Shown here one piece after another: positions 1 to 64,000 of a DNA stretch of 64,000 bases. The DNA lies in contig CBDCOX010000002.1 in NCBI GenBank assembly GCA_965219995.1, forward strand, positions 3,584,001 to 3,648,000. The letters are read 5' to 3'. The stretch comes from Candidatus Latescibacterota bacterium (GTDB lineage: Bacteria; Latescibacterota; UBA2968; GCA-2709665). A program made the translations under genes and the position numbers. How positions within the stretch are numbered: the stretch's first letter is position 1; every line of letters begins with the position of its first letter. The notes beneath the pieces are model-generated. The model did no database searches and was not told where the DNA came from. It saw only the letters and a program-made list of their open reading frames with translations.

Positions 1-272
1 AGAGGAAAGAGGAGTTGACGTACAGGGCAAGGTTTGTATTTCCCGAAGAGGATAAACTTGCCAGCCGGATCAAGAGGATGGGCCGGAGCAAAGAGGGCGT
101 GGAGACGACGATCACGGCGCGGTACGAGGGAGACCGGGAGGACGATTTCACGTATCTGCAGATTGACCTGAGCCACGTGCCTGCCGGCGTGCACCGCCTG
201 TCGGTGCGGATTAGAGATGTGCATAGCGATGAGGTGGTCTCGCGCGATACATTGTTCCGCGTGATTGAGTGA
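1..272 (+). CDS. C-terminal fragment of a GWxTD-like protein (5' end outside window)
   Basis: Translation (ETTITARYEG..FTYLQIDLSHVPAGVHRLSVRIRD..VSRDTLFRV) aligns by eye with the C-termini of the proteins at 2600-5905 and 6063-9800. Confidence 0.7.
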   Translation, partial: RKEELTYRARFVFPEEDKLASRIKRMGRSKEGVETTITARYEGDREDDFTYLQIDLSHVPAGVHRLSVRIRDVHSDEVVSRDTLFRVIE

Positions 273-285
273 GAAGGGGAATGCG

Positions 286-1374
286 ATGTCCAGGAGATTT
301 CCGATTGCGCTGGCAGTTTTCCTTTGTCTCCACGCCTGTGGATCAGATTCGCCGACGTCCTCCGAACCTCAAGGCGACTCCGGAGGTTTTGAATTCATCG
401 GAAGAATGACAATATCGCGGTTCTGGCACGTTGCGGTGCAATTGAAGAACGGCCGGGTTCTCATCGCCGGTGGTACCGATACGGATCGACCTGCTCATTC
501 ACAGGCGGATATGTATCACGACAGCGCGGAACTGTTCGATCTTGAAAGAGGCGCCTCGTCGACAACGGGAAAGATGTCGCAGGCCCGCACGCAGGACACG
601 GCAATCCTGTTGAATGACGGTCGGGTCCTAATCAAGGGCACTATTCGGAATGCCGCGGAGGTCTACGACCCGCAAGCCGGAACATTCTCGACCCTCGCTG
701 ACGTCCCCGGATTGCAAAGGGGTTTGGCGACCACGGTACTTGCGACCGGGGCCATCTTTGCCATCGATGAACAGGGCAACGCGGGAATATTCGATCCGGC
801 CACATGGGAATTCACCTCCGCGGGCAGGATGATAACTCCCCGATCGGCCCATACGTCCACTCTTCTCGCAGAAGGCCGCGTTCTAATCGCAGGAGGCACG
901 AATGCGGGCGGCATGGTAAAACGGTCTGAAATCTATGACCCTGCGTCCAGATCGTTTTCCGAAGCCGGCGCATTGAACGACGAACGGTGGCTGCACGAGG
1001 CCATGCTGCTGCAGGACGGCAGGGTGCTGATTATTGGCGGGCGCAGGGGCGATATCACCTCCGAGGACGTGCAGGCTGTCACGACAGCCGAATTCTTCGA
1101 CCCCGAAACAGGCACGTTCGCGCCGGCTGGCGATACGGGATTGCCATCCATCGATGCCGCGTTTCTCTTGCCCACGGGCAAGGTGTTCGTTCTGTCCGGC
1201 AGAGACGTGGCGATTTACGACCCGGCCACAGGGGCTACCACCCGTACGGGACATCGTATCGGTGAGAATCGGATCCTGTATACCGTTACGCCGCTCAGCG
1301 ACGGCCGGGTCATGGTTTCAGGCGGCCTGAAGGATATGGTTTCGACGGATGAAGTGCTGGTCTACAAGCCATAG
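286..1374 (+). CDS. Kelch-repeat beta-propeller lipoprotein K1
   Basis: Signal peptide with lipobox-like LHAC; repeated RxxH-x-A-T-L-L-x-DGRVLIAGG..AE-x-YDP Kelch motifs; ATG at 286 follows a purine-rich RBS. Confidence 0.85.
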   Translation: MSRRFPIALAVFLCLHACGSDSPTSSEPQGDSGGFEFIGRMTISRFWHVAVQLKNGRVLIAGGTDTDRPAHSQADMYHDSAELFDLERGASSTTGKMSQARTQDTAILLNDGRVLIKGTIRNAAEVYDPQAGTFSTLADVPGLQRGLATTVLATGAIFAIDEQGNAGIFDPATWEFTSAGRMITPRSAHTSTLLAEGRVLIAGGTNAGGMVKRSEIYDPASRSFSEAGALNDERWLHEAMLLQDGRVLIIGGRRGDITSEDVQAVTTAEFFDPETGTFAPAGDTGLPSIDAAFLLPTGKVFVLSGRDVAIYDPATGATTRTGHRIGENRILYTVTPLSDGRVMVSGGLKDMVSTDEVLVYKP

Positions 1375-2470
1375 CGTGAGGCCGGGCGCCCACAAGGGGC
1401 GCCCCTACAAGGGACAGGGGGAGTCACGGTAAGGTTGAGACGATGAGGAAGCCGTTGCGAGGGTGGGGCAGACATTCCTGTCTGCCGACGTGCGCCCACA
1501 CGGTCATGCCGAGGTGGCGTGTGTGTCGGCGGGATTCCAAGATACGGGCATTTCGACAAGCTCAATGACCACGTTTAAATCGGAGCATATTGACGTCACT
1601 CAGAATCAGAGGTCAGGCGATCATTCCAAAGCGGAAGGCGGGGCGCCCACAAGGGTGCCCCTACAATGGCCCGGGGAGTCACGGTAAGGTGGAGACGATG
1701 AGGAAGCCGTTGTGAGGGTGGGGCAGACATTCCTGTCTGCCGACGTGAGCTAAGCCTGTCATCCTGAGGAAGGCGCTAAACCGGCGATGTGTCCGCGCCA
1801 ATGTGTTTGTCGCATTGTTGTTGTGTTACGGACAATCGGGAAGACGGGAGATTCTTCGACTACGCTCAGAATGACATGTCTTGTAATGGACATTGGCGAG
1901 ATGTCTCGGTCATGCCTTCACCCAATCTGTCATCCTGAGGAGGCCGCCCTGCCTGCCAGCGGCTCATTGGCAGGCAAGCCGACGAAGGATCTACTGCGGC
2001 ATGGGACCATCCTCGCGCGAAATGCCGGTGTCGATACCTGGAGGGCGGCACGTCCGCACCCACACGGTCAGGCCGAAGCGGCGTGTGTGTCGGCGGGATT
2101 CCGATCAACGGGCATTTCGACATTTCGACAAGCTCAATGCAGGCATGCTCAATGACCACGTTTCGATAGGGGCTCTACGTTGCGCTCAGAATGGCATGTC
2201 TTGTGATGGATATTGGCGAGATGTCTCGGACATACCTGCGCCAAAATGCCATCCTGAGGAAGCCCAATCGGCGGCGATGTGTCCGCGCCAATGTGTTTAT
2301 CGTATTGTTGTTGTGTTACGGACAATCCGGAAGACGGGAGATTCTTCGCTGCGCTCAGAATGACATGCTGGCCAATAACGAATCGGGAAATGCGTCCGAT
2401 GCACGAGCGCATGACATGCCATCCAGAGGAGGCCGGGCGCCCACAAGGGACGCCCCTACAATGGCCATTC
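1375..2470. repeat. Mosaic (BIME-like) cluster of REP-like palindromic modules
   Basis: Three GGGCGCCCACAAGGG..GCCCCTAC, two GGGGCAGACATTCCTGTCTGCC, several (T)GYCATCCTGAGGA..GATTCTTCG..CTCAGAATGAC and TTCGACAAGCTCAATG modules; the same modules recur at about 16.8, 19.6 and 32.2 kb. Confidence 0.85.
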
Positions 2471-2599
2471 GGTCGAATACCATTCGGGAAACGCTTGCTC
2501 CGCGGTGAAAAATCGAATAACATGCTGGATCGAAATGGAGTACGGCGAAGAAGCGGAACAGCGGCAACACGACTGTTCGATCCAGGTGAGGTTCAGGCC

Positions 2600-5500
2600 A
2601 TGAGACCGCGTAGCCAATTCATGCGTGCGAAACATCGGGCGTTGATCCTGTTTTCGACCGCGGCCGTTTTCGCATTCTTCCCCTCCCGGGGCCTCGATGC
2701 GGAAGTTCGTCAAACCGCGATATCGGTCTCCAGCGGGGGGCATACCGCGTGGGCGATCGGGCTGGAAACCGGTTCCTCCGCCATAACCGAAATATGGGTT
2801 GAAACCCGTGGAAGCCAGCCTCGCCACCTCGGCACCTTTCCCGGCCCGCCAGGGCGACTGGAGTGGGTTGCGCACGGGGAACGTCTTCGCTTTCAGGAGA
2901 CTGCCTTAAAGGTCCCCCTGCATACGCTTACCATGCTCCCGGACAGGACCATGCCGCTGGTCGCATCGGGTGTCTGGGAGATCTCCGTCCCGGACGGATC
3001 GATCGCGCGTTCGAAAACAGACTTCGAGGCGGAACCGGTAACGCCGCCGGTCGTGGCGACCCGAAACGCGCCGCGCCCGAGTCCGGCTGCCAAGGCCGTG
3101 CTGTGGGGCGTTGCGACGGCATTCAACGCCTCGGCCCTGGCCTACACCACCGTGCACCGCTGGGAATTCCGATCGGCGGTAAAGCGTTACCGGAAAGCCT
3201 CTCGGGCGTGGGCGGCCCTGCCTCTCAGATTTAAAAAGTACGGGCTCTACGAAGAGCCGGTCCTGTCCTACGCGGAGGCGCTGGCCGCAACCGCCAGGAA
3301 GGCCGGGGCAAGGCGCGGCGCCCGCTGGGTCTGCGAGGACCATCTGACCGTTATTGGCGACGCCCTCTCCGCATACGAGAAGGCCCACGAAAGCCAGCGG
3401 CCGTCCGACCTGGCGGCGCTCAGGAACTGGATAGAAACCCATAGGTTGACACCCGCGGACTCTATTGTCGTGAAAGCGCTGTTTCGTTCAGCCAATGACC
3501 CTGAAAAGGGCCGCCAGTACAGCTACACCCACGGATACCGCCCGGAAGCCGAGGACGGCGAAGCCGTTGTCACCAGTTTCTTCCACGACGGTTACCTGGT
3601 TGAAGCCGTCCGCAGCAGCGCGGGATATCGCACCCTCGACCGGCGCGTGGGCAAGGCGCAGATCGACTCCCTCCTCTACCTCGGCACTGAACTCACCCCG
3701 CATGAGCCGCTGCGGGCGATCTCCACCCTTGAAATCCTGGCCGGCGTGGCTCAGGATTACGCCCGCGGGCACAGCGGGCTCGGGTTCGCCTATCTGGAGG
3801 CGGAGAAGCTGGAGCGCGCCGTCAAATCCTTCGAACGCGCGATCGAATGCGACCACACGCTGGCCGAGGCCTACTTCGGATTGGGTCTCACCTTCCGCAA
3901 GTGGCCCAGGGGAAATTACGACGCCATCCGCTATTTCCAGAAAGCCCTCCAGTACGACCGGCACCACGTGGAAGCAAGGTTCAATATTGCCGATATCCGG
4001 TACAAACTGGACGAACACGACGTACGGCGGGAAGTCAAAAAAGTACTGGCAATTGACCCCCGCTACGCGCCCGCCTATCTGCTGATGGGGAAATGGGTGG
4101 AGGAATTCGAGAAAAACTACGAGAAAGCCGCGCTCTATTATGCGAAGTATATGGGCTTGCGGCCCGGCGACCCGGAGGGGCGCAAGCGGCTGGGATCGAT
4201 CTACCTGAGAACGAAGGACTACGGCCGCATCCTTGAAGTCCTGGAGGATTACGCCATAGAGAATCCGGACGACGACCAGGTCCTGCCCATCCTGGCCCAG
4301 GCCTGCATGAAACTGGGGGCCTATGACAGGGCCGCCGCCTTCTTCAGAGACTTTCTCGAAGGGGCCGATGCGGCCGAGAAGGGGCACTACCACGATATCC
4401 GGCTGGTTGCGCCCAAGGAGACGCTGGCGGCCTTCGAACAGACACCGCCGGAAGAACGATGGGACTTTGTGAAGAAGTTCTGGGCGGACCAGGACCCTGA
4501 CCTGACCACGGCCGCCAACGAGCGCCTCCTGGAGCATTACCGGCGGGTGTCGTTCGCCATGCAGAATTTCTCCGAAGGCAGGCAGCCCTGGGACCAGCGC
4601 GGCGAGGTCTACATCCGCTTCGGTGAACCCGATCACCGCTCCACCTCCAAAGAGTTGAACTTCCAGCAATCCATGGCGGTTCAGCGGGTCAAGGAACGTC
4701 TTTCCAGGACGCTCTACGGGGCTGCGCGTCCGCCGCGCCGTGGAATCGGCCTTCGCGGCGCCAGCTCAACGTTCGTCGGTCCGGTCTACCCCGTACGCAG
4801 CCAGGGCGGCAGGGGTCCGGGGGGGTCCTACAGACCGGTCACCGCGACGTACGACGGCTCGATGGTCCCGTGGGAAACGTGGACGTACGTCGACGTGGGC
4901 AGCGGCATCGAGATTACCTTCACCGACGAGTTCAGCAACGGAAACTACAACTATGCGCCTGAACCGCTGGATGCCGGGATTCCCGCCCGACGGCTGGCCA
5001 TGTTTACCCGCTACAGCCCCCGCAACATCTACCGCATGGCCGCCGCGGCGCAGCCGAACTACTTCGTGCGGCCGAAAAACACGCTACCGATGGAATTCTA
5101 TTTCAACTCGGCTGACTTCAGGAGTGAAAGGGATTTCCGGACCGCGCTGGAAGTCTACGTGGGGATACCGCGGCACCAGGGGCACTATATGATCGATGAC
5201 GACCGGACGGAAATTATGGTCGACCGGACCGTGGCGCTGCGGAATCCGGCAACCGGAGCGGTCTACCGGAGCGAGGACAAGGTACAATTCGCAGCCAAGG
5301 GGGACGTGACCGCGGAACGCAGCGCGTTCGTGCCGGACCTCGCGCGGTTGGACGTGCCCCCCGGTCATTACAGGATGGAAGTGAAGATAAAGGATAATCT
5401 GTCCGTTCAGCACGGGCGGTACCGTCAGGACATTGAAATCGAGTCCTATGAACGGCACAGCCTCCAGGTGAGCGACCTGGAACTGGCGTGGCGGATATCC

Positions 5501-5905
5501 AACCGCAAGGACGAGGATAAATTCAACAAAGGCACACTGTGGGTCATTCCAATGCCAACGCGGACCTACAGGGTAGGACAGAATGTATTCGTCTACTACG
5601 AAATCTATAACCTGACGAAGGACGATTTCGGGCAGACGAACTACCAGGTATCCTACACCGTCACGAAGAAGGGCGGATTCAGCCCCCTGGGTATCATCTC
5701 CAGCCTTATAAGGTGGAAGAAGGGCAAGCGTGAAGAGTTGGAAGTGACGTACGAGATGGTGGGCGAGGATAACATGGAAGTCGAATACGTGGAACTCGAG
5801 CTGGAAAACCGCCCAGCGGGCAAGTATTTCCTGAACGTGACCGTCATCGATATGAACAGCGGTGAGTTGTCCCGGAAGCAGGCCAGTTTCATTCTCGCGC
5901 AGTAG
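2600..5905 (+). CDS. Secreted TPR + GWxTD-like domain protein
   Basis: Signal peptide; TPR helices; FW..QDPDLTTAANERLLEHYRRV..QPWDQRGEVYIRFGEPD..WETWTY matches the GWxTD domain layout. Start moved to ATG 2600 because the upstream ORF extension runs through repeats. Confidence 0.8.
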   Translation: MRPRSQFMRAKHRALILFSTAAVFAFFPSRGLDAEVRQTAISVSSGGHTAWAIGLETGSSAITEIWVETRGSQPRHLGTFPGPPGRLEWVAHGERLRFQETALKVPLHTLTMLPDRTMPLVASGVWEISVPDGSIARSKTDFEAEPVTPPVVATRNAPRPSPAAKAVLWGVATAFNASALAYTTVHRWEFRSAVKRYRKASRAWAALPLRFKKYGLYEEPVLSYAEALAATARKAGARRGARWVCEDHLTVIGDALSAYEKAHESQRPSDLAALRNWIETHRLTPADSIVVKALFRSANDPEKGRQYSYTHGYRPEAEDGEAVVTSFFHDGYLVEAVRSSAGYRTLDRRVGKAQIDSLLYLGTELTPHEPLRAISTLEILAGVAQDYARGHSGLGFAYLEAEKLERAVKSFERAIECDHTLAEAYFGLGLTFRKWPRGNYDAIRYFQKALQYDRHHVEARFNIADIRYKLDEHDVRREVKKVLAIDPRYAPAYLLMGKWVEEFEKNYEKAALYYAKYMGLRPGDPEGRKRLGSIYLRTKDYGRILEVLEDYAIENPDDDQVLPILAQACMKLGAYDRAAAFFRDFLEGADAAEKGHYHDIRLVAPKETLAAFEQTPPEERWDFVKKFWADQDPDLTTAANERLLEHYRRVSFAMQNFSEGRQPWDQRGEVYIRFGEPDHRSTSKELNFQQSMAVQRVKERLSRTLYGAARPPRRGIGLRGASSTFVGPVYPVRSQGGRGPGGSYRPVTATYDGSMVPWETWTYVDVGSGIEITFTDEFSNGNYNYAPEPLDAGIPARRLAMFTRYSPRNIYRMAAAAQPNYFVRPKNTLPMEFYFNSADFRSERDFRTALEVYVGIPRHQGHYMIDDDRTEIMVDRTVALRNPATGAVYRSEDKVQFAAKGDVTAERSAFVPDLARLDVPPGHYRMEVKIKDNLSVQHGRYRQDIEIESYERHSLQVSDLELAWRISNRKDEDKFNKGTLWVIPMPTRTYRVGQNVFVYYEIYNLTKDDFGQTNYQVSYTVTKKGGFSPLGIISSLIRWKKGKREELEVTYEMVGEDNMEVEYVELELENRPAGKYFLNVTVIDMNSGELSRKQASFILAQ

Positions 5906-6062
5906 GATCGGATCAGGATTAGTGACCAAAAACAGGATCAAGACCGATCAGAAAAAGGCCAGGAGCAGGGCAGATGCTCACGATTGCGGGTCATCGTGAT
6001 AAATCCGAATCCCTGTAGGCCGCGCAACATCACCCCGACCAATCAGATTCCGGGTTACTTCA

Positions 6063-9000
6063 ATGAACTGGATGAAAAACCTGCTCATCGGCGCGGCCGG
6101 CGTTCTGGCAATCGCGGGCATTTCGGAATCCTCGAGTGACAAAATTCTCACCGCCAGGTCGGCAGGTGGCGAGTATCTGGCCTATGCTGTCCGGCGGGGC
6201 GACGGGTCGATTTCGATATCGGAAATATGGGTTGCCTCGCAACACGACAGCAGCGCCCGGAAGATCGCGGCTTATCCGGGAGAACCCGGCAGTCTCAGTT
6301 TCGATCCGGACGGAAGCGCGCTGATCTATCTCGAGCGAAGCCTGCGGCGGGAAGCGTGGGGGTCGTATTTCTACGGCGGGCAGTCGCTGCCGATTACGAG
6401 AAACAGAATCCGGAAGTTGAGCCTGGACGGCAGGAGAGAGGAAACCTGGCCGCTCCCGGACGACTTTCAACCCCTCGAATTCGCGCCTTCTCCCGATGGA
6501 CGGTCGTTGGCGATTGTCGGGTATCGAGGGAATCCGTTCGAGCGTGTCGGCCACGGCCTTTGGGTCGCGGACGATCGCGGCGGCGTCAGGCCCCTGTTCG
6601 AGGGAAACGCCGCGGGCCCGTTAAACTGGTCGCCTGACGGGACATCGGTACTCTTCCGTATGGCGGATGGCTCGGGATCGTTCCGTGCTGACGTCGCCTC
6701 CGGGGAGAACTTTCGATCTGATCCGCGCAATGATATACCAAAAAGAGTATATCTAGATCGGGAGGCCGTGTTCCGGCGGAATCCAGACGCGGTTCGCGGC
6801 AGGGACGACACGATCGGTTCCGCCCTGGGGGTGATCGGCACCGGCCTGGATCTGTTCATTCGCGGCAGAAATGCGCTCCACAGAGGAAACGAAGCCAGCG
6901 CGGTAAAACTGTTCCAGCAGGCCAGGGGTGCGTTCAAGAAGCTCTTTGACCGGGCGCCGAAGTACGGGATGTCCAGGAAGGGCTGGGAAAGGTATATCGA
7001 AGTCTGCGAAGACTGGATCGATGCAGCCGGCAACACGGCGCACAGACGCAACTGCCAGGAGCGCCTGACGGGGATGCTCCGGTTGATCGTGGAGTTCGAG
7101 CATGACCGGAACGGGGACGAACCGGCGGACCTTGATGAATTGCATCAGTGGGCGACGCGGAGAATCGTTGAAGAGACGCCGGCCGGAAAGGAACTGGATG
7201 ACAGGAAGGCGATCCTTGGCGTGCTGTTCTCCTGCCCGTCAAACCGGGACTACGCATTTCTCAGCGATTACCTGTATAAGCATCCAGGGTTGCCCGGCGC
7301 GCCGGTCCTGGCCTGTTTCTGGCACCGCGGCGAACAGGTCGCCGGCATTGCCGGACGCGATGGCGGCCGCACGGAAATTTCGCGCATTCCCGCAGCGACG
7401 GTCGACAGCCTGGCATCCAGCGGGCGCCGCGGCATGGACGCGAATAAGCTGGACCGGGCGCGCCTGATCTACCGGAACGTCGCGCGTCAACGGCCGAAAG
7501 AACCGGACGCATATATCCACCTGGGTCACATTCTCCTTGAATTGAAACGATTCGAGGAATCGAAAGACGCGTTTCACCGCGCCATGACCCTGGGAAGCAA
7601 AGCGCGTGCCCACCACGGCCTTGGAATGCTCTACGCCACGTGGCCGATGCAGCGCCATTTCGCAATTCACCACTTTACAGAGGCGCTGGTCAGGGACCGG
7701 GACTTTGTGGACGCTCGATATCGGATGGCCAGAGTCCGTTATGAGATGAAACAGCGCGACGCGGAGCTGGAGCTGAAGCGGGTCCTGAAAATGGACCCCG
7801 GCCACGCGGGCGCCTATCTTATGATCGCGGACTACTATTTGAATCTATCGTGGGAATTCGAAAAGGCCGTTGTCTGGTATACGAAATACCTCGCGCTTCG
7901 TCCGGAAGACGCCGACGCGCAGCGAAGGCTGGGGGTTGCATACCTGAAGGTCAAAGAGTATTCGAAGATTATGGACCACCTGCTGGACTTCGTGAGAAAG
8001 TACCCGGAAGCCATCGAATTGATGCCCATTGTCGCCATTTCCGCCATGGAACAGGAAGAGCCGGCAATGGCAATGGCGTTCTTCGAAGACTACATTGACA
8101 AACTTGCGCCGGATGAAAGACGGTTCTATGAAGATATATCGCTGGTTGCCTCCGGCGAGGAACTCAGGACGTGCAACGAGGCACTGGGCGCCGACCGTGA
8201 GACCTGTTTGCAGCGATTCTGGAATGGAAAGGACCCGGACCTGTCCACGGCCGTGAACGAGCGGCTGCTGGAACACTACCGAAGGGTCTGGCACGCGCTG
8301 ACGGAATTCTCGGAAGGAAGGCAGCCGTGGGACGCCAGGGGTGACGTCTATGTCCGATTCGGAGAACCCGATCACCGGGCCAGGTCGGACGAACCCAACT
8401 TCAAGCAGAGCCTGAAAGTGCAGCGGGTCAAGGAGCGGCTCGCGTTCAATATCTACAAGGGCGACGTCCGCGCGCACACGTTCGTCGGCCCGGTATATCC
8501 CGTTCGCAGCCTGAAACAACTGGAAGGCGCGTGGTACGAACTGAAAGAATTCACAATAGAGAACGCAGATCCATCGGCGTGTGAGATTGCCGGCCTGACG
8601 AACGAAGGTGCGGAGGCGGCCGACGCCGACCTCTATCAAGATGGAGGAAGCGAGTCTTTTTTCGTCAATGACGATTCCTTGAAGATCGGCATTCTGTCGC
8701 TCGACGAACGCCTGGGCTTCGGCGACTATCACCCCGTTACTTCCGACGAAGACCGGAGCACGGTCCCCTGGGAAACGTGGATCTATACCGATGCCGGCGG
8801 CGGTATTGAAATCACCTTTACTGATGAAATCGGATCCGGAAACTACGATTACGCGCCTGTTCCGCCGAACCAGGGGGATATTTCGATCGGCGAAACCGCC
8901 GCCCTGAGCAGGCACGCGCCCCATTCCGTATACCGGCGTGCGGCGCGGGCAACGCCCGATTTCTATGCGCCCGGTCATGAGACACCGCCTCTCGACTTCC

Positions 9001-9800
9001 ACTACGCTCTGGCCGACTTCAGCGGCGATGACGACAATAGCCTTCTCGAAATCTACTACGGCGTCCCCATTCTGCCGGCCCATTACCACGCGGAAGAGGA
9101 CGTCACGCGGCAGGTCCTGACCCACCATGCGGCGCTGATTTCCTCCTCGCTGGACACGGTCTACAGGCAGTCGGACGAGATGGTCTACGAAGCCGTCGGA
9201 AACCGGGCCGGGGAGGGTCTCATGGCGCCGGACGTCCTGAAGCTGGATCTGCCGCCCGGCGACTACCGGCTGGAGGTCAAGTCGCAGGACCGCCTGAGAG
9301 GACGAATGGGCATCTATCAACAGCGAGTGGTCGTGGAACCCTACGGAGAAGATCGACTGCAGGTCAGCGATCTCGAACTGGCCTGGCGGGTTGGCGCGGA
9401 AGAGGCGAACGGAAAGTTTGCCAAAGGAGGTCTGACCGTCGTCCCGATGCCTTCCCGGACTTACAGGAAGGGCCAGAGCGTGTTCGTATACTACGAGATC
9501 TACAACCTGGAGAAAGACGAATTCGGACAGACCGGTTACAACGTCTCCTACACCATCACCTCGAAAGATCGCGACGGGGAGGCGGGAAACATCTCGCGCC
9601 TGTTCCGTTGGAGAGCCGGCAGACGCGAGGAGCTGGCCGTTGCGTACGAACAGATCGGCACGGACGCTCGCGAGAACGAATACGTCGAACTCGCGCTGGA
9701 TGAACAGGTACCAGGGCGATATTCGCTCAAAGTATCGATTAACGACAAAAACAGCGGCGAATCAGCGGAGAAAGAGGCGACGTTCGTCATCTCGCGATAG
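6063..9800 (+). CDS. Secreted TolB-like + TPR + GWxTD-like domain protein
   Basis: Signal peptide; PD40/TolB-like motifs (FDPDGSALIY, PSPDGRSLA, WSPDGTSVLF); TPRs; DPDLSTAVNERLLEHYRRV..QPWDARGDVYVRFGEPD; paralog of the upstream gene. Confidence 0.82.
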   Translation: MNWMKNLLIGAAGVLAIAGISESSSDKILTARSAGGEYLAYAVRRGDGSISISEIWVASQHDSSARKIAAYPGEPGSLSFDPDGSALIYLERSLRREAWGSYFYGGQSLPITRNRIRKLSLDGRREETWPLPDDFQPLEFAPSPDGRSLAIVGYRGNPFERVGHGLWVADDRGGVRPLFEGNAAGPLNWSPDGTSVLFRMADGSGSFRADVASGENFRSDPRNDIPKRVYLDREAVFRRNPDAVRGRDDTIGSALGVIGTGLDLFIRGRNALHRGNEASAVKLFQQARGAFKKLFDRAPKYGMSRKGWERYIEVCEDWIDAAGNTAHRRNCQERLTGMLRLIVEFEHDRNGDEPADLDELHQWATRRIVEETPAGKELDDRKAILGVLFSCPSNRDYAFLSDYLYKHPGLPGAPVLACFWHRGEQVAGIAGRDGGRTEISRIPAATVDSLASSGRRGMDANKLDRARLIYRNVARQRPKEPDAYIHLGHILLELKRFEESKDAFHRAMTLGSKARAHHGLGMLYATWPMQRHFAIHHFTEALVRDRDFVDARYRMARVRYEMKQRDAELELKRVLKMDPGHAGAYLMIADYYLNLSWEFEKAVVWYTKYLALRPEDADAQRRLGVAYLKVKEYSKIMDHLLDFVRKYPEAIELMPIVAISAMEQEEPAMAMAFFEDYIDKLAPDERRFYEDISLVASGEELRTCNEALGADRETCLQRFWNGKDPDLSTAVNERLLEHYRRVWHALTEFSEGRQPWDARGDVYVRFGEPDHRARSDEPNFKQSLKVQRVKERLAFNIYKGDVRAHTFVGPVYPVRSLKQLEGAWYELKEFTIENADPSACEIAGLTNEGAEAADADLYQDGGSESFFVNDDSLKIGILSLDERLGFGDYHPVTSDEDRSTVPWETWIYTDAGGGIEITFTDEIGSGNYDYAPVPPNQGDISIGETAALSRHAPHSVYRRAARATPDFYAPGHETPPLDFHYALADFSGDDDNSLLEIYYGVPILPAHYHAEEDVTRQVLTHHAALISSSLDTVYRQSDEMVYEAVGNRAGEGLMAPDVLKLDLPPGDYRLEVKSQDRLRGRMGIYQQRVVVEPYGEDRLQVSDLELAWRVGAEEANGKFAKGGLTVVPMPSRTYRKGQSVFVYYEIYNLEKDEFGQTGYNVSYTITSKDRDGEAGNISRLFRWRAGRREELAVAYEQIGTDARENEYVELALDEQVPGRYSLKVSINDKNSGESAEKEATFVISR

Positions 9801-9830
9801 GTTCTACCTACCCCCTTTCCCCCATCCCGG

Positions 9831-10008
9831 GGTGAGACGTGAGACGCAAGACGGTAGATGAGAGACTGAAACCGGTGAGAGGGTAGAGGGTAGACGGTAG
9901 ATGACATCTTTGCCAGATTGGTTTCTCCTTTATGCCTGCGGCAAGAGATGATACCGCACAGGCACTCACATCCTCTCCCGTCTTACGTCTCCCGTCTCAC
10001 CGCCTTTA
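9831..10008. repeat. MITE-like element, family A (AGACGGT/AGACGTG heptamer termini)
   Basis: GGTGAGA..GTAGACGGTAGATGACATCTTTGCCAGATTGG..TATGCCTGCGGCAAGAGATGA..CGTCTCACCGCCTTTA; near-identical copy at 11281-11416. Confidence 0.8.
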
Positions 10009-10052
10009 TCGGTGAGGGGCTGCGGGGGGAGGACGCTGAGGAAGGACACCGA

Positions 10053-11135
10053 ATGTCCGGAAAAACAGGTTCCGCGCTGGTTTTTATTTCGCTCTTGACG
10101 GGCTGCGGCAATCCCGTGCCCACGTCCCCGGAGGCGACAAGCGATCTGCAGGGGTTTGAAGTCGCGGGAACGATGACGGAGAGGCGGTTCTGGCACGCGG
10201 CGGTCCTCCTGCAGGACGGCAAGGTGCTCATCACGGGCGGCGCCGCAACGGACAGTCCGGGTAATGTGCCTTCGTCGCTGTTTCGCTCCAGCACGGAAAT
10301 ATTCGATCCCGTAACGGGCACTTCGAGCAGAAGGGGCGACATGTCCCGGGCTCGCGCACTCGACATGGGAATCCTGCTGCCGGACGGACGTGTCCTGATC
10401 GCAGGCGCTGCTCAGGCCCCTCCGGAAATCTACAATCCGCAAACCGGGCGAATCACACCCGAGCCGTATGAGCCCGCCTTCGCGATCATCTCGTCGATGA
10501 CGCTGCTGACCAATGGGAAGATCCTGACCTATACCTCGCTGGGCGTCGCCACATTCGATCCCGACACCGGGGGGTTCGTGGCGCTGCCGGGTACGGTCCG
10601 CATTCGAAGAGGCCACACGGCGACCCGGCTGCGGGATGGGCGCGTACTCATCGCCGGCGGCAGTAATACCTCGGGTATGGTGAATGAATGCGAGATCTAC
10701 GATCCGTCGTCCAATACGCTTACGCCCACAGGCGACTTGAGATACGAACGGCGAGAACACAGCGCGATTCTCCTGGGGGACGGCAGCGTGTTGGTCATTG
10801 GCGGGAACACCGACGACGAGGGATCTGAAGTGTCGGTTACGGCCGCCGAGCGGTACGATCCTGCGACAGGGATGTTTTCATCGGAAGGGGATCCGGGACT
10901 CGAGCTGATTCACGCCGCTACGTTACTGCGATCGGGAGACGTGTTCATCATTGGAGATAGCGGCGAGGTCATTCTCTACGATCCCGCTACCGGTGCGTTC
11001 GGCCCGACCGGAGACAGCATAGGCGAGAATCGCGCGTTTTATACCACAACGCTGCTTCCCGACGGCCGCGTGCTGATTGCCGGTGGATTGAAGGACCTCG
11101 AGGCGACGGATCAGGTTCTGATCTACAACCCCTAG
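10053..11135 (+). CDS. Kelch-repeat beta-propeller lipoprotein K2
   Basis: Lipobox LTGC; Kelch motifs as in K1. ATG 10053 chosen because the upstream extension lies in a repeat. Confidence 0.85.
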   Translation: MSGKTGSALVFISLLTGCGNPVPTSPEATSDLQGFEVAGTMTERRFWHAAVLLQDGKVLITGGAATDSPGNVPSSLFRSSTEIFDPVTGTSSRRGDMSRARALDMGILLPDGRVLIAGAAQAPPEIYNPQTGRITPEPYEPAFAIISSMTLLTNGKILTYTSLGVATFDPDTGGFVALPGTVRIRRGHTATRLRDGRVLIAGGSNTSGMVNECEIYDPSSNTLTPTGDLRYERREHSAILLGDGSVLVIGGNTDDEGSEVSVTAAERYDPATGMFSSEGDPGLELIHAATLLRSGDVFIIGDSGEVILYDPATGAFGPTGDSIGENRAFYTTTLLPDGRVLIAGGLKDLEATDQVLIYNP

Positions 11136-11143
11136 CGTCTAAC

Positions 11144-11780
11144 GGCGGTGAGACGTAAGACGTTAGACGGTAGACGAAATGCTTGCCCGATTGATTCTCT
11201 CTTAATGCCTCGGGCAAGAAGTGAAACTGCAGAGGGCAAAAAACCCGTTAGACGCAAGACGGTAGACGGTAGAAAAAAGCGGTAAGACGTGAGACGGTAG
11301 ACGGTAGATGACATCTTTGCCAGATTGGTTTCTCCTTAATGCCTGCGGCAAGAGATGATACCGAACAGGCACTCACATCATCTCCCCTCTTACGTCTAAC
11401 GTCTCCCCGCCTTTAGGGACCTACCCCCTTCCCCCCTTCCTGAAGGAAGGGGGGAACTGCGATCCCCTCGCGGTGTCCTGGTTGTCTCCCCCTCTCCCCC
11501 CGGGAGAGGGGGCTGGGGGGAGAGGTCTGCGTAAATTCGGTGAGACGTAAGAGGGTAGACGGTAGAGGAAAACGTTACCAAGATGTTTTCACGCTAACCG
11601 TGCCTGTTTCTTTACCGACTATGGTAACGACGAGAAAAACCGCAGGGCACTCATGTCATCTCCCGTCTCCCGTCTAACGTCTCCCCGCCTTTAGGGTATT
11701 TGGGGAGATGTAAATGTTGAATTTGAAGTTGATCTTCGTCTCTTGCTTCAAGCTGACGGCTGATCGCTGAGAGCTTATTG
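11144..11780. repeat. Composite repeat cluster (family A copies, CCCTCTCCC/GGGAGAGGG palindromes, GCTGA-type repeats)
   Basis: Three family-A-type units, hairpins CCCCTTCCTGAAGGAAGGGG and CCCTCTCCCCCCGGGAGAGGG, then CTTCAAGCTGACGGCTGATCGCTGA; the same modules occur inverted at 28215-28860. Confidence 0.8.
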
Positions 11781-11818
11781 CTGACCTTAGCCGTCCAGGG
11801 AAGTGGTCGAATTCCGCT

Positions 11819-13378
11819 ATGTTGCGTCTCTGTCTCTGCATTTTTTTTTACGTTGCCTTCGCGTGGATAGAAGACTCTGCCGCATCTGAAAGGAAACCCC
11901 CGATCGTCCCGTTCGAGGGTCCTGTGAGTACCGACTGGTACGCGGCTTTTGTAGATTGGGATCAAGCGTACGGGGACAATTATCTGAACGGCCGCGACGG
12001 GGGATCGTTAGCCTGGGGTCCTTCGGCCTACGTGCAGAGGATGTATCTGAACCTCTATCGGACGTTTGACGATAAGGTCTGGCTCGATAAACTGGTAAAA
12101 CAGATCGACCGCATTCTGACGGCCCGCTCGGACGTGCCGCCGTATGAAGGGTACGATTCAAGGTACGTGGACGGTTACAGGGGTTGGGGACAGAACCGCT
12201 ACCGCCAGTACGAGCCCGAATATACCGAATGGCTTTCTGACGACGGGTTGATTATCAGCCCCATCCTGGCATTCGTGGAACTCGTCTGGGGCGATCCGTA
12301 CCTCCACACGGCCTATAAGGCCAAAGCGGATGACTACCTCCGCGCTGTGGAAGCGGACGTGATTGCGAAATGGTACGCCAACTGGGCGCCGGATCCCGGG
12401 TGGACGGAAGAGGACAACAGCCGCTACCGCGAAGACGCGGGGTACCACGTGTACGAATGGTCCGGATGGCAACGCCAGCCGCTGAATATGTACCTTTCGT
12501 TTACGGACGCGCTGATAACGCTCCGTCGACTTTCAGAATCGCCTTTTTACAAACCTTACAAGGAGGCCTTCGTACCGTTCTACGCTGAACAGAGCGAGCA
12601 GATGATGCGGTACTTTCGCCGTCAACTCTCGTACGATGCGGAAGCGGATGCCTATGCATGGAAATACGGTCCCGAGAGCCACTGGCCCGACTTGATGGAG
12701 GACGTCGGGCATGCCTTTATCGACATCCAGGCGGCGCTTCAGGGGGCACAGAGCGGGCTGAGTTTCGCCCGGCGAGATCTTGAGAGGATGGCCAATACGT
12801 TCGTCCACTATGTCTGGAACGGGAGCCTCGAGGAGCCGGCATTCAGGTACTACATCGGCGGCCCGCCGGATAAGCTCGACGCGGAACGGGGCTTCAGGGG
12901 GTGGGGCTTTCTCTACCTGGCAGGATACGACTACCGGATCTGGGAATCGATGGCCGCGTACTTCGAAGAGAAGGTTTCAATGCAGGGCGCACCGTCGCAT
13001 ATTGCGGCAACGGCCGCGATGTTTGCCATATCCATGCAGGCGCACGACCGATGGGCGCCCGGCGCTCCGCTGCACGTCGAAGTTATTCGCAGCGGACAGG
13101 ACGCGCGGATTTCGTGGCGTCGTCCGGAAACCGATGCCGACGGCACCGCGCTTACCGGGCTTAAAGGATACATCGTGCACCGGGCATCCGCGCCGCAGGG
13201 GCCCTTCGACGCGCTGAACGAGGACCCCCTGGCCGCCACGCACTATGTGGATCGCGGCGCGGGATCCGGACCCTTTTGCTTTCGGATCACCGCCGTCGAT
13301 TACCGGCGACCCCCGAATGAGGGTCCCCCGTCCGCGACCGTGACGACGTCGAACCGTCTTCCTTGTCCAGGGCCCTGA
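11819..13378 (+). CDS. Secreted hypothetical protein with helical, aromatic-rich core and C-terminal FN3-like domain
   Basis: Signal peptide; 519 aa; C-terminus PGAP..V..ISWRRP..GYIVHRA..YVD..FRITAVD..NEGPPS is FN3-like. Confidence 0.7.
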   Translation: MLRLCLCIFFYVAFAWIEDSAASERKPPIVPFEGPVSTDWYAAFVDWDQAYGDNYLNGRDGGSLAWGPSAYVQRMYLNLYRTFDDKVWLDKLVKQIDRILTARSDVPPYEGYDSRYVDGYRGWGQNRYRQYEPEYTEWLSDDGLIISPILAFVELVWGDPYLHTAYKAKADDYLRAVEADVIAKWYANWAPDPGWTEEDNSRYREDAGYHVYEWSGWQRQPLNMYLSFTDALITLRRLSESPFYKPYKEAFVPFYAEQSEQMMRYFRRQLSYDAEADAYAWKYGPESHWPDLMEDVGHAFIDIQAALQGAQSGLSFARRDLERMANTFVHYVWNGSLEEPAFRYYIGGPPDKLDAERGFRGWGFLYLAGYDYRIWESMAAYFEEKVSMQGAPSHIAATAAMFAISMQAHDRWAPGAPLHVEVIRSGQDARISWRRPETDADGTALTGLKGYIVHRASAPQGPFDALNEDPLAATHYVDRGAGSGPFCFRITAVDYRRPPNEGPPSATVTTSNRLPCPGP

Positions 13379-13637
13379 CGCCGGTCAGCGAGACAGGCGG
13401 TCGGTCCGGGAGGGGCCGCGGCCGACAACGATTGCGAGATCGATAAATTATCTTATATTTGCATAATCTTCTCTTATTTCGGCAATATTTATCGTGATTT
13501 TAGATAAAATTGCATCGCAGACTGCCAGTTTGCGAAACGGATAACCTCACCTCGCGGTTTACCGTAGCCAGGAGTTTTCGAAAAGAAATCAGCATACATG
13601 CCGTCACAGTTCGACAACCTTCGGAGGGAGCAGGGAA

Positions 13638-14294
13638 ATGGAAGGGCGGGTTACATCGGTGTCAGAAGTGGTTCGCAGCACCGTGCCGGATGAGAATTTC
13701 CAGACCAAATCGGATGAGCATTCCTCAGATTATGGCGTGTCCCGGTCCTTGACCGCGCTGCGTTGTTCTCACGAAGTCACGCAGGCCGAACTTGCGGAAC
13801 GGGCGGGTTGCACGCAGAGCAAAATCTCGAGAATTGAGAACAGCCCGAATGATCGGCTGAAATTGGAAGACCTGGCGATGTACGCACGGGCTTTCAACCT
13901 GCGAGTCTCCATTGGCTTCGAGCAGAAATTGCCCGCGGCGGACGTCATCGGAAGCCTGGCGCGCCAGATCCGGAACAGCCTCGACGACGTGGCTGAGAAG
14001 GCACAGAACGAAGGGGCGGCCGAGCGGGGCGCCGAACGGTCTTATGAAGAATTCCTGTTCAACATGCTCGATCTGTTTATGGACAAGCTGGAGGCGCTCC
14101 GGTCGCGCCGCAACGGATCCGCGGAATCAGGGGTGGCGACGAGGGCGGAAAACGGAAGACCGGAGGATCCCGCGGGCAAGAGCGAAGCGCTGACCCGTGG
14201 GCGACGGGAGAACGGGTTTCCGGGATTCAGAATATCCACGCCAATCGACATCAGCCAGGAGAACGGCAGGGCCGAATCCCAACCCGAGAAATGA
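13638..14294 (+). CDS. XRE-family HTH transcriptional regulator
   Basis: LTALRCSHEVTQAELAERAGCTQSKISRIEN cro/C1-type HTH; GGAGGGAG/AGGGA RBS upstream. Confidence 0.8.
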   Translation: MEGRVTSVSEVVRSTVPDENFQTKSDEHSSDYGVSRSLTALRCSHEVTQAELAERAGCTQSKISRIENSPNDRLKLEDLAMYARAFNLRVSIGFEQKLPAADVIGSLARQIRNSLDDVAEKAQNEGAAERGAERSYEEFLFNMLDLFMDKLEALRSRRNGSAESGVATRAENGRPEDPAGKSEALTRGRRENGFPGFRISTPIDISQENGRAESQPEK

Positions 14295-14393
14295 CGAAGC
14301 CGATCTGAAGGTGGGGCGGACATTCCTGCCCGCCTCGCCGGCCCGATTGCGTAGACTTCTCACTCACAGTACCGTTGACGCGGGGGAAAGAAG

Positions 14394-15497
14394 ATGACCG
14401 CCCGAATTGGAATCGCGCTGTTTGTTATTTCCGGTTTGTGTGCCTGTGGTGGGGATTCGCTGACGACGCCGGAGCAGCCGGACCTGGAGAGGGGTCTCCA
14501 CGAGGTCGGCGCTATGAATCACCGGCGGGGCATGCACGTCGCAACGTTATTGCAGAGTGGCAAGGTCCTGATCGCAGGCGGCTACAGAGAACTGCTCCCC
14601 AATATCGCAGACGAATCGAATCGCCATATCAGCGCGGAGATATTCGATCCTGAAACCGGGATTTCATCGCCAACGGGGAACCTGACCGTGGGTCGTTACA
14701 ATGACAAGGGAATCCTGCTTCTGGACGGACGCGTACTGATTATGTCGCGGCTTGGTCGTTTCCCCATTGAATACTACGATCCAGGCGCAGGCAGCTTCAA
14801 CGCCGTGGCGACCGTTCCCGCGAATCCGGCCATCGCGACGGCAACCCTGCTGCCCAGCGGAAAGGTCTTTGCAACGAACCCGCAGCACACGGGTGTCTTC
14901 GACCCCGGGACCGGGACATTTCCCTCGATCGCCGCGACGGACGATCGCAGCTTCGGCCATACGTCGACGCTGTTGAAGGACGGTCGCGTGCTGATCGTTG
15001 GCGGAACGCGCGGCCGACCTGAAGACGGTTTGGTCGGACGGAATCTGATTTTCGATCCCTCGTCGAGCGCGTTTACGAAAGCCGGCGAATTACAGTTCGA
15101 CCGCTCGGCCCATAAAGCGGTGCTTCTCCAGGATGGCAGGGTCCTGATCGCGGGCGGCCTGAAGGCCGATCAGCAGACTCACGTACAGAAGGCCGAGATC
15201 TACGACCCTGCAACGAACACGTTTTCACCGGCCGGAGCTTCCCTCATCCAGCCGGTCGCAGCCACGCTGCTTCCGACCGGCAAGGTATTTCTCATCCACC
15301 GGCTCAATGGCGATATCGTGCTGTACGATCCCGCCACACATACATTTGCGCCTACCGGACACAGCCTGGGGTCGCTGCGGCAGTGGGCAACGGTTACACT
15401 GCTTGAAGACGGCCGTGTCATGGTCGCCGGTGGGATCAGGGTGACGCAAAACGACAATTGGGAGATGACGGACCAAATCTTCATCTTTACGCCTTAA
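14394..15497 (+). CDS. Kelch-repeat lipoprotein K3 (array member 1)
   Basis: Lipobox LCAC; Kelch motifs; ends IFIFTP like the other array members. Confidence 0.88.
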   Translation: MTARIGIALFVISGLCACGGDSLTTPEQPDLERGLHEVGAMNHRRGMHVATLLQSGKVLIAGGYRELLPNIADESNRHISAEIFDPETGISSPTGNLTVGRYNDKGILLLDGRVLIMSRLGRFPIEYYDPGAGSFNAVATVPANPAIATATLLPSGKVFATNPQHTGVFDPGTGTFPSIAATDDRSFGHTSTLLKDGRVLIVGGTRGRPEDGLVGRNLIFDPSSSAFTKAGELQFDRSAHKAVLLQDGRVLIAGGLKADQQTHVQKAEIYDPATNTFSPAGASLIQPVAATLLPTGKVFLIHRLNGDIVLYDPATHTFAPTGHSLGSLRQWATVTLLEDGRVMVAGGIRVTQNDNWEMTDQIFIFTP

Positions 15498-15615
15498 GCG
15501 CGATCTCAATCTGAGGAATCCGTAGCGAAGGTGGGGCGGACATTCCTGTCTGCCCGCGTCGCCAGGCGCCTCTCGTAGAAGACTCACGGAAAGACAGTAG
15601 AAATGGAGGAAGAAG

Positions 15616-16737
15616 ATGACAGCCCGAATCGCAATAGCATTGTTGGGGATCTCAAGCTTCTGGGCTTGCGGGAGCGACTCGGTGACGGCACCGGAGCCGC
15701 CGGCCCATGAAAGGGGTCTCCACGAGGTTGGCGCGATGACCCGGCCGCGCTTTGAGCACGCAGCGACGTTATTACAAAGTGGAAAGGTCCTGATCGCCGG
15801 GGGCAACGCGGAAATACCTCCTTCTGAACCTGGAGTACCTTTCAGGTCCAGCGGTCTTGTCAGCGCGGAGATCTTCGATCCTGAAACCGGGGTCTCAACA
15901 CCAACGGGAGACCTGACCGCAAGTCGATGGGACGACCACGGCATATTGCTTCCCGAAGGACGGGTCCTGATGATATCCAGATTTCTTAGACTCCCCATTG
16001 AGATGTACGACCCCCACTCCGGTAGATTCGATTCCGCAGCAAACGCGCCGTGGTCAAATGGAACGAGTACTGCCACGCTGTTGCCCAACGGAGAGGTCCT
16101 TTTAATCGGAGGGTCATCCGCGGGTCGCGCACGTGTCCTCGATCCCGCTTCAGGCACACTTTCCGACACATTCAGGATGGACCATCCCGGATATGGCCAT
16201 ACGGCCACTTTGCTGAAGGACGGCCGCGTGCTGATCGTTGGAGGAGCCCGCAGGGGAGTCGAGTTGACGGGACGGAATCTGATCTACGATCCCTCATCCG
16301 AAGCCTTTTCAAGAGCAGGCGACCTGCAGTTCGACCGCGCACACCACAAGGCGGTGCTCCTTCAGGACGGCAGGGTGCTGATCGTCGGCGGCCACGTCGG
16401 AGACGGGCCTCGCGTACAGACGGCCGAGATCTACGATCCCGAAACAGACACCTTCTCGCCCGCCGGAACTTCCGCAGTGCATCCGTTGGCCGCCCTGCTG
16501 CTGCCGTCCGGCAGGGTATTTTTCATTCATTCAGACAACGGTAATATCTCTCTTTATAATCCGGATACTCAAGTATTTTCGCCGCCTACAGGGTATAGTC
16601 TAGGTCCGTGGCGAAACGGGGCGACGGTAACGCTCCTCGATGACGGCCGCGTGCTTATCGCCGGCGGATTGAAGACGGCGGATGACAGTCATTCTCATGA
16701 GTCGATTTCGGATAAGATTTTCATCTTCACGCCCTGA
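15616..16737 (+). CDS. Kelch-repeat lipoprotein K4 (array member 2)
   Basis: Lipobox FWAC; Kelch motifs; GGAG RBS. Confidence 0.88.
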   Translation: MTARIAIALLGISSFWACGSDSVTAPEPPAHERGLHEVGAMTRPRFEHAATLLQSGKVLIAGGNAEIPPSEPGVPFRSSGLVSAEIFDPETGVSTPTGDLTASRWDDHGILLPEGRVLMISRFLRLPIEMYDPHSGRFDSAANAPWSNGTSTATLLPNGEVLLIGGSSAGRARVLDPASGTLSDTFRMDHPGYGHTATLLKDGRVLIVGGARRGVELTGRNLIYDPSSEAFSRAGDLQFDRAHHKAVLLQDGRVLIVGGHVGDGPRVQTAEIYDPETDTFSPAGTSAVHPLAALLLPSGRVFFIHSDNGNISLYNPDTQVFSPPTGYSLGPWRNGATVTLLDDGRVLIAGGLKTADDSHSHESISDKIFIFTP

Positions 16738-16744
16738 GTGTACC

Positions 16745-17060
16745 GTGAGGCTTGGGAAGCGTCCGCGCAAATGTGATTACTCTGTTTCAGCGTTCGCGTT
16801 GGGAGAATCGAGAAGACGGGAGATTCTTCGCTGCGCTCAGAATGACGGGTCTTGCAATAACCATTGACGAAAAGTACCGGTCAGATCTTCGCTCCGCTCT
16901 GAATGACAGGCTGGCCGATCGTCAAATACGATGCTTCCCGCTGTCATACAGAGGAGGCCTGCGAGCGACGTCCGCGAAACGCTTCCGTCACAAGTTCGCC
17001 GAGATTGTCATCCAGAGGACGCTCCGCAGGCCGACGAAGGATCTGCTGCAGCATGGGAAA
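16745..17060. repeat. REP-like mosaic (CTCAGAATGAC family)
   Basis: GACGGGAGATTCTTCGCTGCGCTCAGAATGAC, TGTCATCCAGAGGA and GCCGACGAAGGATCT modules shared with 1375-2470. Confidence 0.7.
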
Positions 17061-17164
17061 TGGCTTGAGCGTCTGACGCTCGGTTCGAACTGAAATGCAG
17101 CACAGCCGATTCCCTTCTCGTGTTGTGGGAGAATGTCAGTTCACTCGCAGTCGTGGAGGCAAAC

Positions 17165-18301
17165 ATGATGAATGCCAGGTTCTGTTTTGCACTGTTAATC
17201 ATCACGAGCCTCTGGGCTTGCGGTAGCGATTCGGTGACCACATCGGAGCCGCCGGCCCTTGAAAGGGGTCTTCACGAGGTTGGAAACCTGACCCGACCCC
17301 GGTATTGGCATGCCGCGACGTTACTGAACGATGGCAAGGTCCTGATCGCGGGCGGCCTCGAAGAACTGCCGCTCGTACTCGCGGGGCCGCCTCCCCCGGG
17401 TACCCCCATTCCCCAGCCGAAGCGTCTTATCAGCGCGGAAATATTCGATCCTGAAACCGGGGTCTCAACGCCGACGGGAGACCTGACGGCCAGTCGCAGC
17501 GAGGACCACGGCGTATTGCTTCCCGACGGCCGGGTTCTGATCATACCCAAGAATCCCAATCTCCCCATTGAGAGGTACGATGCTCATTCCGGCAGATTCA
17601 ACCCTGTGGCAATGTTACCTGGGAGAATTGGGATTCTGACTGCCACCCCGCTGCCCAGCGGAAAGGTCTTCTTGACCAGCACGGTATACGCGGGTGTCTT
17701 CGACCCGACGACAGGCCCATTTTCTCCCTTATTCAGGATGGACCCTACCCGAATTGGTCATACGGCGACTCTGTTGAAGGATGGCAGGGTGCTGATCGCC
17801 GGAGGACAGAATGTTGGACGGGACGCAGTGTTGCTGGGTCGGAATCTTATTTATGATCCGTCGACCGAAGCCCTTTCGGAAGCAGGCAACTTGCAATTCG
17901 ACCGCGTAAACCATAAGGCGGTGCTTCTGGAGGACGGCAGGATTCTGATCATTGGCGGCGCCGCCGGTCGAGGGCCATTCGTCCAAACGGCCGAGATTTA
18001 CGACCCGCAAACCAACGCCTTTTCGCCGGCCGGCGTCTCAACGATCGATCCGAGCGCCGCCCTGCTGCTGCCGTCCGGCGAAGTGTTTCTCATCCGCTCG
18101 TATAACGGCGATATCGTACTGTATGATCCCGCCACGCACACATTTTCCAATACAGGATTCAGCATCAGCCCGCGCAGGTCTTTCGCTACGGCCACGCTCC
18201 TTGAAGATGGCCGCGTGATGGTCGCCGGCGGCTTGAAGTGGACGGATGACAATCACGATTGGGAGTCGACTACGGATCAGATTTTCATTTTCACACCCTG
18301 A
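17165..18301 (+). CDS. Kelch-repeat lipoprotein K5 (array member 3)
   Basis: GGAGG RBS before ATG 17165/17168; lipobox LWAC; Kelch motifs. Confidence 0.88.
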   Translation: MMNARFCFALLIITSLWACGSDSVTTSEPPALERGLHEVGNLTRPRYWHAATLLNDGKVLIAGGLEELPLVLAGPPPPGTPIPQPKRLISAEIFDPETGVSTPTGDLTASRSEDHGVLLPDGRVLIIPKNPNLPIERYDAHSGRFNPVAMLPGRIGILTATPLPSGKVFLTSTVYAGVFDPTTGPFSPLFRMDPTRIGHTATLLKDGRVLIAGGQNVGRDAVLLGRNLIYDPSTEALSEAGNLQFDRVNHKAVLLEDGRILIIGGAAGRGPFVQTAEIYDPQTNAFSPAGVSTIDPSAALLLPSGEVFLIRSYNGDIVLYDPATHTFSNTGFSISPRRSFATATLLEDGRVMVAGGLKWTDDNHDWESTTDQIFIFTP

Positions 18302-18434
18302 GAGTAACCGCGCACCTGATCTGTTATGTTGAGGATGCCGGTCTGAAGGTGGGGCGGACATTCCTGTCTGCCCGCCTCGCCAGCCCTGTCAAGTAGGTGT
18401 CGAACTCACAGTCCCTTGCTGTGGAGTATAGAAG

Positions 18435-19547
18435 ATGACGACCAGAATCCTGTTTGCGCTGTTCATCCTCTCAAGCCTGTGGGCCTGCGGGGGCGACTCG
18501 GTGACGACGCCGGAGCAGCCGGTCCGTGAGATGGGACTCCGCGAGGTCGGTAAGATGAGCCTGCCGCGCTATAAGCACGGCGCAACGCTGCTGCAGAATG
18601 GCAAGGTCCTGTTTGCCGGGGGTAACGCGGCGCTACCTCCTGCCGGAGAAGGTGTCTGGGAGTTCGATGGTCTTTTCAACGCGGAGATTTTCGATCCTGA
18701 AACCGGAACCTTAACGCCAACGGGAAACCTGACCGCCAGTCGCGAAGAGGACCACGGAATATTGCTTCCCGACGGCCGGGTCCTGATCATAACCGGGTTT
18801 GGTAGTTTCTCCATTGAGATGTACGATCCACATTCCGGAAGATTCGACGATGTGGCTGTCTTGCCCTGGAAAGTCGGGACGGAGACTGCCACCCTGTTGC
18901 CCAACGGAGCCGTTTTTTTAACCAGCTTCATACGTGCGGGTGTCTTCGACCCCACGAGAGGTACGTTTTCCACCACATTCAGGATGTATCCTACCCGGCT
19001 GGGCCATACGGCGACTTTGTTGAAGGACGGCAGGGTGCTGATCGTAGGAGGAAATATTTTCGGAGGGAAATGGTTGCTGGGACAGAATCTGATCTATGAT
19101 CCCTCGACCGATGCCTTATCGGAAGCAGGTAACCTGCAGTTCGACCGCAGGAATCATAAGGCGGTGCTCCTTCAGGACGGCAGGGTACTGATCGCAGGCG
19201 GCTACGATGCAGACCTGGATCGCGTACTGACGGCCGAGATCTATGACCCCGAAACAAACACCTTCTCGGCCGCCGGAACGTCCGCAATGAATCCAATGGC
19301 CGCCCTTCTATTGCCGTCCGGCAGGGTATTTTTCATTCACTATGACAACGGAAATATCTCCTTTTTTGATCCGGATACTCAAGTATTTTCGCCGCCTACA
19401 GGGCACAGTATAGGTCCGTCGCGATACGGGGCGACGGTAACGCTCCTCGATGACGGCCGCGTCGTTATCGCCGGCGGATTGAAGTGGAGTGATGACAGTC
19501 ACTCTCATGAGTCGATTTCGGATAAGATTTTGATTTTCACGCCATGA
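18435..19547 (+). CDS. Kelch-repeat lipoprotein K6 (array member 4)
   Basis: Lipobox LWAC; Kelch motifs. Confidence 0.88.
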   Translation: MTTRILFALFILSSLWACGGDSVTTPEQPVREMGLREVGKMSLPRYKHGATLLQNGKVLFAGGNAALPPAGEGVWEFDGLFNAEIFDPETGTLTPTGNLTASREEDHGILLPDGRVLIITGFGSFSIEMYDPHSGRFDDVAVLPWKVGTETATLLPNGAVFLTSFIRAGVFDPTRGTFSTTFRMYPTRLGHTATLLKDGRVLIVGGNIFGGKWLLGQNLIYDPSTDALSEAGNLQFDRRNHKAVLLQDGRVLIAGGYDADLDRVLTAEIYDPETNTFSAAGTSAMNPMAALLLPSGRVFFIHYDNGNISFFDPDTQVFSPPTGHSIGPSRYGATVTLLDDGRVVIAGGLKWSDDSHSHESISDKILIFTP

Positions 19548-19569
19548 GAGGCGCCAGAGCCATTACTGT

Positions 19570-19795
19570 TAATCTGAGGAAGCCGTGAGACTTGCGATGC
19601 GTCCGCGCACATATGTTTACCGTGATTCACCGATAGGACAATCGAATAGACGGGAGATTCTTCGACTCCGCTCAGAATGACATAAATCGCAATAACTCTG
19701 GTCGAGATGTATTCGTCATGCTTTGGCCCGAACTGTCATGCTGAGCAGGCCGGTGTAGAGGTGGAGCGGACATTCCTGTCTGCCCGCATCGCCAG
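19570..19795. repeat. REP-like mosaic
   Basis: GCGTCCGCGC..GACGGGAGATTCTTCGACTCCGCTCAGAATGAC plus GGAGCGGACATTCCTGTCTGCC hairpin. Confidence 0.7.
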
Positions 19796-19820
19796 CGTTC
19801 TTTCGAAAAGGAGACACAAC

Positions 19821-20969
19821 ATGACCACCAGAATTGGACTCGCACTATTGGTCGTCTCGAGCTTTTGGGCATGTGGAGGGGATTCGGTGACGACGCCGGA
19901 GCAGCCGACCCTTGAACGAGGTCTCAAAGAGGTCGGGAATATGGTCCAACCTCGGTATTGGCACACCGCGACGCTATTGTCCAACGGCAAGGTCCTGATC
20001 GCAGGCGGCCTGGGGGAGCCACCTGCAGAAGTCCAGGACCCATCTCAGGGCGGCGCAGTCATTTATCGGGCGTCGGGTCTTCTCGCCAGCGCGGAGGTAT
20101 TCGATCCGCAGACCGGGACGTCAACGCCAACGGGGGACATGACCGTCAGACGATATGCGGACAACGGAATATTGCTTCCCAATGGTCGCGTGCTGATTAT
20201 GCCTCGTTATGGTCATTTCCCGGTTGAGATCTACGATCCTGCTTCGGGCACGTTCGCCGCCGTGTCAGACGTACCGGCGGGTGCAACCATCGAGACGACA
20301 ACGCTGCTGCCTAGTGGAGAGGTTTTTTTGACTAACCTGGACCACACGGGTGTCTTCGACCCCGATGCACGCACATTTCACTCCATCTTCAAGAGGGAGG
20401 AAATCCGAAGGCTACATACAGCGACGCTGATGAAGGACGGCCGTGTGCTGATCGTTGGGGGATTGCGTGGCGGACTTGAAGACGGGCTGGTTGGACGGAA
20501 CGTCATTTACGATCCGTCGTCCAGGAGAGTCTCCGAAGCCGGTAATCTGCAGTTCGACCGCATAAATCATAAAGCCGTGCTTCTTCAGGACGGCCGCGTG
20601 CTGATCGTTGGCGGCACCGCGGGTAAGGGGCCCTTCGTGCAGGCGGCCGAGATATATGACCCTGAAACGAACGCCTTTTCAACGGCCGGCGTTTCGACAG
20701 TCGATCCTCTTTCCGCCTCGTTGCTGCCCTCCGGCACGGTGTTGCTCGTCCACTCCCACAACGGTGATATCGTAATGTATGACCCCGCCACACATGCATT
20801 TTCTCCAACAGGACACAACATAGGATGGCGGTCATTGCCTACGGTCACCATGCTTGAGGACGGACGCGCCATGGTTGCAGGCGGCTGGGAAAGCGATGGC
20901 TATTCAACGCATGGTCTTCCAACGAATATTGGGGTGATTACGGACAAGATCCTGATATTCACGCCCTGA
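19821..20969 (+). CDS. Kelch-repeat lipoprotein K7 (array member 5)
   Basis: AAGGAG RBS before ATG 19821; lipobox FWAC; Kelch motifs. Confidence 0.88.
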   Translation: MTTRIGLALLVVSSFWACGGDSVTTPEQPTLERGLKEVGNMVQPRYWHTATLLSNGKVLIAGGLGEPPAEVQDPSQGGAVIYRASGLLASAEVFDPQTGTSTPTGDMTVRRYADNGILLPNGRVLIMPRYGHFPVEIYDPASGTFAAVSDVPAGATIETTTLLPSGEVFLTNLDHTGVFDPDARTFHSIFKREEIRRLHTATLMKDGRVLIVGGLRGGLEDGLVGRNVIYDPSSRRVSEAGNLQFDRINHKAVLLQDGRVLIVGGTAGKGPFVQAAEIYDPETNAFSTAGVSTVDPLSASLLPSGTVLLVHSHNGDIVMYDPATHAFSPTGHNIGWRSLPTVTMLEDGRAMVAGGWESDGYSTHGLPTNIGVITDKILIFTP

Positions 20970-21002
20970 GCGCACCCTTACTCAACTGAAAGGTACTGCC
21001 AT

Positions 21003-21539
21003 ATGAAGCTGAGAGTCGGATGGAAGTCCTGGGTGTTTTTGGGCGTCGCAGTGGTCCTGGCGGGCGCCGCGCTGGGTCAGATTCTCGTCGAGGAGCCGGA
21101 ACCGAAGAACGCGCTGCCCGTGGGCCCGGCCGCGTCCGACTTCACGCTGGATGGTCTGGACGGATCGGTCGTCCGGCTGTCCGATAATGACGGACGCGTC
21201 GTCCTGATCAATTTCTGGGCGACGTGGTGCATGCCGTGCCTGTACGAATTGCCGCATATCCAGACGTTGTACGACCGGTACCGCGAAAAGGGCCTGACCG
21301 TACTTGCCGTCAGCACGGACTTCGACCGGGCGCGCGTGGGTCCGTTCATTCAGGAATACGGCTACACCTTCCCGGTCCTGTTCGCCGATCCGGGCATCCA
21401 GGCCGACTACGCCGTCCGCAGCATTCCAACCACCTTTCTGGTTGACAGAAAGGGCCGCCTCAGGTTCATGCAAACGGGCTACGGGCCCGATACCGAAACG
21501 GAACTGGAATGGGCCCTCGCACAGCTATTGGGACGGTAG
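21003..21539 (+). CDS. TlpA/ResA-family thiol-disulfide oxidoreductase
   Basis: N-terminal TM segment; VVLINFWATWCMPC; IPTTFLVDRKG. Confidence 0.9.
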   Translation: MKLRVGWKSWVFLGVAVVLAGAALGQILVEEPEPKNALPVGPAASDFTLDGLDGSVVRLSDNDGRVVLINFWATWCMPCLYELPHIQTLYDRYREKGLTVLAVSTDFDRARVGPFIQEYGYTFPVLFADPGIQADYAVRSIPTTFLVDRKGRLRFMQTGYGPDTETELEWALAQLLGR

Positions 21540-21677
21540 GGGAGGGGGATCTATTCGAGGCGGGATTTTCGGGTCGTAAAGGAATCGCAACCGGGGACAG
21601 CGCGGTAAGTGTGAGCGGTGGAATTGCCTTCGATCGGGTCGTTTCAGCTGGGTCGGATGCGGCGCGGGTCAATTGAA

Positions 21678-22052
21678 TCAGGTCCAGGAGTGCATCGCAA
21701 CCCGGTTGCCTTCGCAGTCTTCGAAATGGGCGAAGAATCCGTGTTCGCCGACGCTGGTTTTCAGAATCAGCGTCGTTCCACCGTTTGACTCGATCTTTTC
21801 CAGCGTCCCGTCGATGTCGGTCACCGAAAAGTAGACCAGGGCGCCCTCGTGCGACGGGATGTATCCTTCGGACTTGATCAGCGTTCCGGCGGCACCGGGT
21901 CCCTCGGTCATCGGAAACCATGCCAACTCCGTGTCGCCCATCCTGCTGGCTGTCAGTTCAAGACCCAGCACGTTTTCGTAGAATCGCCTGGCTCGTTCCA
22001 GGTCCCGCACGGGTATTTCAAACCAGCCGACGGGATTCCGTTCATCCGCCAT
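21678..22052 (-). CDS. VOC/glyoxalase family protein
   Basis: NPVGWFEIPVRDLERARRFYENVLG..LVYFSVTDID..FAHFEDCEGN. Confidence 0.9.
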   Translation of the reverse strand: MADERNPVGWFEIPVRDLERARRFYENVLGLELTASRMGDTELAWFPMTEGPGAAGTLIKSEGYIPSHEGALVYFSVTDIDGTLEKIESNGGTTLILKTSVGEHGFFAHFEDCEGNRVAMHSWT

Positions 22053-22263
22053 TCGATTCTCCTCCAGTCTTTTCTACTAACGCCAGGATACCGCGCGGCG
22101 TTCCCATGCCTTAATGGTCACGGATTCACAACCAATAACGGTTGCGGAAGCGGCGTGCGCCCGGATTCGAGTCTCCCGAGCGCGTTCAGTTAGCGGGGAT
22201 GCAGAGACCGGAGTCGCATCGGGTCGGTCGATCGAGCAATCGAGGGGCGCACACCGAACGGCG

Positions 22264-22956
22264 CTATGGCGCGGGTGTGGCCGGCGGAAGAATAACCGCC
22301 ACGGCGCCCGCGGTGTCTTCGACGCGATCGAACAGGTCTACTGCCTGACGCCGGTTCATCTGGAAGTCGATGGTGACCGATTCCGTGGGCACGAAAGCGC
22401 CCTGCGCAAAGACCGTTACGCGTTTGTCGTTTACGGGATTCCAGATTTCTACGACCCTGCCGTCGAACTCGCCTCCGAAGGCGACGTACGCCACATTGGT
22501 ACGCGGTCTGTTTCCGCTGGGAACGCCCACGCTGACCTTTTTGCCCAGATACTGAAACGGCGGTTGTAATCCGCGGGCACGGCCGCGCAGGTCTGCGATC
22601 AACGGGTTCTCCGCGATCGCGCCCTCAAGGCGCGCCTTTCGCTCCTCGATAGATTCGTTGTCGTCTTGTGGCATTGCTTCTGCCAGGCGCCCTGCTATTG
22701 CGCTGTTCCGGTAGTGGTAGACGTCCTTTGCAGTCAACCATCCCAGCGTCGCGTCTCTTGCGAAGTCCTTGCCCCAGATCGAGTCCAGGACGGCGTCGTG
22801 CGCCACCATTTTGTCTTCGATCCGCATTTGGATGGCATTCTCGGCATCGTAGTTGATGGTGATATCGACGGGGGCGATATACGCGATGTACGCCAGGTAC
22901 GCGCACCCCGCCGCCAATACGACTTCAATGACTGTTCGGATATGTGAACTCGACAT
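22264..22956 (-). CDS. Hypothetical membrane-anchored protein
   Basis: 230-aa ORF; GGAGGG RBS; N-terminal hydrophobic helix; no family recognised with confidence. Confidence 0.6.
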   Translation of the reverse strand: MSSSHIRTVIEVVLAAGCAYLAYIAYIAPVDITINYDAENAIQMRIEDKMVAHDAVLDSIWGKDFARDATLGWLTAKDVYHYRNSAIAGRLAEAMPQDDNESIEERKARLEGAIAENPLIADLRGRARGLQPPFQYLGKKVSVGVPSGNRPRTNVAYVAFGGEFDGRVVEIWNPVNDKRVTVFAQGAFVPTESVTIDFQMNRRQAVDLFDRVEDTAGAVAVILPPATPAP

Positions 22957-23146
22957 CTTTTCCCTCCCGTTCCTTACGGTGTGGCGTCAGTTGAGACGAC
23001 CGTTGTTTAGACGCCCGCGGACAGGGTCCCGCAACAAGCGCCAGGAGCAAAAGTACTCGATCGCTTCAGCGCTCCTTTCTCCGACGGAAAGCCGTCAGTC
23101 AGTTTGAAACACGATTGTTCGCCGGTGTCTTCGATCTTTGACGTGC

Positions 23147-24007
23147 CTATTTTCTTCCGGTATACGCCCGTCCCAGCCTCGCCACAGCCTCGCCGCCTCC
23201 GGAGACGATCATCACGCCCTCGTCAATGATCTCCGTGACGTTTTCCGGGTTCGCGCCGTTCAGGAAGAACAAACCGGCGTCCCGGCAGGCCGCCATCACA
23301 CGAGCCCGTGCAGCTGCCATCTCAGGCGGATAGGGCGGGTCGTGCCGATCGGCATGCCCGAGCGACATGCCCATATCGCCGGGACCCCACTCGCCGAAGG
23401 CGAGTCCCTGCACCTTCGCCGTGAGCTCCGCGTTTGCCAGCGCGCGTTTGTTCTCGATCTTCACGCCGAGCATCAACTCTCCGTCCGGGCTCAGCGGCCA
23501 CGGGTCGGCCTTTTTCAGATATTCGGCTGCGGTCACGCCCCAGGTCTGTGCGGCCCAGCCCTGTCCGCCGGCCCCTCGCCGACCGTCGCCATGTCCCGCG
23601 GCCGGCGTTCGGAACGGATACCTGCAACTCTCCACGAAAGCCCGGACGCCCTCAGGGTCGTCGGCATGACACAGCAGGATACCGTGCACGCCGCGGGCCA
23701 GCGCCTGCTTGAACATCCAGGCATTGGCGCGAACAGCCGCTTCACTCGACCCCTCGACGGGAAGGTCCACGATGACGGCCGGCGTCCGGTGACCGCTGGC
23801 CGTGGGACCGCCGTCCACCAGGCCTCTCATGAAATCGCCCAGGCCCCGCATATCGAATGCGCCGTGCTCAATGCTGACGTTGATATAGTCGGCCCACGTC
23901 GCGGCCATTTCCACACCGGCTTCATAAGTCAGTTCGGAGACGCCGACATAATAAATCGGCTGCCCCCGTTCCAGCAGCTCAATCGCTTTATTGATCCGCT
24001 TCGCCAT
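23147..24007 (-). CDS. HpcH/HpaI aldolase family protein
   Basis: ADYINVSIEHG, KQALARGVHGILL, GVKIEN, EWGPGDMGMSLG motifs. Confidence 0.85.
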   Translation of the reverse strand: MAKRINKAIELLERGQPIYYVGVSELTYEAGVEMAATWADYINVSIEHGAFDMRGLGDFMRGLVDGGPTASGHRTPAVIVDLPVEGSSEAAVRANAWMFKQALARGVHGILLCHADDPEGVRAFVESCRYPFRTPAAGHGDGRRGAGGQGWAAQTWGVTAAEYLKKADPWPLSPDGELMLGVKIENKRALANAELTAKVQGLAFGEWGPGDMGMSLGHADRHDPPYPPEMAAARARVMAACRDAGLFFLNGANPENVTEIIDEGVMIVSGGGEAVARLGRAYTGRK

Positions 24008-24311
24008 GTGCCATTTATCCCGCGAATTAGGAAAACTCAACTTACCTCGCTAACATAAAGCCGCCGCCGCGAAAAATCAATCGTTCCCCGGGTTGCCCTC
24101 CGAGGGGCCGGGACGCCCTGGCCGGCATCCGTGATACCCCCACGCCCGGTCATCCCAAGGACTGTGCGCGACAGCCTGGAACATCCTTGACGGCGAAATG
24201 TCGGGCATGTATCTTGGCAATTCCACGTGCGTCGCGCCGGGAGACCACCACCGGCAGGCCGGCCGACGAGAGACTCGAACAACCCGAAGCAACAATCGGA
24301 AGGGTGAAGCC

Positions 24312-25325
24312 ATGCCAGGCGTAGCCATACAGGGCGCGGGAAACGTCGCCACCGAACATATCAGGGCTTATCTGAACAATCCGCATACCCGGCTGGTGGC
24401 CATCGGGAGCCGTACGCTGGAAAGCGCACGGAAAAAAGCGGTAGAACTGGGTGTTGAATGCGACCTGTACGATAACTACGACAGGCTTCTCGAGCATCCG
24501 GACGTCGACGTCGTTTCCATCTGTACGCCGCCCGATCGCCACGCCGGAGAAGCCATTGCCGCCGCCCGCGCCGGCAAACACCTGCTGATTGAAAAACCGG
24601 TGGCCACGAATCGTGAAGAACTGAATGCGATGCACCTGGCCGTGGAAAGCGCGGGCGTCAAGACAGTCGTGGGTTTCGTCCTTCGATGGAACCCGCTGAT
24701 CGTCTCCATCAAGCGGGCCATCGAGAAGGGCTGGGTCGGCGATCCTCTTCTCGTTCAGGCCGACTACTGGCACGGCCCCACCAACGCCCGCCCCGAGAAA
24801 TTCAGCCGGACAGGATGGAAACCGTTCGTGAACGGGGCGATCGTGCACGGCGGCTGCCATGCCCTCGACGCCGCACGATACATACTGGACAATGACACCG
24901 TCACCCGGGTGACCGGCGTTTCCCCACGCCATCGAACGCATGGAGAGGACTACCGTTCCACGACGGTCGCAACGGTTGAATTCGCGGGGGGCGCCGCCGG
25001 AAAGTTTTCGGGTTCCACGGCTTTCTTCATGCCTTATGTATTCAACGTCGAGGTGTTCGGAACGGAGGGCGTGATCCGCAACAACCAGTTCTACACCCGA
25101 CAGCTGTCCGGCCAGGACGCGTTCGGCAGTTTTCCCACGGTCATGCCCGACAGCGGCGCCGTTGCCCACCATCCTTTCCAGGAAATGATTGACCACCTCG
25201 TCGAATGCATCCTGAACGACGTGGAATCGCACGACAATCTGGCGGTGGCCGTCAACACCCACGCCGCATGTTTTGCCGCGGAAGAATCGGCCGCAAACGG
25301 TTCCATGCCGATAGAGATAGAGTAG
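24312..25325 (+). CDS. Gfo/Idh/MocA family oxidoreductase
   Basis: GAGNVA Rossmann motif; DVVSICTP..H; GKHLLIEKP; GCHALD. Confidence 0.9.
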   Translation: MPGVAIQGAGNVATEHIRAYLNNPHTRLVAIGSRTLESARKKAVELGVECDLYDNYDRLLEHPDVDVVSICTPPDRHAGEAIAAARAGKHLLIEKPVATNREELNAMHLAVESAGVKTVVGFVLRWNPLIVSIKRAIEKGWVGDPLLVQADYWHGPTNARPEKFSRTGWKPFVNGAIVHGGCHALDAARYILDNDTVTRVTGVSPRHRTHGEDYRSTTVATVEFAGGAAGKFSGSTAFFMPYVFNVEVFGTEGVIRNNQFYTRQLSGQDAFGSFPTVMPDSGAVAHHPFQEMIDHLVECILNDVESHDNLAVAVNTHAACFAAEESAANGSMPIEIE

Positions 25326-25370
25326 CCGAGAGAACGAGAGAACGAGGGGACGAGGGAACGAGGAGCTTCA

Positions 25371-26369
25371 ATGCCGGGAGGACCCATTAAGGTTGCGCTG
25401 GCCGGTTGCGGCGGACTGGGCCGGGCTCACGCCAGAAACGTGGAGGCGCTGGACGGCGCACGCCTCGTCGCGGTCTGCGACGTCGTATCGGAATCCGCCG
25501 CGCAGCTTGCCGCGCAACTGGCGTCCGGTCCGACGCCTTACGCGGACCACCGCGCGATGCTGGCCGCTGAGAATCCGGACGCCGTGCTGGTGGTTACGCC
25601 CAACCACACCCACAGCCGCATCAGCACGGATGCCGCGCTGGCGGGCGCCCACGTCTTCTGCGAAAAGCCAATGGCGCTGACCGTTGAAGACTGCGACACG
25701 ATGATTCACGCCGCGGAACAGTCAGGCGTTCTCCTGATGATCGGCTACGTGCGCCGGTTTCAGCTCGCTTATCAGGAACTCAAGCGCCGGGTGGACCGGG
25801 GAGACGCGGGAGAGATCACCCTGGCGCATGCCGTGCGTCTGGGAACCGGCGCGCCGGGCGGCGTGGGAGGATGGCAGACCCGGAGGGGAACGTACGGCGG
25901 TATGTTCTCCATGTACAGCCACGAACTCGACCAGCTCGCGTGGCTGGCCGGTGAAATCCGCGCCGTAAATGCCGTCATGAAGTACGGAGATGACACGGAA
26001 AACGAAGTCGAAGAAAGCATCTTTATCGGCATTGAGTTCGCATCGGGCGCGGTCGGCTCCTTAAGCAGCAGCCGCGTCTACCCGGTCAACAGCTACGAAC
26101 TCGGCGTGGCCGGAACGGCCGGCGCGCTCAAGCTCAACGACGCGGGCGGCCCTGTCCTGTTCGCCCGGCACGGCGAAAGATCCACGGCCATCGAGACGCC
26201 CCGAAACAACGGCCTGGCGGACGAGATCGCTCACTTCGTCGGATGCATTCAAAGGGGCGAAGCGCCCCGGTCGGATGGAAGGGACGGAAGGCGTGTTGTC
26301 GCGGTTGCCGCTGCCGCTCACGAATCCGCACGGACCGGCAAGCGGGTCGAGGTTCTGATGATGACGTGA
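25371..26369 (+). CDS. Gfo/Idh/MocA family oxidoreductase
   Basis: GCGGLG; VVTPNHTH; HVFCEKPMA; SHELD. Confidence 0.9.
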   Translation: MPGGPIKVALAGCGGLGRAHARNVEALDGARLVAVCDVVSESAAQLAAQLASGPTPYADHRAMLAAENPDAVLVVTPNHTHSRISTDAALAGAHVFCEKPMALTVEDCDTMIHAAEQSGVLLMIGYVRRFQLAYQELKRRVDRGDAGEITLAHAVRLGTGAPGGVGGWQTRRGTYGGMFSMYSHELDQLAWLAGEIRAVNAVMKYGDDTENEVEESIFIGIEFASGAVGSLSSSRVYPVNSYELGVAGTAGALKLNDAGGPVLFARHGERSTAIETPRNNGLADEIAHFVGCIQRGEAPRSDGRDGRRVVAVAAAAHESARTGKRVEVLMMT

Positions 26370-26395
26370 GAACGCGCCGTGAGTCGGGCGCCCTT

Positions 26396-28132
26396 TCATT
26401 CCTCCGCCGGGCGCATGTCCTCCAGAACAAGTTGCACCTGCGTCCGGCCGTTCCAGGTGTTGGCCTCCAGGGCGCAGGCCACGTCCACGCGATCGCCCCT
26501 TTGAAGCCGACCCGCCAATTCGCCCTGCCCCCACCAGACCGCGTCGTAGTTCCGCCGGCCCGTTCGCGGTGCGCCGCCGCCGTCCACGGACGTTTCGGTG
26601 TCCAGGTTCATTTTGAGGTGCGCCCCTTTCCCGACCGCAATGGCACGATCGATCGTACAGTTCCGCACCATAAACAGCGGCGCTTCGTTACCCGCGCCGA
26701 ATGGCGCCAGGGCAGACAGCGCCGAGACCGTGTCCAGCGAGATCTCACCGGACCGCAGCGCCGCATCCAGCTCCAGCCGGGTTCTCAGGTCCTCATCCGA
26801 AATCCGCTCCGCCGCATCGGCCTCCAGTCTGGCCTTGAAAGGGTCGAAATTCTCGAGGTTGCCCGTAAAGCCGGCCGCATCGGCATGCCCGCCGTACTCG
26901 GTCAGCAGGTCCGCGCAGCGGAAAATCGCCTCCGCTATATTGTAGCCCGCCACCGATCTCGCCGAACCCGTAAAACTCCCATCCCCGCGAACTTCTGTAC
27001 AGGCGATGCCAGGCTTTCCGTAACGCTCTGCCAGGCGACCCGCGATCAACCCAACCACGCCCAGGTGCCATTTGTCGCCTTTCGCAACCAGAATGCGGTG
27101 GTGCGCGTCCAGCGACATGGATTCCACCTGCTCCTCGGCCTGTTTTACGCCCTCGAGCTCGAGCTCGCGCCGCTTCCGGTTGAGCCCGTTCAACCGCTCC
27201 GCCAATCGGGCGGCCTCGCCTGCCTCGGACGTACGCAAGAGGTCCAGCGCCAGGTCCGCCGAGGCCAGCCGTCCGGCGCTGTTGATGCGCGGCCCCAGGA
27301 AGAATCCGATCGCCGTCGTGTCCACGGGACGGGTATCGGCGCCGGCTACGGCTTTCAGGGCCTGAAGTCCGGGACGCTGCGTACGATCCAGAATCTGCAT
27401 TCCTCGTCGAGTCAACAACCGGTTCTCACCCAACATCGGCGCGATATCCGCCACCGTTCCCAGGGCAACCAGGTCCAGCAGCGAATTCAGATACGCCCTC
27501 CGCTCCGTTGCGTCGATGAGTGAATCCGAAAGGGCCTGCACGGCCTTGAACGCCACGCCGACGGCCGCGAGCCCCTTGAACGCGTAGTCGCAATCCGGGC
27601 GGTTCGGATTGACCACCGCGTAAGCATCGGGCATCCGTCCCTGGGGCTGGTGATGATCGGTTACCAGCACGTCGACGCCGGCCGCGTTCGCCGCTTCGAC
27701 CGCCTCGAACGAGGAAATGCCGTTGTCCGCCGTCACGATCAGACGCGCGCCCGCTTCGATCGCGCGCTGAACGCCGGGCGGTTTCATCCCGTATCCGTCC
27801 CGGTGGCGGTCCGGCAGGATGGACGTGACGTCCGCTCCGGCCCGCTCCAGAAAATCCATGAACACGGCCGTGCTCGTCACCCCGTCCACGTCGTAATCGC
27901 CGAACACGACGATCTGCTCGCCCGCGCGAACCGCTTTCACAATGCGGTCCGTCAACCGGTCCATGTCCTTCATGGAATACGGGTCCTGAAGTACTCCGGG
28001 GGAATCCGCGATATCGCCGGCAGTCAGTCCGCGATTGGCAAGCACGACGTCAACGAGCGGCTCGGCCGATCCGCCCGCTATGGAGTCGGAATCCCGATTG
28101 TGCCTCAGCGTCCAGATCGGGTATTTCTGCAT
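26396..28132 (-). CDS. recJ: Single-stranded-DNA-specific exonuclease RecJ
   Basis: GDYDVDG, TADNG, TDHH, LGTVADI, PRINSAGR, GSARS, GGHADAAG, PFGAGN motifs. Confidence 0.95.
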   Translation of the reverse strand: MQKYPIWTLRHNRDSDSIAGGSAEPLVDVVLANRGLTAGDIADSPGVLQDPYSMKDMDRLTDRIVKAVRAGEQIVVFGDYDVDGVTSTAVFMDFLERAGADVTSILPDRHRDGYGMKPPGVQRAIEAGARLIVTADNGISSFEAVEAANAAGVDVLVTDHHQPQGRMPDAYAVVNPNRPDCDYAFKGLAAVGVAFKAVQALSDSLIDATERRAYLNSLLDLVALGTVADIAPMLGENRLLTRRGMQILDRTQRPGLQALKAVAGADTRPVDTTAIGFFLGPRINSAGRLASADLALDLLRTSEAGEAARLAERLNGLNRKRRELELEGVKQAEEQVESMSLDAHHRILVAKGDKWHLGVVGLIAGRLAERYGKPGIACTEVRGDGSFTGSARSVAGYNIAEAIFRCADLLTEYGGHADAAGFTGNLENFDPFKARLEADAAERISDEDLRTRLELDAALRSGEISLDTVSALSALAPFGAGNEAPLFMVRNCTIDRAIAVGKGAHLKMNLDTETSVDGGGAPRTGRRNYDAVWWGQGELAGRLQRGDRVDVACALEANTWNGRTQVQLVLEDMRPAEE

Positions 28133-28214
28133 CGATGCCTCAAGATTGAGTTGGTTTCCCCGTCAAAGCGTCGATTAATATATCATGAGTCCCGTCGCCA
28201 GACAAAATACATCT

Positions 28215-28860
28215 GGGGATAGCGATCAGCGATCAGCCATCAGCAGTCAGCTTGAAGCAAAAACCAAACCACTCGACGTCAGCGTCGTTACAGGACAGCC
28301 ACAGACAGAATGCAGACCTCTCCCCCCTGCCTGCCGAAAAACCACCGACAGGCAGGGACCCTTTCCTATAGGAAAGGGAAACAATCACCACGCGATAGAA
28401 TCCCGCTCTCCCCCTTCCTTCAGGAAGGGGGCCAGGGGGTAGGTCTCGTAAAGGCGGGGAGACGGAAGAGGGGAGACGTGAGATGATACCAGTGCCCTAT
28501 GGTTTTTCCAGTCGTTACGATAACGGTAAATTAGCAGGCACGGTATATGTGGAAACACTGCTGCAAATGTCTTCATCTACCGACTACCGTCTCACGTCTC
28601 ACCGATTTTATCGCCCGGTGCGGATTCATTTCGTGCCGCAGGCATAAGGATCGAACCAATCGGGCAAGGATGTCATCTACCGTCTAACGTCTCCCGTCTC
28701 ACCGATTTTATCGCCCGTAGCGGTTTCATTTCTCGCCGGAGGCATAAGGGTAGAGCCAATCGGGCGAGGATGTCATCTACCGTCTAACGTCTTGCGTCTC
28801 CCGTCTCACCGCTTTGTTCTACCGTCTAACATCTCCCGTCTTACCTCTTTCGTCTCTTTG
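28215..28860. repeat. Composite repeat cluster, inverted homolog of 11144-11780
   Basis: TCAGC-type repeats, CCTTCCTTCAGGAAGG hairpin and family-A units including an approximately 102-bp tandem pair at 28600-28812. Confidence 0.8.
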
Positions 28861-28963
28861 CCTCCATCTGCGAAATTTATTTGTTGGCGCATCGGGCGAA
28901 TGCCGTATATTTCTCCCCGGATACCTGACCTGAAGTCAACCCGAAATCCATACGGTTCACGGT

Positions 28964-29335
28964 TTGCCCAGAATCCTGCTCGCGGAAGACGGCCCGACCG
29001 CCATGGCCCTCGCCGGGGGACTGTTCGATCACCGGAACGTCGAACTGGACGTGGTCACAGACGGCCGCGGCGCTCTGGAGACCCTCGCCGCGAATCCGAA
29101 GGGATACGCACTCGTCATTCTTGCATACGACCTGCCGGAAATCAGCGGGGTTGATTGCGTTCGTTTCATTCGCAAGATGTTTGCCCGTCTGCCCGTGATG
29201 GTACTTATGGACACTCCGGATCAGGAGCGCGTGAATGAACTTGCGGGTCTGGGCATTTCACGCGGCCATATCCTGGAAAAACCGGCGACACCCGAGTCCC
29301 TGGCCGTCCAGGTCGGAAATTTGATCCGGCTCTGA
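28964..29335 (+). CDS. Stand-alone receiver (REC) domain protein, atypical
   Basis: RILLAED..LVILAYDLPEISG..ILEKP; TTG start. Confidence 0.75.
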   Translation: MPRILLAEDGPTAMALAGGLFDHRNVELDVVTDGRGALETLAANPKGYALVILAYDLPEISGVDCVRFIRKMFARLPVMVLMDTPDQERVNELAGLGISRGHILEKPATPESLAVQVGNLIRL

Positions 29336-29422
29336 AGCGCGGTCGTTTTTTGAAACAAAATGCACCCTTGAGAATCATATATTCACGAAAACGCTATTCC
29401 GCGCAAGAACAAAGGAGCATTC

Positions 29423-29818
29423 ATGTCGCGACATTTTGAAACCGTAAAGGCCTATCTTCAGGACCTCGAACTGGCCATTGAAGAAGAAGATTCGGATGAG
29501 GAACTGGTGGTTGTTTCCGACGAAGACCGCGGGATCCACCAGCTCATCGTCGACTGCGAAGATCCCATCCTCATTCTGGAACAGGCCATCATGCCGATCC
29601 CCAATAACCCCGGCGACCTCTACAGGCGCCTGCTGGAAATTAACCGGACGCTTATCCACGGCGCTTTCGCGCTGGACGAGGAGACCGGAACCATTTTGTT
29701 CCGCGACACCCTTCGCCTGGATACGCTGGACAGGGCGGAAATCGAGGGCGCCGTTAACGCCCTGGGCTTTGCACTGGGCGAAAACGCAGAAGAACTGTTG
29801 AGTTACAGCAGACAATAA
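29423..29818 (+). CDS. YbjN/CesT-like (type III chaperone fold) protein
   Basis: LYRRLLEINRTLIHGAFALD..ILFRDTL; AAGGAG RBS; directly upstream of the PspA homolog. Confidence 0.8.
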   Translation: MSRHFETVKAYLQDLELAIEEEDSDEELVVVSDEDRGIHQLIVDCEDPILILEQAIMPIPNNPGDLYRRLLEINRTLIHGAFALDEETGTILFRDTLRLDTLDRAEIEGAVNALGFALGENAEELLSYSRQ

Positions 29819-29905
29819 TCAAAGCAGGGGTCGGAGCCCCGGAAATCAAGCCGTTGCTTGTCCCGATCTCCGGACATCGAATCCCGCATCAAATAGGAGC
29901 ATGCC

Positions 29906-30607
29906 ATGGGCGTCTTTCAACGAATCTTTCGCGTGGGCCAGGCCGAAGTACACGCAGCCATCGACAAACTCGAAGATCCGATCCGCCTGACGGAACAGGG
30001 AATCCGGGACCTCAAGAAAGATCTGAGCAACGCGATGACCAGCCTCGCCGAGGTCAAGGGGCAGGGCATCCGGCTGCGCAAACAGGCATCCGACAGCAAG
30101 AAGGCGGCGGAGGACTACGAACGCAAAGCCATGGCACTGCTTCAGCGGGCCCAGAAGAACGACATTGACCCCGCTGAGGCAGACCGATTGGCGGGCGAAG
30201 CGCTGGCGCGCAAGGAGGAAAACGTGAGCCGGGCGGCCACCTTGAGCCAGAACGCCCAACAGCAGGAGGAAATGGCCGCGCAGCTGCAGACCCAGGTGGA
30301 CAAACTCAAATCTTCCATTGCCGGTTACGAGAACGACCTGGTAACGCTGCGCGCCCGGGCCCGGACGGCCGCGGCAACGAAGAAGATCAACAAGCAACTC
30401 GCGAAAGTGGACTCTAACGGCACGCTTGCCATGCTCGAACGCATGAAGGAGCGGGTGGAAGAAGACGAGTCCCTGTCGCAGGCCTACGGCGAAGTGGCCG
30501 ACGCGTCCAAGAGCGTGGACGAAGAGATCGACGCCGCGCTCCAGGAAAAGAGCCCTGGCGCGGACAAACTGGCCGAACTCAAGAGCAAGATGGGAATTCA
30601 GGCGTAG
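29906..30607 (+). CDS. pspA: PspA/IM30 family protein
   Basis: MGVFQRIFR..IDKLEDP..EQGIRDL; coiled coil; C-terminal LAELKSKMG. Confidence 0.9.
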   Translation: MGVFQRIFRVGQAEVHAAIDKLEDPIRLTEQGIRDLKKDLSNAMTSLAEVKGQGIRLRKQASDSKKAAEDYERKAMALLQRAQKNDIDPAEADRLAGEALARKEENVSRAATLSQNAQQQEEMAAQLQTQVDKLKSSIAGYENDLVTLRARARTAAATKKINKQLAKVDSNGTLAMLERMKERVEEDESLSQAYGEVADASKSVDEEIDAALQEKSPGADKLAELKSKMGIQA

Positions 30608-30655
30608 GTTCGCAGCTTGGAGCAAGGGTTCCCGGCGGCGGCCGGAGGCGTTTTC

Positions 30656-31189
30656 GTGAACTGGAATCCCTTTAAGAAAAAGAAGGACGATTCCGACCCT
30701 GTGGTCGACTTCACGCTGTCCGACCTCAAGCCGGGTTACGTGGTCGACTACGACCTCAAAACCTGGAAGGTTACGGCGAAGAACCACTACGATTTCGATG
30801 GTGACCGCGTCGATGAATGGGAATTGACATGCGCCGATGACGTCATGTACCTTGAACGTGAGGAGGATGACGGCCTCAGCTGGACCGTTTCACGCAAGAT
30901 CCCGATCTCCAGGGTCGACGGCGACCCGAGGTCCCACGTCGTGGAACACGAAGACCCGCCCGAGGAAGTAACGTGCGACGGGGTCGCCTACTATGCGGAA
31001 TCATCCGATGCGGGTGAATTCTACAAGGACGGCGAAGGAACGCCGCGGGAACTGATTACCTGGGAATACCTGGACGATTCCGAGCGGAAGACGCTGACGA
31101 TCGAACAGTGGGGCGAGGACGACTTCGAAGTCTCGGTCGGCGAAATCGTCGAAGAATACCAGTTCTCGGACATTCTGCCAACCGGGTAG
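30656..31189 (+). CDS. DUF4178-like protein
   Basis: LKPGYVVDYDLKTWKV..EWEL..YLERE..WEY..LTIEQW..G; GGAGG before GTG 30656; typical PspA-operon neighbour. Confidence 0.75.
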   Translation: MNWNPFKKKKDDSDPVVDFTLSDLKPGYVVDYDLKTWKVTAKNHYDFDGDRVDEWELTCADDVMYLEREEDDGLSWTVSRKIPISRVDGDPRSHVVEHEDPPEEVTCDGVAYYAESSDAGEFYKDGEGTPRELITWEYLDDSERKTLTIEQWGEDDFEVSVGEIVEEYQFSDILPTG

Positions 31190-31258
31190 ACGATTGCGGA
31201 ATTGAAAACAGGCGGGACGACAGTTGTCGTCCCGCCTGTTTCATTTCCAATTTTCCGT

Positions 31259-31930
31259 CTACACCAGAAACTGCAATTTACTCTCCTGGCCGGCGCGAAT
31301 TTTCGCGCAGTGATCCTCGAGGTTCAGCATCTCGATGAGACTCACGCCGTTTTTCATTTCAGCAAGCAGCCGCGCCTCCTTCCTCTGCACCTCTTCCGCA
31401 ATCGGAATGACTTCCGCAATCTCTTCCTCAGCAGCGACAATCAACCCGTCGTCGTCTCCGAAGACGATCTCGCCCGGATGAACGCGCACGCCGCCGCACG
31501 TCACGGGAACCTGCGTCTCGAAGAGCCTGTCCGTGGCGCCGGCAACCGGAGTGACCGACCGTGCGAAATAGGGAACGCCCAGCCGGCGGATCGCGGCCGT
31601 GTCCCTGCACGGTCCGTCGTTGACGATCCCGCCCAGCCCTTTTCGCCGCGCCTCGGTCGGAAACAGTTCCCCGGTCAGTGCCTTCCTGCTCCCCTGGGAG
31701 TCGATCACCAGGACTTCCCCCGGCAGCGCATCGTGCAGGGCTACGATGACGGTCAGGAAGTCCTCGTGGCAGGTGACCGTATGCGCGCGTCCGATCAGCC
31801 TGAGGCCGGGCGTGATGGACCGGACAGCGGGATCGATGGCCCTGACCGGCTTGTCGAGCGCTTTATACCCATCGCAGACACACGCCGTGTCCAGCCGGGA
31901 AAGGCGGCGTTTGATCTCGTCGAAATCCAT
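31259..31930 (-). CDS. RraA/HMG aldolase family protein
   Basis: GRAHTV..D..PGEVLVID..ALTGE..GIVNDGPCRD..VHPGEIVFGDDDG. Confidence 0.88.
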   Translation of the reverse strand: MDFDEIKRRLSRLDTACVCDGYKALDKPVRAIDPAVRSITPGLRLIGRAHTVTCHEDFLTVIVALHDALPGEVLVIDSQGSRKALTGELFPTEARRKGLGGIVNDGPCRDTAAIRRLGVPYFARSVTPVAGATDRLFETQVPVTCGGVRVHPGEIVFGDDDGLIVAAEEEIAEVIPIAEEVQRKEARLLAEMKNGVSLIEMLNLEDHCAKIRAGQESKLQFLV

Positions 31931-31942
31931 TGGATGAACCCC

Positions 31943-32850
31943 TAAAGGCGGTGAGACGTGAGAGGGTAGACGGTAGAGGACACCTCCGCGACCCCCGGTT
32001 AGCGGTATGGCCACGCGATATCAATTCGTGGAGTTGCGACCTCACTTAAAGGCGGTGAGACGTGAGAGGGGAGACGTGAGATGACCACCTCGCGATCCCC
32101 GGTCAGCGATATGGACACGCGATATCAAATCGTGGAGTTGCGACCTCACCTGAAGGCCGTGAGAGGGTAGACGGGAGATTCCTCGCTCCGCTCAGAATAA
32201 TGTTGCGATGGCCATAAGCGACATGTTTCGATTATGCCCTCTTCTGACCGTCACGTTAAAGAACCCGTTGTGAGGGTGGGGCAGACATTCCTGTCTGCCG
32301 CATCGATGTCAGGCTGACTGAATGCGGGCATTTCGACAAGCTCAATGACCACACATGGACAAGGATTTTTCAACGTCGCTCAGAATATCAGGCCGGCTGA
32401 TCGCCAAAACTGTCATCCTGAGGAAGCCGCCCTGCCTGCCAGCGGTTCATTGGCAGGCAGGCTGACGAAGGATCTACTGCGGCATCGCATGATACCCGAG
32501 CGCCTTTTGTCATTCGCCGCGACCTGACAGGCGGCACGTATGCGCCCTCACGATCATGCTGAGGCGGCCGCCAGGGAAACCAGACCTCCGCGCATACGGG
32601 TCGGTGAAGTCTTCCGCCGCACGTCAAACCGAGACGTGAGAGATTGTCTGCATTGTGCGGTGTCATTTCTTGCCAGAGGCACAAAGGAAGAACCAATTGG
32701 GCAAGGATGTCATCTACCCTCTTGCGTCTCACGTCTCCCCGGTTTTGTTGCCCTGTGAGGTCTCAATTCCGGCCGGAGGCATTGAGAGAAAGCATATCGG
32801 GCAAGGACATCCTCTCCCGTCTCCCGTCTCACGTCTACCCGTCTTTTGAT
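31943..32850. repeat. Repeat cluster: 104-bp tandem units, REP mosaic and family-A elements
   Basis: TAAAGGCGGTGAGACGTGAGAGGG at 31943 and 32047, degenerate at 32151; GGCAGACATTCCTGTCTGCC at about 32280; TGTCATCCTGAGG..GACGAAGGATCTACTGCGGCAT shared with 1928-2000; two family-A units at 32630-32845. Confidence 0.8.
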
Positions 32851-34455
32851 TTACCATCCCCACTCCCCTTCCCGGTAATAACCATCCACCACCGGCGCCA
32901 GTTCCGTATTCACGGCCACGTCTTCGACGCCATCGAACATTCCCTTCCAGAAGTGCAACATGCCCGTCATCGCCTCGCGGTTCAGGAAGAAGGTCTCGAC
33001 GTCCGAAAAGCGCAACGCCATTGCCCTGCGTTTCAGATCCGCTTCCGATATCACCTCTTCCCTCATGCCCAGTTGCCACCCCCAATCCCCCATAGTCGGA
33101 ATCGCATTGTGGTAGGGCACAACATGGAATCCGGCCGCTTTCATGGTCCGGTACACGCATAGAAACGCCCGTCTGGCGTGGAGCGGGCTGGAACTCTGCG
33201 TCACCAGGACCCCGTGTTGCGACAGATGCCGCCTGCATGCCGTATAGAACTCCTTCGAATACAAGCGAGCGAGGTCCGGCCCCTTGGGGTCCGGCAGATC
33301 GACGAAAATGACGTCATAGATCTTATCGTCGTCCGCCAGAAACCGCCCTGCGTCACGGGTGACCACGTCCACCCTTTCGTCGTCCAGTGCCCCGGCATTG
33401 GCTTCCACAAACACCGGATGGGTCCTGGCCAGCCGGATCATTTCAGGATCCAGGTCCACCAGCGTCACCCGTTTCACGTCGCCGTATTTCAATACTTCCC
33501 GGAGCGCCAGTCCATCCCCCCCGCCGAGAATCAGCACCCGTTCCCTGGATGCCGCCAGTCCCATTGCGGGGTGTACGAGGGGCTCGTGGTACCGTTCCTC
33601 GTCGTACGTGCTGAATTGCATGCCGCCGTTCAGGTACAACCAGTGGTACCCCTTCCACTGCGTCACCACGATCCGCTGGTACGGGGTCTGCGCCTCGTAG
33701 ATCACGCGGTCCCGGTAACGGCTCTGCTCTCCGTATCGAACGATGGGCTTCATGTACACGCCCAGGGCAATCAGTCCGGCTGCGGTGAGCCAGAACGCGG
33801 CAATCAGCGCTTTGCGCCGTACCAGCAGGGCCCGATATTGCCACAACAGCGCGGATGCAACCGCGAAATTGACCGCCCCAAGCGCGATCGGCGTATACGT
33901 CAATCCCAGCTTCGGCAACGCGAAAAACGCAAACAGCAACCCGCCGGCGAGCGCGCCGAAATAGTCCTTCTCCAAAACAGACGCGATATTGGTTCGCAAC
34001 ACCTCGTACGCGTCGTTCATGCGCGTGACAAGAGGAATCTCCAGTCCGATCAGAAGTCCGATCGCTGCCGCATAGGCATAAATAATGGCGCTCGTCCCCT
34101 CGACGAACGCCGTACCCCAATAGGCCGCTGCGGCTGACGTTGCACACAGCGCAGACAGGATAAATTCGACCGCAATAAACCGGTCCAGCAACCGCTCGGT
34201 GAGATATCGGCTCAGCCGGCTTCCGAGCCCCATCGTAAAAAACATCAACGACATCACCAGCGTCCACTGCAATGTCGTGTTTCCAAGCAGATAGCTGGCC
34301 AGCGTCGAGAGCACGAACTCCGCGACGATTCCGGCCAGCCCCGTCGCGAACAGACACGCCTTCAACAGCCGGCCGCTTCCGGTTCCTCCCGGTGTTACGG
34401 TCGGGGAGACTCCTCCGGCATCACGGTCTTCCGGGACGCTGTCTTTTACCGACAT
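32851..34455 (-). CDS. speE: Membrane-bound polyamine aminopropyltransferase (spermidine synthase-like)
   Basis: About seven N-terminal TM helices, then QTPYQ, LYLNG..QFS..DE..YHEPLVH, VLILGGGDG, DLPDP. Confidence 0.9.
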   Translation of the reverse strand: MSVKDSVPEDRDAGGVSPTVTPGGTGSGRLLKACLFATGLAGIVAEFVLSTLASYLLGNTTLQWTLVMSLMFFTMGLGSRLSRYLTERLLDRFIAVEFILSALCATSAAAAYWGTAFVEGTSAIIYAYAAAIGLLIGLEIPLVTRMNDAYEVLRTNIASVLEKDYFGALAGGLLFAFFALPKLGLTYTPIALGAVNFAVASALLWQYRALLVRRKALIAAFWLTAAGLIALGVYMKPIVRYGEQSRYRDRVIYEAQTPYQRIVVTQWKGYHWLYLNGGMQFSTYDEERYHEPLVHPAMGLAASRERVLILGGGDGLALREVLKYGDVKRVTLVDLDPEMIRLARTHPVFVEANAGALDDERVDVVTRDAGRFLADDDKIYDVIFVDLPDPKGPDLARLYSKEFYTACRRHLSQHGVLVTQSSSPLHARRAFLCVYRTMKAAGFHVVPYHNAIPTMGDWGWQLGMREEVISEADLKRRAMALRFSDVETFFLNREAMTGMLHFWKGMFDGVEDVAVNTELAPVVDGYYREGEWGW

Positions 34456-34483
34456 ACCCGTTTCTTCTGTCCGGGACAGAACA

Positions 34484-35284
34484 TCAGACGGCTTTACACG
34501 TCAATCCGCCATCCACGACGAGTTCGGCGCCTGTGACGTATTTCGCCTCGTCCGAAGCCAGATACAAAGCCGCGTAGGCCACGTCCCAGGCATCGCCCAT
34601 CCTGCCCATCGGACACTGGCTGTCGCGAATCTCGATCATCCTCTCGACGTCGCCTTCCGCGTAGAACTCGGCCAGTGATTTCGCCACCATCGGCGTATTC
34701 ATGAAACCCGGCAATATGGCATTGGCGCGAATGTTTTTCTTCGCGTACTGCATGGCGATACTCTGGGTCAGCTGATTCACACCACCCTTGGTCGCGCTGT
34801 AGGAGACATAGGGCACGCCCAGCCAGCGGATGGAGGTGATCGAAGAAATATTCACAATCGCCCCTCCACCCTGGCGTTCCATGTGCGGAAGTACATGTTT
34901 GCATGTCAGGAACATACTCTTGAGATTCACGTCAACCACGCGGTCCCAGGTTTCCTCGCTGAGTTCGGCGCACCCCCCCACCTGGAGAATGCCGACATTA
35001 TTGTGCAGAATATCGATCCGGTCGTACGTGTCAATGCATCCGGCGACCATGGCTTCGACGTCTTCCGACCTCGATACGTCCGCCGTGTGGGCCGTACAGT
35101 CCCCTCCCTCACCCGCGATCATGTCGCGGGTTTCCGCCGCCGCATCCGGATTGATATCCGCGGCGAATACGCGGGCGCCTTCTCGCGCGAAGAGAACGGC
35201 CGCCGCCTTGCCGTTCCCCCATCCTGGACCGACCGAACCGGCCCCCGTCACGATCGCGACCTTATTTTGGAGACGATTTCCCAC
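34484..35284 (-). CDS. SDR family oxidoreductase
   Basis: AIVTGAG..GNG; NNVG; YSATK; YVTGAELVVDGG. Confidence 0.92.
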   Translation of the reverse strand: MGNRLQNKVAIVTGAGSVGPGWGNGKAAAVLFAREGARVFAADINPDAAAETRDMIAGEGGDCTAHTADVSRSEDVEAMVAGCIDTYDRIDILHNNVGILQVGGCAELSEETWDRVVDVNLKSMFLTCKHVLPHMERQGGGAIVNISSITSIRWLGVPYVSYSATKGGVNQLTQSIAMQYAKKNIRANAILPGFMNTPMVAKSLAEFYAEGDVERMIEIRDSQCPMGRMGDAWDVAYAALYLASDEAKYVTGAELVVDGGLTCKAV

Positions 35285-35296
35285 TGTTGCCGTTTC

Positions 35297-36142
35297 TTAA
35301 AGCGCCCACACGATGAGCAGCGACGCGCCCACGTATGAGAATGCTTCGATAAACCCGGCGCCCAGGTGCGGCTTCTCGGGATCTGAAATCTCAGCCGACA
35401 GATTCAGTCCCGGCAACAGGATCTTGTCCGTGGCAACACGCACCAGCAGGAGCAGGACCAGTCCGACGACCACCTCGAGGGCGAAGCCCTGCAGGCTCGT
35501 CGTCCACGAGATAAAGTCTCCCGCAACCGCGTGCCTAACCACAATGCCGATGCCCACCAGCGCGCCCGCGAACGCCACGCCCGCCGCCGCGTTGTCCCGT
35601 TCGATTTCCGTATGCAGATCGTACGGTGTCGCCCAGTTGTAGACGATGCCGGCCAAAACCAGAGCCGCCTGCCCCAGCACCCAGAACGCGAGCGTTGTGC
35701 CCAGACCGCCCAGTTCGCCGGAAACGGCGCCGAAAATCACCAGACCCGTGGCGATGTACGATGCGCAAACCACGGCGCCGGTCCCTGCATTCTGGTCCCT
35801 GATAATTTCATCGCGAATGGAAAACTGGTGCAGGATCAGCCGGTCGTTGATGAGCCGGGACAGGTTCATCAGTACGATCGACAACGGGCCGTAAATGAGT
35901 ACGTCGATCAGGTCGAGCTCAAGTCCATGGGACGGTCCCGAAATCACGCCTCCGATGGCGATCACCAGTCCGAAGAAGTACCCCATGATCGCTACAGAAA
36001 GCGCCGTATTGTCCTTCTCGACAAGCTCCTCTTTCAACCGGTAGCTCGGCGTGGTCCAGTCGTACACCAGCTTTCCGATCCAGAACAGCAGGTAAGCGCA
36101 GACAAGGTAAATCCCCGATTCCATCAAGTTGTCCAACGTCAT
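35297..36142 (-). CDS. DUF350 domain membrane protein (duplicated domain)
   Basis: Repeated E..xxN-x-A-x-G motifs (EELVEKDNTA, DEIIRDQNAG, TEIERDNAAAG) between TM helices. Confidence 0.8.
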   Translation of the reverse strand: MTLDNLMESGIYLVCAYLLFWIGKLVYDWTTPSYRLKEELVEKDNTALSVAIMGYFFGLVIAIGGVISGPSHGLELDLIDVLIYGPLSIVLMNLSRLINDRLILHQFSIRDEIIRDQNAGTGAVVCASYIATGLVIFGAVSGELGGLGTTLAFWVLGQAALVLAGIVYNWATPYDLHTEIERDNAAAGVAFAGALVGIGIVVRHAVAGDFISWTTSLQGFALEVVVGLVLLLLVRVATDKILLPGLNLSAEISDPEKPHLGAGFIEAFSYVGASLLIVWAL

Positions 36143-36825
36143 TTTCCAAACCTCCCTCTGCTGCGGCTGCCAAAGCCCGACCTGTTGCGTCCGGACCGGT
36201 CCCGGACCCTCTGGGAGAAGGACCGCTGCCTGTTTGCCATCGTCTGTTGCCGGCGTTTGTAAAACCCCGGCTTTTGTCTCTTCGTGACCGACCCTTCGGT
36301 ACCGTACTCGCGATTGCGCCCATAGTACGGCCGCCGGCGGTCGCGGCTGTTGCGATAGTCGTCATAGTCGTTCCTGTAAATCTGCCGTCCGTAACCCCCG
36401 CCCATTAAGTCCCGCATCAACGCATATTGACCGTAGAACACCCAGAAACTCCCGCCGCCGCCCCAATGCCCGTAATTCGGGTTCCCGACGTAGTGGTATC
36501 CGGGCGGATGAGGGGTGTCGTTCACGCCCTGGTCCGACTTGGCCACGATGGCCATGCCAAGAAACGGGAGATACTTCCGATAGACCTCGTAGGGCACCTC
36601 GATCCAATCCGTCGTACGCCGTCGCTCCCCCTGAACCACCGTATACTTATGGTAGTAGTCCGTGGAGAAGGTCCCTGCCTCCCTCATGTCTTCCAGGATA
36701 ATCATATACTCCGGGGCGTTTGCCAGGCTCTTCCGCATTTCCTGAACGGGGTCCCGCGCGCTGCACCCGGCAACCCAGAGCGTGACGAATGCAATTACCG
36801 GCCATCGCAACTGTCGCATAAGCAT
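36139..36825 (-). CDS. Lipoprotein with Gly/Arg/Tyr-rich tail
   Basis: Lipobox VAGC; PPGYHYVGNPNYGHW..SFWVFYGQY; tail SRSRGRFGK; overlaps the DUF350 start (ATGA). Confidence 0.75.
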   Translation of the reverse strand: MLMRQLRWPVIAFVTLWVAGCSARDPVQEMRKSLANAPEYMIILEDMREAGTFSTDYYHKYTVVQGERRRTTDWIEVPYEVYRKYLPFLGMAIVAKSDQGVNDTPHPPGYHYVGNPNYGHWGGGGSFWVFYGQYALMRDLMGGGYGRQIYRNDYDDYRNSRDRRRPYYGRNREYGTEGSVTKRQKPGFYKRRQQTMANRQRSFSQRVRDRSGRNRSGFGSRSRGRFGK

Positions 36826-36967
36826 CTCCTTCGGTCAGCAAAGAAGCAGGTCCGGGGAAACCGTCCTTACGCACGGAAGCGGACATGCAGCGATACCAGG
36901 CGTCCCGTCAGGCGGTCGGGATACACCCGGCGTGAGAGGCGCATTTCGCGATTGCGGCTCCGGTACA

Positions 36968-36996
36968 AAGATAGCCCGGCCCGAACGGCATGTCAA
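36968..36996 (-). promoter_or_regulatory. Putative sigma70 promoter of the lipoprotein-DUF350-SDR-speE operon
   Basis: Minus strand TTGACA-17 nt-TATCTT. Confidence 0.6.
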
Positions 36997-37001
36997 GGTG
37001 C

Positions 37002-37031
37002 TTGCCCGTAGACCGGAGGGCTTGGTATATT
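37002..37031 (+). promoter_or_regulatory. Putative divergent sigma70 promoter for the heparinase-like gene
   Basis: TTGCCC-18 nt-TATATT with extended -10 TG. Confidence 0.45.
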
Positions 37032-37072
37032 GTGCTGCGAACATCGTCAATTTACCGGGAAGGACCCCCCGC

Positions 37073-40000
37073 ATGGGTTTTGCAGTCGATACCTCGCCGC
37101 CGCCGGACCGCCACCCTCCGATCACACCGGCCGACGGTTCCGCCGCAATTCAGAATCCCCCGGCCCTGATCTGGCGCGCGGACGACCGGGCCGCCACGTA
37201 CATTGTGGAGATCTGCAGGAATTCCGGCTTCCGGGGTGAGGTCATCCGCAGCGCGGGCATCGACATGCCGTTCCATAACCCGTCAATCGAACTCGACAGC
37301 GGTACATGGTACTGGCGTACCTTCGCGATTACGTCCGGGGGTGAGCAATCCCGACCCGGTCCTGTCCGGAGCTTTCACATCACGTCCGAATCCGTTCCGC
37401 TTCCCGTACCCCCGACGGAGCGCATCCTCGATACGATGCCGGACCACCCACGCATCTTTGTGACCCCGGACACCCTGGAGGAATTCCGCGCACGAAGGCA
37501 TGGACCGGCGCGTGAGGCCTGGCGCCACCTCAAACACCGGGCCGACGCCCTGATTCAGAGCGAACCGCCGCGACTGAACCTGCAGTCCGTGCCGCCGGAC
37601 CTCGGCGAACGTCGCGGACAGGTCTTTCATTTGAAGGACGACCGTGTCACGTTTCCGGCAAACTGCCAGATTGCCGAACTCAAGAGAGGCGCGGATTACG
37701 CCAATGCACTTTCCTTTGCGTACCTGATCTCCGGCGACGAAAAGTACGCCGCGGCAGCGAGACGCTGGATGGCTTTTCTTTCGCATCTCCGCGTTGACAT
37801 CCACCTCCAGGACCGCGGGCAGCACGACACGGTCGTTTACTGCTACGAGTTCGGCCTGAAGGGGACGGCGCTGGCCTACGATCGGCTGTACGCTCTGCTT
37901 GAACCGGAGGAACGCGCACCTGTTCTGGCGCACATCGAGTTCCACTGCGAAGCCGCTTACGCGTGGCTCAGAGACGGGCTTCAGATCCACCTGAATTATC
38001 AGAATTCTCACGGTCAGCAGTGCATGCATGCGCTGCTGCCCACGGTTCTGGCCATTGCGACCGAGTCCGACAGCACCCGGGAATGGGCCGACTATCTCAT
38101 CCGCCAGTACGTCAACCGGATTGCGTGGGGAAGCGTCGACGGCGGGTATACCGAAGGCCAGAAGTACGGCCATAAGATTCAATTCATCCTGGAAGCCCTC
38201 GCCGCTCTCAGGTCCTCAACGGGTCTGGATGTCTTCCGCGAGCCCCGATGGCGGAATTCCGGCGCATTCTGGTTGTACTGCATGTCCCTCAATTACTGGT
38301 GGAACCACTGGGGTGACTGCTATTCCCTGATCGATCCCAATTTCGGCAGCGACGCCGATACGTACGTTTCCGCCTTTCTATCCGCGATGACCGGGGACCC
38401 GGCGGTCAAGTGGTGGAGCGATACCCGGGTCTGCAACCCGGTCCATCTCCCGCTCCAGTATCTCTCCGACAGCGGCGTCCCGTCCCGCCCGCCCGTGGAT
38501 ATCGCGCAAGCCCGCCTGTTTCCCGAAGTCGGCCAACTCGCCGCGTTCGACCGGTTCTACGACCACGGAAGCAGCCGCATCTTCTTCAGAAGCAGCCCGT
38601 GGGGGGACCACAGCCACGCCCACCAGGACCAGAACGGCTTCGTCCTCCACGCCGGGGGCGAGATCCTTGCCTGCGATGCGGGCTATTACACCTATTCCGG
38701 GGATACCTATCATTCGCGGTGGAGCCGGACCACACAGGCGCACAATTCCATCCTCGTCGATGGCGAAAGCCAGCGGCGGGGCATCGCCCACAAAGGAAGA
38801 GTAACGACCTTTATCAATACACCGGATGCCTGCCTCTTCACCGGAGACGCGTCCGGCGCTTACGGGGAACTGCTCGAGCGATTCCACCGCCACGTCCTCT
38901 TCATCCGCCCCGACGTCTTCGTCGTCTGTGACGATCTCGAGGCTTCCGAACCCCGCGAATACGCCTGGACGCTCAACACCTTCGAGCGGGCGGATATCAA
39001 CGAGAGCGGTCAATGCATGACCGTCCGGCAGCGGGACCAACGCCTCCTGGTCCGGCACCTGGCGGGCGCCCCCCTGAAATACACCCAGAACAACGACCGT
39101 CCGTTTCCATTGAAGACGCGTGACTGGTGCCGCTTCACCGAAGCCTTCCCCCAGCAATGGAACATCCGGGTGACCACTGAGAGAAGTAAGACCGCGCGGA
39201 TCATCTCGGTTCTGCATACGTACAAGAAACCGGGAGGACCCGGGCTCGACGACATCCGACGCGTTGAGACAGCCGGCGGAGAAGGCGTCCGTTTTCGTGC
39301 CGGCAGCGCGTCCGAATGCGTCCTGTTCCGATTCGAAAGTTACGGCGCGATCGAAGGCGCGGGTATTCGGTCGGACGCCCGGATCGTCAATGTCCGCCGT
39401 CGCGGGAACCGGATTCAACGATGGCTGCTATATGGCGGAAAGCGGCTCAGCCTGGAAGGCAAAGACCTCCTGTTGGCCGATGCGGCATGCGATGCCGCCG
39501 CGAGTTACAACATCCGAAGCGCGCACGCGCAGATTCATGTTCGGCACCCGGAAGCCGCGCGTCTCGCCATCCGCCTTCCCCACGCGCCGCGCGCCGTGGT
39601 CGCGTCGCCGCCGGACCGGCCCGGAAGCGCGAAACCGATCGATTTCACATGGCGCGAAAGCATGGTCGAAGTCGAACTGGACGACGCGGGTGAATCCGTG
39701 CTGTGGATTGACCCGGTTACGGATCTCGCCGCCCTTCCGCGTCCGCTCCGGATGAAGCTGAACGATGGTGCAGGCGAACACTCGCAGAGTCTGGAGGCCG
39801 CTGTCGCCGACGACGGCGACACCATCGCCTTTGCCGAGATCAGCCCGCGGGAGCCCGGTATCTACGAATTCATCGCGGAAGACGCAGAGTTGCTCGTCCA
39901 GGACCGGTGGGACCCGGACTCGAGCGCGCGAGGGCAGGGCCGTGTCACGGCCTGCCTGAGAGAAGGAACGGAGATATTCGTACGCTACGCGCCCGACCGG

Positions 40001-40495
40001 CAACCGAGTTTCCGGGCATCCCTGGTTGAGAGCCACAAGGGTCGACTCATCAATCTGCTCTGCAACGGCGGCTTTGAAGCCGGCATCGTGGAGTACCCGC
40101 CCCGATACTGGAACGTGCAGCACCCCCGCACGCACGATCCCGGCTGGCCCGGGTGGAGTACGGAGGATGCCGCGGAAGGGGGCGCCTGTCTGAAGTTCAC
40201 GAGGCCCAGGGACCCCATCTCGCTCAGGAGCCGCCCCATGCGCCTGCGCACGCCCGGTCGCTACGTCCTGCGGTTCAAGGCCCGGGGTTCCGCCACCCAC
40301 GCGCGGGTGTCCGTGTCGGGACAGCAGGGAACTCATCTCATGGTTCCGGTTCAACCTTGCGAGACGTGGGCGGAATACCGGGAGGAACTGGACGTCCGAC
40401 AGGGCTATGCAACCGTATCCGTTTCGTTCGATAGAGGAGGGGAACCGGATCAGGTCCTGTGGGTGGACGATATGGAGTTTGGATATATTGCATAA
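37073..40495 (+). CDS. DUF4962 / heparinase II/III-like polysaccharide lyase with C-terminal CBM-like domain
   Basis: QNPPALIW N-terminus; HPRIF; DGGYTEG..YG; SHAHQDQNGFVL..GGE.LACDAGY..TQAHNSILVDG; C-terminal NGGFE..RYVLRFKARG..LWVDD jelly-roll. Confidence 0.8.
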   Translation: MGFAVDTSPPPDRHPPITPADGSAAIQNPPALIWRADDRAATYIVEICRNSGFRGEVIRSAGIDMPFHNPSIELDSGTWYWRTFAITSGGEQSRPGPVRSFHITSESVPLPVPPTERILDTMPDHPRIFVTPDTLEEFRARRHGPAREAWRHLKHRADALIQSEPPRLNLQSVPPDLGERRGQVFHLKDDRVTFPANCQIAELKRGADYANALSFAYLISGDEKYAAAARRWMAFLSHLRVDIHLQDRGQHDTVVYCYEFGLKGTALAYDRLYALLEPEERAPVLAHIEFHCEAAYAWLRDGLQIHLNYQNSHGQQCMHALLPTVLAIATESDSTREWADYLIRQYVNRIAWGSVDGGYTEGQKYGHKIQFILEALAALRSSTGLDVFREPRWRNSGAFWLYCMSLNYWWNHWGDCYSLIDPNFGSDADTYVSAFLSAMTGDPAVKWWSDTRVCNPVHLPLQYLSDSGVPSRPPVDIAQARLFPEVGQLAAFDRFYDHGSSRIFFRSSPWGDHSHAHQDQNGFVLHAGGEILACDAGYYTYSGDTYHSRWSRTTQAHNSILVDGESQRRGIAHKGRVTTFINTPDACLFTGDASGAYGELLERFHRHVLFIRPDVFVVCDDLEASEPREYAWTLNTFERADINESGQCMTVRQRDQRLLVRHLAGAPLKYTQNNDRPFPLKTRDWCRFTEAFPQQWNIRVTTERSKTARIISVLHTYKKPGGPGLDDIRRVETAGGEGVRFRAGSASECVLFRFESYGAIEGAGIRSDARIVNVRRRGNRIQRWLLYGGKRLSLEGKDLLLADAACDAAASYNIRSAHAQIHVRHPEAARLAIRLPHAPRAVVASPPDRPGSAKPIDFTWRESMVEVELDDAGESVLWIDPVTDLAALPRPLRMKLNDGAGEHSQSLEAAVADDGDTIAFAEISPREPGIYEFIAEDAELLVQDRWDPDSSARGQGRVTACLREGTEIFVRYAPDRQPSFRASLVESHKGRLINLLCNGGFEAGIVEYPPRYWNVQHPRTHDPGWPGWSTEDAAEGGACLKFTRPRDPISLRSRPMRLRTPGRYVLRFKARGSATHARVSVSGQQGTHLMVPVQPCETWAEYREELDVRQGYATVSVSFDRGGEPDQVLWVDDMEFGYIA

Positions 40496-40575
40496 AGAAA
40501 AAATGCTGCCGGCTCCTCGAAAGGGTTCCGGTCCGGTCCGGTGCAGACCCACGACATCACGGACGGAGGTGAATT

Positions 40576-41325
40576 TTGGACTCGCCAGTTCTTTTTGAAA
40601 TCTGCGTCGGTTCTCCGCAAGGCGCTGTCGCGGCGCAGGAGGGCGGCGCCCATCGCGTTGAACTGTGCGACAACCTGCTCGAAGGGGGCACCACGCCCAG
40701 CGCGGGCGCCATTCAGGTTGCCCGCAGGCATTTGGACATAGGTCTCAACGTGATCGTACGGCCGAGAGGTGGCGATTTCTGCTATTCCGACGTGGAGTTC
40801 GAAACGATGGCGCGGGACGTCGAAGCGGCCGCCGAGTCAGGCGCGGACGGAATCGTGATCGGACTCCTGAATCCGGACGGATCGGTCGACGCGGCGCGTA
40901 CGGGCGCCCTGATCGAGCGAATTCGCCCGCTTCCGGTGACGTTCCACCGCGCGTTCGACATGACCGCCGACCCCTATCGGGCGCTGGAGGACCTGATTTC
41001 CCTCGGCGTGGACAGGGTACTCACTTCGGGGCAGGAAATTTCGGCGCTGGAAGGGATCGATCTGATCGCGGAACTGATTGATCGGGCAGCCGGCCGGATC
41101 GTGGTTATGCCGGGAGGCGGAATCACGGAACGCAACGTCGCCAGGGTCGCGGCGGGCACCGGCGCCCGTGAAATCCACGTTGCGGCCGTGAGCAGCGTAG
41201 CCAGCCGGATGACGTTCCGCAACCCCAACGCCTTTATGGGCGGCGAGTTGCGCCCCCCTGAATTCTCGCATTCGCTCACGGATTCCAACCGCGTCAGGGC
41301 CTTTTTAGACGCGGTGGGGGTCTGA
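40576..41325 (+). CDS. cutC: Copper homeostasis protein CutC
   Basis: EICV..GGAHRVELC..EGGTTPS..VRPRGGDF..TFHRAFD..RVLTSG..MPGGG. Confidence 0.93.
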   Translation: MDSPVLFEICVGSPQGAVAAQEGGAHRVELCDNLLEGGTTPSAGAIQVARRHLDIGLNVIVRPRGGDFCYSDVEFETMARDVEAAAESGADGIVIGLLNPDGSVDAARTGALIERIRPLPVTFHRAFDMTADPYRALEDLISLGVDRVLTSGQEISALEGIDLIAELIDRAAGRIVVMPGGGITERNVARVAAGTGAREIHVAAVSSVASRMTFRNPNAFMGGELRPPEFSHSLTDSNRVRAFLDAVGV

Positions 41326-41413
41326 TTCGGACCGGCCGTCGCGTTATTTCTTCCAAATCCTGTTTTCATGAATATTCGACCGCCAACCTTCATGCCATTG
41401 AGGAGACCTCACC

Positions 41414-42040
41414 ATGCGCATCATCGCCATCGGCTGTGAATACACCGGAAAGACAACCCTTTTCGACGCCCTCATGCAATGGGGGCGCGACCGGGGCATC
41501 GTCCATCACCTGGACGATCACTTCAGCATTCCGGACTGCCAGATGCTCAAGACCGAAGGCGACCAGCGGATCATGCTGGGTCTGCCCGAAGCCATCAAGG
41601 AACGCTACCAGCGCTTCCAGCTTGCCTACCACGTCCGGCTGATCAACAAGTACGAACATATTCTGCTGGGCGGGTTTCACATCGAGGAGTACATCTACGG
41701 TCCCAGGTACTATTACCCCGCTGTCGGCAGACTCTCGGAAACGCCGAGGGCCTGGGAAGCCGAAATGCCGAAGGACACGATTCTGGTCCATCTCAAAGCC
41801 CGGGCCGACGTCGTCAAAAAACGCATGGAGGAAGACCGCCATACCTATCACATCGTCCCGAAGGAGGACGTCGAGCAGATCCTGGACGAATTCCAGGCGG
41901 AGTACGCCGCCTGCTGGATCATGCGCAAATTCGAAATCGACACGTCCGACCTCACGCCGGAAGGTCTTCTCCAGGCATTCCTGGACGGGTCCGTCCCCTT
42001 TCTCAACGAGCGGGATACGCTCACGCGGATGAACACGTAA
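41414..42040 (+). CDS. P-loop NMP-kinase-like protein
   Basis: N-terminal IIAIGCEYTGKTT Walker A; ILVHLKA..R; EIDTS. Confidence 0.7.
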   Translation: MRIIAIGCEYTGKTTLFDALMQWGRDRGIVHHLDDHFSIPDCQMLKTEGDQRIMLGLPEAIKERYQRFQLAYHVRLINKYEHILLGGFHIEEYIYGPRYYYPAVGRLSETPRAWEAEMPKDTILVHLKARADVVKKRMEEDRHTYHIVPKEDVEQILDEFQAEYAACWIMRKFEIDTSDLTPEGLLQAFLDGSVPFLNERDTLTRMNT

Positions 42041-42092
42041 ACCGGAAGCGGTATCATCAAGGAAAAGGCCACTTCATAACGAAGAGGATTCA

Positions 42093-42935
42093 ATGTTACC
42101 CGATCTGCAGAACCGCGAGGACGGCCGCGGCATCGACATCGATCAGGTGGGCGTCTCAAACGTGCGCTTTCCCCTGACGCTACCCCTTCGCGCCGGGGGA
42201 GAATTCAATACAGTTGCGAATCTGTCAATGACGGTGAGTCTTCCGCATTATCTTAAGGGCACCCATATGTCGAGATTCATGATTGCCCTTAACGAGCGCA
42301 ACCATCAGTTCAGACCCGACACGGTTCACGTGGTGCTGGAGGCGCTTCTTGGGCTGCTTGATGCAGAAGAAGCCTTCATCGAGATGGAGTTTCCTATCTT
42401 CTTGACGCGGCGGGCTCCGGTGACCGGTAAACCGGGCATGATGGACTACAATTGTATTTTCCGCGGCATGATGTCAAGAACCGGCACCTTCGACAAAATC
42501 GTCGGGGTTAAGGTGAACGTGACGACACTCTGCCCATGCAGCAAGGAAATCAGCGACTACGGCGCCCACAACCAGCGCGCCGAAATCGCAATCGATGTTC
42601 GTCCCGCTCGCGACGAGTTTATCTGGTTCGAAGACCTGATCGATATCGCCGAGAAGAACGCTTCGTGCAGACTCTATCCCGTCCTCAAGCGGCCGGACGA
42701 AAAGGCGGTGACCGAAAGGGCGTATGACAATCCGCGATTTGTCGAAGATATGGTCAGGGAAATCGGGATGGACCTGTTTGAGCTTCTCGATGCGGACAGG
42801 CTCCTCTGGTTCGACATTGCCAGCCGAAATGACGAGAGCATACACAACCACGACGCCTTCGCCAGGATTGAACGCGGGGTACGCGGTCCCCTTCTGAATC
42901 CAGGAGAAGAAGCTGAGGTCGCGACCACTTCGTAA
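42093..42935 (+). CDS. folE2: GTP cyclohydrolase I type IB
   Basis: LPDLQ, KGTHMSRF, TLCPCSKEIS..GAHNQR, LKRPDEK, NPRFVED, ESIHNHDA. Confidence 0.95.
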   Translation: MLPDLQNREDGRGIDIDQVGVSNVRFPLTLPLRAGGEFNTVANLSMTVSLPHYLKGTHMSRFMIALNERNHQFRPDTVHVVLEALLGLLDAEEAFIEMEFPIFLTRRAPVTGKPGMMDYNCIFRGMMSRTGTFDKIVGVKVNVTTLCPCSKEISDYGAHNQRAEIAIDVRPARDEFIWFEDLIDIAEKNASCRLYPVLKRPDEKAVTERAYDNPRFVEDMVREIGMDLFELLDADRLLWFDIASRNDESIHNHDAFARIERGVRGPLLNPGEEAEVATTS

Positions 42936-43268
42936 CAGGAGAAAGGCTGAGCGAGTGTCACGAAGTGTATCTGCGTGGATCTGGCGATCGACTGGAGCCG
43001 GAACGCCGCGTGACACGAATCTACTGGCGCTGCAATTGAGACTTCCCGCATTCCTTGACACTGCATGGGGGTTTGCGTAATTTTGACGATTGCGCGATCT
43101 GTATTGTTTGCGCTGGTCGGTTGGGCTCCGAGTGTCCAATCCTGAAGTACGAGATTTGCATGCCTTTGGGCATCGCCTGGTCGTTCGCCATTGGCTTTAA
43201 TTGCTATTGATGTTGGTGCTAAAAAAGGCGCATGTCGTATATTCCTCGCAACCGGAGGAGGCCGAAAG

Positions 43269-43493
43269 ATGAACAATCGCATTGTCATTGACCCCGCCAT
43301 TCGTCATGGCAAACCGGTGATCAAGGGAACGAGAGTACCTGTACATCGGGTAATCGGGAGTCTCGCGGGCGGGTCTGATCCCGGCGAGGTCTGTGAGGAA
43401 TATGCTATTTCAGACGAAGACCTGAGAGCAGCGCTTGCCTATGCCGAGGAGTTGATCGAGCACGAAGAGACACATTCTCTACCACGGTCCTGA
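43269..43493 (+). CDS. DUF433 family antitoxin
   Basis: RIVIDPAIRHGKPVIKGTRVPV..LAGG..EEY..EDLRAALAYA. Confidence 0.92.
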   Translation: MNNRIVIDPAIRHGKPVIKGTRVPVHRVIGSLAGGSDPGEVCEEYAISDEDLRAALAYAEELIEHEETHSLPRS

Positions 43494-43498
43494 TCGAC

Positions 43499-43861
43499 GT
43501 GCGATTTGTTGTTGATGCGGATCTTCCGCGATCTCTTTCTCAAGTGATTGCCGAGTACGGTCACGAAGCAGTGGATGTGCGTGATATTGGCATGATGAGC
43601 GCGAGCGATGACGAGATCGTCCAATACGCACGCAATGAGAGACTTTGCTTGTTGAGTGCCGATCTTGGGTTTGCCGACGTTCGCCGCTATCTTCCGTCGA
43701 AGTATCACGGCATCGTGGTCATGCGATTGCCTCGGCACGCGACGTCGTCATTCATTGAGCGCCTTTTATCTTCTTTCCTTGGTCAATTGGATACCTTCCC
43801 TGAACTTCGTGGGAAGTTAGCGATTGTAGATTCGGGGCGAGTACGGATTCGCGCCAGATAA
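43499..43861 (+). CDS. DUF5615 / Mut7-C-like PIN domain toxin
   Basis: MRFVVDADLP..GHEAVDV..DDEI..LLSADLGF..GIVVMR; immediately follows DUF433. Confidence 0.88.
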   Translation: MRFVVDADLPRSLSQVIAEYGHEAVDVRDIGMMSASDDEIVQYARNERLCLLSADLGFADVRRYLPSKYHGIVVMRLPRHATSSFIERLLSSFLGQLDTFPELRGKLAIVDSGRVRIRAR

Positions 43862-43959
43862 GTCCATTCAAGCGATGTTCCTCGCCTACCTCAATTGCAA
43901 ACCCATGTTAAGCTGCTTACCCACATTGGATCTGGGAAACTTGATATTGGTGCGAAAAA

Positions 43960-44199
43960 ATGGCGAAAACATCTATATCGAAAGAAATCCTTGAGGAAGT
44001 TCACAAGTTGGATGCGCCAAAACAGGAACGCGTGCTGGAATTCGCACGTTCGTTGGCGAATGAGCAACCGCCAGGTCTACCGGGGAAACACCTGCTAAGG
44101 TTTGCTGGAATAATCGACCGGGATGACCTGAGGGAAATAGCCCGCGCAATTGAAAATGGTTGCGAACGTGTGGGTTATAGTGAACGACATATGAGATAG
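43960..44199 (+). CDS. Small DUF2281-like protein (putative orphan antitoxin)
   Basis: EILEEVHKL..QERVLEFARSL..GLPGKHLLRFAG..REIARAIENGCE. Confidence 0.6.
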   Translation: MAKTSISKEILEEVHKLDAPKQERVLEFARSLANEQPPGLPGKHLLRFAGIIDRDDLREIARAIENGCERVGYSERHMR

Positions 44200-44514
44200 A
44201 TCCCATAATTATCACAAGTTGGTAGAACTGAAATACTCGTTTGTAGCATATAAGGTGGATTATTCACGAAATCCCATGGTTTAGATGTATAACGGGTTGT
44301 TTTTCAATAAATTCAGCGAAGTTTTATGCGACAGTATTTCATGAACTACGAAATTGATTGGTCAGGGTGATGTTTCGTTGCCCACGGAGGTAAGGATCCA
44401 TCGGTTTGGCCCGGAATCGTGAGCATTTGTCCTGCTCTTGGTCTTTATCCTGTTCATCCTGTCCATCCGTGTAAGTTCATGTTTAGTGAGTTATCCAGGA
44501 AAAAGGAACCGCCT

Positions 44515-45810
44515 GTGGATCTGAGACGCCAGCCCCCACGCCGCCCGTCAAACGCCTCCATTGCCGGAATCGTCAACCTCGCGCGAATGGCAGATAAGGC
44601 ACGCGCGTACAACCGGCGGACGTTGGGTGAATTCCTGTACGGCGACGATTCGGGCCTGGACAAGATCCTGCTGGATTTTCTGGGCGTCTCGCACGACGGC
44701 TTTGCCGATGCCGCGGGAAGATATGGCGATTCGGATCTGGGTCAATGGATACGGGAAGCTTCGGATCGTACGGACGATGAAATCGATGCATTCAATCGGC
44801 ATCACCTCCAGCGCGAACCCGACGACGATGCCGGCAGACAGCGCCTCAGAGACCGGATCGAACAGTTCGCACCCGGACGTACGGATATCGTGACCGTATT
44901 CCAGTCCATCGAGCTGGACGACTGGGCGAACTTCCGGGAGATCGATCTGGGGCAAAGGGCGCCGAGGTCACCCTACGTGCGGGACGTCGCGGGCGTGTTC
45001 GGCCTGGCCCGGATGACGGACAAGGCCCGCGCGGACAAGGGCGGTCGGCTGGGCGAGTATATCTACAACTGCCCCATCGACCAGGCGATTACGGACTTTC
45101 TCGGATTTTCGGCGGAGGACTTCAAGGAAGCCGCGTACCTCAATCCGAATGACCTGGAACTCGGGGACTGGGTCCGGGAGCACACCGGCGCACACTCCGG
45201 TGAGATTTCCGAATTCAACCATCGCATTTCCGGAAAGGGCCCGGAGAACGACAAAGAATGCGCGATCTTCAAGAAGGCGCTCGCGAACGCCGCGCCGGAA
45301 CGGACCGACATCACCACGTGGTTCGACCTGCTCGACGTGGATGACGAAGTGTCTTTCGGCGTTGTGGATCTGACGCGCCACCCCCCGAGAAGCCCGTACG
45401 ACGTTTCCGCGGGCGGGCTCTTCGGCCTGGCCCGGATGATCGACAAGGGCAGGGCGGCCATCCACGGGTTGCTGGGGGAGTACAAGTACGCGGAAGAGTC
45501 CGGCCTGGACAAGAAGATCGCGGAGTTTTGCGGGTTCTCCGTCAGCGACTTTACCGATCTCATCAGGGCGGGCCGTACCGACGAAGAGATATGCGCCTGG
45601 CTTGACGAACACTACCGCAAATCCGGCTCTGAAATCAGCGAATTCAACCGCGATATCGGTACGATCGAACCCTGGAACGAAAAGCGGCTGGACTGGTTCC
45701 GGGGAAGAGTCACGGATCTGGATCCGTCCAGAACGGATGTCACGACCTATTTGGCCCTCATCGTACTGGACGATACCGTCAACTTCGCCCGCCTCAAGAC
45801 GGGGGTCTGA
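44515..45810 (+). CDS. Protein with three tandem DUF5069-like domains
   Basis: Three PR..G..LARMxDKxRA..LGExxY..D..F.G repeats; GTG start after AAGGA. Confidence 0.78.
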   Translation: MDLRRQPPRRPSNASIAGIVNLARMADKARAYNRRTLGEFLYGDDSGLDKILLDFLGVSHDGFADAAGRYGDSDLGQWIREASDRTDDEIDAFNRHHLQREPDDDAGRQRLRDRIEQFAPGRTDIVTVFQSIELDDWANFREIDLGQRAPRSPYVRDVAGVFGLARMTDKARADKGGRLGEYIYNCPIDQAITDFLGFSAEDFKEAAYLNPNDLELGDWVREHTGAHSGEISEFNHRISGKGPENDKECAIFKKALANAAPERTDITTWFDLLDVDDEVSFGVVDLTRHPPRSPYDVSAGGLFGLARMIDKGRAAIHGLLGEYKYAEESGLDKKIAEFCGFSVSDFTDLIRAGRTDEEICAWLDEHYRKSGSEISEFNRDIGTIEPWNEKRLDWFRGRVTDLDPSRTDVTTYLALIVLDDTVNFARLKTGV

Positions 45811-45870
45811 ATCCGGACCATCCATGGACGTTCCGTTTTCTGAATGAAAAACGCGAGAAGGAGAATCAGT

Positions 45871-46623
45871 ATGCCCAACCAGGAAGTCGCGGTGGCCAAA
45901 TTCACCCGCAGAGAATTCCGGGAAGCCCTGGACGCCGGAAAGTTCGGAACCGCCATCATTCCAACGGGGAGCAATGAACAGCACCTCGAGCACCTGGCCA
46001 TGGAATACGACATCCGCGCGGCGACCTACGTGGCCACCGAAGCCGCCAGAAGGCTCTACCCCAGTGTTGTCGTGAACGTCCCTATGGCGGTCGGCATCTC
46101 CGAACATCACATGATCCATAAGGGAACCGTCACCGCCAAACCCGGCAGTTGGCTGGCAGTACTCTTCGACGCTGTCGAGAGCCTGGTTCGCCACGGTGTC
46201 AATAACGTGCTGATTCTCAATGGACACGGGGGCAACGAAGCTCCCATGATGGGCATCCTCCGGCAGTGGCAGCTGTTCTTTCAGCTCACCGCCCCGGAAG
46301 CCAATGTGCAGTTTCATTCCTACTGGAACCTGAGTCGTGAAATTGCCGAGCGGCACTGTACGAGCCGGGTGCCCGGCCACGCGGGCGAATACGAAACCGC
46401 CATGGCCATGGTCATCTGCCCGGAGAACATCCGGCACGATGCCATGCAGGACCAGGAAAACAAGGAGCCGATGAAAGCCACGGAAGAACTGGGAAGGGTT
46501 CTGGTGGATGCCGCGGTTCAGAAAACCGTCGAACACCTGAAGGGAATGATCGACGCCACGAACCGCGAGATACAACCTCACGTCTATTCCAGGGAAATGC
46601 ACGCCGAACAGGCGAAGAAATAG
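45871..46623 (+). CDS. Creatininase family amidohydrolase
   Basis: PTGSNEQH..HL..D, GISEHH, NGHGGN, GHAGEYET. Confidence 0.9.
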   Translation: MPNQEVAVAKFTRREFREALDAGKFGTAIIPTGSNEQHLEHLAMEYDIRAATYVATEAARRLYPSVVVNVPMAVGISEHHMIHKGTVTAKPGSWLAVLFDAVESLVRHGVNNVLILNGHGGNEAPMMGILRQWQLFFQLTAPEANVQFHSYWNLSREIAERHCTSRVPGHAGEYETAMAMVICPENIRHDAMQDQENKEPMKATEELGRVLVDAAVQKTVEHLKGMIDATNREIQPHVYSREMHAEQAKK

Positions 46624-46658
46624 CCTTCGGACGATTGAAATACCTGAAAGGACGAGTC

Positions 46659-47900
46659 ATGACCGTCGAACGGGCCAGATACGGCGCCGATGCCGCCGCG
46701 GGGTTGGCCGGCACGCTGCCCCAGCCCTTTCCGCGCACCATTGGACCCAACGCAATGACCTACCTCCAGGAGGTGGTCGACTCGGGTCTGACGTGCAACA
46801 TGATCGGGCGATTCGAGGACGCATTCGCCGAAGAGATGGGCGTGAAGCACTGCATCGCCACGCCGGGTTGCACGCCGGCACTCGCCGTTCTGGCCTGCGC
46901 ATTGTCGTTTGATCCGGGGGACGAGATCATTGTCAGTTCGGTCACGGACTACGGTACCGTGCAGGGGCTGATCAGAGAGAATTATATCCCGGTCTTCGCG
47001 GACACCGATACCGGGACGCTGGTCAGCAGCGCGGAAACGATAGAACCCTGTATCACGGATCGCACGCGCGCGATTCTGGTTGTGCACATGACCGGAACGA
47101 TCTGCGATATGGACCCCATTGTCGAACTCGCCGGCAAACACGGTCTCGTCGTCTATGAAGACGTCTGCCAGGCCGTCTTCGGAGAATACAAGGGACGGTT
47201 GGCGGGGGCCCTGTCCGATGCGGGCGCCTTTTCCTTCGACTCTGAAAAAACCATGGGCTCGGACGTTGGCGGTTGCATCGTAACCAACGACGACGACCTG
47301 GCCGAACGGATGCGATTCATCGGGCACAGCCGCGGCGGCCAGATGCTCGAGGGGTTTGGGCGGCAGCACGTGGTGCCCGGGTTTGCCCACCGCATGCCCC
47401 AGTGCACCGCCGCCATCTCCCTGGCGCAGCTCGAGATCATTCGTCCCAACGTGGAGCAGCGCGACCGGATGGTCCGCCTGCTCACGGAAAGACTGGAGGA
47501 AATCCCGGGCATTACCCCGCTACCGATCCCGGATTACATGGACGTCTACTCATGCTGGATGACCGGCTTCAGCGTCGACCCCGACGCGTTCACCTGTACC
47601 CCGGATGAATTCGCGCAACAGGTCGCGGACGGGGGAATTCCCGGTACGGGGACGGGACGCTATTACCTGATGCCCCCGGCTTTGCCATTCCTTGCCGAGA
47701 AAGCGGAACAGAAGCTGTATCCCTATTCCATGCCCCCCGCTTCCAGGTCCTATTCGTACCGCGGGGATACATGCCCGAATGCAAGGCGCTTTCTGGAGTC
47801 CTTCGTCCGCTGGACTTCGTTCTGCGAACGATATGAGCCCGAACACTGCGAGCTCGCCGCGCAGATCATCAGCGAAGTGGCCGATCGGAATCGCGCATAG
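46659..47900 (+). CDS. DegT/DnrJ/EryC1/StrS family PLP aminotransferase
   Basis: FEDAFAE, PVFAD, RAILVVHMTG, EDVCQA, FSFDSEKTM (Schiff-base Lys). Confidence 0.9.
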   Translation: MTVERARYGADAAAGLAGTLPQPFPRTIGPNAMTYLQEVVDSGLTCNMIGRFEDAFAEEMGVKHCIATPGCTPALAVLACALSFDPGDEIIVSSVTDYGTVQGLIRENYIPVFADTDTGTLVSSAETIEPCITDRTRAILVVHMTGTICDMDPIVELAGKHGLVVYEDVCQAVFGEYKGRLAGALSDAGAFSFDSEKTMGSDVGGCIVTNDDDLAERMRFIGHSRGGQMLEGFGRQHVVPGFAHRMPQCTAAISLAQLEIIRPNVEQRDRMVRLLTERLEEIPGITPLPIPDYMDVYSCWMTGFSVDPDAFTCTPDEFAQQVADGGIPGTGTGRYYLMPPALPFLAEKAEQKLYPYSMPPASRSYSYRGDTCPNARRFLESFVRWTSFCERYEPEHCELAAQIISEVADRNRA

Positions 47901-47930
47901 GCGCCGGGCGGCGGAGACGAGGAGGTCCGG

Positions 47931-48986
47931 ATGTCGGAAACACGCTATCGGGAAATCGAAGTCGCCGGTTCGCCGGTAGAGATGGGGCGACAGATCGGCG
48001 AGGCGGCCCGCAACGAAATTCGCGGCTTTGTGGATATCGCGCTCGAACGGGTTAACAAGAGCGTTACGGTATCGGTGGACAAAGCCATGTCCGTTGCCCG
48101 CGACTGCATCCCCTATGTGGAGCAATATGCGCCCCACCATCTGGAGGAGATGCGCGGCATGTCCGAATCCTCCGGCGTCTCGCTCGACGACCTCATGATG
48201 CTTCAGATCCGCAATCAGCTTCAGGCCGACGCGGACTCCGGCTGCACGTCCTTTTCGGTCGCCACGCCCGCCGGAAGGGGAAACATTGTGGGCCAGAACT
48301 GGGACAACGACCCGGCGCTGAACCCCTTTACCGTCGTCCTCACCCGCCGTCCGGAAGGCATGCCCGCTCTCCTGAATATCACCCAGGCCGGCATTATCGC
48401 TTACATCGGCCTGAACAGCGAAGGCATCGGCCTTTGCCTGAATACCCTGCCCGCGCCCTCCCGACTCCTGGGCGTGCCGCACTACTTCACCGTTCGCGGC
48501 ATTTACGAAACCCTGACCATGGAAGACGCCGTTCAGGCCGTGCGCCGGGCAAAGCGCGCCATCCCCGCCAACATCATCCTCGCGACGCCGCAGGGGCCGG
48601 CGGACCTGGAGGTTACCCTTGACAACGTGCACGTAATCCGGGACGACGGGGTGGGCCTGGTGACCCATACCAACCACTGCGAGCATCCGGAACTGGTGCA
48701 TAACAACGACGTCTTCCCTGAACTCATCCAGTCGGGCGGGCGCAAGATCCGAATCCAGAAGCTCTTCAGCGACATGGAACGTCCCTTTGCGATAAAGAGC
48801 CTGAAAGCCGCACTGAGCGATCATGATGACCACCCCACCTCCATCTGCCGCCATCCCAACGATCATCCCACGACCGGGTATTGGGCGACCGCGTTCTCCG
48901 TGATCATCGAAACCGATACCGGCCGCATGCACGTGAGCAAGAACAACCCCTGCCAGAACCCGTATGAGACCTATGCGCTGAACTGA
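47931..48986 (+). CDS. Peptidase C45 / Ntn hydrolase (acyl-CoA:6-APA acyltransferase-like)
   Basis: GSPVEMGRQIG, SGCTS autoprocessing site, GQNWD, GLNSEG, THTNH. Confidence 0.88.
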   Translation: MSETRYREIEVAGSPVEMGRQIGEAARNEIRGFVDIALERVNKSVTVSVDKAMSVARDCIPYVEQYAPHHLEEMRGMSESSGVSLDDLMMLQIRNQLQADADSGCTSFSVATPAGRGNIVGQNWDNDPALNPFTVVLTRRPEGMPALLNITQAGIIAYIGLNSEGIGLCLNTLPAPSRLLGVPHYFTVRGIYETLTMEDAVQAVRRAKRAIPANIILATPQGPADLEVTLDNVHVIRDDGVGLVTHTNHCEHPELVHNNDVFPELIQSGGRKIRIQKLFSDMERPFAIKSLKAALSDHDDHPTSICRHPNDHPTTGYWATAFSVIIETDTGRMHVSKNNPCQNPYETYALN

Positions 48987-49036
48987 TCGGCACCGCGCCG
49001 GATCGTCTCGCGCCCGGTCTTCCGGGAACCCCGTCC

Positions 49037-50908
49037 ATGTCTCTCACACCCAGGCAGATCGAACACGCGCTTTCGCGAAAGCTCCTGCGCAACCGGCACA
49101 CCCGCATCATGATGGACTATTATGCGGAAAAGCTGCCGCGCCTGGAAACGCCCGAGTCCCCCGCGGAATGGAAGAAGCGTACCGTCAGGATTCGACGGGA
49201 CCTGCTGAAGAAAGTCTACCTGACCGGCCTGGATCCGGCCGTCAACGATCGTCCGCCGTCCGTCCGCTGGCGAGGCACCCTTAAGGGCAACGGCTATCGT
49301 ATCCGGAAACTCCACTACGAAGGATATCCGGGCATGCGGATCCCGGCGCTGCTCTACGAGCCCGAGAATCTCAAGGGCAAGGTCCCGGCCGTGCTCAACC
49401 CGAACGGACACCATCGGGGCGGCAAGGCCATGGACTACAAGCAGGCGCGGTGCATCAACCTGGCAAGACGCGGCATGCTCGCCCTGAACTTCGAATTCAT
49501 TGGCATGGGGGAACTTCAGGGCTCGCTCAACCACATGCACCAGGCCCATATGGACCTGTGCGGCGTTGCCGGCGTCAGCGCCATGTACCTGGCCATGAAA
49601 CGCGGACTGGACGTGCTGCTCACGCACGAACACGCCGACCCTGACCGGGTGGCCATGACCGGTCTGTCGGGCGGCGGGTGGCAGACGGCCGTTCTCACGG
49701 CGATCGATGAACGCATTGGCGTCTCCGTGCCCGTTTCCGGGCACTCCCCGATCTGGCACCGGGCTACGAAACGGTGGCAGGACCACGGCGACCTGGAACA
49801 GACGCCGGTCGATCTCTGCACCGTGGCGGACTACGACACCCTCACCGCGATGTTCGCGCCCCGTCCGGCGCTGCTTGTCCACAGTGTTAACGACGGGATT
49901 TTCCGCCCGGAATTCATGCGGCCGTCCCTGTATACGCCCGCACGATGGGTATACGAACGGCTCGGCGTATCCGATCGCATCGGGTTCTACGCGAACGAAG
50001 ATCCGGGCACTCACAACTACGAGAAGGACATCCGCGAGCAACTGTACAAGTTTCTGAAAAGCGCGTGGGATCTGGATATTTCGACTGAAGATATCCCCTG
50101 CGACGACGAAATCCGTTCCGAATGGGAGCTCAACGTCGGGCTGCCGCCGGGAAACCCCACGTACCTCTCGATTGCCGGCGAACTCGCCGGGCGCCTGCCC
50201 GAGAAGCGGTCGACTGCCGGCACCAAACCAGCGGATCGAAGGCGCCTCGCCAGGGTGCTGCGCCTGCCGTCCGCGTACACCGTCAAGCCGCGAGCCGTCC
50301 GCAAACCACGAACGCTCGCCGGCGTACGGATCTCGCACCACATCCTGGAGATGGGCCGCTGGAACGTCCCCGTCACGGAATTCGATCCGCCGGATTCGGA
50401 CGACGTCCTGCTCATCCTGCCCGAAAATGGCCGTGCCGGTGCAGCGAGGAGCGTGGACAACGCGCTTCAGGCCGGCAAACGCGTTTTCGTGGCAGACCTG
50501 CTCGCGTTCGGCGAACAGGTTATCGCTGAAGGCGCCTACCACTACCTCTTCATGGAGTGCATTGCCGCGGCCGGCGACCGTCCCCTGGGTATCTGCACGG
50601 CCCAGTTGCTCGCCCTCCGGCGCTGGATCGAGTCGACGTCCGGTGGGAGTTCCCTCAATATTACCGCGTATGGCCTCTCCACCGGCCTGATCGCTCTCGC
50701 TGCGGCTGCGCTGAGGCCCCGGGGCGTCGACGCACTCAGCGTCAACCTTCCCGACACCCTGCGCCGGCTCATCGACTGGAGCATCGACTACACGGACGAG
50801 CCCGTCCCGTTCTGTTTCGGCCTGCTCGAACAGTTCGATATTGAGGACCTGATCTTGCTTTCCGATCCGGTAGATATTCTTATCGACGGTCGCGGACCGA
50901 TGCGTTGA
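49037..50908 (+). CDS. Alpha/beta hydrolase (acetylxylan esterase-like)
   Basis: PALLYEP..PAVLNPNGH..DRVAMTGLSGGG nucleophile elbow..GTHNY. Confidence 0.82.
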   Translation: MSLTPRQIEHALSRKLLRNRHTRIMMDYYAEKLPRLETPESPAEWKKRTVRIRRDLLKKVYLTGLDPAVNDRPPSVRWRGTLKGNGYRIRKLHYEGYPGMRIPALLYEPENLKGKVPAVLNPNGHHRGGKAMDYKQARCINLARRGMLALNFEFIGMGELQGSLNHMHQAHMDLCGVAGVSAMYLAMKRGLDVLLTHEHADPDRVAMTGLSGGGWQTAVLTAIDERIGVSVPVSGHSPIWHRATKRWQDHGDLEQTPVDLCTVADYDTLTAMFAPRPALLVHSVNDGIFRPEFMRPSLYTPARWVYERLGVSDRIGFYANEDPGTHNYEKDIREQLYKFLKSAWDLDISTEDIPCDDEIRSEWELNVGLPPGNPTYLSIAGELAGRLPEKRSTAGTKPADRRRLARVLRLPSAYTVKPRAVRKPRTLAGVRISHHILEMGRWNVPVTEFDPPDSDDVLLILPENGRAGAARSVDNALQAGKRVFVADLLAFGEQVIAEGAYHYLFMECIAAAGDRPLGICTAQLLALRRWIESTSGGSSLNITAYGLSTGLIALAAAALRPRGVDALSVNLPDTLRRLIDWSIDYTDEPVPFCFGLLEQFDIEDLILLSDPVDILIDGRGPMR

Positions 50909-50976
50909 CGCTGCAGCACCCGGCGCCTCCCGGCCCGGTTCGCACGTGCCGTCGTCGATCCAGAAAGGCAATTGCA

Positions 50977-51753
50977 ATGTCTGATTCCGCAACCATCCAA
51001 CTGGACGCGCGCTATTACCGCGCGCTGCCCATCGACAGTCCCGGGTACGAATCGGTCACGTTCGAACTTCCCGTCCGGCGAACGGCGCTCATCGGGATGC
51101 ACTGCTGGAATATCGGCTGCCCCGACGGTCCTCCCCTGAACATGGACTACTGCGTGGACCTGGGCTGGCCCGAGGCTACGGCCGAAGGGTACCGCATCAT
51201 GTGCGAGGTGATGCGTCCGGCCATGGATGCGGCGCGGTCGATCGGACTGCCCGTGGTACACGTGGAAGCCGACTGGATGGACGAGCAATACCCGCATATT
51301 CCGTCCAGACGGGACAAGACGAACGTCTGGAGACCCGCGGGCCGGCAGAAGGAGATGCTGGATCGCGCCCACGGTCCCGAGTACATGAAACACTCCCCGC
51401 TCGCCAAAATGCGTCGGGCGGAAATCGTCTCTCCCGTCGGCGACGAGCCCATGGTGTTCTATACCGACACCCTGGACGCAACCCTGAAAGCGAACGACAT
51501 CGATACCCTCATCTACACCGGATTCGCGGCCGATATGTGCGTTCTGGGCTCCGAGGGCGGCGGGCAGGCGATGCTCTCCCGCGGGTACCGCTGTATCCTG
51601 ATGCGCGACGGCACGGTGGGCGTGGAACGTCCGGATACCTTCGACGAACGCCTTGCCACGCGCTACGGCATCCACATCTTTGAATGGAAGATCGGGTACA
51701 GCACGACGTTCGAAGCGTTTATGGCAGCGGCAGGAACCGGCCAAAGAGCCTGA
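50977..51753 (+). CDS. Isochorismatase-family cysteine hydrolase
   Basis: RTALIGMHCWN..AARSIGLPVVH..IDTLIYTGFAADMCV..RDGT. Confidence 0.75.
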   Translation: MSDSATIQLDARYYRALPIDSPGYESVTFELPVRRTALIGMHCWNIGCPDGPPLNMDYCVDLGWPEATAEGYRIMCEVMRPAMDAARSIGLPVVHVEADWMDEQYPHIPSRRDKTNVWRPAGRQKEMLDRAHGPEYMKHSPLAKMRRAEIVSPVGDEPMVFYTDTLDATLKANDIDTLIYTGFAADMCVLGSEGGGQAMLSRGYRCILMRDGTVGVERPDTFDERLATRYGIHIFEWKIGYSTTFEAFMAAAGTGQRA

Positions 51754-51790
51754 AACTCAACAGACGAGGCGAAAAGGAAAGGGAAATTCG

Positions 51791-52783
51791 ATGGCCCTCA
51801 GGATCTGCAACTGGAAACACGGCAAACAATGGGTCTACTCCATCACGTACGACGAAGCGCTGATCGAGCTGCACGAACGCGCCGTGCCCATCCACGAAGA
51901 ATACAACGTTCCCGGGCATATGGAGGCGGTGGCCGGCCATATCGGCGAGATCCGGAAACTCGGCAACTCGAGCTACAACGGGTTCCGGCATATGACCGGC
52001 GAAGAAATGCGGGAGATGGTGGATCGGGGCTGGGGTGTGGGCAACCACTCATGGAGCCACGAAGTGATCCGTCCGGATATGCTGGACCGGGAGTTGCGCG
52101 AGGCCAGGGACGTGCTGGAAGAGGCCATTGACGGTCCGGTGGACCTCTACTGCTCGCCCGGCAACAACACCAATATGGCGGACCACGTCCTGGCTGCCTG
52201 CCGGGAGTATGGCTATTTGGGCGCGATGAGCCTCACGGATGCCCTCAACCGCCCGGGTGACGAACTCTTCTGGCTGAACCGCACGGCACTGCACGACCAG
52301 TTCTACGAGCCCTTCAACAGCGAGTTCGATCCGTATCGGAACATACGCCACGCGCAGAGAGACAGCGGATGGATCATCGACTATTGCCACTGTCCGCTGG
52401 ATGAGGTCGTCCACCGGAACAAAGACTGCACCGCGGAACAGCTTCGCAGGCGTTTCGAAGCGGTTCTCGGGGAAGGCGGGGACGACGTCTGGTGCGCGGT
52501 TCCGGAAGAAGCCATCTTCTACCACCTGACCCGACGTCACACCGAAGTCACCACCGTGGCGAACGCCGCCGATGAAAAGCGTTATCGGCTGAATGTGAAC
52601 GGACTGTCCGATCGGGTCACCTGCCGCGCGCTGACCCTGGACGCCGACGTGCCCGCGGCCTGGTGCCGGTATCCCCGGATCCGCGTCAACGATCAGCCCA
52701 TGCCCGCCTCGCTCGTCGGTCCGGGCGTCCTGCGAATCACGGTTGACGTCACGGACGGGATGGAGTTGACGTATTCCGCGTAG
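51791..52783 (+). CDS. Polysaccharide deacetylase (NodB/CE4-like)
   Basis: SITYDE, GWGVGNHSWSH, YCSPG, WIIDYCH. Confidence 0.82.
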   Translation: MALRICNWKHGKQWVYSITYDEALIELHERAVPIHEEYNVPGHMEAVAGHIGEIRKLGNSSYNGFRHMTGEEMREMVDRGWGVGNHSWSHEVIRPDMLDRELREARDVLEEAIDGPVDLYCSPGNNTNMADHVLAACREYGYLGAMSLTDALNRPGDELFWLNRTALHDQFYEPFNSEFDPYRNIRHAQRDSGWIIDYCHCPLDEVVHRNKDCTAEQLRRRFEAVLGEGGDDVWCAVPEEAIFYHLTRRHTEVTTVANAADEKRYRLNVNGLSDRVTCRALTLDADVPAAWCRYPRIRVNDQPMPASLVGPGVLRITVDVTDGMELTYSA

Positions 52784-52832
52784 AACCAATCCCGGAACGG
52801 CTTGCTGAAAAGCGACTATAGAGGCCCCGCAA

Positions 52833-53390
52833 ATGGACGGCTTCCCGGGTCACGACCTTCACCTGGAGACGGCGCACCTGAAGCTGCGGCCGTTTGAGGC
52901 GGCGGATTTCGATCTGGCGGTTCCGTATTATCAGGATCCGGACTTCCTGAATGTTATGGAAGGAGAACCGCCCGACGAACCCGTTACCCGGGACTACCTC
53001 GAAGGTGCGGGCAGGGCGATGGCGGCACAGGGGTTCCTGTTCGCGATTGTCGAAAAAGAGTCCGGCCGCACCATCGGTGAAGTGTGTCTGCAGTGGATGA
53101 ATCTGGACCGCGGGAGGATTCCGGGCGAGAAAGTTATGCGCCTGCCGATCGGGATCTGGGACAAGTCGCTGTGGGGTCGCGGGTACGGCAAAGAAGTGGC
53201 GCGTTGTCTGATCACGTATGCGTTTGAAGAACTGAAAATCGATCGCTTCTGTCCGATGGACGTGCGCACGGACAATGCGCGATCGGTAGCGCTGTGGCGC
53301 TCGCTCGGCCTCACCGTCGCGAGGGAAGTGGACGGCGGGAAGGTGCTTGATTTCGAGATCACTCGTGCGGACTACGTGCGGATGGGGTGA
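52833..53390 (+). CDS. GNAT N-acetyltransferase (RimJ/RimL-like)
   Basis: LETAHLKLRPF..WGRGYGKEV..AFEEL..DNARSVALWRSLG. Confidence 0.88.
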   Translation: MDGFPGHDLHLETAHLKLRPFEAADFDLAVPYYQDPDFLNVMEGEPPDEPVTRDYLEGAGRAMAAQGFLFAIVEKESGRTIGEVCLQWMNLDRGRIPGEKVMRLPIGIWDKSLWGRGYGKEVARCLITYAFEELKIDRFCPMDVRTDNARSVALWRSLGLTVAREVDGGKVLDFEITRADYVRMG

Positions 53391-53670
53391 TGAAACCCAC
53401 ATAACCCTTCTCACACAAAGACACAAAGACACGGAGAAAACCAAGAAGGGTCAGGGGACCTTGCTGTTGAGAAAGCCCAGCGGACGCACCAAGATTCTTC
53501 CGCAATCTGAAGTGGTGAACATCTTCGATTGACTTGGCGAGCGGACTATGGGCGGATGGCGTAGAGAAAACCTGAAACCCATTACTCACACAAAGACACA
53601 AAGACACGGAGAAAACCAAGAAGGGTCAGAGGACGTTGCTGGTGAGATGGCCAGGGGGACACACGCCGCT
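53367..53670 (+). repeat. Two approximately 175-bp direct repeats carrying the CTCACACAAAGACAC motif and the GNAT 3' end
   Basis: CTCACACAAAGACACAAAGACACGGAGAAAACCAAGAAGGGTCAG at 53410 and 53585; the last GNAT codons are echoed at 53541-53564. Confidence 0.85.
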
Positions 53671-53705
53671 CCTAACCAGTACATAAGGTCTAAATCAAAT
53701 GCGGT

Positions 53706-54107
53706 CTATGTGATGGTGCCGTTGATAATTCGAGCAATGCCCTCCCTCATTGTTGCAGCGCCAAAGTTCAGTATAAAGCCGAGCTTCAAGTCGGTCAATT
53801 TGAGGTAGGTAAGGACTTGCTTCCGGTGTGCTCTCGTGATTTTCTCAACTGATTTCAACTCCAGGATGACGCGGTCCTCGACGATTATATCCGCGCGAAA
53901 TGCTTCGGAGAATCGCATTCCTTCGAACTCAATTGGTATCGGCACCTGCACCTTAACTTTCATGCCAGCCGTCTGAAGCTGCTTTGCCAGAATCACTTCA
54001 TAGACCGATTCAAGCAAGCCTGGGCCAAGATCCTTATGGAGGCGGACCGCACAATTCACGACCTCTGCACCTATTTCGTTTTCGTTCATCGATCCGAAAT
54101 GTTCCAT
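53706..54107 (-). CDS. GxxExxY protein (PD-(D/E)XK nuclease-like)
   Basis: LGPGLLESVY motif; FRADIIVEDRVILELKS..QVLTYLK..GFILNF. Confidence 0.93.
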   Translation of the reverse strand: MEHFGSMNENEIGAEVVNCAVRLHKDLGPGLLESVYEVILAKQLQTAGMKVKVQVPIPIEFEGMRFSEAFRADIIVEDRVILELKSVEKITRAHRKQVLTYLKLTDLKLGFILNFGAATMREGIARIINGTIT

Positions 54108-54132
54108 GCTTAAAGTGATGGATTCCTCTGGT

Positions 54133-54775
54133 GGTTTTCTTTGTGTCTTTGTGTGAGTTGCCCTAGGCCCCGTCTCCGAGCGTAGTGGTCGATGGTATAA
54201 TGTATTCGTCTCCCGTATTCCGTCTCACTGCCTCTCCTGGTTGCCCGTCTTTGGGTTGTTTCCGGTTTTCTTTGTGTCTTGGTGTCTTTGTGTGAGTAGG
54301 TTTAGCCCTCGTCTCCGAGCGCAGTGGTCGATGGTATAATGTACTCGTCTCCCGTATCTCGCACCTACTTCTCCTGGTTGCCCGTCTTTGGGTTGTTTCC
54401 GGTTTTCTTTGTGTCTTGGTGTCTTTGTGTGAGTAGATTTAGCCCTCGTCTCCGAGCGCAGTGGTCGATGGTATAATGTATTCGTCTCCCGTATTCCGTC
54501 TCACTGCCTCTCCTGGTTGCCCGTCTTTGGGTTGTTTCCGGTTTTCTTTGTGTCTTGGTGTCTTTGTGTGAGTAGGTTTAGCCCTCGTCTCCGAGCGCAG
54601 TGGTCGATGGTATAATGTATTCGTCTCCCGTATTCCGTCTCACTGCCTCTCCTGGTTGCCCGTCTTTGGGTTGTTTCCGGTTTTCTTTGTGTCTTGGTGT
54701 CTTTGTGTGAGTAGGTTTAGCCCTCGTCTCCGAGCGTGGCGATCGAGGGGACAACGTATTCGTCCCCGGGATTGA
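54133..54775 (-). repeat. Tandem array of four 131-139-bp units plus the native gene end
   Basis: GGTTTTCTTTGTGTC begins at 54133, 54264, 54401, 54540 and 54679; units nearly identical. Confidence 0.95.
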
Positions 54776-57695
54776 CGAGGTACGTGTAGCCGCCGCCGAG
54801 ATTCGTGCCTTCCCTGAGTCCGCGGACAATCGTAATATCGCCCGTTGAGACGCCGCCGTTTGTGACGGCCGCGATCCTGTAGCTCGTGTCCATCGGCAGA
54901 TCGTTGATGAAATGGATCGTGCGGCCGACGAGGTCGGGACCGGCCGGCAGGGGCGGATCCAGGTCAACCAGATTGTTCGCCGGGTCGGAAGCATCGATTC
55001 CTGTCACTCTCCCGCGCCATGAGGGACGTTCCGCTGTCAGTTCAACGCCGCCGACAGCGAGAGAGGTGCCGCCGATCATTCGCATCAGCTTCACCTCATC
55101 CCCCGCCAGGCGGATCATGCCAAGGGTGCCGTTGAACCTGATCCCGCCTTCCACTTCGACTTCCATCGGATCCTCACAACTGATCAGGATGTCTGTGCGG
55201 CCATCGACCATCTCTACGGCCACGGCGGCGGCGCTGCAGGCATCCCCGGCGTGGTTCACCTCCAGTTCCCGCGCCCGAGAGATGAGCCGGTTTGTATCGT
55301 AAGGTTCCAGGACGTTGAGAAACCGGCTATGCATCTCTTCGCCCAGCCTGCTCTGGATCAGATACCTGGGCCGCTGCAGCCGCCGCGGCGAATCCCCTGT
55401 GGCGAGCGCCACCTCATCGCAGGGCGTAAGCGCGTGCAGGCGAAGGTGCGGCTCGCAGCCTTCCGGAATTCGTCCGTGGATGTCCTCGATCTTCCAGTCG
55501 ACCCGGTACAGCTTCCGGACTGCCCCGGGGGAGCGTTCCACGTCGTATAGGTACGTGAAGCCGCTCTCCTTGAAGAAGTCCGCGTTCTCGCCGTCCAGCG
55601 TGGCGAACGAAATGTTGGGATCCGCAAAGGTGCCGCCATCCTGACCGACGAGTTCCAGGCTGGCAACACCAGCCGTTTCCGCGGCGCCGTGCCAGGACAG
55701 ACGGTGGTTTCTCCCGCCTCTTGCGCGAAACACATCCAGAACGTAGCTGTTGTCGTCGTCCACATCGACCATGGCGACCGTACGTCGGTAGGTTCGCAGC
55801 CCCTCATAAGCACTGGGCGCATCCACCTGGATCCCGCGCAACGGGGGCTCGACGGCGAAGCACTCGACCTGTCCGCCGGGGCTGTACGCCGATCGGGTAT
55901 CGCCCACCAGCAGCGTATTGTGACTGATCGTATTGGCCGTCCACGCGTGCCGTTTCGGCCAGGTCCCGGTGTATTCCGGGTACCCAAGGTCCGGCATCAT
56001 CGCCACGTTTTTCGCCAGCAGTCCCACGTTGAGCGAATCGTGGTGGGAGTGGCCCTTTCCCTGCCCGTAGTGGATGAAAACTGCGCGGCCGTTTTCCGGT
56101 CGTCCTGTCTGCAACTGCGCCTGCCCGTACCGCCCCAAGTGCTCACTCGTCAGGTTGCCCGATCCCTGTTGACCGACGTTCCGTATCTCACGGATCAGCG
56201 CGTCCGGATCCTCGCGGAAAATGTCATCCTCCAAGCGCAGGGTGGAACCGTGCGCGGAGTGTTCGTGCCAGGCCAGGGCCGCGAAACGCGGGTCCCCGTA
56301 CAATCTGTACGCCTGGACATAGGTCGCGGCATCGCCCTGGCGGCCCCACGCGCCCACGGCGCCGCTGTCCCCGGTGTTCGGCATCATGCCATCCAGGACG
56401 TTCAGCCGGGACTCCACGAGATAAGCCTGTTTGAGCTTCGGGTAATCCTCGACGAGATTGTGTTTCGTGTACTCAGGATACGTGGTCAGAATCTGCGCCA
56501 GTTCCCGCATGTGGCGGGTCCAGATGAGACCGTAACCCCCGCACTCACCGCCCATGCCGTCCCTGTCGAGACCCTCGGTCAATACCCAGGTCACCGGGTC
56601 GTTCTGGGCTGCGTGTTCCCCTGGAAATCCTGGATGGAACAGCCAGTCCAGCCACTCCGGCGTCAATTCGGGATGGTCCAGAGCGATCGCGGCGGTGGCG
56701 AGGGACGTGTGGTTCATGCCCGTGTTGCCGCTGATCCGGCCATCCTTTACAGAGGCAAGCGCCTCCAGCAGCAGATGACTCTGAATATGCCCGCAGATCA
56801 CCGCAATACTGCTTTTGTCCCGCAGGTCATATTCTCCGGCTCTGTCCGAGCAGAAAACCACCAGTTCATCATCGTCCTGGAGGCCGTCGAAGATGACGTC
56901 GTAGCTGCGCGCGAGGACCTGCACGACGAAGGTTTCCCAGATACAACCCTCAATCCGGCCTCTCCCCGAACCGCCCTGGCTGTGCTGAAATCCCAATTCG
57001 TGCAGCGGCAGGTAGTCCATCTCCGGATAGACGTCCGCGATCCGGTCAAGCAGAACGCCCGCCTTGTGGGCGTAGCGCCGGTCATTGGTGAGCGCGTACG
57101 CGTCGGCCAGCGCGGCAACGCCCCGCTGTATCCGACGCCACACGGCTTCGAAATTGTAGTATGCGATGATATCGTGTCGATTGCCCTGTTCGTCGAACAT
57201 GCCGTACCCGTCGTCGACGTGGAGTTCGTGCAGGGGGTCGGACGGATCGGGATGATCGGCATTGAACAGGAGCGACCGGTCGCCCAACTCACGACTGAAC
57301 ATCCCGTGCTCGTCGAGGGCCGACCTGTAGAAGGCCCCGAAGTCGTTCTTCGGGTACACCTCTCCGCAGTGTTCGCACCAGATCTTCCACGGCCTGGCGT
57401 CGTCGAACTCCCACCATTCGCGCCCCGATTTCGCCGGGGCCGTTTCGCCGCATCCGGGGCAATAGGGTTGCTGCCCCTTGTACGTCACCCCTTCGTTGGT
57501 GTAGACCGTCCGCGGCAACTCCTGCGCGGTGACCATCCCCCACAACGCATCGTCAGTGCGGTCGACCCACTCCTCGGCAGCCGCGACCGCCCCATCACGC
57601 CGCTCCCGCGCCCAGTCATATTTTTTCGCATTCGCCACCGCATTCGACCGCATCGACGCGCTGACGAACCGGCTTTGCTTTTTCCCAATTGACAT
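54717..57695 (-). CDS. Heparinase II/III-like protein
   Basis: DGMGGECGGY; GHSHHDSLNVGL..MPDLGYP..TISHNTLLV..YRRTV; N-terminal CPGC..CEHC; ATG 57695 after AGGGG RBS. Confidence 0.8.
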   Translation of the reverse strand: MSIGKKQSRFVSASMRSNAVANAKKYDWARERRDGAVAAAEEWVDRTDDALWGMVTAQELPRTVYTNEGVTYKGQQPYCPGCGETAPAKSGREWWEFDDARPWKIWCEHCGEVYPKNDFGAFYRSALDEHGMFSRELGDRSLLFNADHPDPSDPLHELHVDDGYGMFDEQGNRHDIIAYYNFEAVWRRIQRGVAALADAYALTNDRRYAHKAGVLLDRIADVYPEMDYLPLHELGFQHSQGGSGRGRIEGCIWETFVVQVLARSYDVIFDGLQDDDELVVFCSDRAGEYDLRDKSSIAVICGHIQSHLLLEALASVKDGRISGNTGMNHTSLATAAIALDHPELTPEWLDWLFHPGFPGEHAAQNDPVTWVLTEGLDRDGMGGECGGYGLIWTRHMRELAQILTTYPEYTKHNLVEDYPKLKQAYLVESRLNVLDGMMPNTGDSGAVGAWGRQGDAATYVQAYRLYGDPRFAALAWHEHSAHGSTLRLEDDIFREDPDALIREIRNVGQQGSGNLTSEHLGRYGQAQLQTGRPENGRAVFIHYGQGKGHSHHDSLNVGLLAKNVAMMPDLGYPEYTGTWPKRHAWTANTISHNTLLVGDTRSAYSPGGQVECFAVEPPLRGIQVDAPSAYEGLRTYRRTVAMVDVDDDNSYVLDVFRARGGRNHRLSWHGAAETAGVASLELVGQDGGTFADPNISFATLDGENADFFKESGFTYLYDVERSPGAVRKLYRVDWKIEDIHGRIPEGCEPHLRLHALTPCDEVALATGDSPRRLQRPRYLIQSRLGEEMHSRFLNVLEPYDTNRLISRARELEVNHAGDACSAAAVAVEMVDGRTDILISCEDPMEVEVEGGIRFNGTLGMIRLAGDEVKLMRMIGGTSLAVGGVELTAERPSWRGRVTGIDASDPANNLVDLDPPLPAGPDLVGRTIHFINDLPMDTSYRIAAVTNGGVSTGDITIVRGLREGTNLGGGYTYLVNPGDEYVVPSIATLGDEG

Positions 57696-57931
57696 TCTAT
57701 TCACCCCTTTCAACACAAAACTCCGGGTCGAATTCCAGGATATGTCCACGATTCTAATCTTGTTTATATTTCAGGCATTCCGCAACTGCTAAACATCCGG
57801 GTGGGCGTGCGACGCGTCGTGGGTTCCGGGTTGAAATCTCTGCGACAGAGGTTATATTACGCGAGGCGTGCACCATTCAAGGCGCCGGGAAAGGCCGGAA
57901 TTCACGAGCTATACATACGGAGGGGATTACA

Positions 57932-58669
57932 ATGGACGAAATTACAAACGATCGCGACGTGGAAAACGGAGAGGGGATGGGCATAGTCAGCAGGATGGTC
58001 GGCGCGCTGCTTTCGCCGGGGCGGACATTCGCGTCCGTCAATGCGCATACCGATCACAGAGACTGGTATCTCCCCATGGTCGTCATCGCGATCGTCGGGA
58101 TGTTCTCCGCGTATCTGCTCATGCCCGCCGCTCAGACGGCCGGGATGCAGGCCATGCAGGAGCAATTCGCGAAAGACGAATCCCTTACGGAGGAACAGCG
58201 TGCGATGGCCCTGAAGAATGCACAAAAGGTGATGGGCTTCGGCGCCGTTGTCCTTCCGCCCATAGGCACCGCCGTGACCATCTTCGTCCAGGCGGCGATT
58301 TTTCTGGCGCTCGCCAATTTCGTTTTCGGCGGCGACGGCACGTACAAAAAGACGCTGGCCGTTGTGAGCTACAGTTCACTTGTGGCTGTTCCGGCCGCCG
58401 TTGTCGCGCTAATGCTCGGCATGGCCTGGGATGCGCCAACGGTACAGCTCGGCCTGGGTCTGCTGGCGCCGGATTCCATGGAAGGAAGTTATATTCATCA
58501 CTTCCTGTCCATGGTCACCGTCTTCGCCGTCTGGAAGTATCTGTTGGTTTCGCTCGGCCTGGGAGCTGTTGCGGGGATCCGGACAAAGCTTGCATTGTCG
58601 GGGATTTTCGGTCTCTGGGTTCTCTACCTCCTGGCAGCCGCCGCAGCGCGGACCGTCGCTACGGTCTGA
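57932..58669 (+). CDS. YIP1 family membrane protein
   Basis: RMVGALLSPGRTF..five TM helices..GGDGTYKKTLAVVSYS. Confidence 0.85.
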   Translation: MDEITNDRDVENGEGMGIVSRMVGALLSPGRTFASVNAHTDHRDWYLPMVVIAIVGMFSAYLLMPAAQTAGMQAMQEQFAKDESLTEEQRAMALKNAQKVMGFGAVVLPPIGTAVTIFVQAAIFLALANFVFGGDGTYKKTLAVVSYSSLVAVPAAVVALMLGMAWDAPTVQLGLGLLAPDSMEGSYIHHFLSMVTVFAVWKYLLVSLGLGAVAGIRTKLALSGIFGLWVLYLLAAAAARTVATV

Positions 58670-58724
58670 CGGGGGGTAACGGGGAGATCCCGCAGGACAC
58701 CTTTAAATATCCATATATACCAAA

Positions 58725-58782
58725 CGCGGCCAGGTGGTCGAGGAACCCGGAGCAACCGGGCACCTTCAACCATCTGGCCGCG
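58725..58782. terminator. Long imperfect hairpin between convergent genes (possible bidirectional terminator)
   Basis: CGCGGCCAGGTGGTCGAGG-AACCCGG/CCGGG-CACCTTCAACCATCTGGCCGCG; no U-tract. Confidence 0.4.
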
Positions 58783-58796
58783 CTGTGTACCTATAC

Positions 58797-59140
58797 CTAT
58801 TCTTCGACGATGGATTCCAGTTGCGCAATCAGAGGGGGTAAGTCGTTTCGGATTATCAATCGCAGGATTTCCAGGTCAACGTCATCGTAGCCGTGAACCA
58901 GACGGTTTCGTAGCCCGATAAACGGTCCAATCACTCCCATTGAGGGGGAGTCGCAGAAGCCGAGCCGATCCCTGAGCTTGTCGAAGGGCCGGCGACGGCT
59001 GGTGCGGTGGGGGGATTTCAACGCCTTGCCGCAGACACTCCAGGTTGCTTGACAACACATAGCACCGATCGCAATATGCCGGCTTCTCTTGCGTATATCA
59101 GCATATCCAGAAGGCTTACACGGTCGTCACGTCTGCTCAT
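58797..59140 (-). pseudogene. Disrupted DUF86/HepT (HEPN) toxin
   Basis: N-terminus MSRRDDRVSLLDMLIYAREA and C-terminus IGLRNRLVHGYDDVDLEIL (RxxxxH) lie in different frames, separated by REP-like sequence. Confidence 0.8.
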
Positions 59141-59441
59141 AGACCGCCTGCGCCGAGTCGAGTATGTCCTTCCGAAGCAGCCAATTGGGGTTGCTTTCGA
59201 CGCCCCGGAAGGTGTGGAGATCCACTCTTCTTCCATATATCTCCGACAACTCATCCTGCATGGTGATGAACTTCAGTCCCGGTGTATTGCCCGGCTCGAA
59301 CTCCACGAGCACGTCCACGTCGCTCTCCGGCGTGAAGTCGTCACGGAGCACTGAGCCAAACAGCGCCAGACGTTTGATGCCATTGCGCCGGCAGAAGGCA
59401 GCGGTCTTGTTTCTTGGAACGTCGATTCTTGCCTTCACCAA
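59127..59441 (-). CDS. Minimal nucleotidyltransferase (MntA-type antitoxin)
   Basis: LALFGSVLRDDFTPESDVDVLVEF..GRRVDL. Confidence 0.92.
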   Translation of the reverse strand: MVKARIDVPRNKTAAFCRRNGIKRLALFGSVLRDDFTPESDVDVLVEFEPGNTPGLKFITMQDELSEIYGRRVDLHTFRGVESNPNWLLRKDILDSAQAVYEQT

Positions 59442-59447
59442 TTGCAG

Positions 59448-60617
59448 TTATCTCCCACTTGAAGGCACCCGAAACGGCCTGAGATTCAGCATTGTCTCCT
59501 TATTGGCAATGTAGCTATTCCCTTTTTTTGAAATCCAACCTTCATCTGTGAGCCACTGTAGATCCTTCGTGATGATGAATGGATTTTTCTTGTACGACGG
59601 TCCTAGACGATCAATTGTCATAATTAACGCTAATTCGCTTACTTCTCGATCGCCGGCCGATAACTCAAGAAGCAGGTCGCGGCGCCTTTTTCCTTCGACA
59701 GTATCCTGTCTCGGAAAATGTCGGTATATGTGGTGCTGCCATACTATATCCAGATGCTGCTTCCAGATCATCTCCAACTGACCGTGAAGCCCGTCGAGGA
59801 GTCCCTGCACGGCATAGTAGAGAAAGGGTACGATCTCTCCTCCGGATTGACTGGTCCGCGCGAGTTGACGCGCGTATTCGGCACGTGTCGCACTATAGTG
59901 GCTGCTCAACAGGTGACATGCCGGTACCGGTATGCCCGCCTTCAATAATATAGCGAGCTCCAGCAATCTGGCTGTGCGGCCGTTGCCGTCTCCAAACGGA
60001 TGGATCCATGCCACATAAAGATGGGCCATTACCGCCTTGATGATTGCAAATGCAATCTCCTTGTCTTCGGGTACATCGAATTCATCCCGCAGCCAGTGGC
60101 ACAACTTCCCCAACAGGTATTCGCAATCCTCCGCGGGTGCTCCCCGATACCGACCGCCCACGCCAACCGAGTGGGTTCGAATCGTACCCGGAATGGAACC
60201 TTCTTGCTGATTGAGCTTTTCGAGAACAGCCCTATTCATCCCCCTGATCCACTCAATATCCAGGGGCTCGACCGACCTTTCGCGCATTCCCTCGATAGTG
60301 ACGTTGATCGCCTTAATAATGTTGTCCACTTCCTGCGCAAGATACTCGCGTGAGGGAGGCAACTCCAGCTCGCCTTCCAAATGTCGCAATACATCTTCTT
60401 CAGACAGGGTATTGCCTTCAATTGCGGTAGTGGCGTGCACACCCTTGGCCAGATAGATCTTATAGAGTTCCTCTGCCGAGTCATGAACCAGCGGCACCGT
60501 GGAGATGTGGACGATTTTGGACGTGCATTCTCCCAACTTCATCCAAAGAGAATAGGGCACGTCACGAAGATCGATTCGAAACGTGATCCAGGGATGAGTT
60601 TTTTCGTATTGCTTCAT
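59448..60617 (-). CDS. Fic family protein
   Basis: HPFGDGNGRTAR catalytic motif; N-terminal TTAIEGN inhibitory motif. Start may alternatively be 60641. Confidence 0.92.
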   Translation of the reverse strand: MKQYEKTHPWITFRIDLRDVPYSLWMKLGECTSKIVHISTVPLVHDSAEELYKIYLAKGVHATTAIEGNTLSEEDVLRHLEGELELPPSREYLAQEVDNIIKAINVTIEGMRERSVEPLDIEWIRGMNRAVLEKLNQQEGSIPGTIRTHSVGVGGRYRGAPAEDCEYLLGKLCHWLRDEFDVPEDKEIAFAIIKAVMAHLYVAWIHPFGDGNGRTARLLELAILLKAGIPVPACHLLSSHYSATRAEYARQLARTSQSGGEIVPFLYYAVQGLLDGLHGQLEMIWKQHLDIVWQHHIYRHFPRQDTVEGKRRRDLLLELSAGDREVSELALIMTIDRLGPSYKKNPFIITKDLQWLTDEGWISKKGNSYIANKETMLNLRPFRVPSSGR

Positions 60618-60663
60618 GCTTTTCCTATGTCTAAAATCCACGCACTATCGTCCACTCGCCTTG

Positions 60664-61986
60664 TTATCCCTCGGCATTCCCTTCGCCAGATGTCCCCGAG
60701 AGTCTTATCATCATGCGCCGCAGCATTTCGTTGAAGGTCTTTTTAAGTACCTCCAGATCCCGTCCGATGAATTCTTGCTCGAAATTGAGATACCCACACC
60801 TAAACTTCCAGACGCAACGATTCGAATCTGCTTCGTTCTCAATTCTGATTTCGAAGTTAATTCCCTTCTTCGCTTGATATTGCGACAGCCAAAAACCAAG
60901 ATTGGTGGAGACAAAGAGTGCGTTTTCGGGCCAAGCTTCAACGCTTTCGTCAAGCCGAAAACGACGAACCTGATTGTCTTGGCTCCTCACAGAAGAATCG
61001 CTACTAAGTACTTGGATATTCTCAAATATTCCGGAAAACTGCTCACACTTCTCTTTGCAATACAGAAAAATGGGACATAGTACGTTGCTTGCATATTCCC
61101 TAGCTTGAATAGGGTCACCGGTACCAGATTGAATCGATCGCTTGAAGAGCGCGATTTCTTTATCTATGTCCTCAACTTCATGGATGTCCTCGCCCCGGGC
61201 GGCGCGCAGATGGAGATTAAGGGTATATTCGCAGCAGCCGGCAACATACGCGACGAATTCGGCAAGGTCTTCGGATTTGTCGGCCTGCTCCAGCGTGCTG
61301 ATGTATCGATTTCGCTCTTGTATGGGTGTGATCGCGACCGCGTAGCCGTGCTTAATCAGGATCATGTTCATCAGCAGCCGCGCCAATCGCCCGTTTCCGT
61401 CGTCGAAAGGATGAATTCTGACAAAGCGATAGTGAAACGTGGCGGCGATCACGATGGGATGCTCGTCCTCGGCCTCTGCCTTTCTGTACCAATCGATGAG
61501 ATCGCTCATCGCCGGTTTTACCTGCTCGGGTTGCGTGAAGTAGTAGATCTCGCCCGTGGAAGTTCTCACGTTATTCGGGTGTGTCTTGTATTCACCGATG
61601 GAAATGAGCCGCTTCGTCGGCTGTCCATCGGGCGTGATGGCGTCAATTTCATACGGCTTTTTCAGCAGTACCCCGTGAAGATTCCGGATGAAGACTTCAT
61701 TGAGGGACTCGTCTCGTTCGACAGCATCCGCAGTCGCCTTTACTGCCTCGTCGTGCCCCTCGATGTCCAGATGATCCCGCATGGACTTCCCGTGGGCCGT
61801 CAGGCCATGCAAGATCAGGCTTCTCGTTTCTCCGAGTGTCAGGCTGTTGCCTTCGATGGCGTTCGAGTGGTAATTGGACTCGATCCGGAGCTTTTGCTCG
61901 ATTCGCCCTACGATATCGGCACGCAGCGGCCGCAATGCGTCCAACTCCGCTTTCAATGTATCGATTTTTGCAATGACGTTGCTCAT
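60664..61986 (-). CDS. Fic family protein
   Basis: HPFDDGNGRLAR; HSNAIEGN inhibitory motif; unrecognised C-terminal domain of about 170 aa. Confidence 0.92.
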   Translation of the reverse strand: MSNVIAKIDTLKAELDALRPLRADIVGRIEQKLRIESNYHSNAIEGNSLTLGETRSLILHGLTAHGKSMRDHLDIEGHDEAVKATADAVERDESLNEVFIRNLHGVLLKKPYEIDAITPDGQPTKRLISIGEYKTHPNNVRTSTGEIYYFTQPEQVKPAMSDLIDWYRKAEAEDEHPIVIAATFHYRFVRIHPFDDGNGRLARLLMNMILIKHGYAVAITPIQERNRYISTLEQADKSEDLAEFVAYVAGCCEYTLNLHLRAARGEDIHEVEDIDKEIALFKRSIQSGTGDPIQAREYASNVLCPIFLYCKEKCEQFSGIFENIQVLSSDSSVRSQDNQVRRFRLDESVEAWPENALFVSTNLGFWLSQYQAKKGINFEIRIENEADSNRCVWKFRCGYLNFEQEFIGRDLEVLKKTFNEMLRRMMIRLSGTSGEGNAEG

Positions 61987-62086
61987 GATCTATTCCTGCA
62001 AATCAACATTCCAACCCATGCCACGGTTGTTTTCTATTCCAATCCAAGACTATCAATGCCGTAGAAGCACGTCTGAACTCTGGGCG

Positions 62087-62398
62087 TCAGAGCCCATAGA
62101 CTTCAATGCCTTCCTTGAGGACGTTCTTGTATATCAGGCCGTCATTGTCCTTGTGCTCTGCCAGGTCCTGTTCGGTTGCGACGACAATATCGAATGGTAC
62201 AGCCAGTCCCTTGATTTCGCGGTAGAGTTTCTGTGCGGTTTGCCGCCGATGAGTGCCGTCGGGCATGACGACCAGAAGATCGATGTCGCTTTGCAGCCCT
62301 GACTCTTTTCTGGCTGCAGAGCCGAAGAGCACGATTCGCAAAGGATTTACACGCTTTACGACCTCGCCAACGAGCCTGTCTACCTTCGATTCTGCCAT
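62087..62398 (-). CDS. Minimal nucleotidyltransferase (orphan)
   Basis: RIVLFGSAAR..SDIDLLVV..PFDIVV. Confidence 0.9.
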   Translation of the reverse strand: MAESKVDRLVGEVVKRVNPLRIVLFGSAARKESGLQSDIDLLVVMPDGTHRRQTAQKLYREIKGLAVPFDIVVATEQDLAEHKDNDGLIYKNVLKEGIEVYGL

Positions 62399-62487
62399 TG
62401 TCCTTTACTTTCGTTGATGCACATGTTTTTTGAATGTATACACAATGATGTGCAGATCGTCAAGGGGAAGGGAGGTCGAGGAGCGGT

Positions 62488-63240
62488 TCAGCGACGTACC
62501 CGGAACCCCTGGGCCGTCAGGAATTCGTCCAGTTCGGCGCGGGCGTGGAATTGCCCGGTGCGGTCCGCCATGACCGTGGTCCACCGCTGGTCGCCTTCGT
62601 GCATCCCCTGCGAAGTATAGAAGTCGACCATGGTCCTGTCGTATTCCTCCATGGCCAATTGATGCGTCTCGTCGCAGAGATACCGTTCGCGATGCAAGAC
62701 GGCGTCCAGAGGCAGCCGAGGTTTGACTTCAGGATTCTGCGCCGGATACCCGATGCAGAAGCCGGCCACGGCCACGACGTACGGAGGTAGGTCCAGCAAT
62801 TTGCCGACCGACTTCGGATTGTTCCGCATTGCGCCGATCATACAGATGCCCAGTCCCAGCGATTCCGCGGCTATCGCCACGTTCTGCATCATCAGCGCCA
62901 CGTCCACCGTCGCAATCATCAACGCCTCCGCATAGTCCCCGTCAAACTGCTCCGCGTCGTGCATCCGGTTGGCCATCCTGTCCCGGTGCAGGTCCGCGCA
63001 GAAGGCCAGAAACGCCGCGCTCTGGTGGATTTGCACCTGATCGGCGCACAGTTCGGCCAGTCTCTTCTTCCGTTCCGGGTCCGCCACGTGGATGACCGTG
63101 TAGGCCTGCAGGTTGCTGGACGTGCTCGCCTGCTGCCCGCACCGGATCAGTGTCTCGAGGACGCCGTCGGGCAGCGCCCGGTCCTGGAACCGGCGGACAC
63201 TACGGTGGGACATCAGGAGATCGATCGTAGAATTGGACAT
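62488..63240 (-). CDS. NADPH-dependent nitro/flavin reductase (NfsA/Frp family)
   Basis: SHRSVRRF..ASTSSNLQAY..FCADL..AESLGLGICMIGAMRN..KPRLP. Confidence 0.92.
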   Translation of the reverse strand: MSNSTIDLLMSHRSVRRFQDRALPDGVLETLIRCGQQASTSSNLQAYTVIHVADPERKKRLAELCADQVQIHQSAAFLAFCADLHRDRMANRMHDAEQFDGDYAEALMIATVDVALMMQNVAIAAESLGLGICMIGAMRNNPKSVGKLLDLPPYVVAVAGFCIGYPAQNPEVKPRLPLDAVLHRERYLCDETHQLAMEEYDRTMVDFYTSQGMHEGDQRWTTVMADRTGQFHARAELDEFLTAQGFRVRR

Positions 63241-63257
63241 GTAGAACCTCGTAAGAG

Positions 63258-63388
63258 CGGGGAGACGTTAGACGTAAGAGGGGAGAGATTGTCCGCCTCG
63301 TCCGTTTTCAATTTGTGCCGCAGGCACAAAGGAAAAACCAATCGGGCAAGGACGTTATCTACCGTCTAACGTCTACCCTCTCACCGCC
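63258..63388. repeat. MITE-like element, family A
   Basis: GCGGGGAGACGTTAGACGTAAGAG..CCAATCGGGCAAGGA..CTACCGTCTAACGTCTACCCTCTCACCGCC. Confidence 0.75.
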
Positions 63389-63403
63389 GTCAGGCTGAGG
63401 GCC

Positions 63404-63436
63404 AATAAAAACGGGCGGGTTTCGGAACCCACCCAT
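63404..63436 (-). terminator. Rho-independent terminator of the atp operon
   Basis: Minus strand GGGTGGGTT-CCGA-AACCCGCCC followed by GTTTTTATT. Confidence 0.75.
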
Positions 63437-63466
63437 TCATGGAAACGCCTTGTTTGATACGGTGGT

Positions 63467-63871
63467 TTATTGTCCCCCGATCCGCAGCCGGTTGATCGCC
63501 CGCGCCAGGGCCAGGTTTGCACGCGCCTCGTCGATTTGCTGTTCTTGTTTTCGCGTCAGCATTTCCCGCGCGCGGTCTCTGGCGGCTTCGGCTCGGTTTA
63601 CGTCAATATCCTGCGAGAATTCTGCCGTCTCCGCCAGAACGGTAACGCGGTCGCGCTGGACTTCCGCGAATCCGCCGCTGATCGCAACCGACGTTGACCT
63701 CTGCTCCCGATCAAAAAAGGTCATCCGGCCGATGTCCAGAGAGGCCAGCATCGGATGGTGCCCGGCAAGCACGCCAAATCCGCCCTCGGTTCCCGGCGCG
63801 CGCAGGCTCGCTACTTCGCCGGAATAGACCGTCTTTTCCGGTGTCACGATTTCAAGCTGAAACGTCGGCAT
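63467..63871 (-). CDS. atpC: F0F1 ATP synthase subunit epsilon
   Basis: LEIVTPEK..PGTEGGFGVLAGH..SGGFAEV..VTVLAETA..LARAINRL. Confidence 0.96.
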   Translation of the reverse strand: MPTFQLEIVTPEKTVYSGEVASLRAPGTEGGFGVLAGHHPMLASLDIGRMTFFDREQRSTSVAISGGFAEVQRDRVTVLAETAEFSQDIDVNRAEAARDRAREMLTRKQEQQIDEARANLALARAINRLRIGGQ

Positions 63872-63885
63872 AGCAGGTTCGGTCT

Positions 63886-64000
63886 CTAAAGCGTTTTTGC
63901 CTTCTCAATGGCCTGTTCAATCGGTCCCACCAGATGGAAGGCCTGCTCGGGCAGATCGTCGTATTCGCCTTCGGCCAATCCCTTGAACCCCTTAACCGTA
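63886..64000 (-). CDS. atpD: F0F1 ATP synthase subunit beta, C-terminal fragment
   Basis: Hand translation [37 protein letters not shown]; directly upstream of atpC. Confidence 0.93.

Follow-up and report, generated by a model that had tools for sequence, protein, structure and literature searches.

We propose, with a probability of roughly 0.6, that the intergenic region between a GNAT acetyltransferase gene and a heparinase gene holds one GxxExxY cassette of the layout typical for that family, together with old local duplications that were later amplified and homogenised by recombination. In this cassette, phased words of 8 nt (CTCAC, then RCRC-RRAG units) form one array upstream of the gene and on its strand, and an inverted array lies downstream; the whole sits behind the stop of a host gene that runs in the same direction, here heparinase. 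The arm doubles as a gene-less dispersed repeat, located mostly just behind the stops of other genes.

According to this proposal, no transposing element would have captured the extra units of gene end and arm one by one. A direct duplication would have arisen long ago across each stop codon; unequal recombination would subsequently gain and lose units, with gene conversion acting among those that bear an arm. Sequence close to the arm, to which the last ~20 nt of the real gene belong, would be kept identical by conversion, and the remainder of the copies would decay. An occasional swap of the version attached to the ORF would then turn over the last few residues of the protein. Breaks or mispairing at the arms may raise the local rate of duplication.

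The locus and its GxxExxY protein

The window, i.e. the whole stretch of 64,000 nucleotides that was analysed, contains a small gene of the GxxExxY family of putative nucleases, flanked by two converging genes and enclosed in inverted repeat arms (Table 1). The core pattern of the arm gave 7 matches in the window, versus 0.00 expected from 100 shuffles. The outermost arms begin 19 nt after the GNAT stop codon (53388-53390) and 5 nt past the heparinase stop codon (54717-54719), and the versions of the motif found on the two strands differ at 3 of 33 positions. These arm copies, their distances from the stops, their inward orientation and the duplicated gene ends had been described in a first-pass annotation and are all present in the sequence; since each arm points the same way as the converging gene that precedes it, the inward orientation follows from that also.

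Table 1. Features of the GNAT-heparinase region (window positions)
Feature	Position	Strand	Basis or remark
GNAT acetyltransferase gene	52833..53390	+	PF13302 at 3.6e-21 and ORF list; real end ...ADYVRMG*
Outer left arm	53410..53442	+	33-nt motif = three 8-nt phased words
Diverged GNAT-end copy ADYGRMA*	53541..53564	+	Read directly from sequence
Inner left arm	53585..53617	+	Inverted, downstream arm of GxxExxY cassette
GxxExxY / PDDEXK_3 gene, 133 aa	53706..54107	-	Profile matches, residues, model
Inner right arm, one word short	54133..54157	-	Upstream same-strand cassette arm, ~25 nt before start codon
Four copies of last 54-57 nt of heparinase gene	54163..54634	-	
Heparinase-end copies, approximate spans	54163-54219, 54302-54358, 54439-54495, 54578-54634	-	
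Four full right arms	54264-54296, 54401-54433, 54540-54572, 54679-54711	-	Motif scan, TRF
Heparinase II/III-like gene	54717..57749	-	PF07940 at 2e-11

The right array was resolved by TRF at 54138-54768 (period 139 bp, 4.6 copies, 92% matches). Within it, each heparinase-end copy is followed by a 5-nt lead and then an arm, and each full arm by a spacer of ~44 nt, the first part of which is a piece of a dispersed repeat. The left side carries a direct duplication of 175 nt, with 95% identity over 63 nt. Both the array and the left duplication begin within the flanking ORFs, and the final ~7 codons of the heparinase gene belong to the zone homogenised with the repeat units. The translated real heparinase end is PGDEYVVPSIATLGDEG*, three of the copies read TGDEYIIPSTTALGDEG* and one ..TTTLGDGA*. 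On both flanks the order is gene end, arm, spacer, gene-end copy and arm. Under pure chance duplication, the occurrence of gene-end units on both flanks of one intergenic region would be a coincidence.

The ORF list showed no long ORF in 53391-54716 besides that of the 133-aa protein. An integrase-type island at a gene 3' end, with its att duplication, was considered and rejected, no integrase or recombinase ORF being found in the same interval.

The protein encoded at 53706-54107 on the minus strand scored 133.6 bits with PF13366 (cut-off 22), covering profile positions 2-117 of 117, and 132.3 bits with TIGR04256, for which the cut-off is 35; this confirms the family originally assigned to it. 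Relatives begin at the second ATG (MNENEI). The signature residues G30-E33-Y36, D73 and E83-x-K85, i.e. G-E-Y and the D...ExK of PD-(D/E)XK enzymes, are kept, and were invariant or at least 90% conserved in alignments of 34 and 57 sequences. A structure model (pLDDT 93.4, pTM 0.87) gave top Foldseek matches that were all PD-(D/E)XK nucleases (Cas4 4ic1, Hjc 2wiw, CinB and lambda exonuclease), at weak scores: the best E value was 2e-3, none reached 1e-3 or lower, and TM values were 0.4-0.58. A sequence search of the PDB returned no relative. The gene is present as a single copy in this genome.

A 2012 superfamily survey gives the function of the family as 'Unknown' (PMC3424549). In full-text literature, the family names GxxExxY, PDDEXK_3 and PF13366 / TIGR04256 yielded incidental mentions only and nothing on the biology of the family, and no description of the cassette-plus-arms design was found. 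The putative nuclease may act on the arms.

Word arrays with and without a GxxExxY gene

The surroundings of 78 GxxExxY loci from many phyla were surveyed for arrays, scored by the word CRCNNAG. Arrays were found upstream on the gene strand at 44 of 77 loci and downstream on the opposite strand at 43 of 77. Far-flank controls gave 1/70 and 0/66 on the gene strand and 3/70 and 0/66 on the opposite strand, and coding-sequence controls 0/78 and 1/78. Inverted arms could be aligned in 40 of 60 loci. Enclosure of the gene by inverted motifs, as proposed earlier for the present locus, is the typical GxxExxY layout in many phyla.

The first-pass annotation had also proposed that an element targets gene ends and amplifies them as units with the motif. 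The positional part of this was upheld: the stop of a co-directional ORF lies no more than 30 nt before the first array at 26 of 46 loci, versus 7.2% of positions qualifying by chance, and placement of cassettes immediately after stop codons is far in excess of chance. Arm-bearing units are also often tandemly amplified next to GxxExxY genes. Palindromic doublets occur beside the gene in Chloroflexi loci L016-L018. The part concerning capture had a narrower outcome. When 1002 ORF ends from 89 loci were screened with an internal-segment control, copies of neighbouring gene ends were confirmed only at this locus in the genus of the window, and there the units look like old local duplications. 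The other high scorers were ORFs inside arrays or the end of the GxxExxY gene itself (inspection by eye covered L022 but not L018 or L066). Gene-end duplication as a general property of GxxExxY loci was rejected on this screen.

The motif occurs 32 times in this genome, 26 matches (~23 loci) lying outside the locus, despite a single GxxExxY gene. By our own crude ORF calls, 19 of these 26 share the direction of the gene upstream, and for 13 the distance to its stop is no more than 80 nt. Arms at the other loci have a single orientation only, and a GC-rich hairpin comes after many copies of the motif. When 24 arm loci of this genome were each compared with themselves, tandem arm units were seen at two other loci, ~3136570-3136751 and ~4721937-4722128, without gene ends.

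Among relatives, four genomes gave 20-45 motif matches versus 0 for a control pattern. Two genomes in which no GxxExxY gene was detected, G009 and G003, carry 26 and 20 matches, with 0 for the reversed pattern. The motif is dispersed independently of the GxxExxY gene, and the notion of a minimal element in which motif and gene move together does not hold here.

One site of arm presence and absence was compared in six genomes (this one and five relatives). Each genome had a different mosaic of dispersed repeats there, and neither a target duplication nor a clean insertion footprint was found at this site.

Gene ends and their copies within the genus

An arm is located 5-6 nt past the heparinase stop in 13 of 14 loci of the genus, the fourteenth (G004) being unreadable there due to masked bases. 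The search for empty GNAT-heparinase sites, suggested by the first-pass annotation, yielded four, in which the gap between the two genes is only ~100 nt; each already carries the heparinase-side arm. This distribution indicates that the arm behind the heparinase stop was present in the ancestor of the genus.

The number of units varies. In G000, G001, G010 and G007, right-side arm copies amount to 5 (four full units and the shortened cassette arm), 2, 2 and 2, and left units to 2, 3, 0 and 1, respectively. The arm-spacer part aligns nearly without mismatch among G000, G010 and G001. G004 and G013 have independent duplications of other lengths: at least 110 nt in G004, where the junction falls at a short similarity, and ~250-267 nt in G013, located 2.2 kb downstream. 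In a 5883-nt contig from a sponge metagenome, the left unit of 175 nt and a 469-nt portion of the right array are missing; the contig may come from a strain that has fewer units or from short reads collapsed in assembly, and was left out of the evidence.

A heparinase-end copy was present in 4/4 genomes of the genus that have the cassette at this locus (G000, G001, G004 and G007) versus 2/10 of those without it. This could point to the cassette or its nuclease as the source of the copies; the cassette-bearing genomes are kin, so that few independent events lie behind these counts.

Over 54 nt, the copies in G000 have 11-13 mismatches to the real heparinase end, and those of the three upstream ones (at 54296, 54433 and 54572) all fall within the first 34 nt. 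The last 20 nt have no mismatch in three of the four copies and 3 mismatches in the innermost one. Changes in the copies comprise 8 from GC to AT versus 2-3 from AT to GC. The copies decay towards AT and therefore behave as dead ends.

The final ~7 residues of heparinase differ in almost every member of the genus. The real GNAT end of G010 (EDYGRMT*, followed by gaaaacctgaaa) resembles the GNAT-end copy of G000 (ADYGRMA*), and the heparinase-end copy of G010 has an ending like that of the real gene in G000, the real end of G010 being different (GDTD*). On this comparison, real C-terminal tails have been exchanged with downstream copies between lineages.

Alternative explanations and related systems

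A more far-reaching possibility, which we advance tentatively, is that GxxExxY cassettes constitute an undescribed class of selfish element. Its PD-(D/E)XK nuclease would recognise the arrays of phased words, and the element would land immediately behind stop codons, where it would be co-transcribed with the host gene; break and repair would duplicate and rewrite the last codons, and solo arms would be footprints of the element and recombination hot spots that remodel C-termini.

It is in our judgement unlikely that arm elements, with or without the nuclease gene, inserted repeatedly just after stop codons, duplicating tens of target bases and leaving the array as a record. Such insertions would agree with the abutment of cassettes on stop codons far above chance, with the heparinase-end copy in all four cassette-bearing members of the genus and with the identical order of parts on both flanks. 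They do not account for the position of the gene-end copies, which lie between host gene and cassette and not on both sides of the cassette. Units 1-3 share 99-100% identity from the arm through the spacer to the copy, whereas copy and real end disagree at 11/54 nt, indicating that recent gains copied whole units and not the target. Furthermore, the arm-spacer of the array is unlike other genomic copies (the next best has 90% identity over 61 nt), neighbour-end copies were confirmed in this genus only, and the presence/absence site compared in six genomes had no target duplication. The first duplication by itself could equally be explained as a long target duplication linked to an insertion.

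The arms might instead be RNA elements of host 3' UTRs, acting in termination, processing or stability, with the GxxExxY gene merely located there and the duplications incidental. The strand bias of the gene-less arms and their proximity to stops, the GC-rich hairpin after many of them, the conservation of the arm behind the heparinase stop and the persistence of arms where no GxxExxY gene was detected are all consistent with such a role. We regard it as improbable: a host-specific UTR element does not explain inverted word arrays on both sides of GxxExxY genes in many unrelated phyla, and an Rfam scan of 52500-55500, at E values up to 1, gave no match. Mismatches between paired arms at 40 loci comprised 108 G:U and 122 A:C (p 0.39), a weak test because phased words can align out of register; with no excess of G:U over A:C, selection for an RNA stem on the sense strand is not indicated. 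The guide-like RNAs suggested by the first-pass annotation found no backing in either result.

Diversity-generating retroelements have a near-copy of a gene's 3' end close to the gene. Programmed variation of C-termini of this kind, or a guide-RNA array, would fit the near-copies adjoining the genes, the variable tails among relatives and the A in the copy at 7 of 11 mismatches. We consider it very improbable, and the retroelement-like reading was rejected on the mismatch pattern: 4 of the 11 differences fall on bases other than adenine, no A pattern is seen in the GNAT pair, and the bias is that of a general GC-to-AT decay. The several tandem copies have stop codons and no start, no reverse transcriptase was found among the ORFs of 50.5-58 kb (ORF list; five ORFs profile-scanned), and no RNA family matched.

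Mis-assembly of the tandem units is the least credible alternative: tandem repeats are error-prone in assemblies and no listed short-read contig spans the whole stretch, but the genome is in 2 contigs and orthologous units occur in the independent assemblies G001, G010, G007 and G004. Pieces of the right array in short-read contigs have 2.4-3.4 times the flank depth; the run used (with 0.89 of words) may be the source sample, so that the depth fits a multi-copy array and is not independent support.

Our preferred explanation, a family-typical cassette with recombining local duplications, places the units close to concerted evolution, in which tandem duplication is followed by unequal crossing-over and gene conversion. 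The head-to-tail units, the copy number varying among close relatives, the higher identity within than between genomes and the more diverged array edge are features in common. The present case differs in that the unit boundary lies inside two ORFs, the homogenised zone takes in the last codons of functional genes, and the units bear the arm of a putative nuclease cassette.

The cassette itself resembles the REP/REPIN-RAYT system (PMC3116915, PMC3337134): a single-copy gene flanked by an inverted short repeat persists in a lineage, and the flanking repeat is far commoner as gene-less extragenic copies, here the 26 further matches. RAYT, however, is an HUH/Y1 (IS200/IS605-like) transposase, whereas the sole ORF between the arms here matches PF13366 alone. 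The repeat there is a palindrome and REPINs are inverted doublets; here each repeat is an array of phased 8-nt words, the gene-less copies of this genome stand alone behind stops with a strand bias, and mobility is only putative. ORF-bearing intervening sequences of 23S rRNA, such as that of Coxiella burnetii, are similar (PMC4990558) in having a small selfish-looking ORF within inverted sequence and co-transcribed with a host gene. They differ in being located in rRNA and coding for the S23p family, the cassette here being outside rRNA with another protein family and the wobble-pair test giving no sign of a selected RNA stem.

GxxExxY/PDDEXK_3 is a large family across many bacterial phyla, for which this locus and its relatives supply a reproducible genomic context: inverted arms of phased words, a position behind stop codons and many gene-less copies of the arm. 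Within one genus of sponge-associated Latescibacterota, sites that are empty, occupied or amplified form a natural series, which makes two questions testable, namely whether the arms are the substrate of the nuclease and whether the element raises local rates of duplication and conversion. Repeat arrays can absorb functional gene ends, turning over the C-terminal tails of proteins.

The cassette between the GNAT and heparinase genes

The first-pass annotation had described a 33-nt motif on both sides of the GxxExxY gene. The motif proved to be real: copies occur on both strands, and its core gave seven matches against 0.00 expected. The coordinates, the distances of 19 and 5 nt between the neighbouring stop codons and the outermost copies, and the peptide readings were all correct when checked against the sequence. 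Internally the motif consists of 2.5-3 tandem words of 8 nt; such an array of phased words is called an arm here, and the gene with its inverted arms a cassette.

Features of the GNAT-heparinase locus (window coordinates)
Feature	Position	Strand	Remark
GNAT acetyltransferase gene	52833-53390	+	converges on heparinase gene
Heparinase II/III-like gene	54717-57749	-	converges on GNAT gene
Spacer between the two genes	53391-54716		
GxxExxY gene, 133 aa	53706-54107	-	sole long ORF of the spacer; PF13366 and TIGR04256 profile matches
33-nt motif, GNAT side	53410, 53585	+	
33-nt motif, heparinase side	54711, 54572, 54433, 54296	-	
Motif copy, one word shorter	54157	-	
Inner upstream arm of cassette	54133-54157	gene strand	
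Inner downstream arm of cassette	53585-53617		inverted

The arms form part of tandem units. On the heparinase side a 139-bp unit is repeated 4.6 times with 92% matches (TRF); its four parts are a lead of 5 nt, the arm, ~44 nt of spacer and a duplicate of the final 54-57 nt of the heparinase gene, stop codon included. The GNAT-side array has a 175-nt unit in ~1.5 copies, which holds a duplicate of the 8 final GNAT codons with a stop.

The 133-aa ORF, the only GxxExxY gene in the window's genome, matched PF13366 (PDDEXK_3) with 133.6 bits and TIGR04256 (GxxExxY) with 132.3 bits. It retains all residues that are strictly or almost strictly conserved across alignments of 34 and 57 relatives: G30, E33, Y36, D73, E83-x-K85 and Q97. 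An AlphaFold2 model was confident (pLDDT 93.4), and its top Foldseek matches, weak ones with a best E of 2e-3, were all PD-(D/E)XK nucleases: Cas4 SSO0001, archaeal Hjc, CinB and lambda exonuclease. A PDB sequence search found no solved structure of any sequence relative, and a search of article texts for the family names found no account of the family's biology.

Arms with and without a GxxExxY gene

Loci of 78 GxxExxY relatives (34-95% protein identity) from Latescibacterota, Chloroflexi, Verrucomicrobia, Planctomycetes, Proteobacteria, Acidobacteria, Gemmatimonadota, Bacteroidota and others were compared. Four were from Latescibacterota, three of them from the window's genus (L013, L014 and L020, judged to lie in genomes G001, G004 and G007, respectively). 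Inspection by eye of the upstream regions revealed a CTCAC lead followed by CACAAAG-, CGCGGAG- or CGCCAAG-like words every 8-9 nt. A detector requiring at least two CRCNNAG words 8-10 nt apart, applied in 230-nt windows, found arrays upstream of the gene in 44/77 loci on the gene strand and 14/77 on the opposite strand; downstream the values were 20/77 and 43/77. Arrays were found in 1/70 and 3/70 far upstream flanks, in 0/66 and 0/66 far downstream flanks and in 0/78 and 1/78 coding sequences (gene and opposite strand, respectively). The arms could be aligned as inverted repeats in 40 of 60 loci. They are a hallmark of the GxxExxY family rather than a peculiarity of the window's locus, whose inner arm pair matches the cross-phylum layout exactly: gene strand upstream, inverted downstream. 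The closest relatives outside Latescibacterota are four Chloroflexi loci (66-73% protein identity), three of which (L016-L018) use CACAAAG-type words, as the window does.

At L016:1400-2030 (Anaerolineae) the cassette, with palindromic arm doublets at both sides, occupies the entire gap from one gene's stop codon to the next gene's start codon; the downstream gene, read by eye, looks like gyrA. At L022:640-985 an intact GxxExxY gene is followed in tandem by a second cassette made of arms and the gene's first and last codons, a miniature derivative.

Among the 46 loci with a same-strand array no more than 260 nt upstream of the gene, a co-directional stop codon (ORFs of at least 90 codons) lay within 30 nt before the first word in 26 and within 100 nt in 33. 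The chance expectation for such adjacency is 7.2% of positions in the same loci, against the 26 of 46 observed (binomial p 3e-18, overstated as the loci are not independent of one another). The adjacency supports the earlier proposal of an element that targets gene ends; it would also arise if insertions elsewhere were selected against.

A pattern for the motif family gave 32 matches in the window's genome, of which 26 were outside the locus, in ~23 places. These outside matches have a different lead sequence, and a GC-rich hairpin, GGGCAACC-ACAA-GGGTTGCCC, comes after many of them. Crude ORF calls of our own place 19 of the 26 on the same strand as the upstream gene and 13 no more than 80 nt from its stop. 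Members of the genus have 0-4 GxxExxY matches. In G009 (97% complete) and G003 (92% complete) no GxxExxY gene was found, and the motif pattern gave 26 and 20 matches, respectively, against 0 for a reversed control pattern. The motif is therefore dispersed independently of GxxExxY, which counts against the selfish element of the first-pass annotation, and arms can persist without a resident gene.

In the region of G010:C1 at ~2.5-5.7 Mb, arm matches cluster, ~20 of 45 lying within 3.24-3.51 Mb, and they change from minus to plus strand near 3.3 Mb, as if they tracked the direction of genes or of replication about a single chromosomal landmark. In this genus, several families of dispersed repeats combine into mosaics in the intergenic regions, as at G000:C2 4020990-4021240 (L094), at 53443-53540 of the window and in the relatives' spacers. 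They include the GC-rich hairpin, CAGCNNTCAGC runs and a ~125-nt GAGACG-rich repeat that occurs dozens of times in each genome; one orthologous spacer has a different combination in each of six genomes.

Gene-end copies in the genus

The GNAT/heparinase gene pair is conserved across the genus. The cassette is present in the window's genome (G000), G001, G004 and G007, and other dispersed repeats take its place in G002, G005, G008, G010, G012 and G013. In G006, G009, G011 and G014 the site is empty, the whole spacer of ~100 nt being the heparinase-side arm and half a hairpin. This arm begins 5-6 nt after the heparinase stop in 13 of the 14 loci, empty sites included (G004 is masked there and unreadable), and is therefore ancestral. 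The inward pointing of the motifs seen earlier was confirmed; for the heparinase-side arm it is simply the orientation of the gene ahead of it.

In G005 (L004) the GNAT gene is deleted but for its first dozen or so codons, joined to post-GNAT sequence, and in G009 (L006) the GNAT match is broken into two parts, which suggests a frameshift. The genomes have ~9-13 matches each (not copy numbers) to the heparinase II/III-like protein, and the DNA of the locus was found mainly in sponge-metagenome runs; both fit a polysaccharide-degrading sponge associate.

Copies of the heparinase end occur in six genomes: four in G000 and one each in G001, G007 (recognisable across ~25-47 nt), G010, G004 (at least 110 nt, with the junction at a short similarity between gene and repeat module) and G013 (~250-267 nt, 2.2 kb downstream). 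The GNAT end is copied once in G000 and twice in G001, and G007 lacks such a copy. Each of the four genomes with the cassette has a heparinase-end copy, as do 2 of the 10 others; this association is suggestive, but the genomes are kin.

In G013 (L091, G013:C1:1064800-1069800) the copy lies beyond a converging membrane-protein gene, yihY-like by eye, which in G008 directly adjoins heparinase; the locus looks like a hybrid of two arrangements, and its heparinase gene is apparently split near residue 175.

In its arm-spacer part the unit is nearly free of mismatches when G000, G010 and G001 are aligned, and therefore at least one unit is older than their split. In G000, units 1-3 are 99-100% identical over their full length and the fourth 94.5%. 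Against the real gene end, each heparinase-end copy has 11-13 mismatches in 54 nt. In the three upstream copies these are confined to the first 34 nt, the last 20 being free of them; the innermost copy has three in that final stretch. The changes comprise 8 GC-to-AT against 2-3 AT-to-GC. The last ~7 heparinase residues vary in almost every genome; VNPGDEYVVP, just before them, is conserved. The real GNAT end of G010 (EDYGRMT*, then gaaaacctgaaa) is similar to the G000 copy (ADYGRMA*, then agaaaacctgaaa), and the G010 heparinase copy ends as the real G000 gene does (…GGAGACGAGGGCTAA), the G010 gene itself ending in GDTD*. These resemblances point to exchange between versions.

Origin of the units and relation to known systems

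Repeated insertion with a long target duplication could account for the founding event but fails for recent gains: new units copy whole units, not the current gene end, and the copies lie on one side of the cassette only. Moreover, among 1002 ORF ends at 89 loci (L018 and L066 aside), copies of neighbouring gene ends were confirmed only in the window's genus; in L022 the duplicated end belongs to the GxxExxY gene itself, with the internally deleted second cassette next to it. Action of the arms purely at the RNA level is not supported, as there was no Rfam match and the arm mismatches lack a G:U excess. An assembly artefact is unlikely, given orthologous units in four other assemblies and a 2.4-3.4-fold depth on array pieces in a run that is possibly the source sample. 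A DGR-like mechanism does not fit the mismatch pattern, and no reverse transcriptase is seen among the ORFs of the locus.

We propose that the units started from an old duplication spanning each stop codon, and that whole units were later gained and lost through unequal recombination. Gene conversion would homogenise the sequence next to the arms, the real gene's final codons among it, while the remainder of each copy would decay with AT bias; turnover of protein tails would be a side effect. G004 and G013 have independent duplications of different lengths, which suggests that the heparinase gene end is a recombination hot spot; the obvious candidate cause would be the arm, or breakage there by the predicted nuclease. 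Local duplication, with concerted evolution at a recombination hot spot that bears an arm, best explains the supposed gene-end capture; the original observation holds and its interpretation is partly supported.

The GxxExxY locus resembles REP/REPIN-RAYT systems in having a single-copy gene between inverted repeats and many gene-less copies. It does not belong to that class: REP/REPIN-RAYT systems have an HUH enzyme, whereas a PD-(D/E)XK fold is predicted here, the arms are phased word arrays, and the gene-less copies are solo and strand-biased. ORF-bearing intervening sequences of 23S rRNA (PMC4990558) are alike in outline, but the GxxExxY locus is not in rRNA. The cassette-with-arms arrangement is real and widespread, and it appears not to have been described before.
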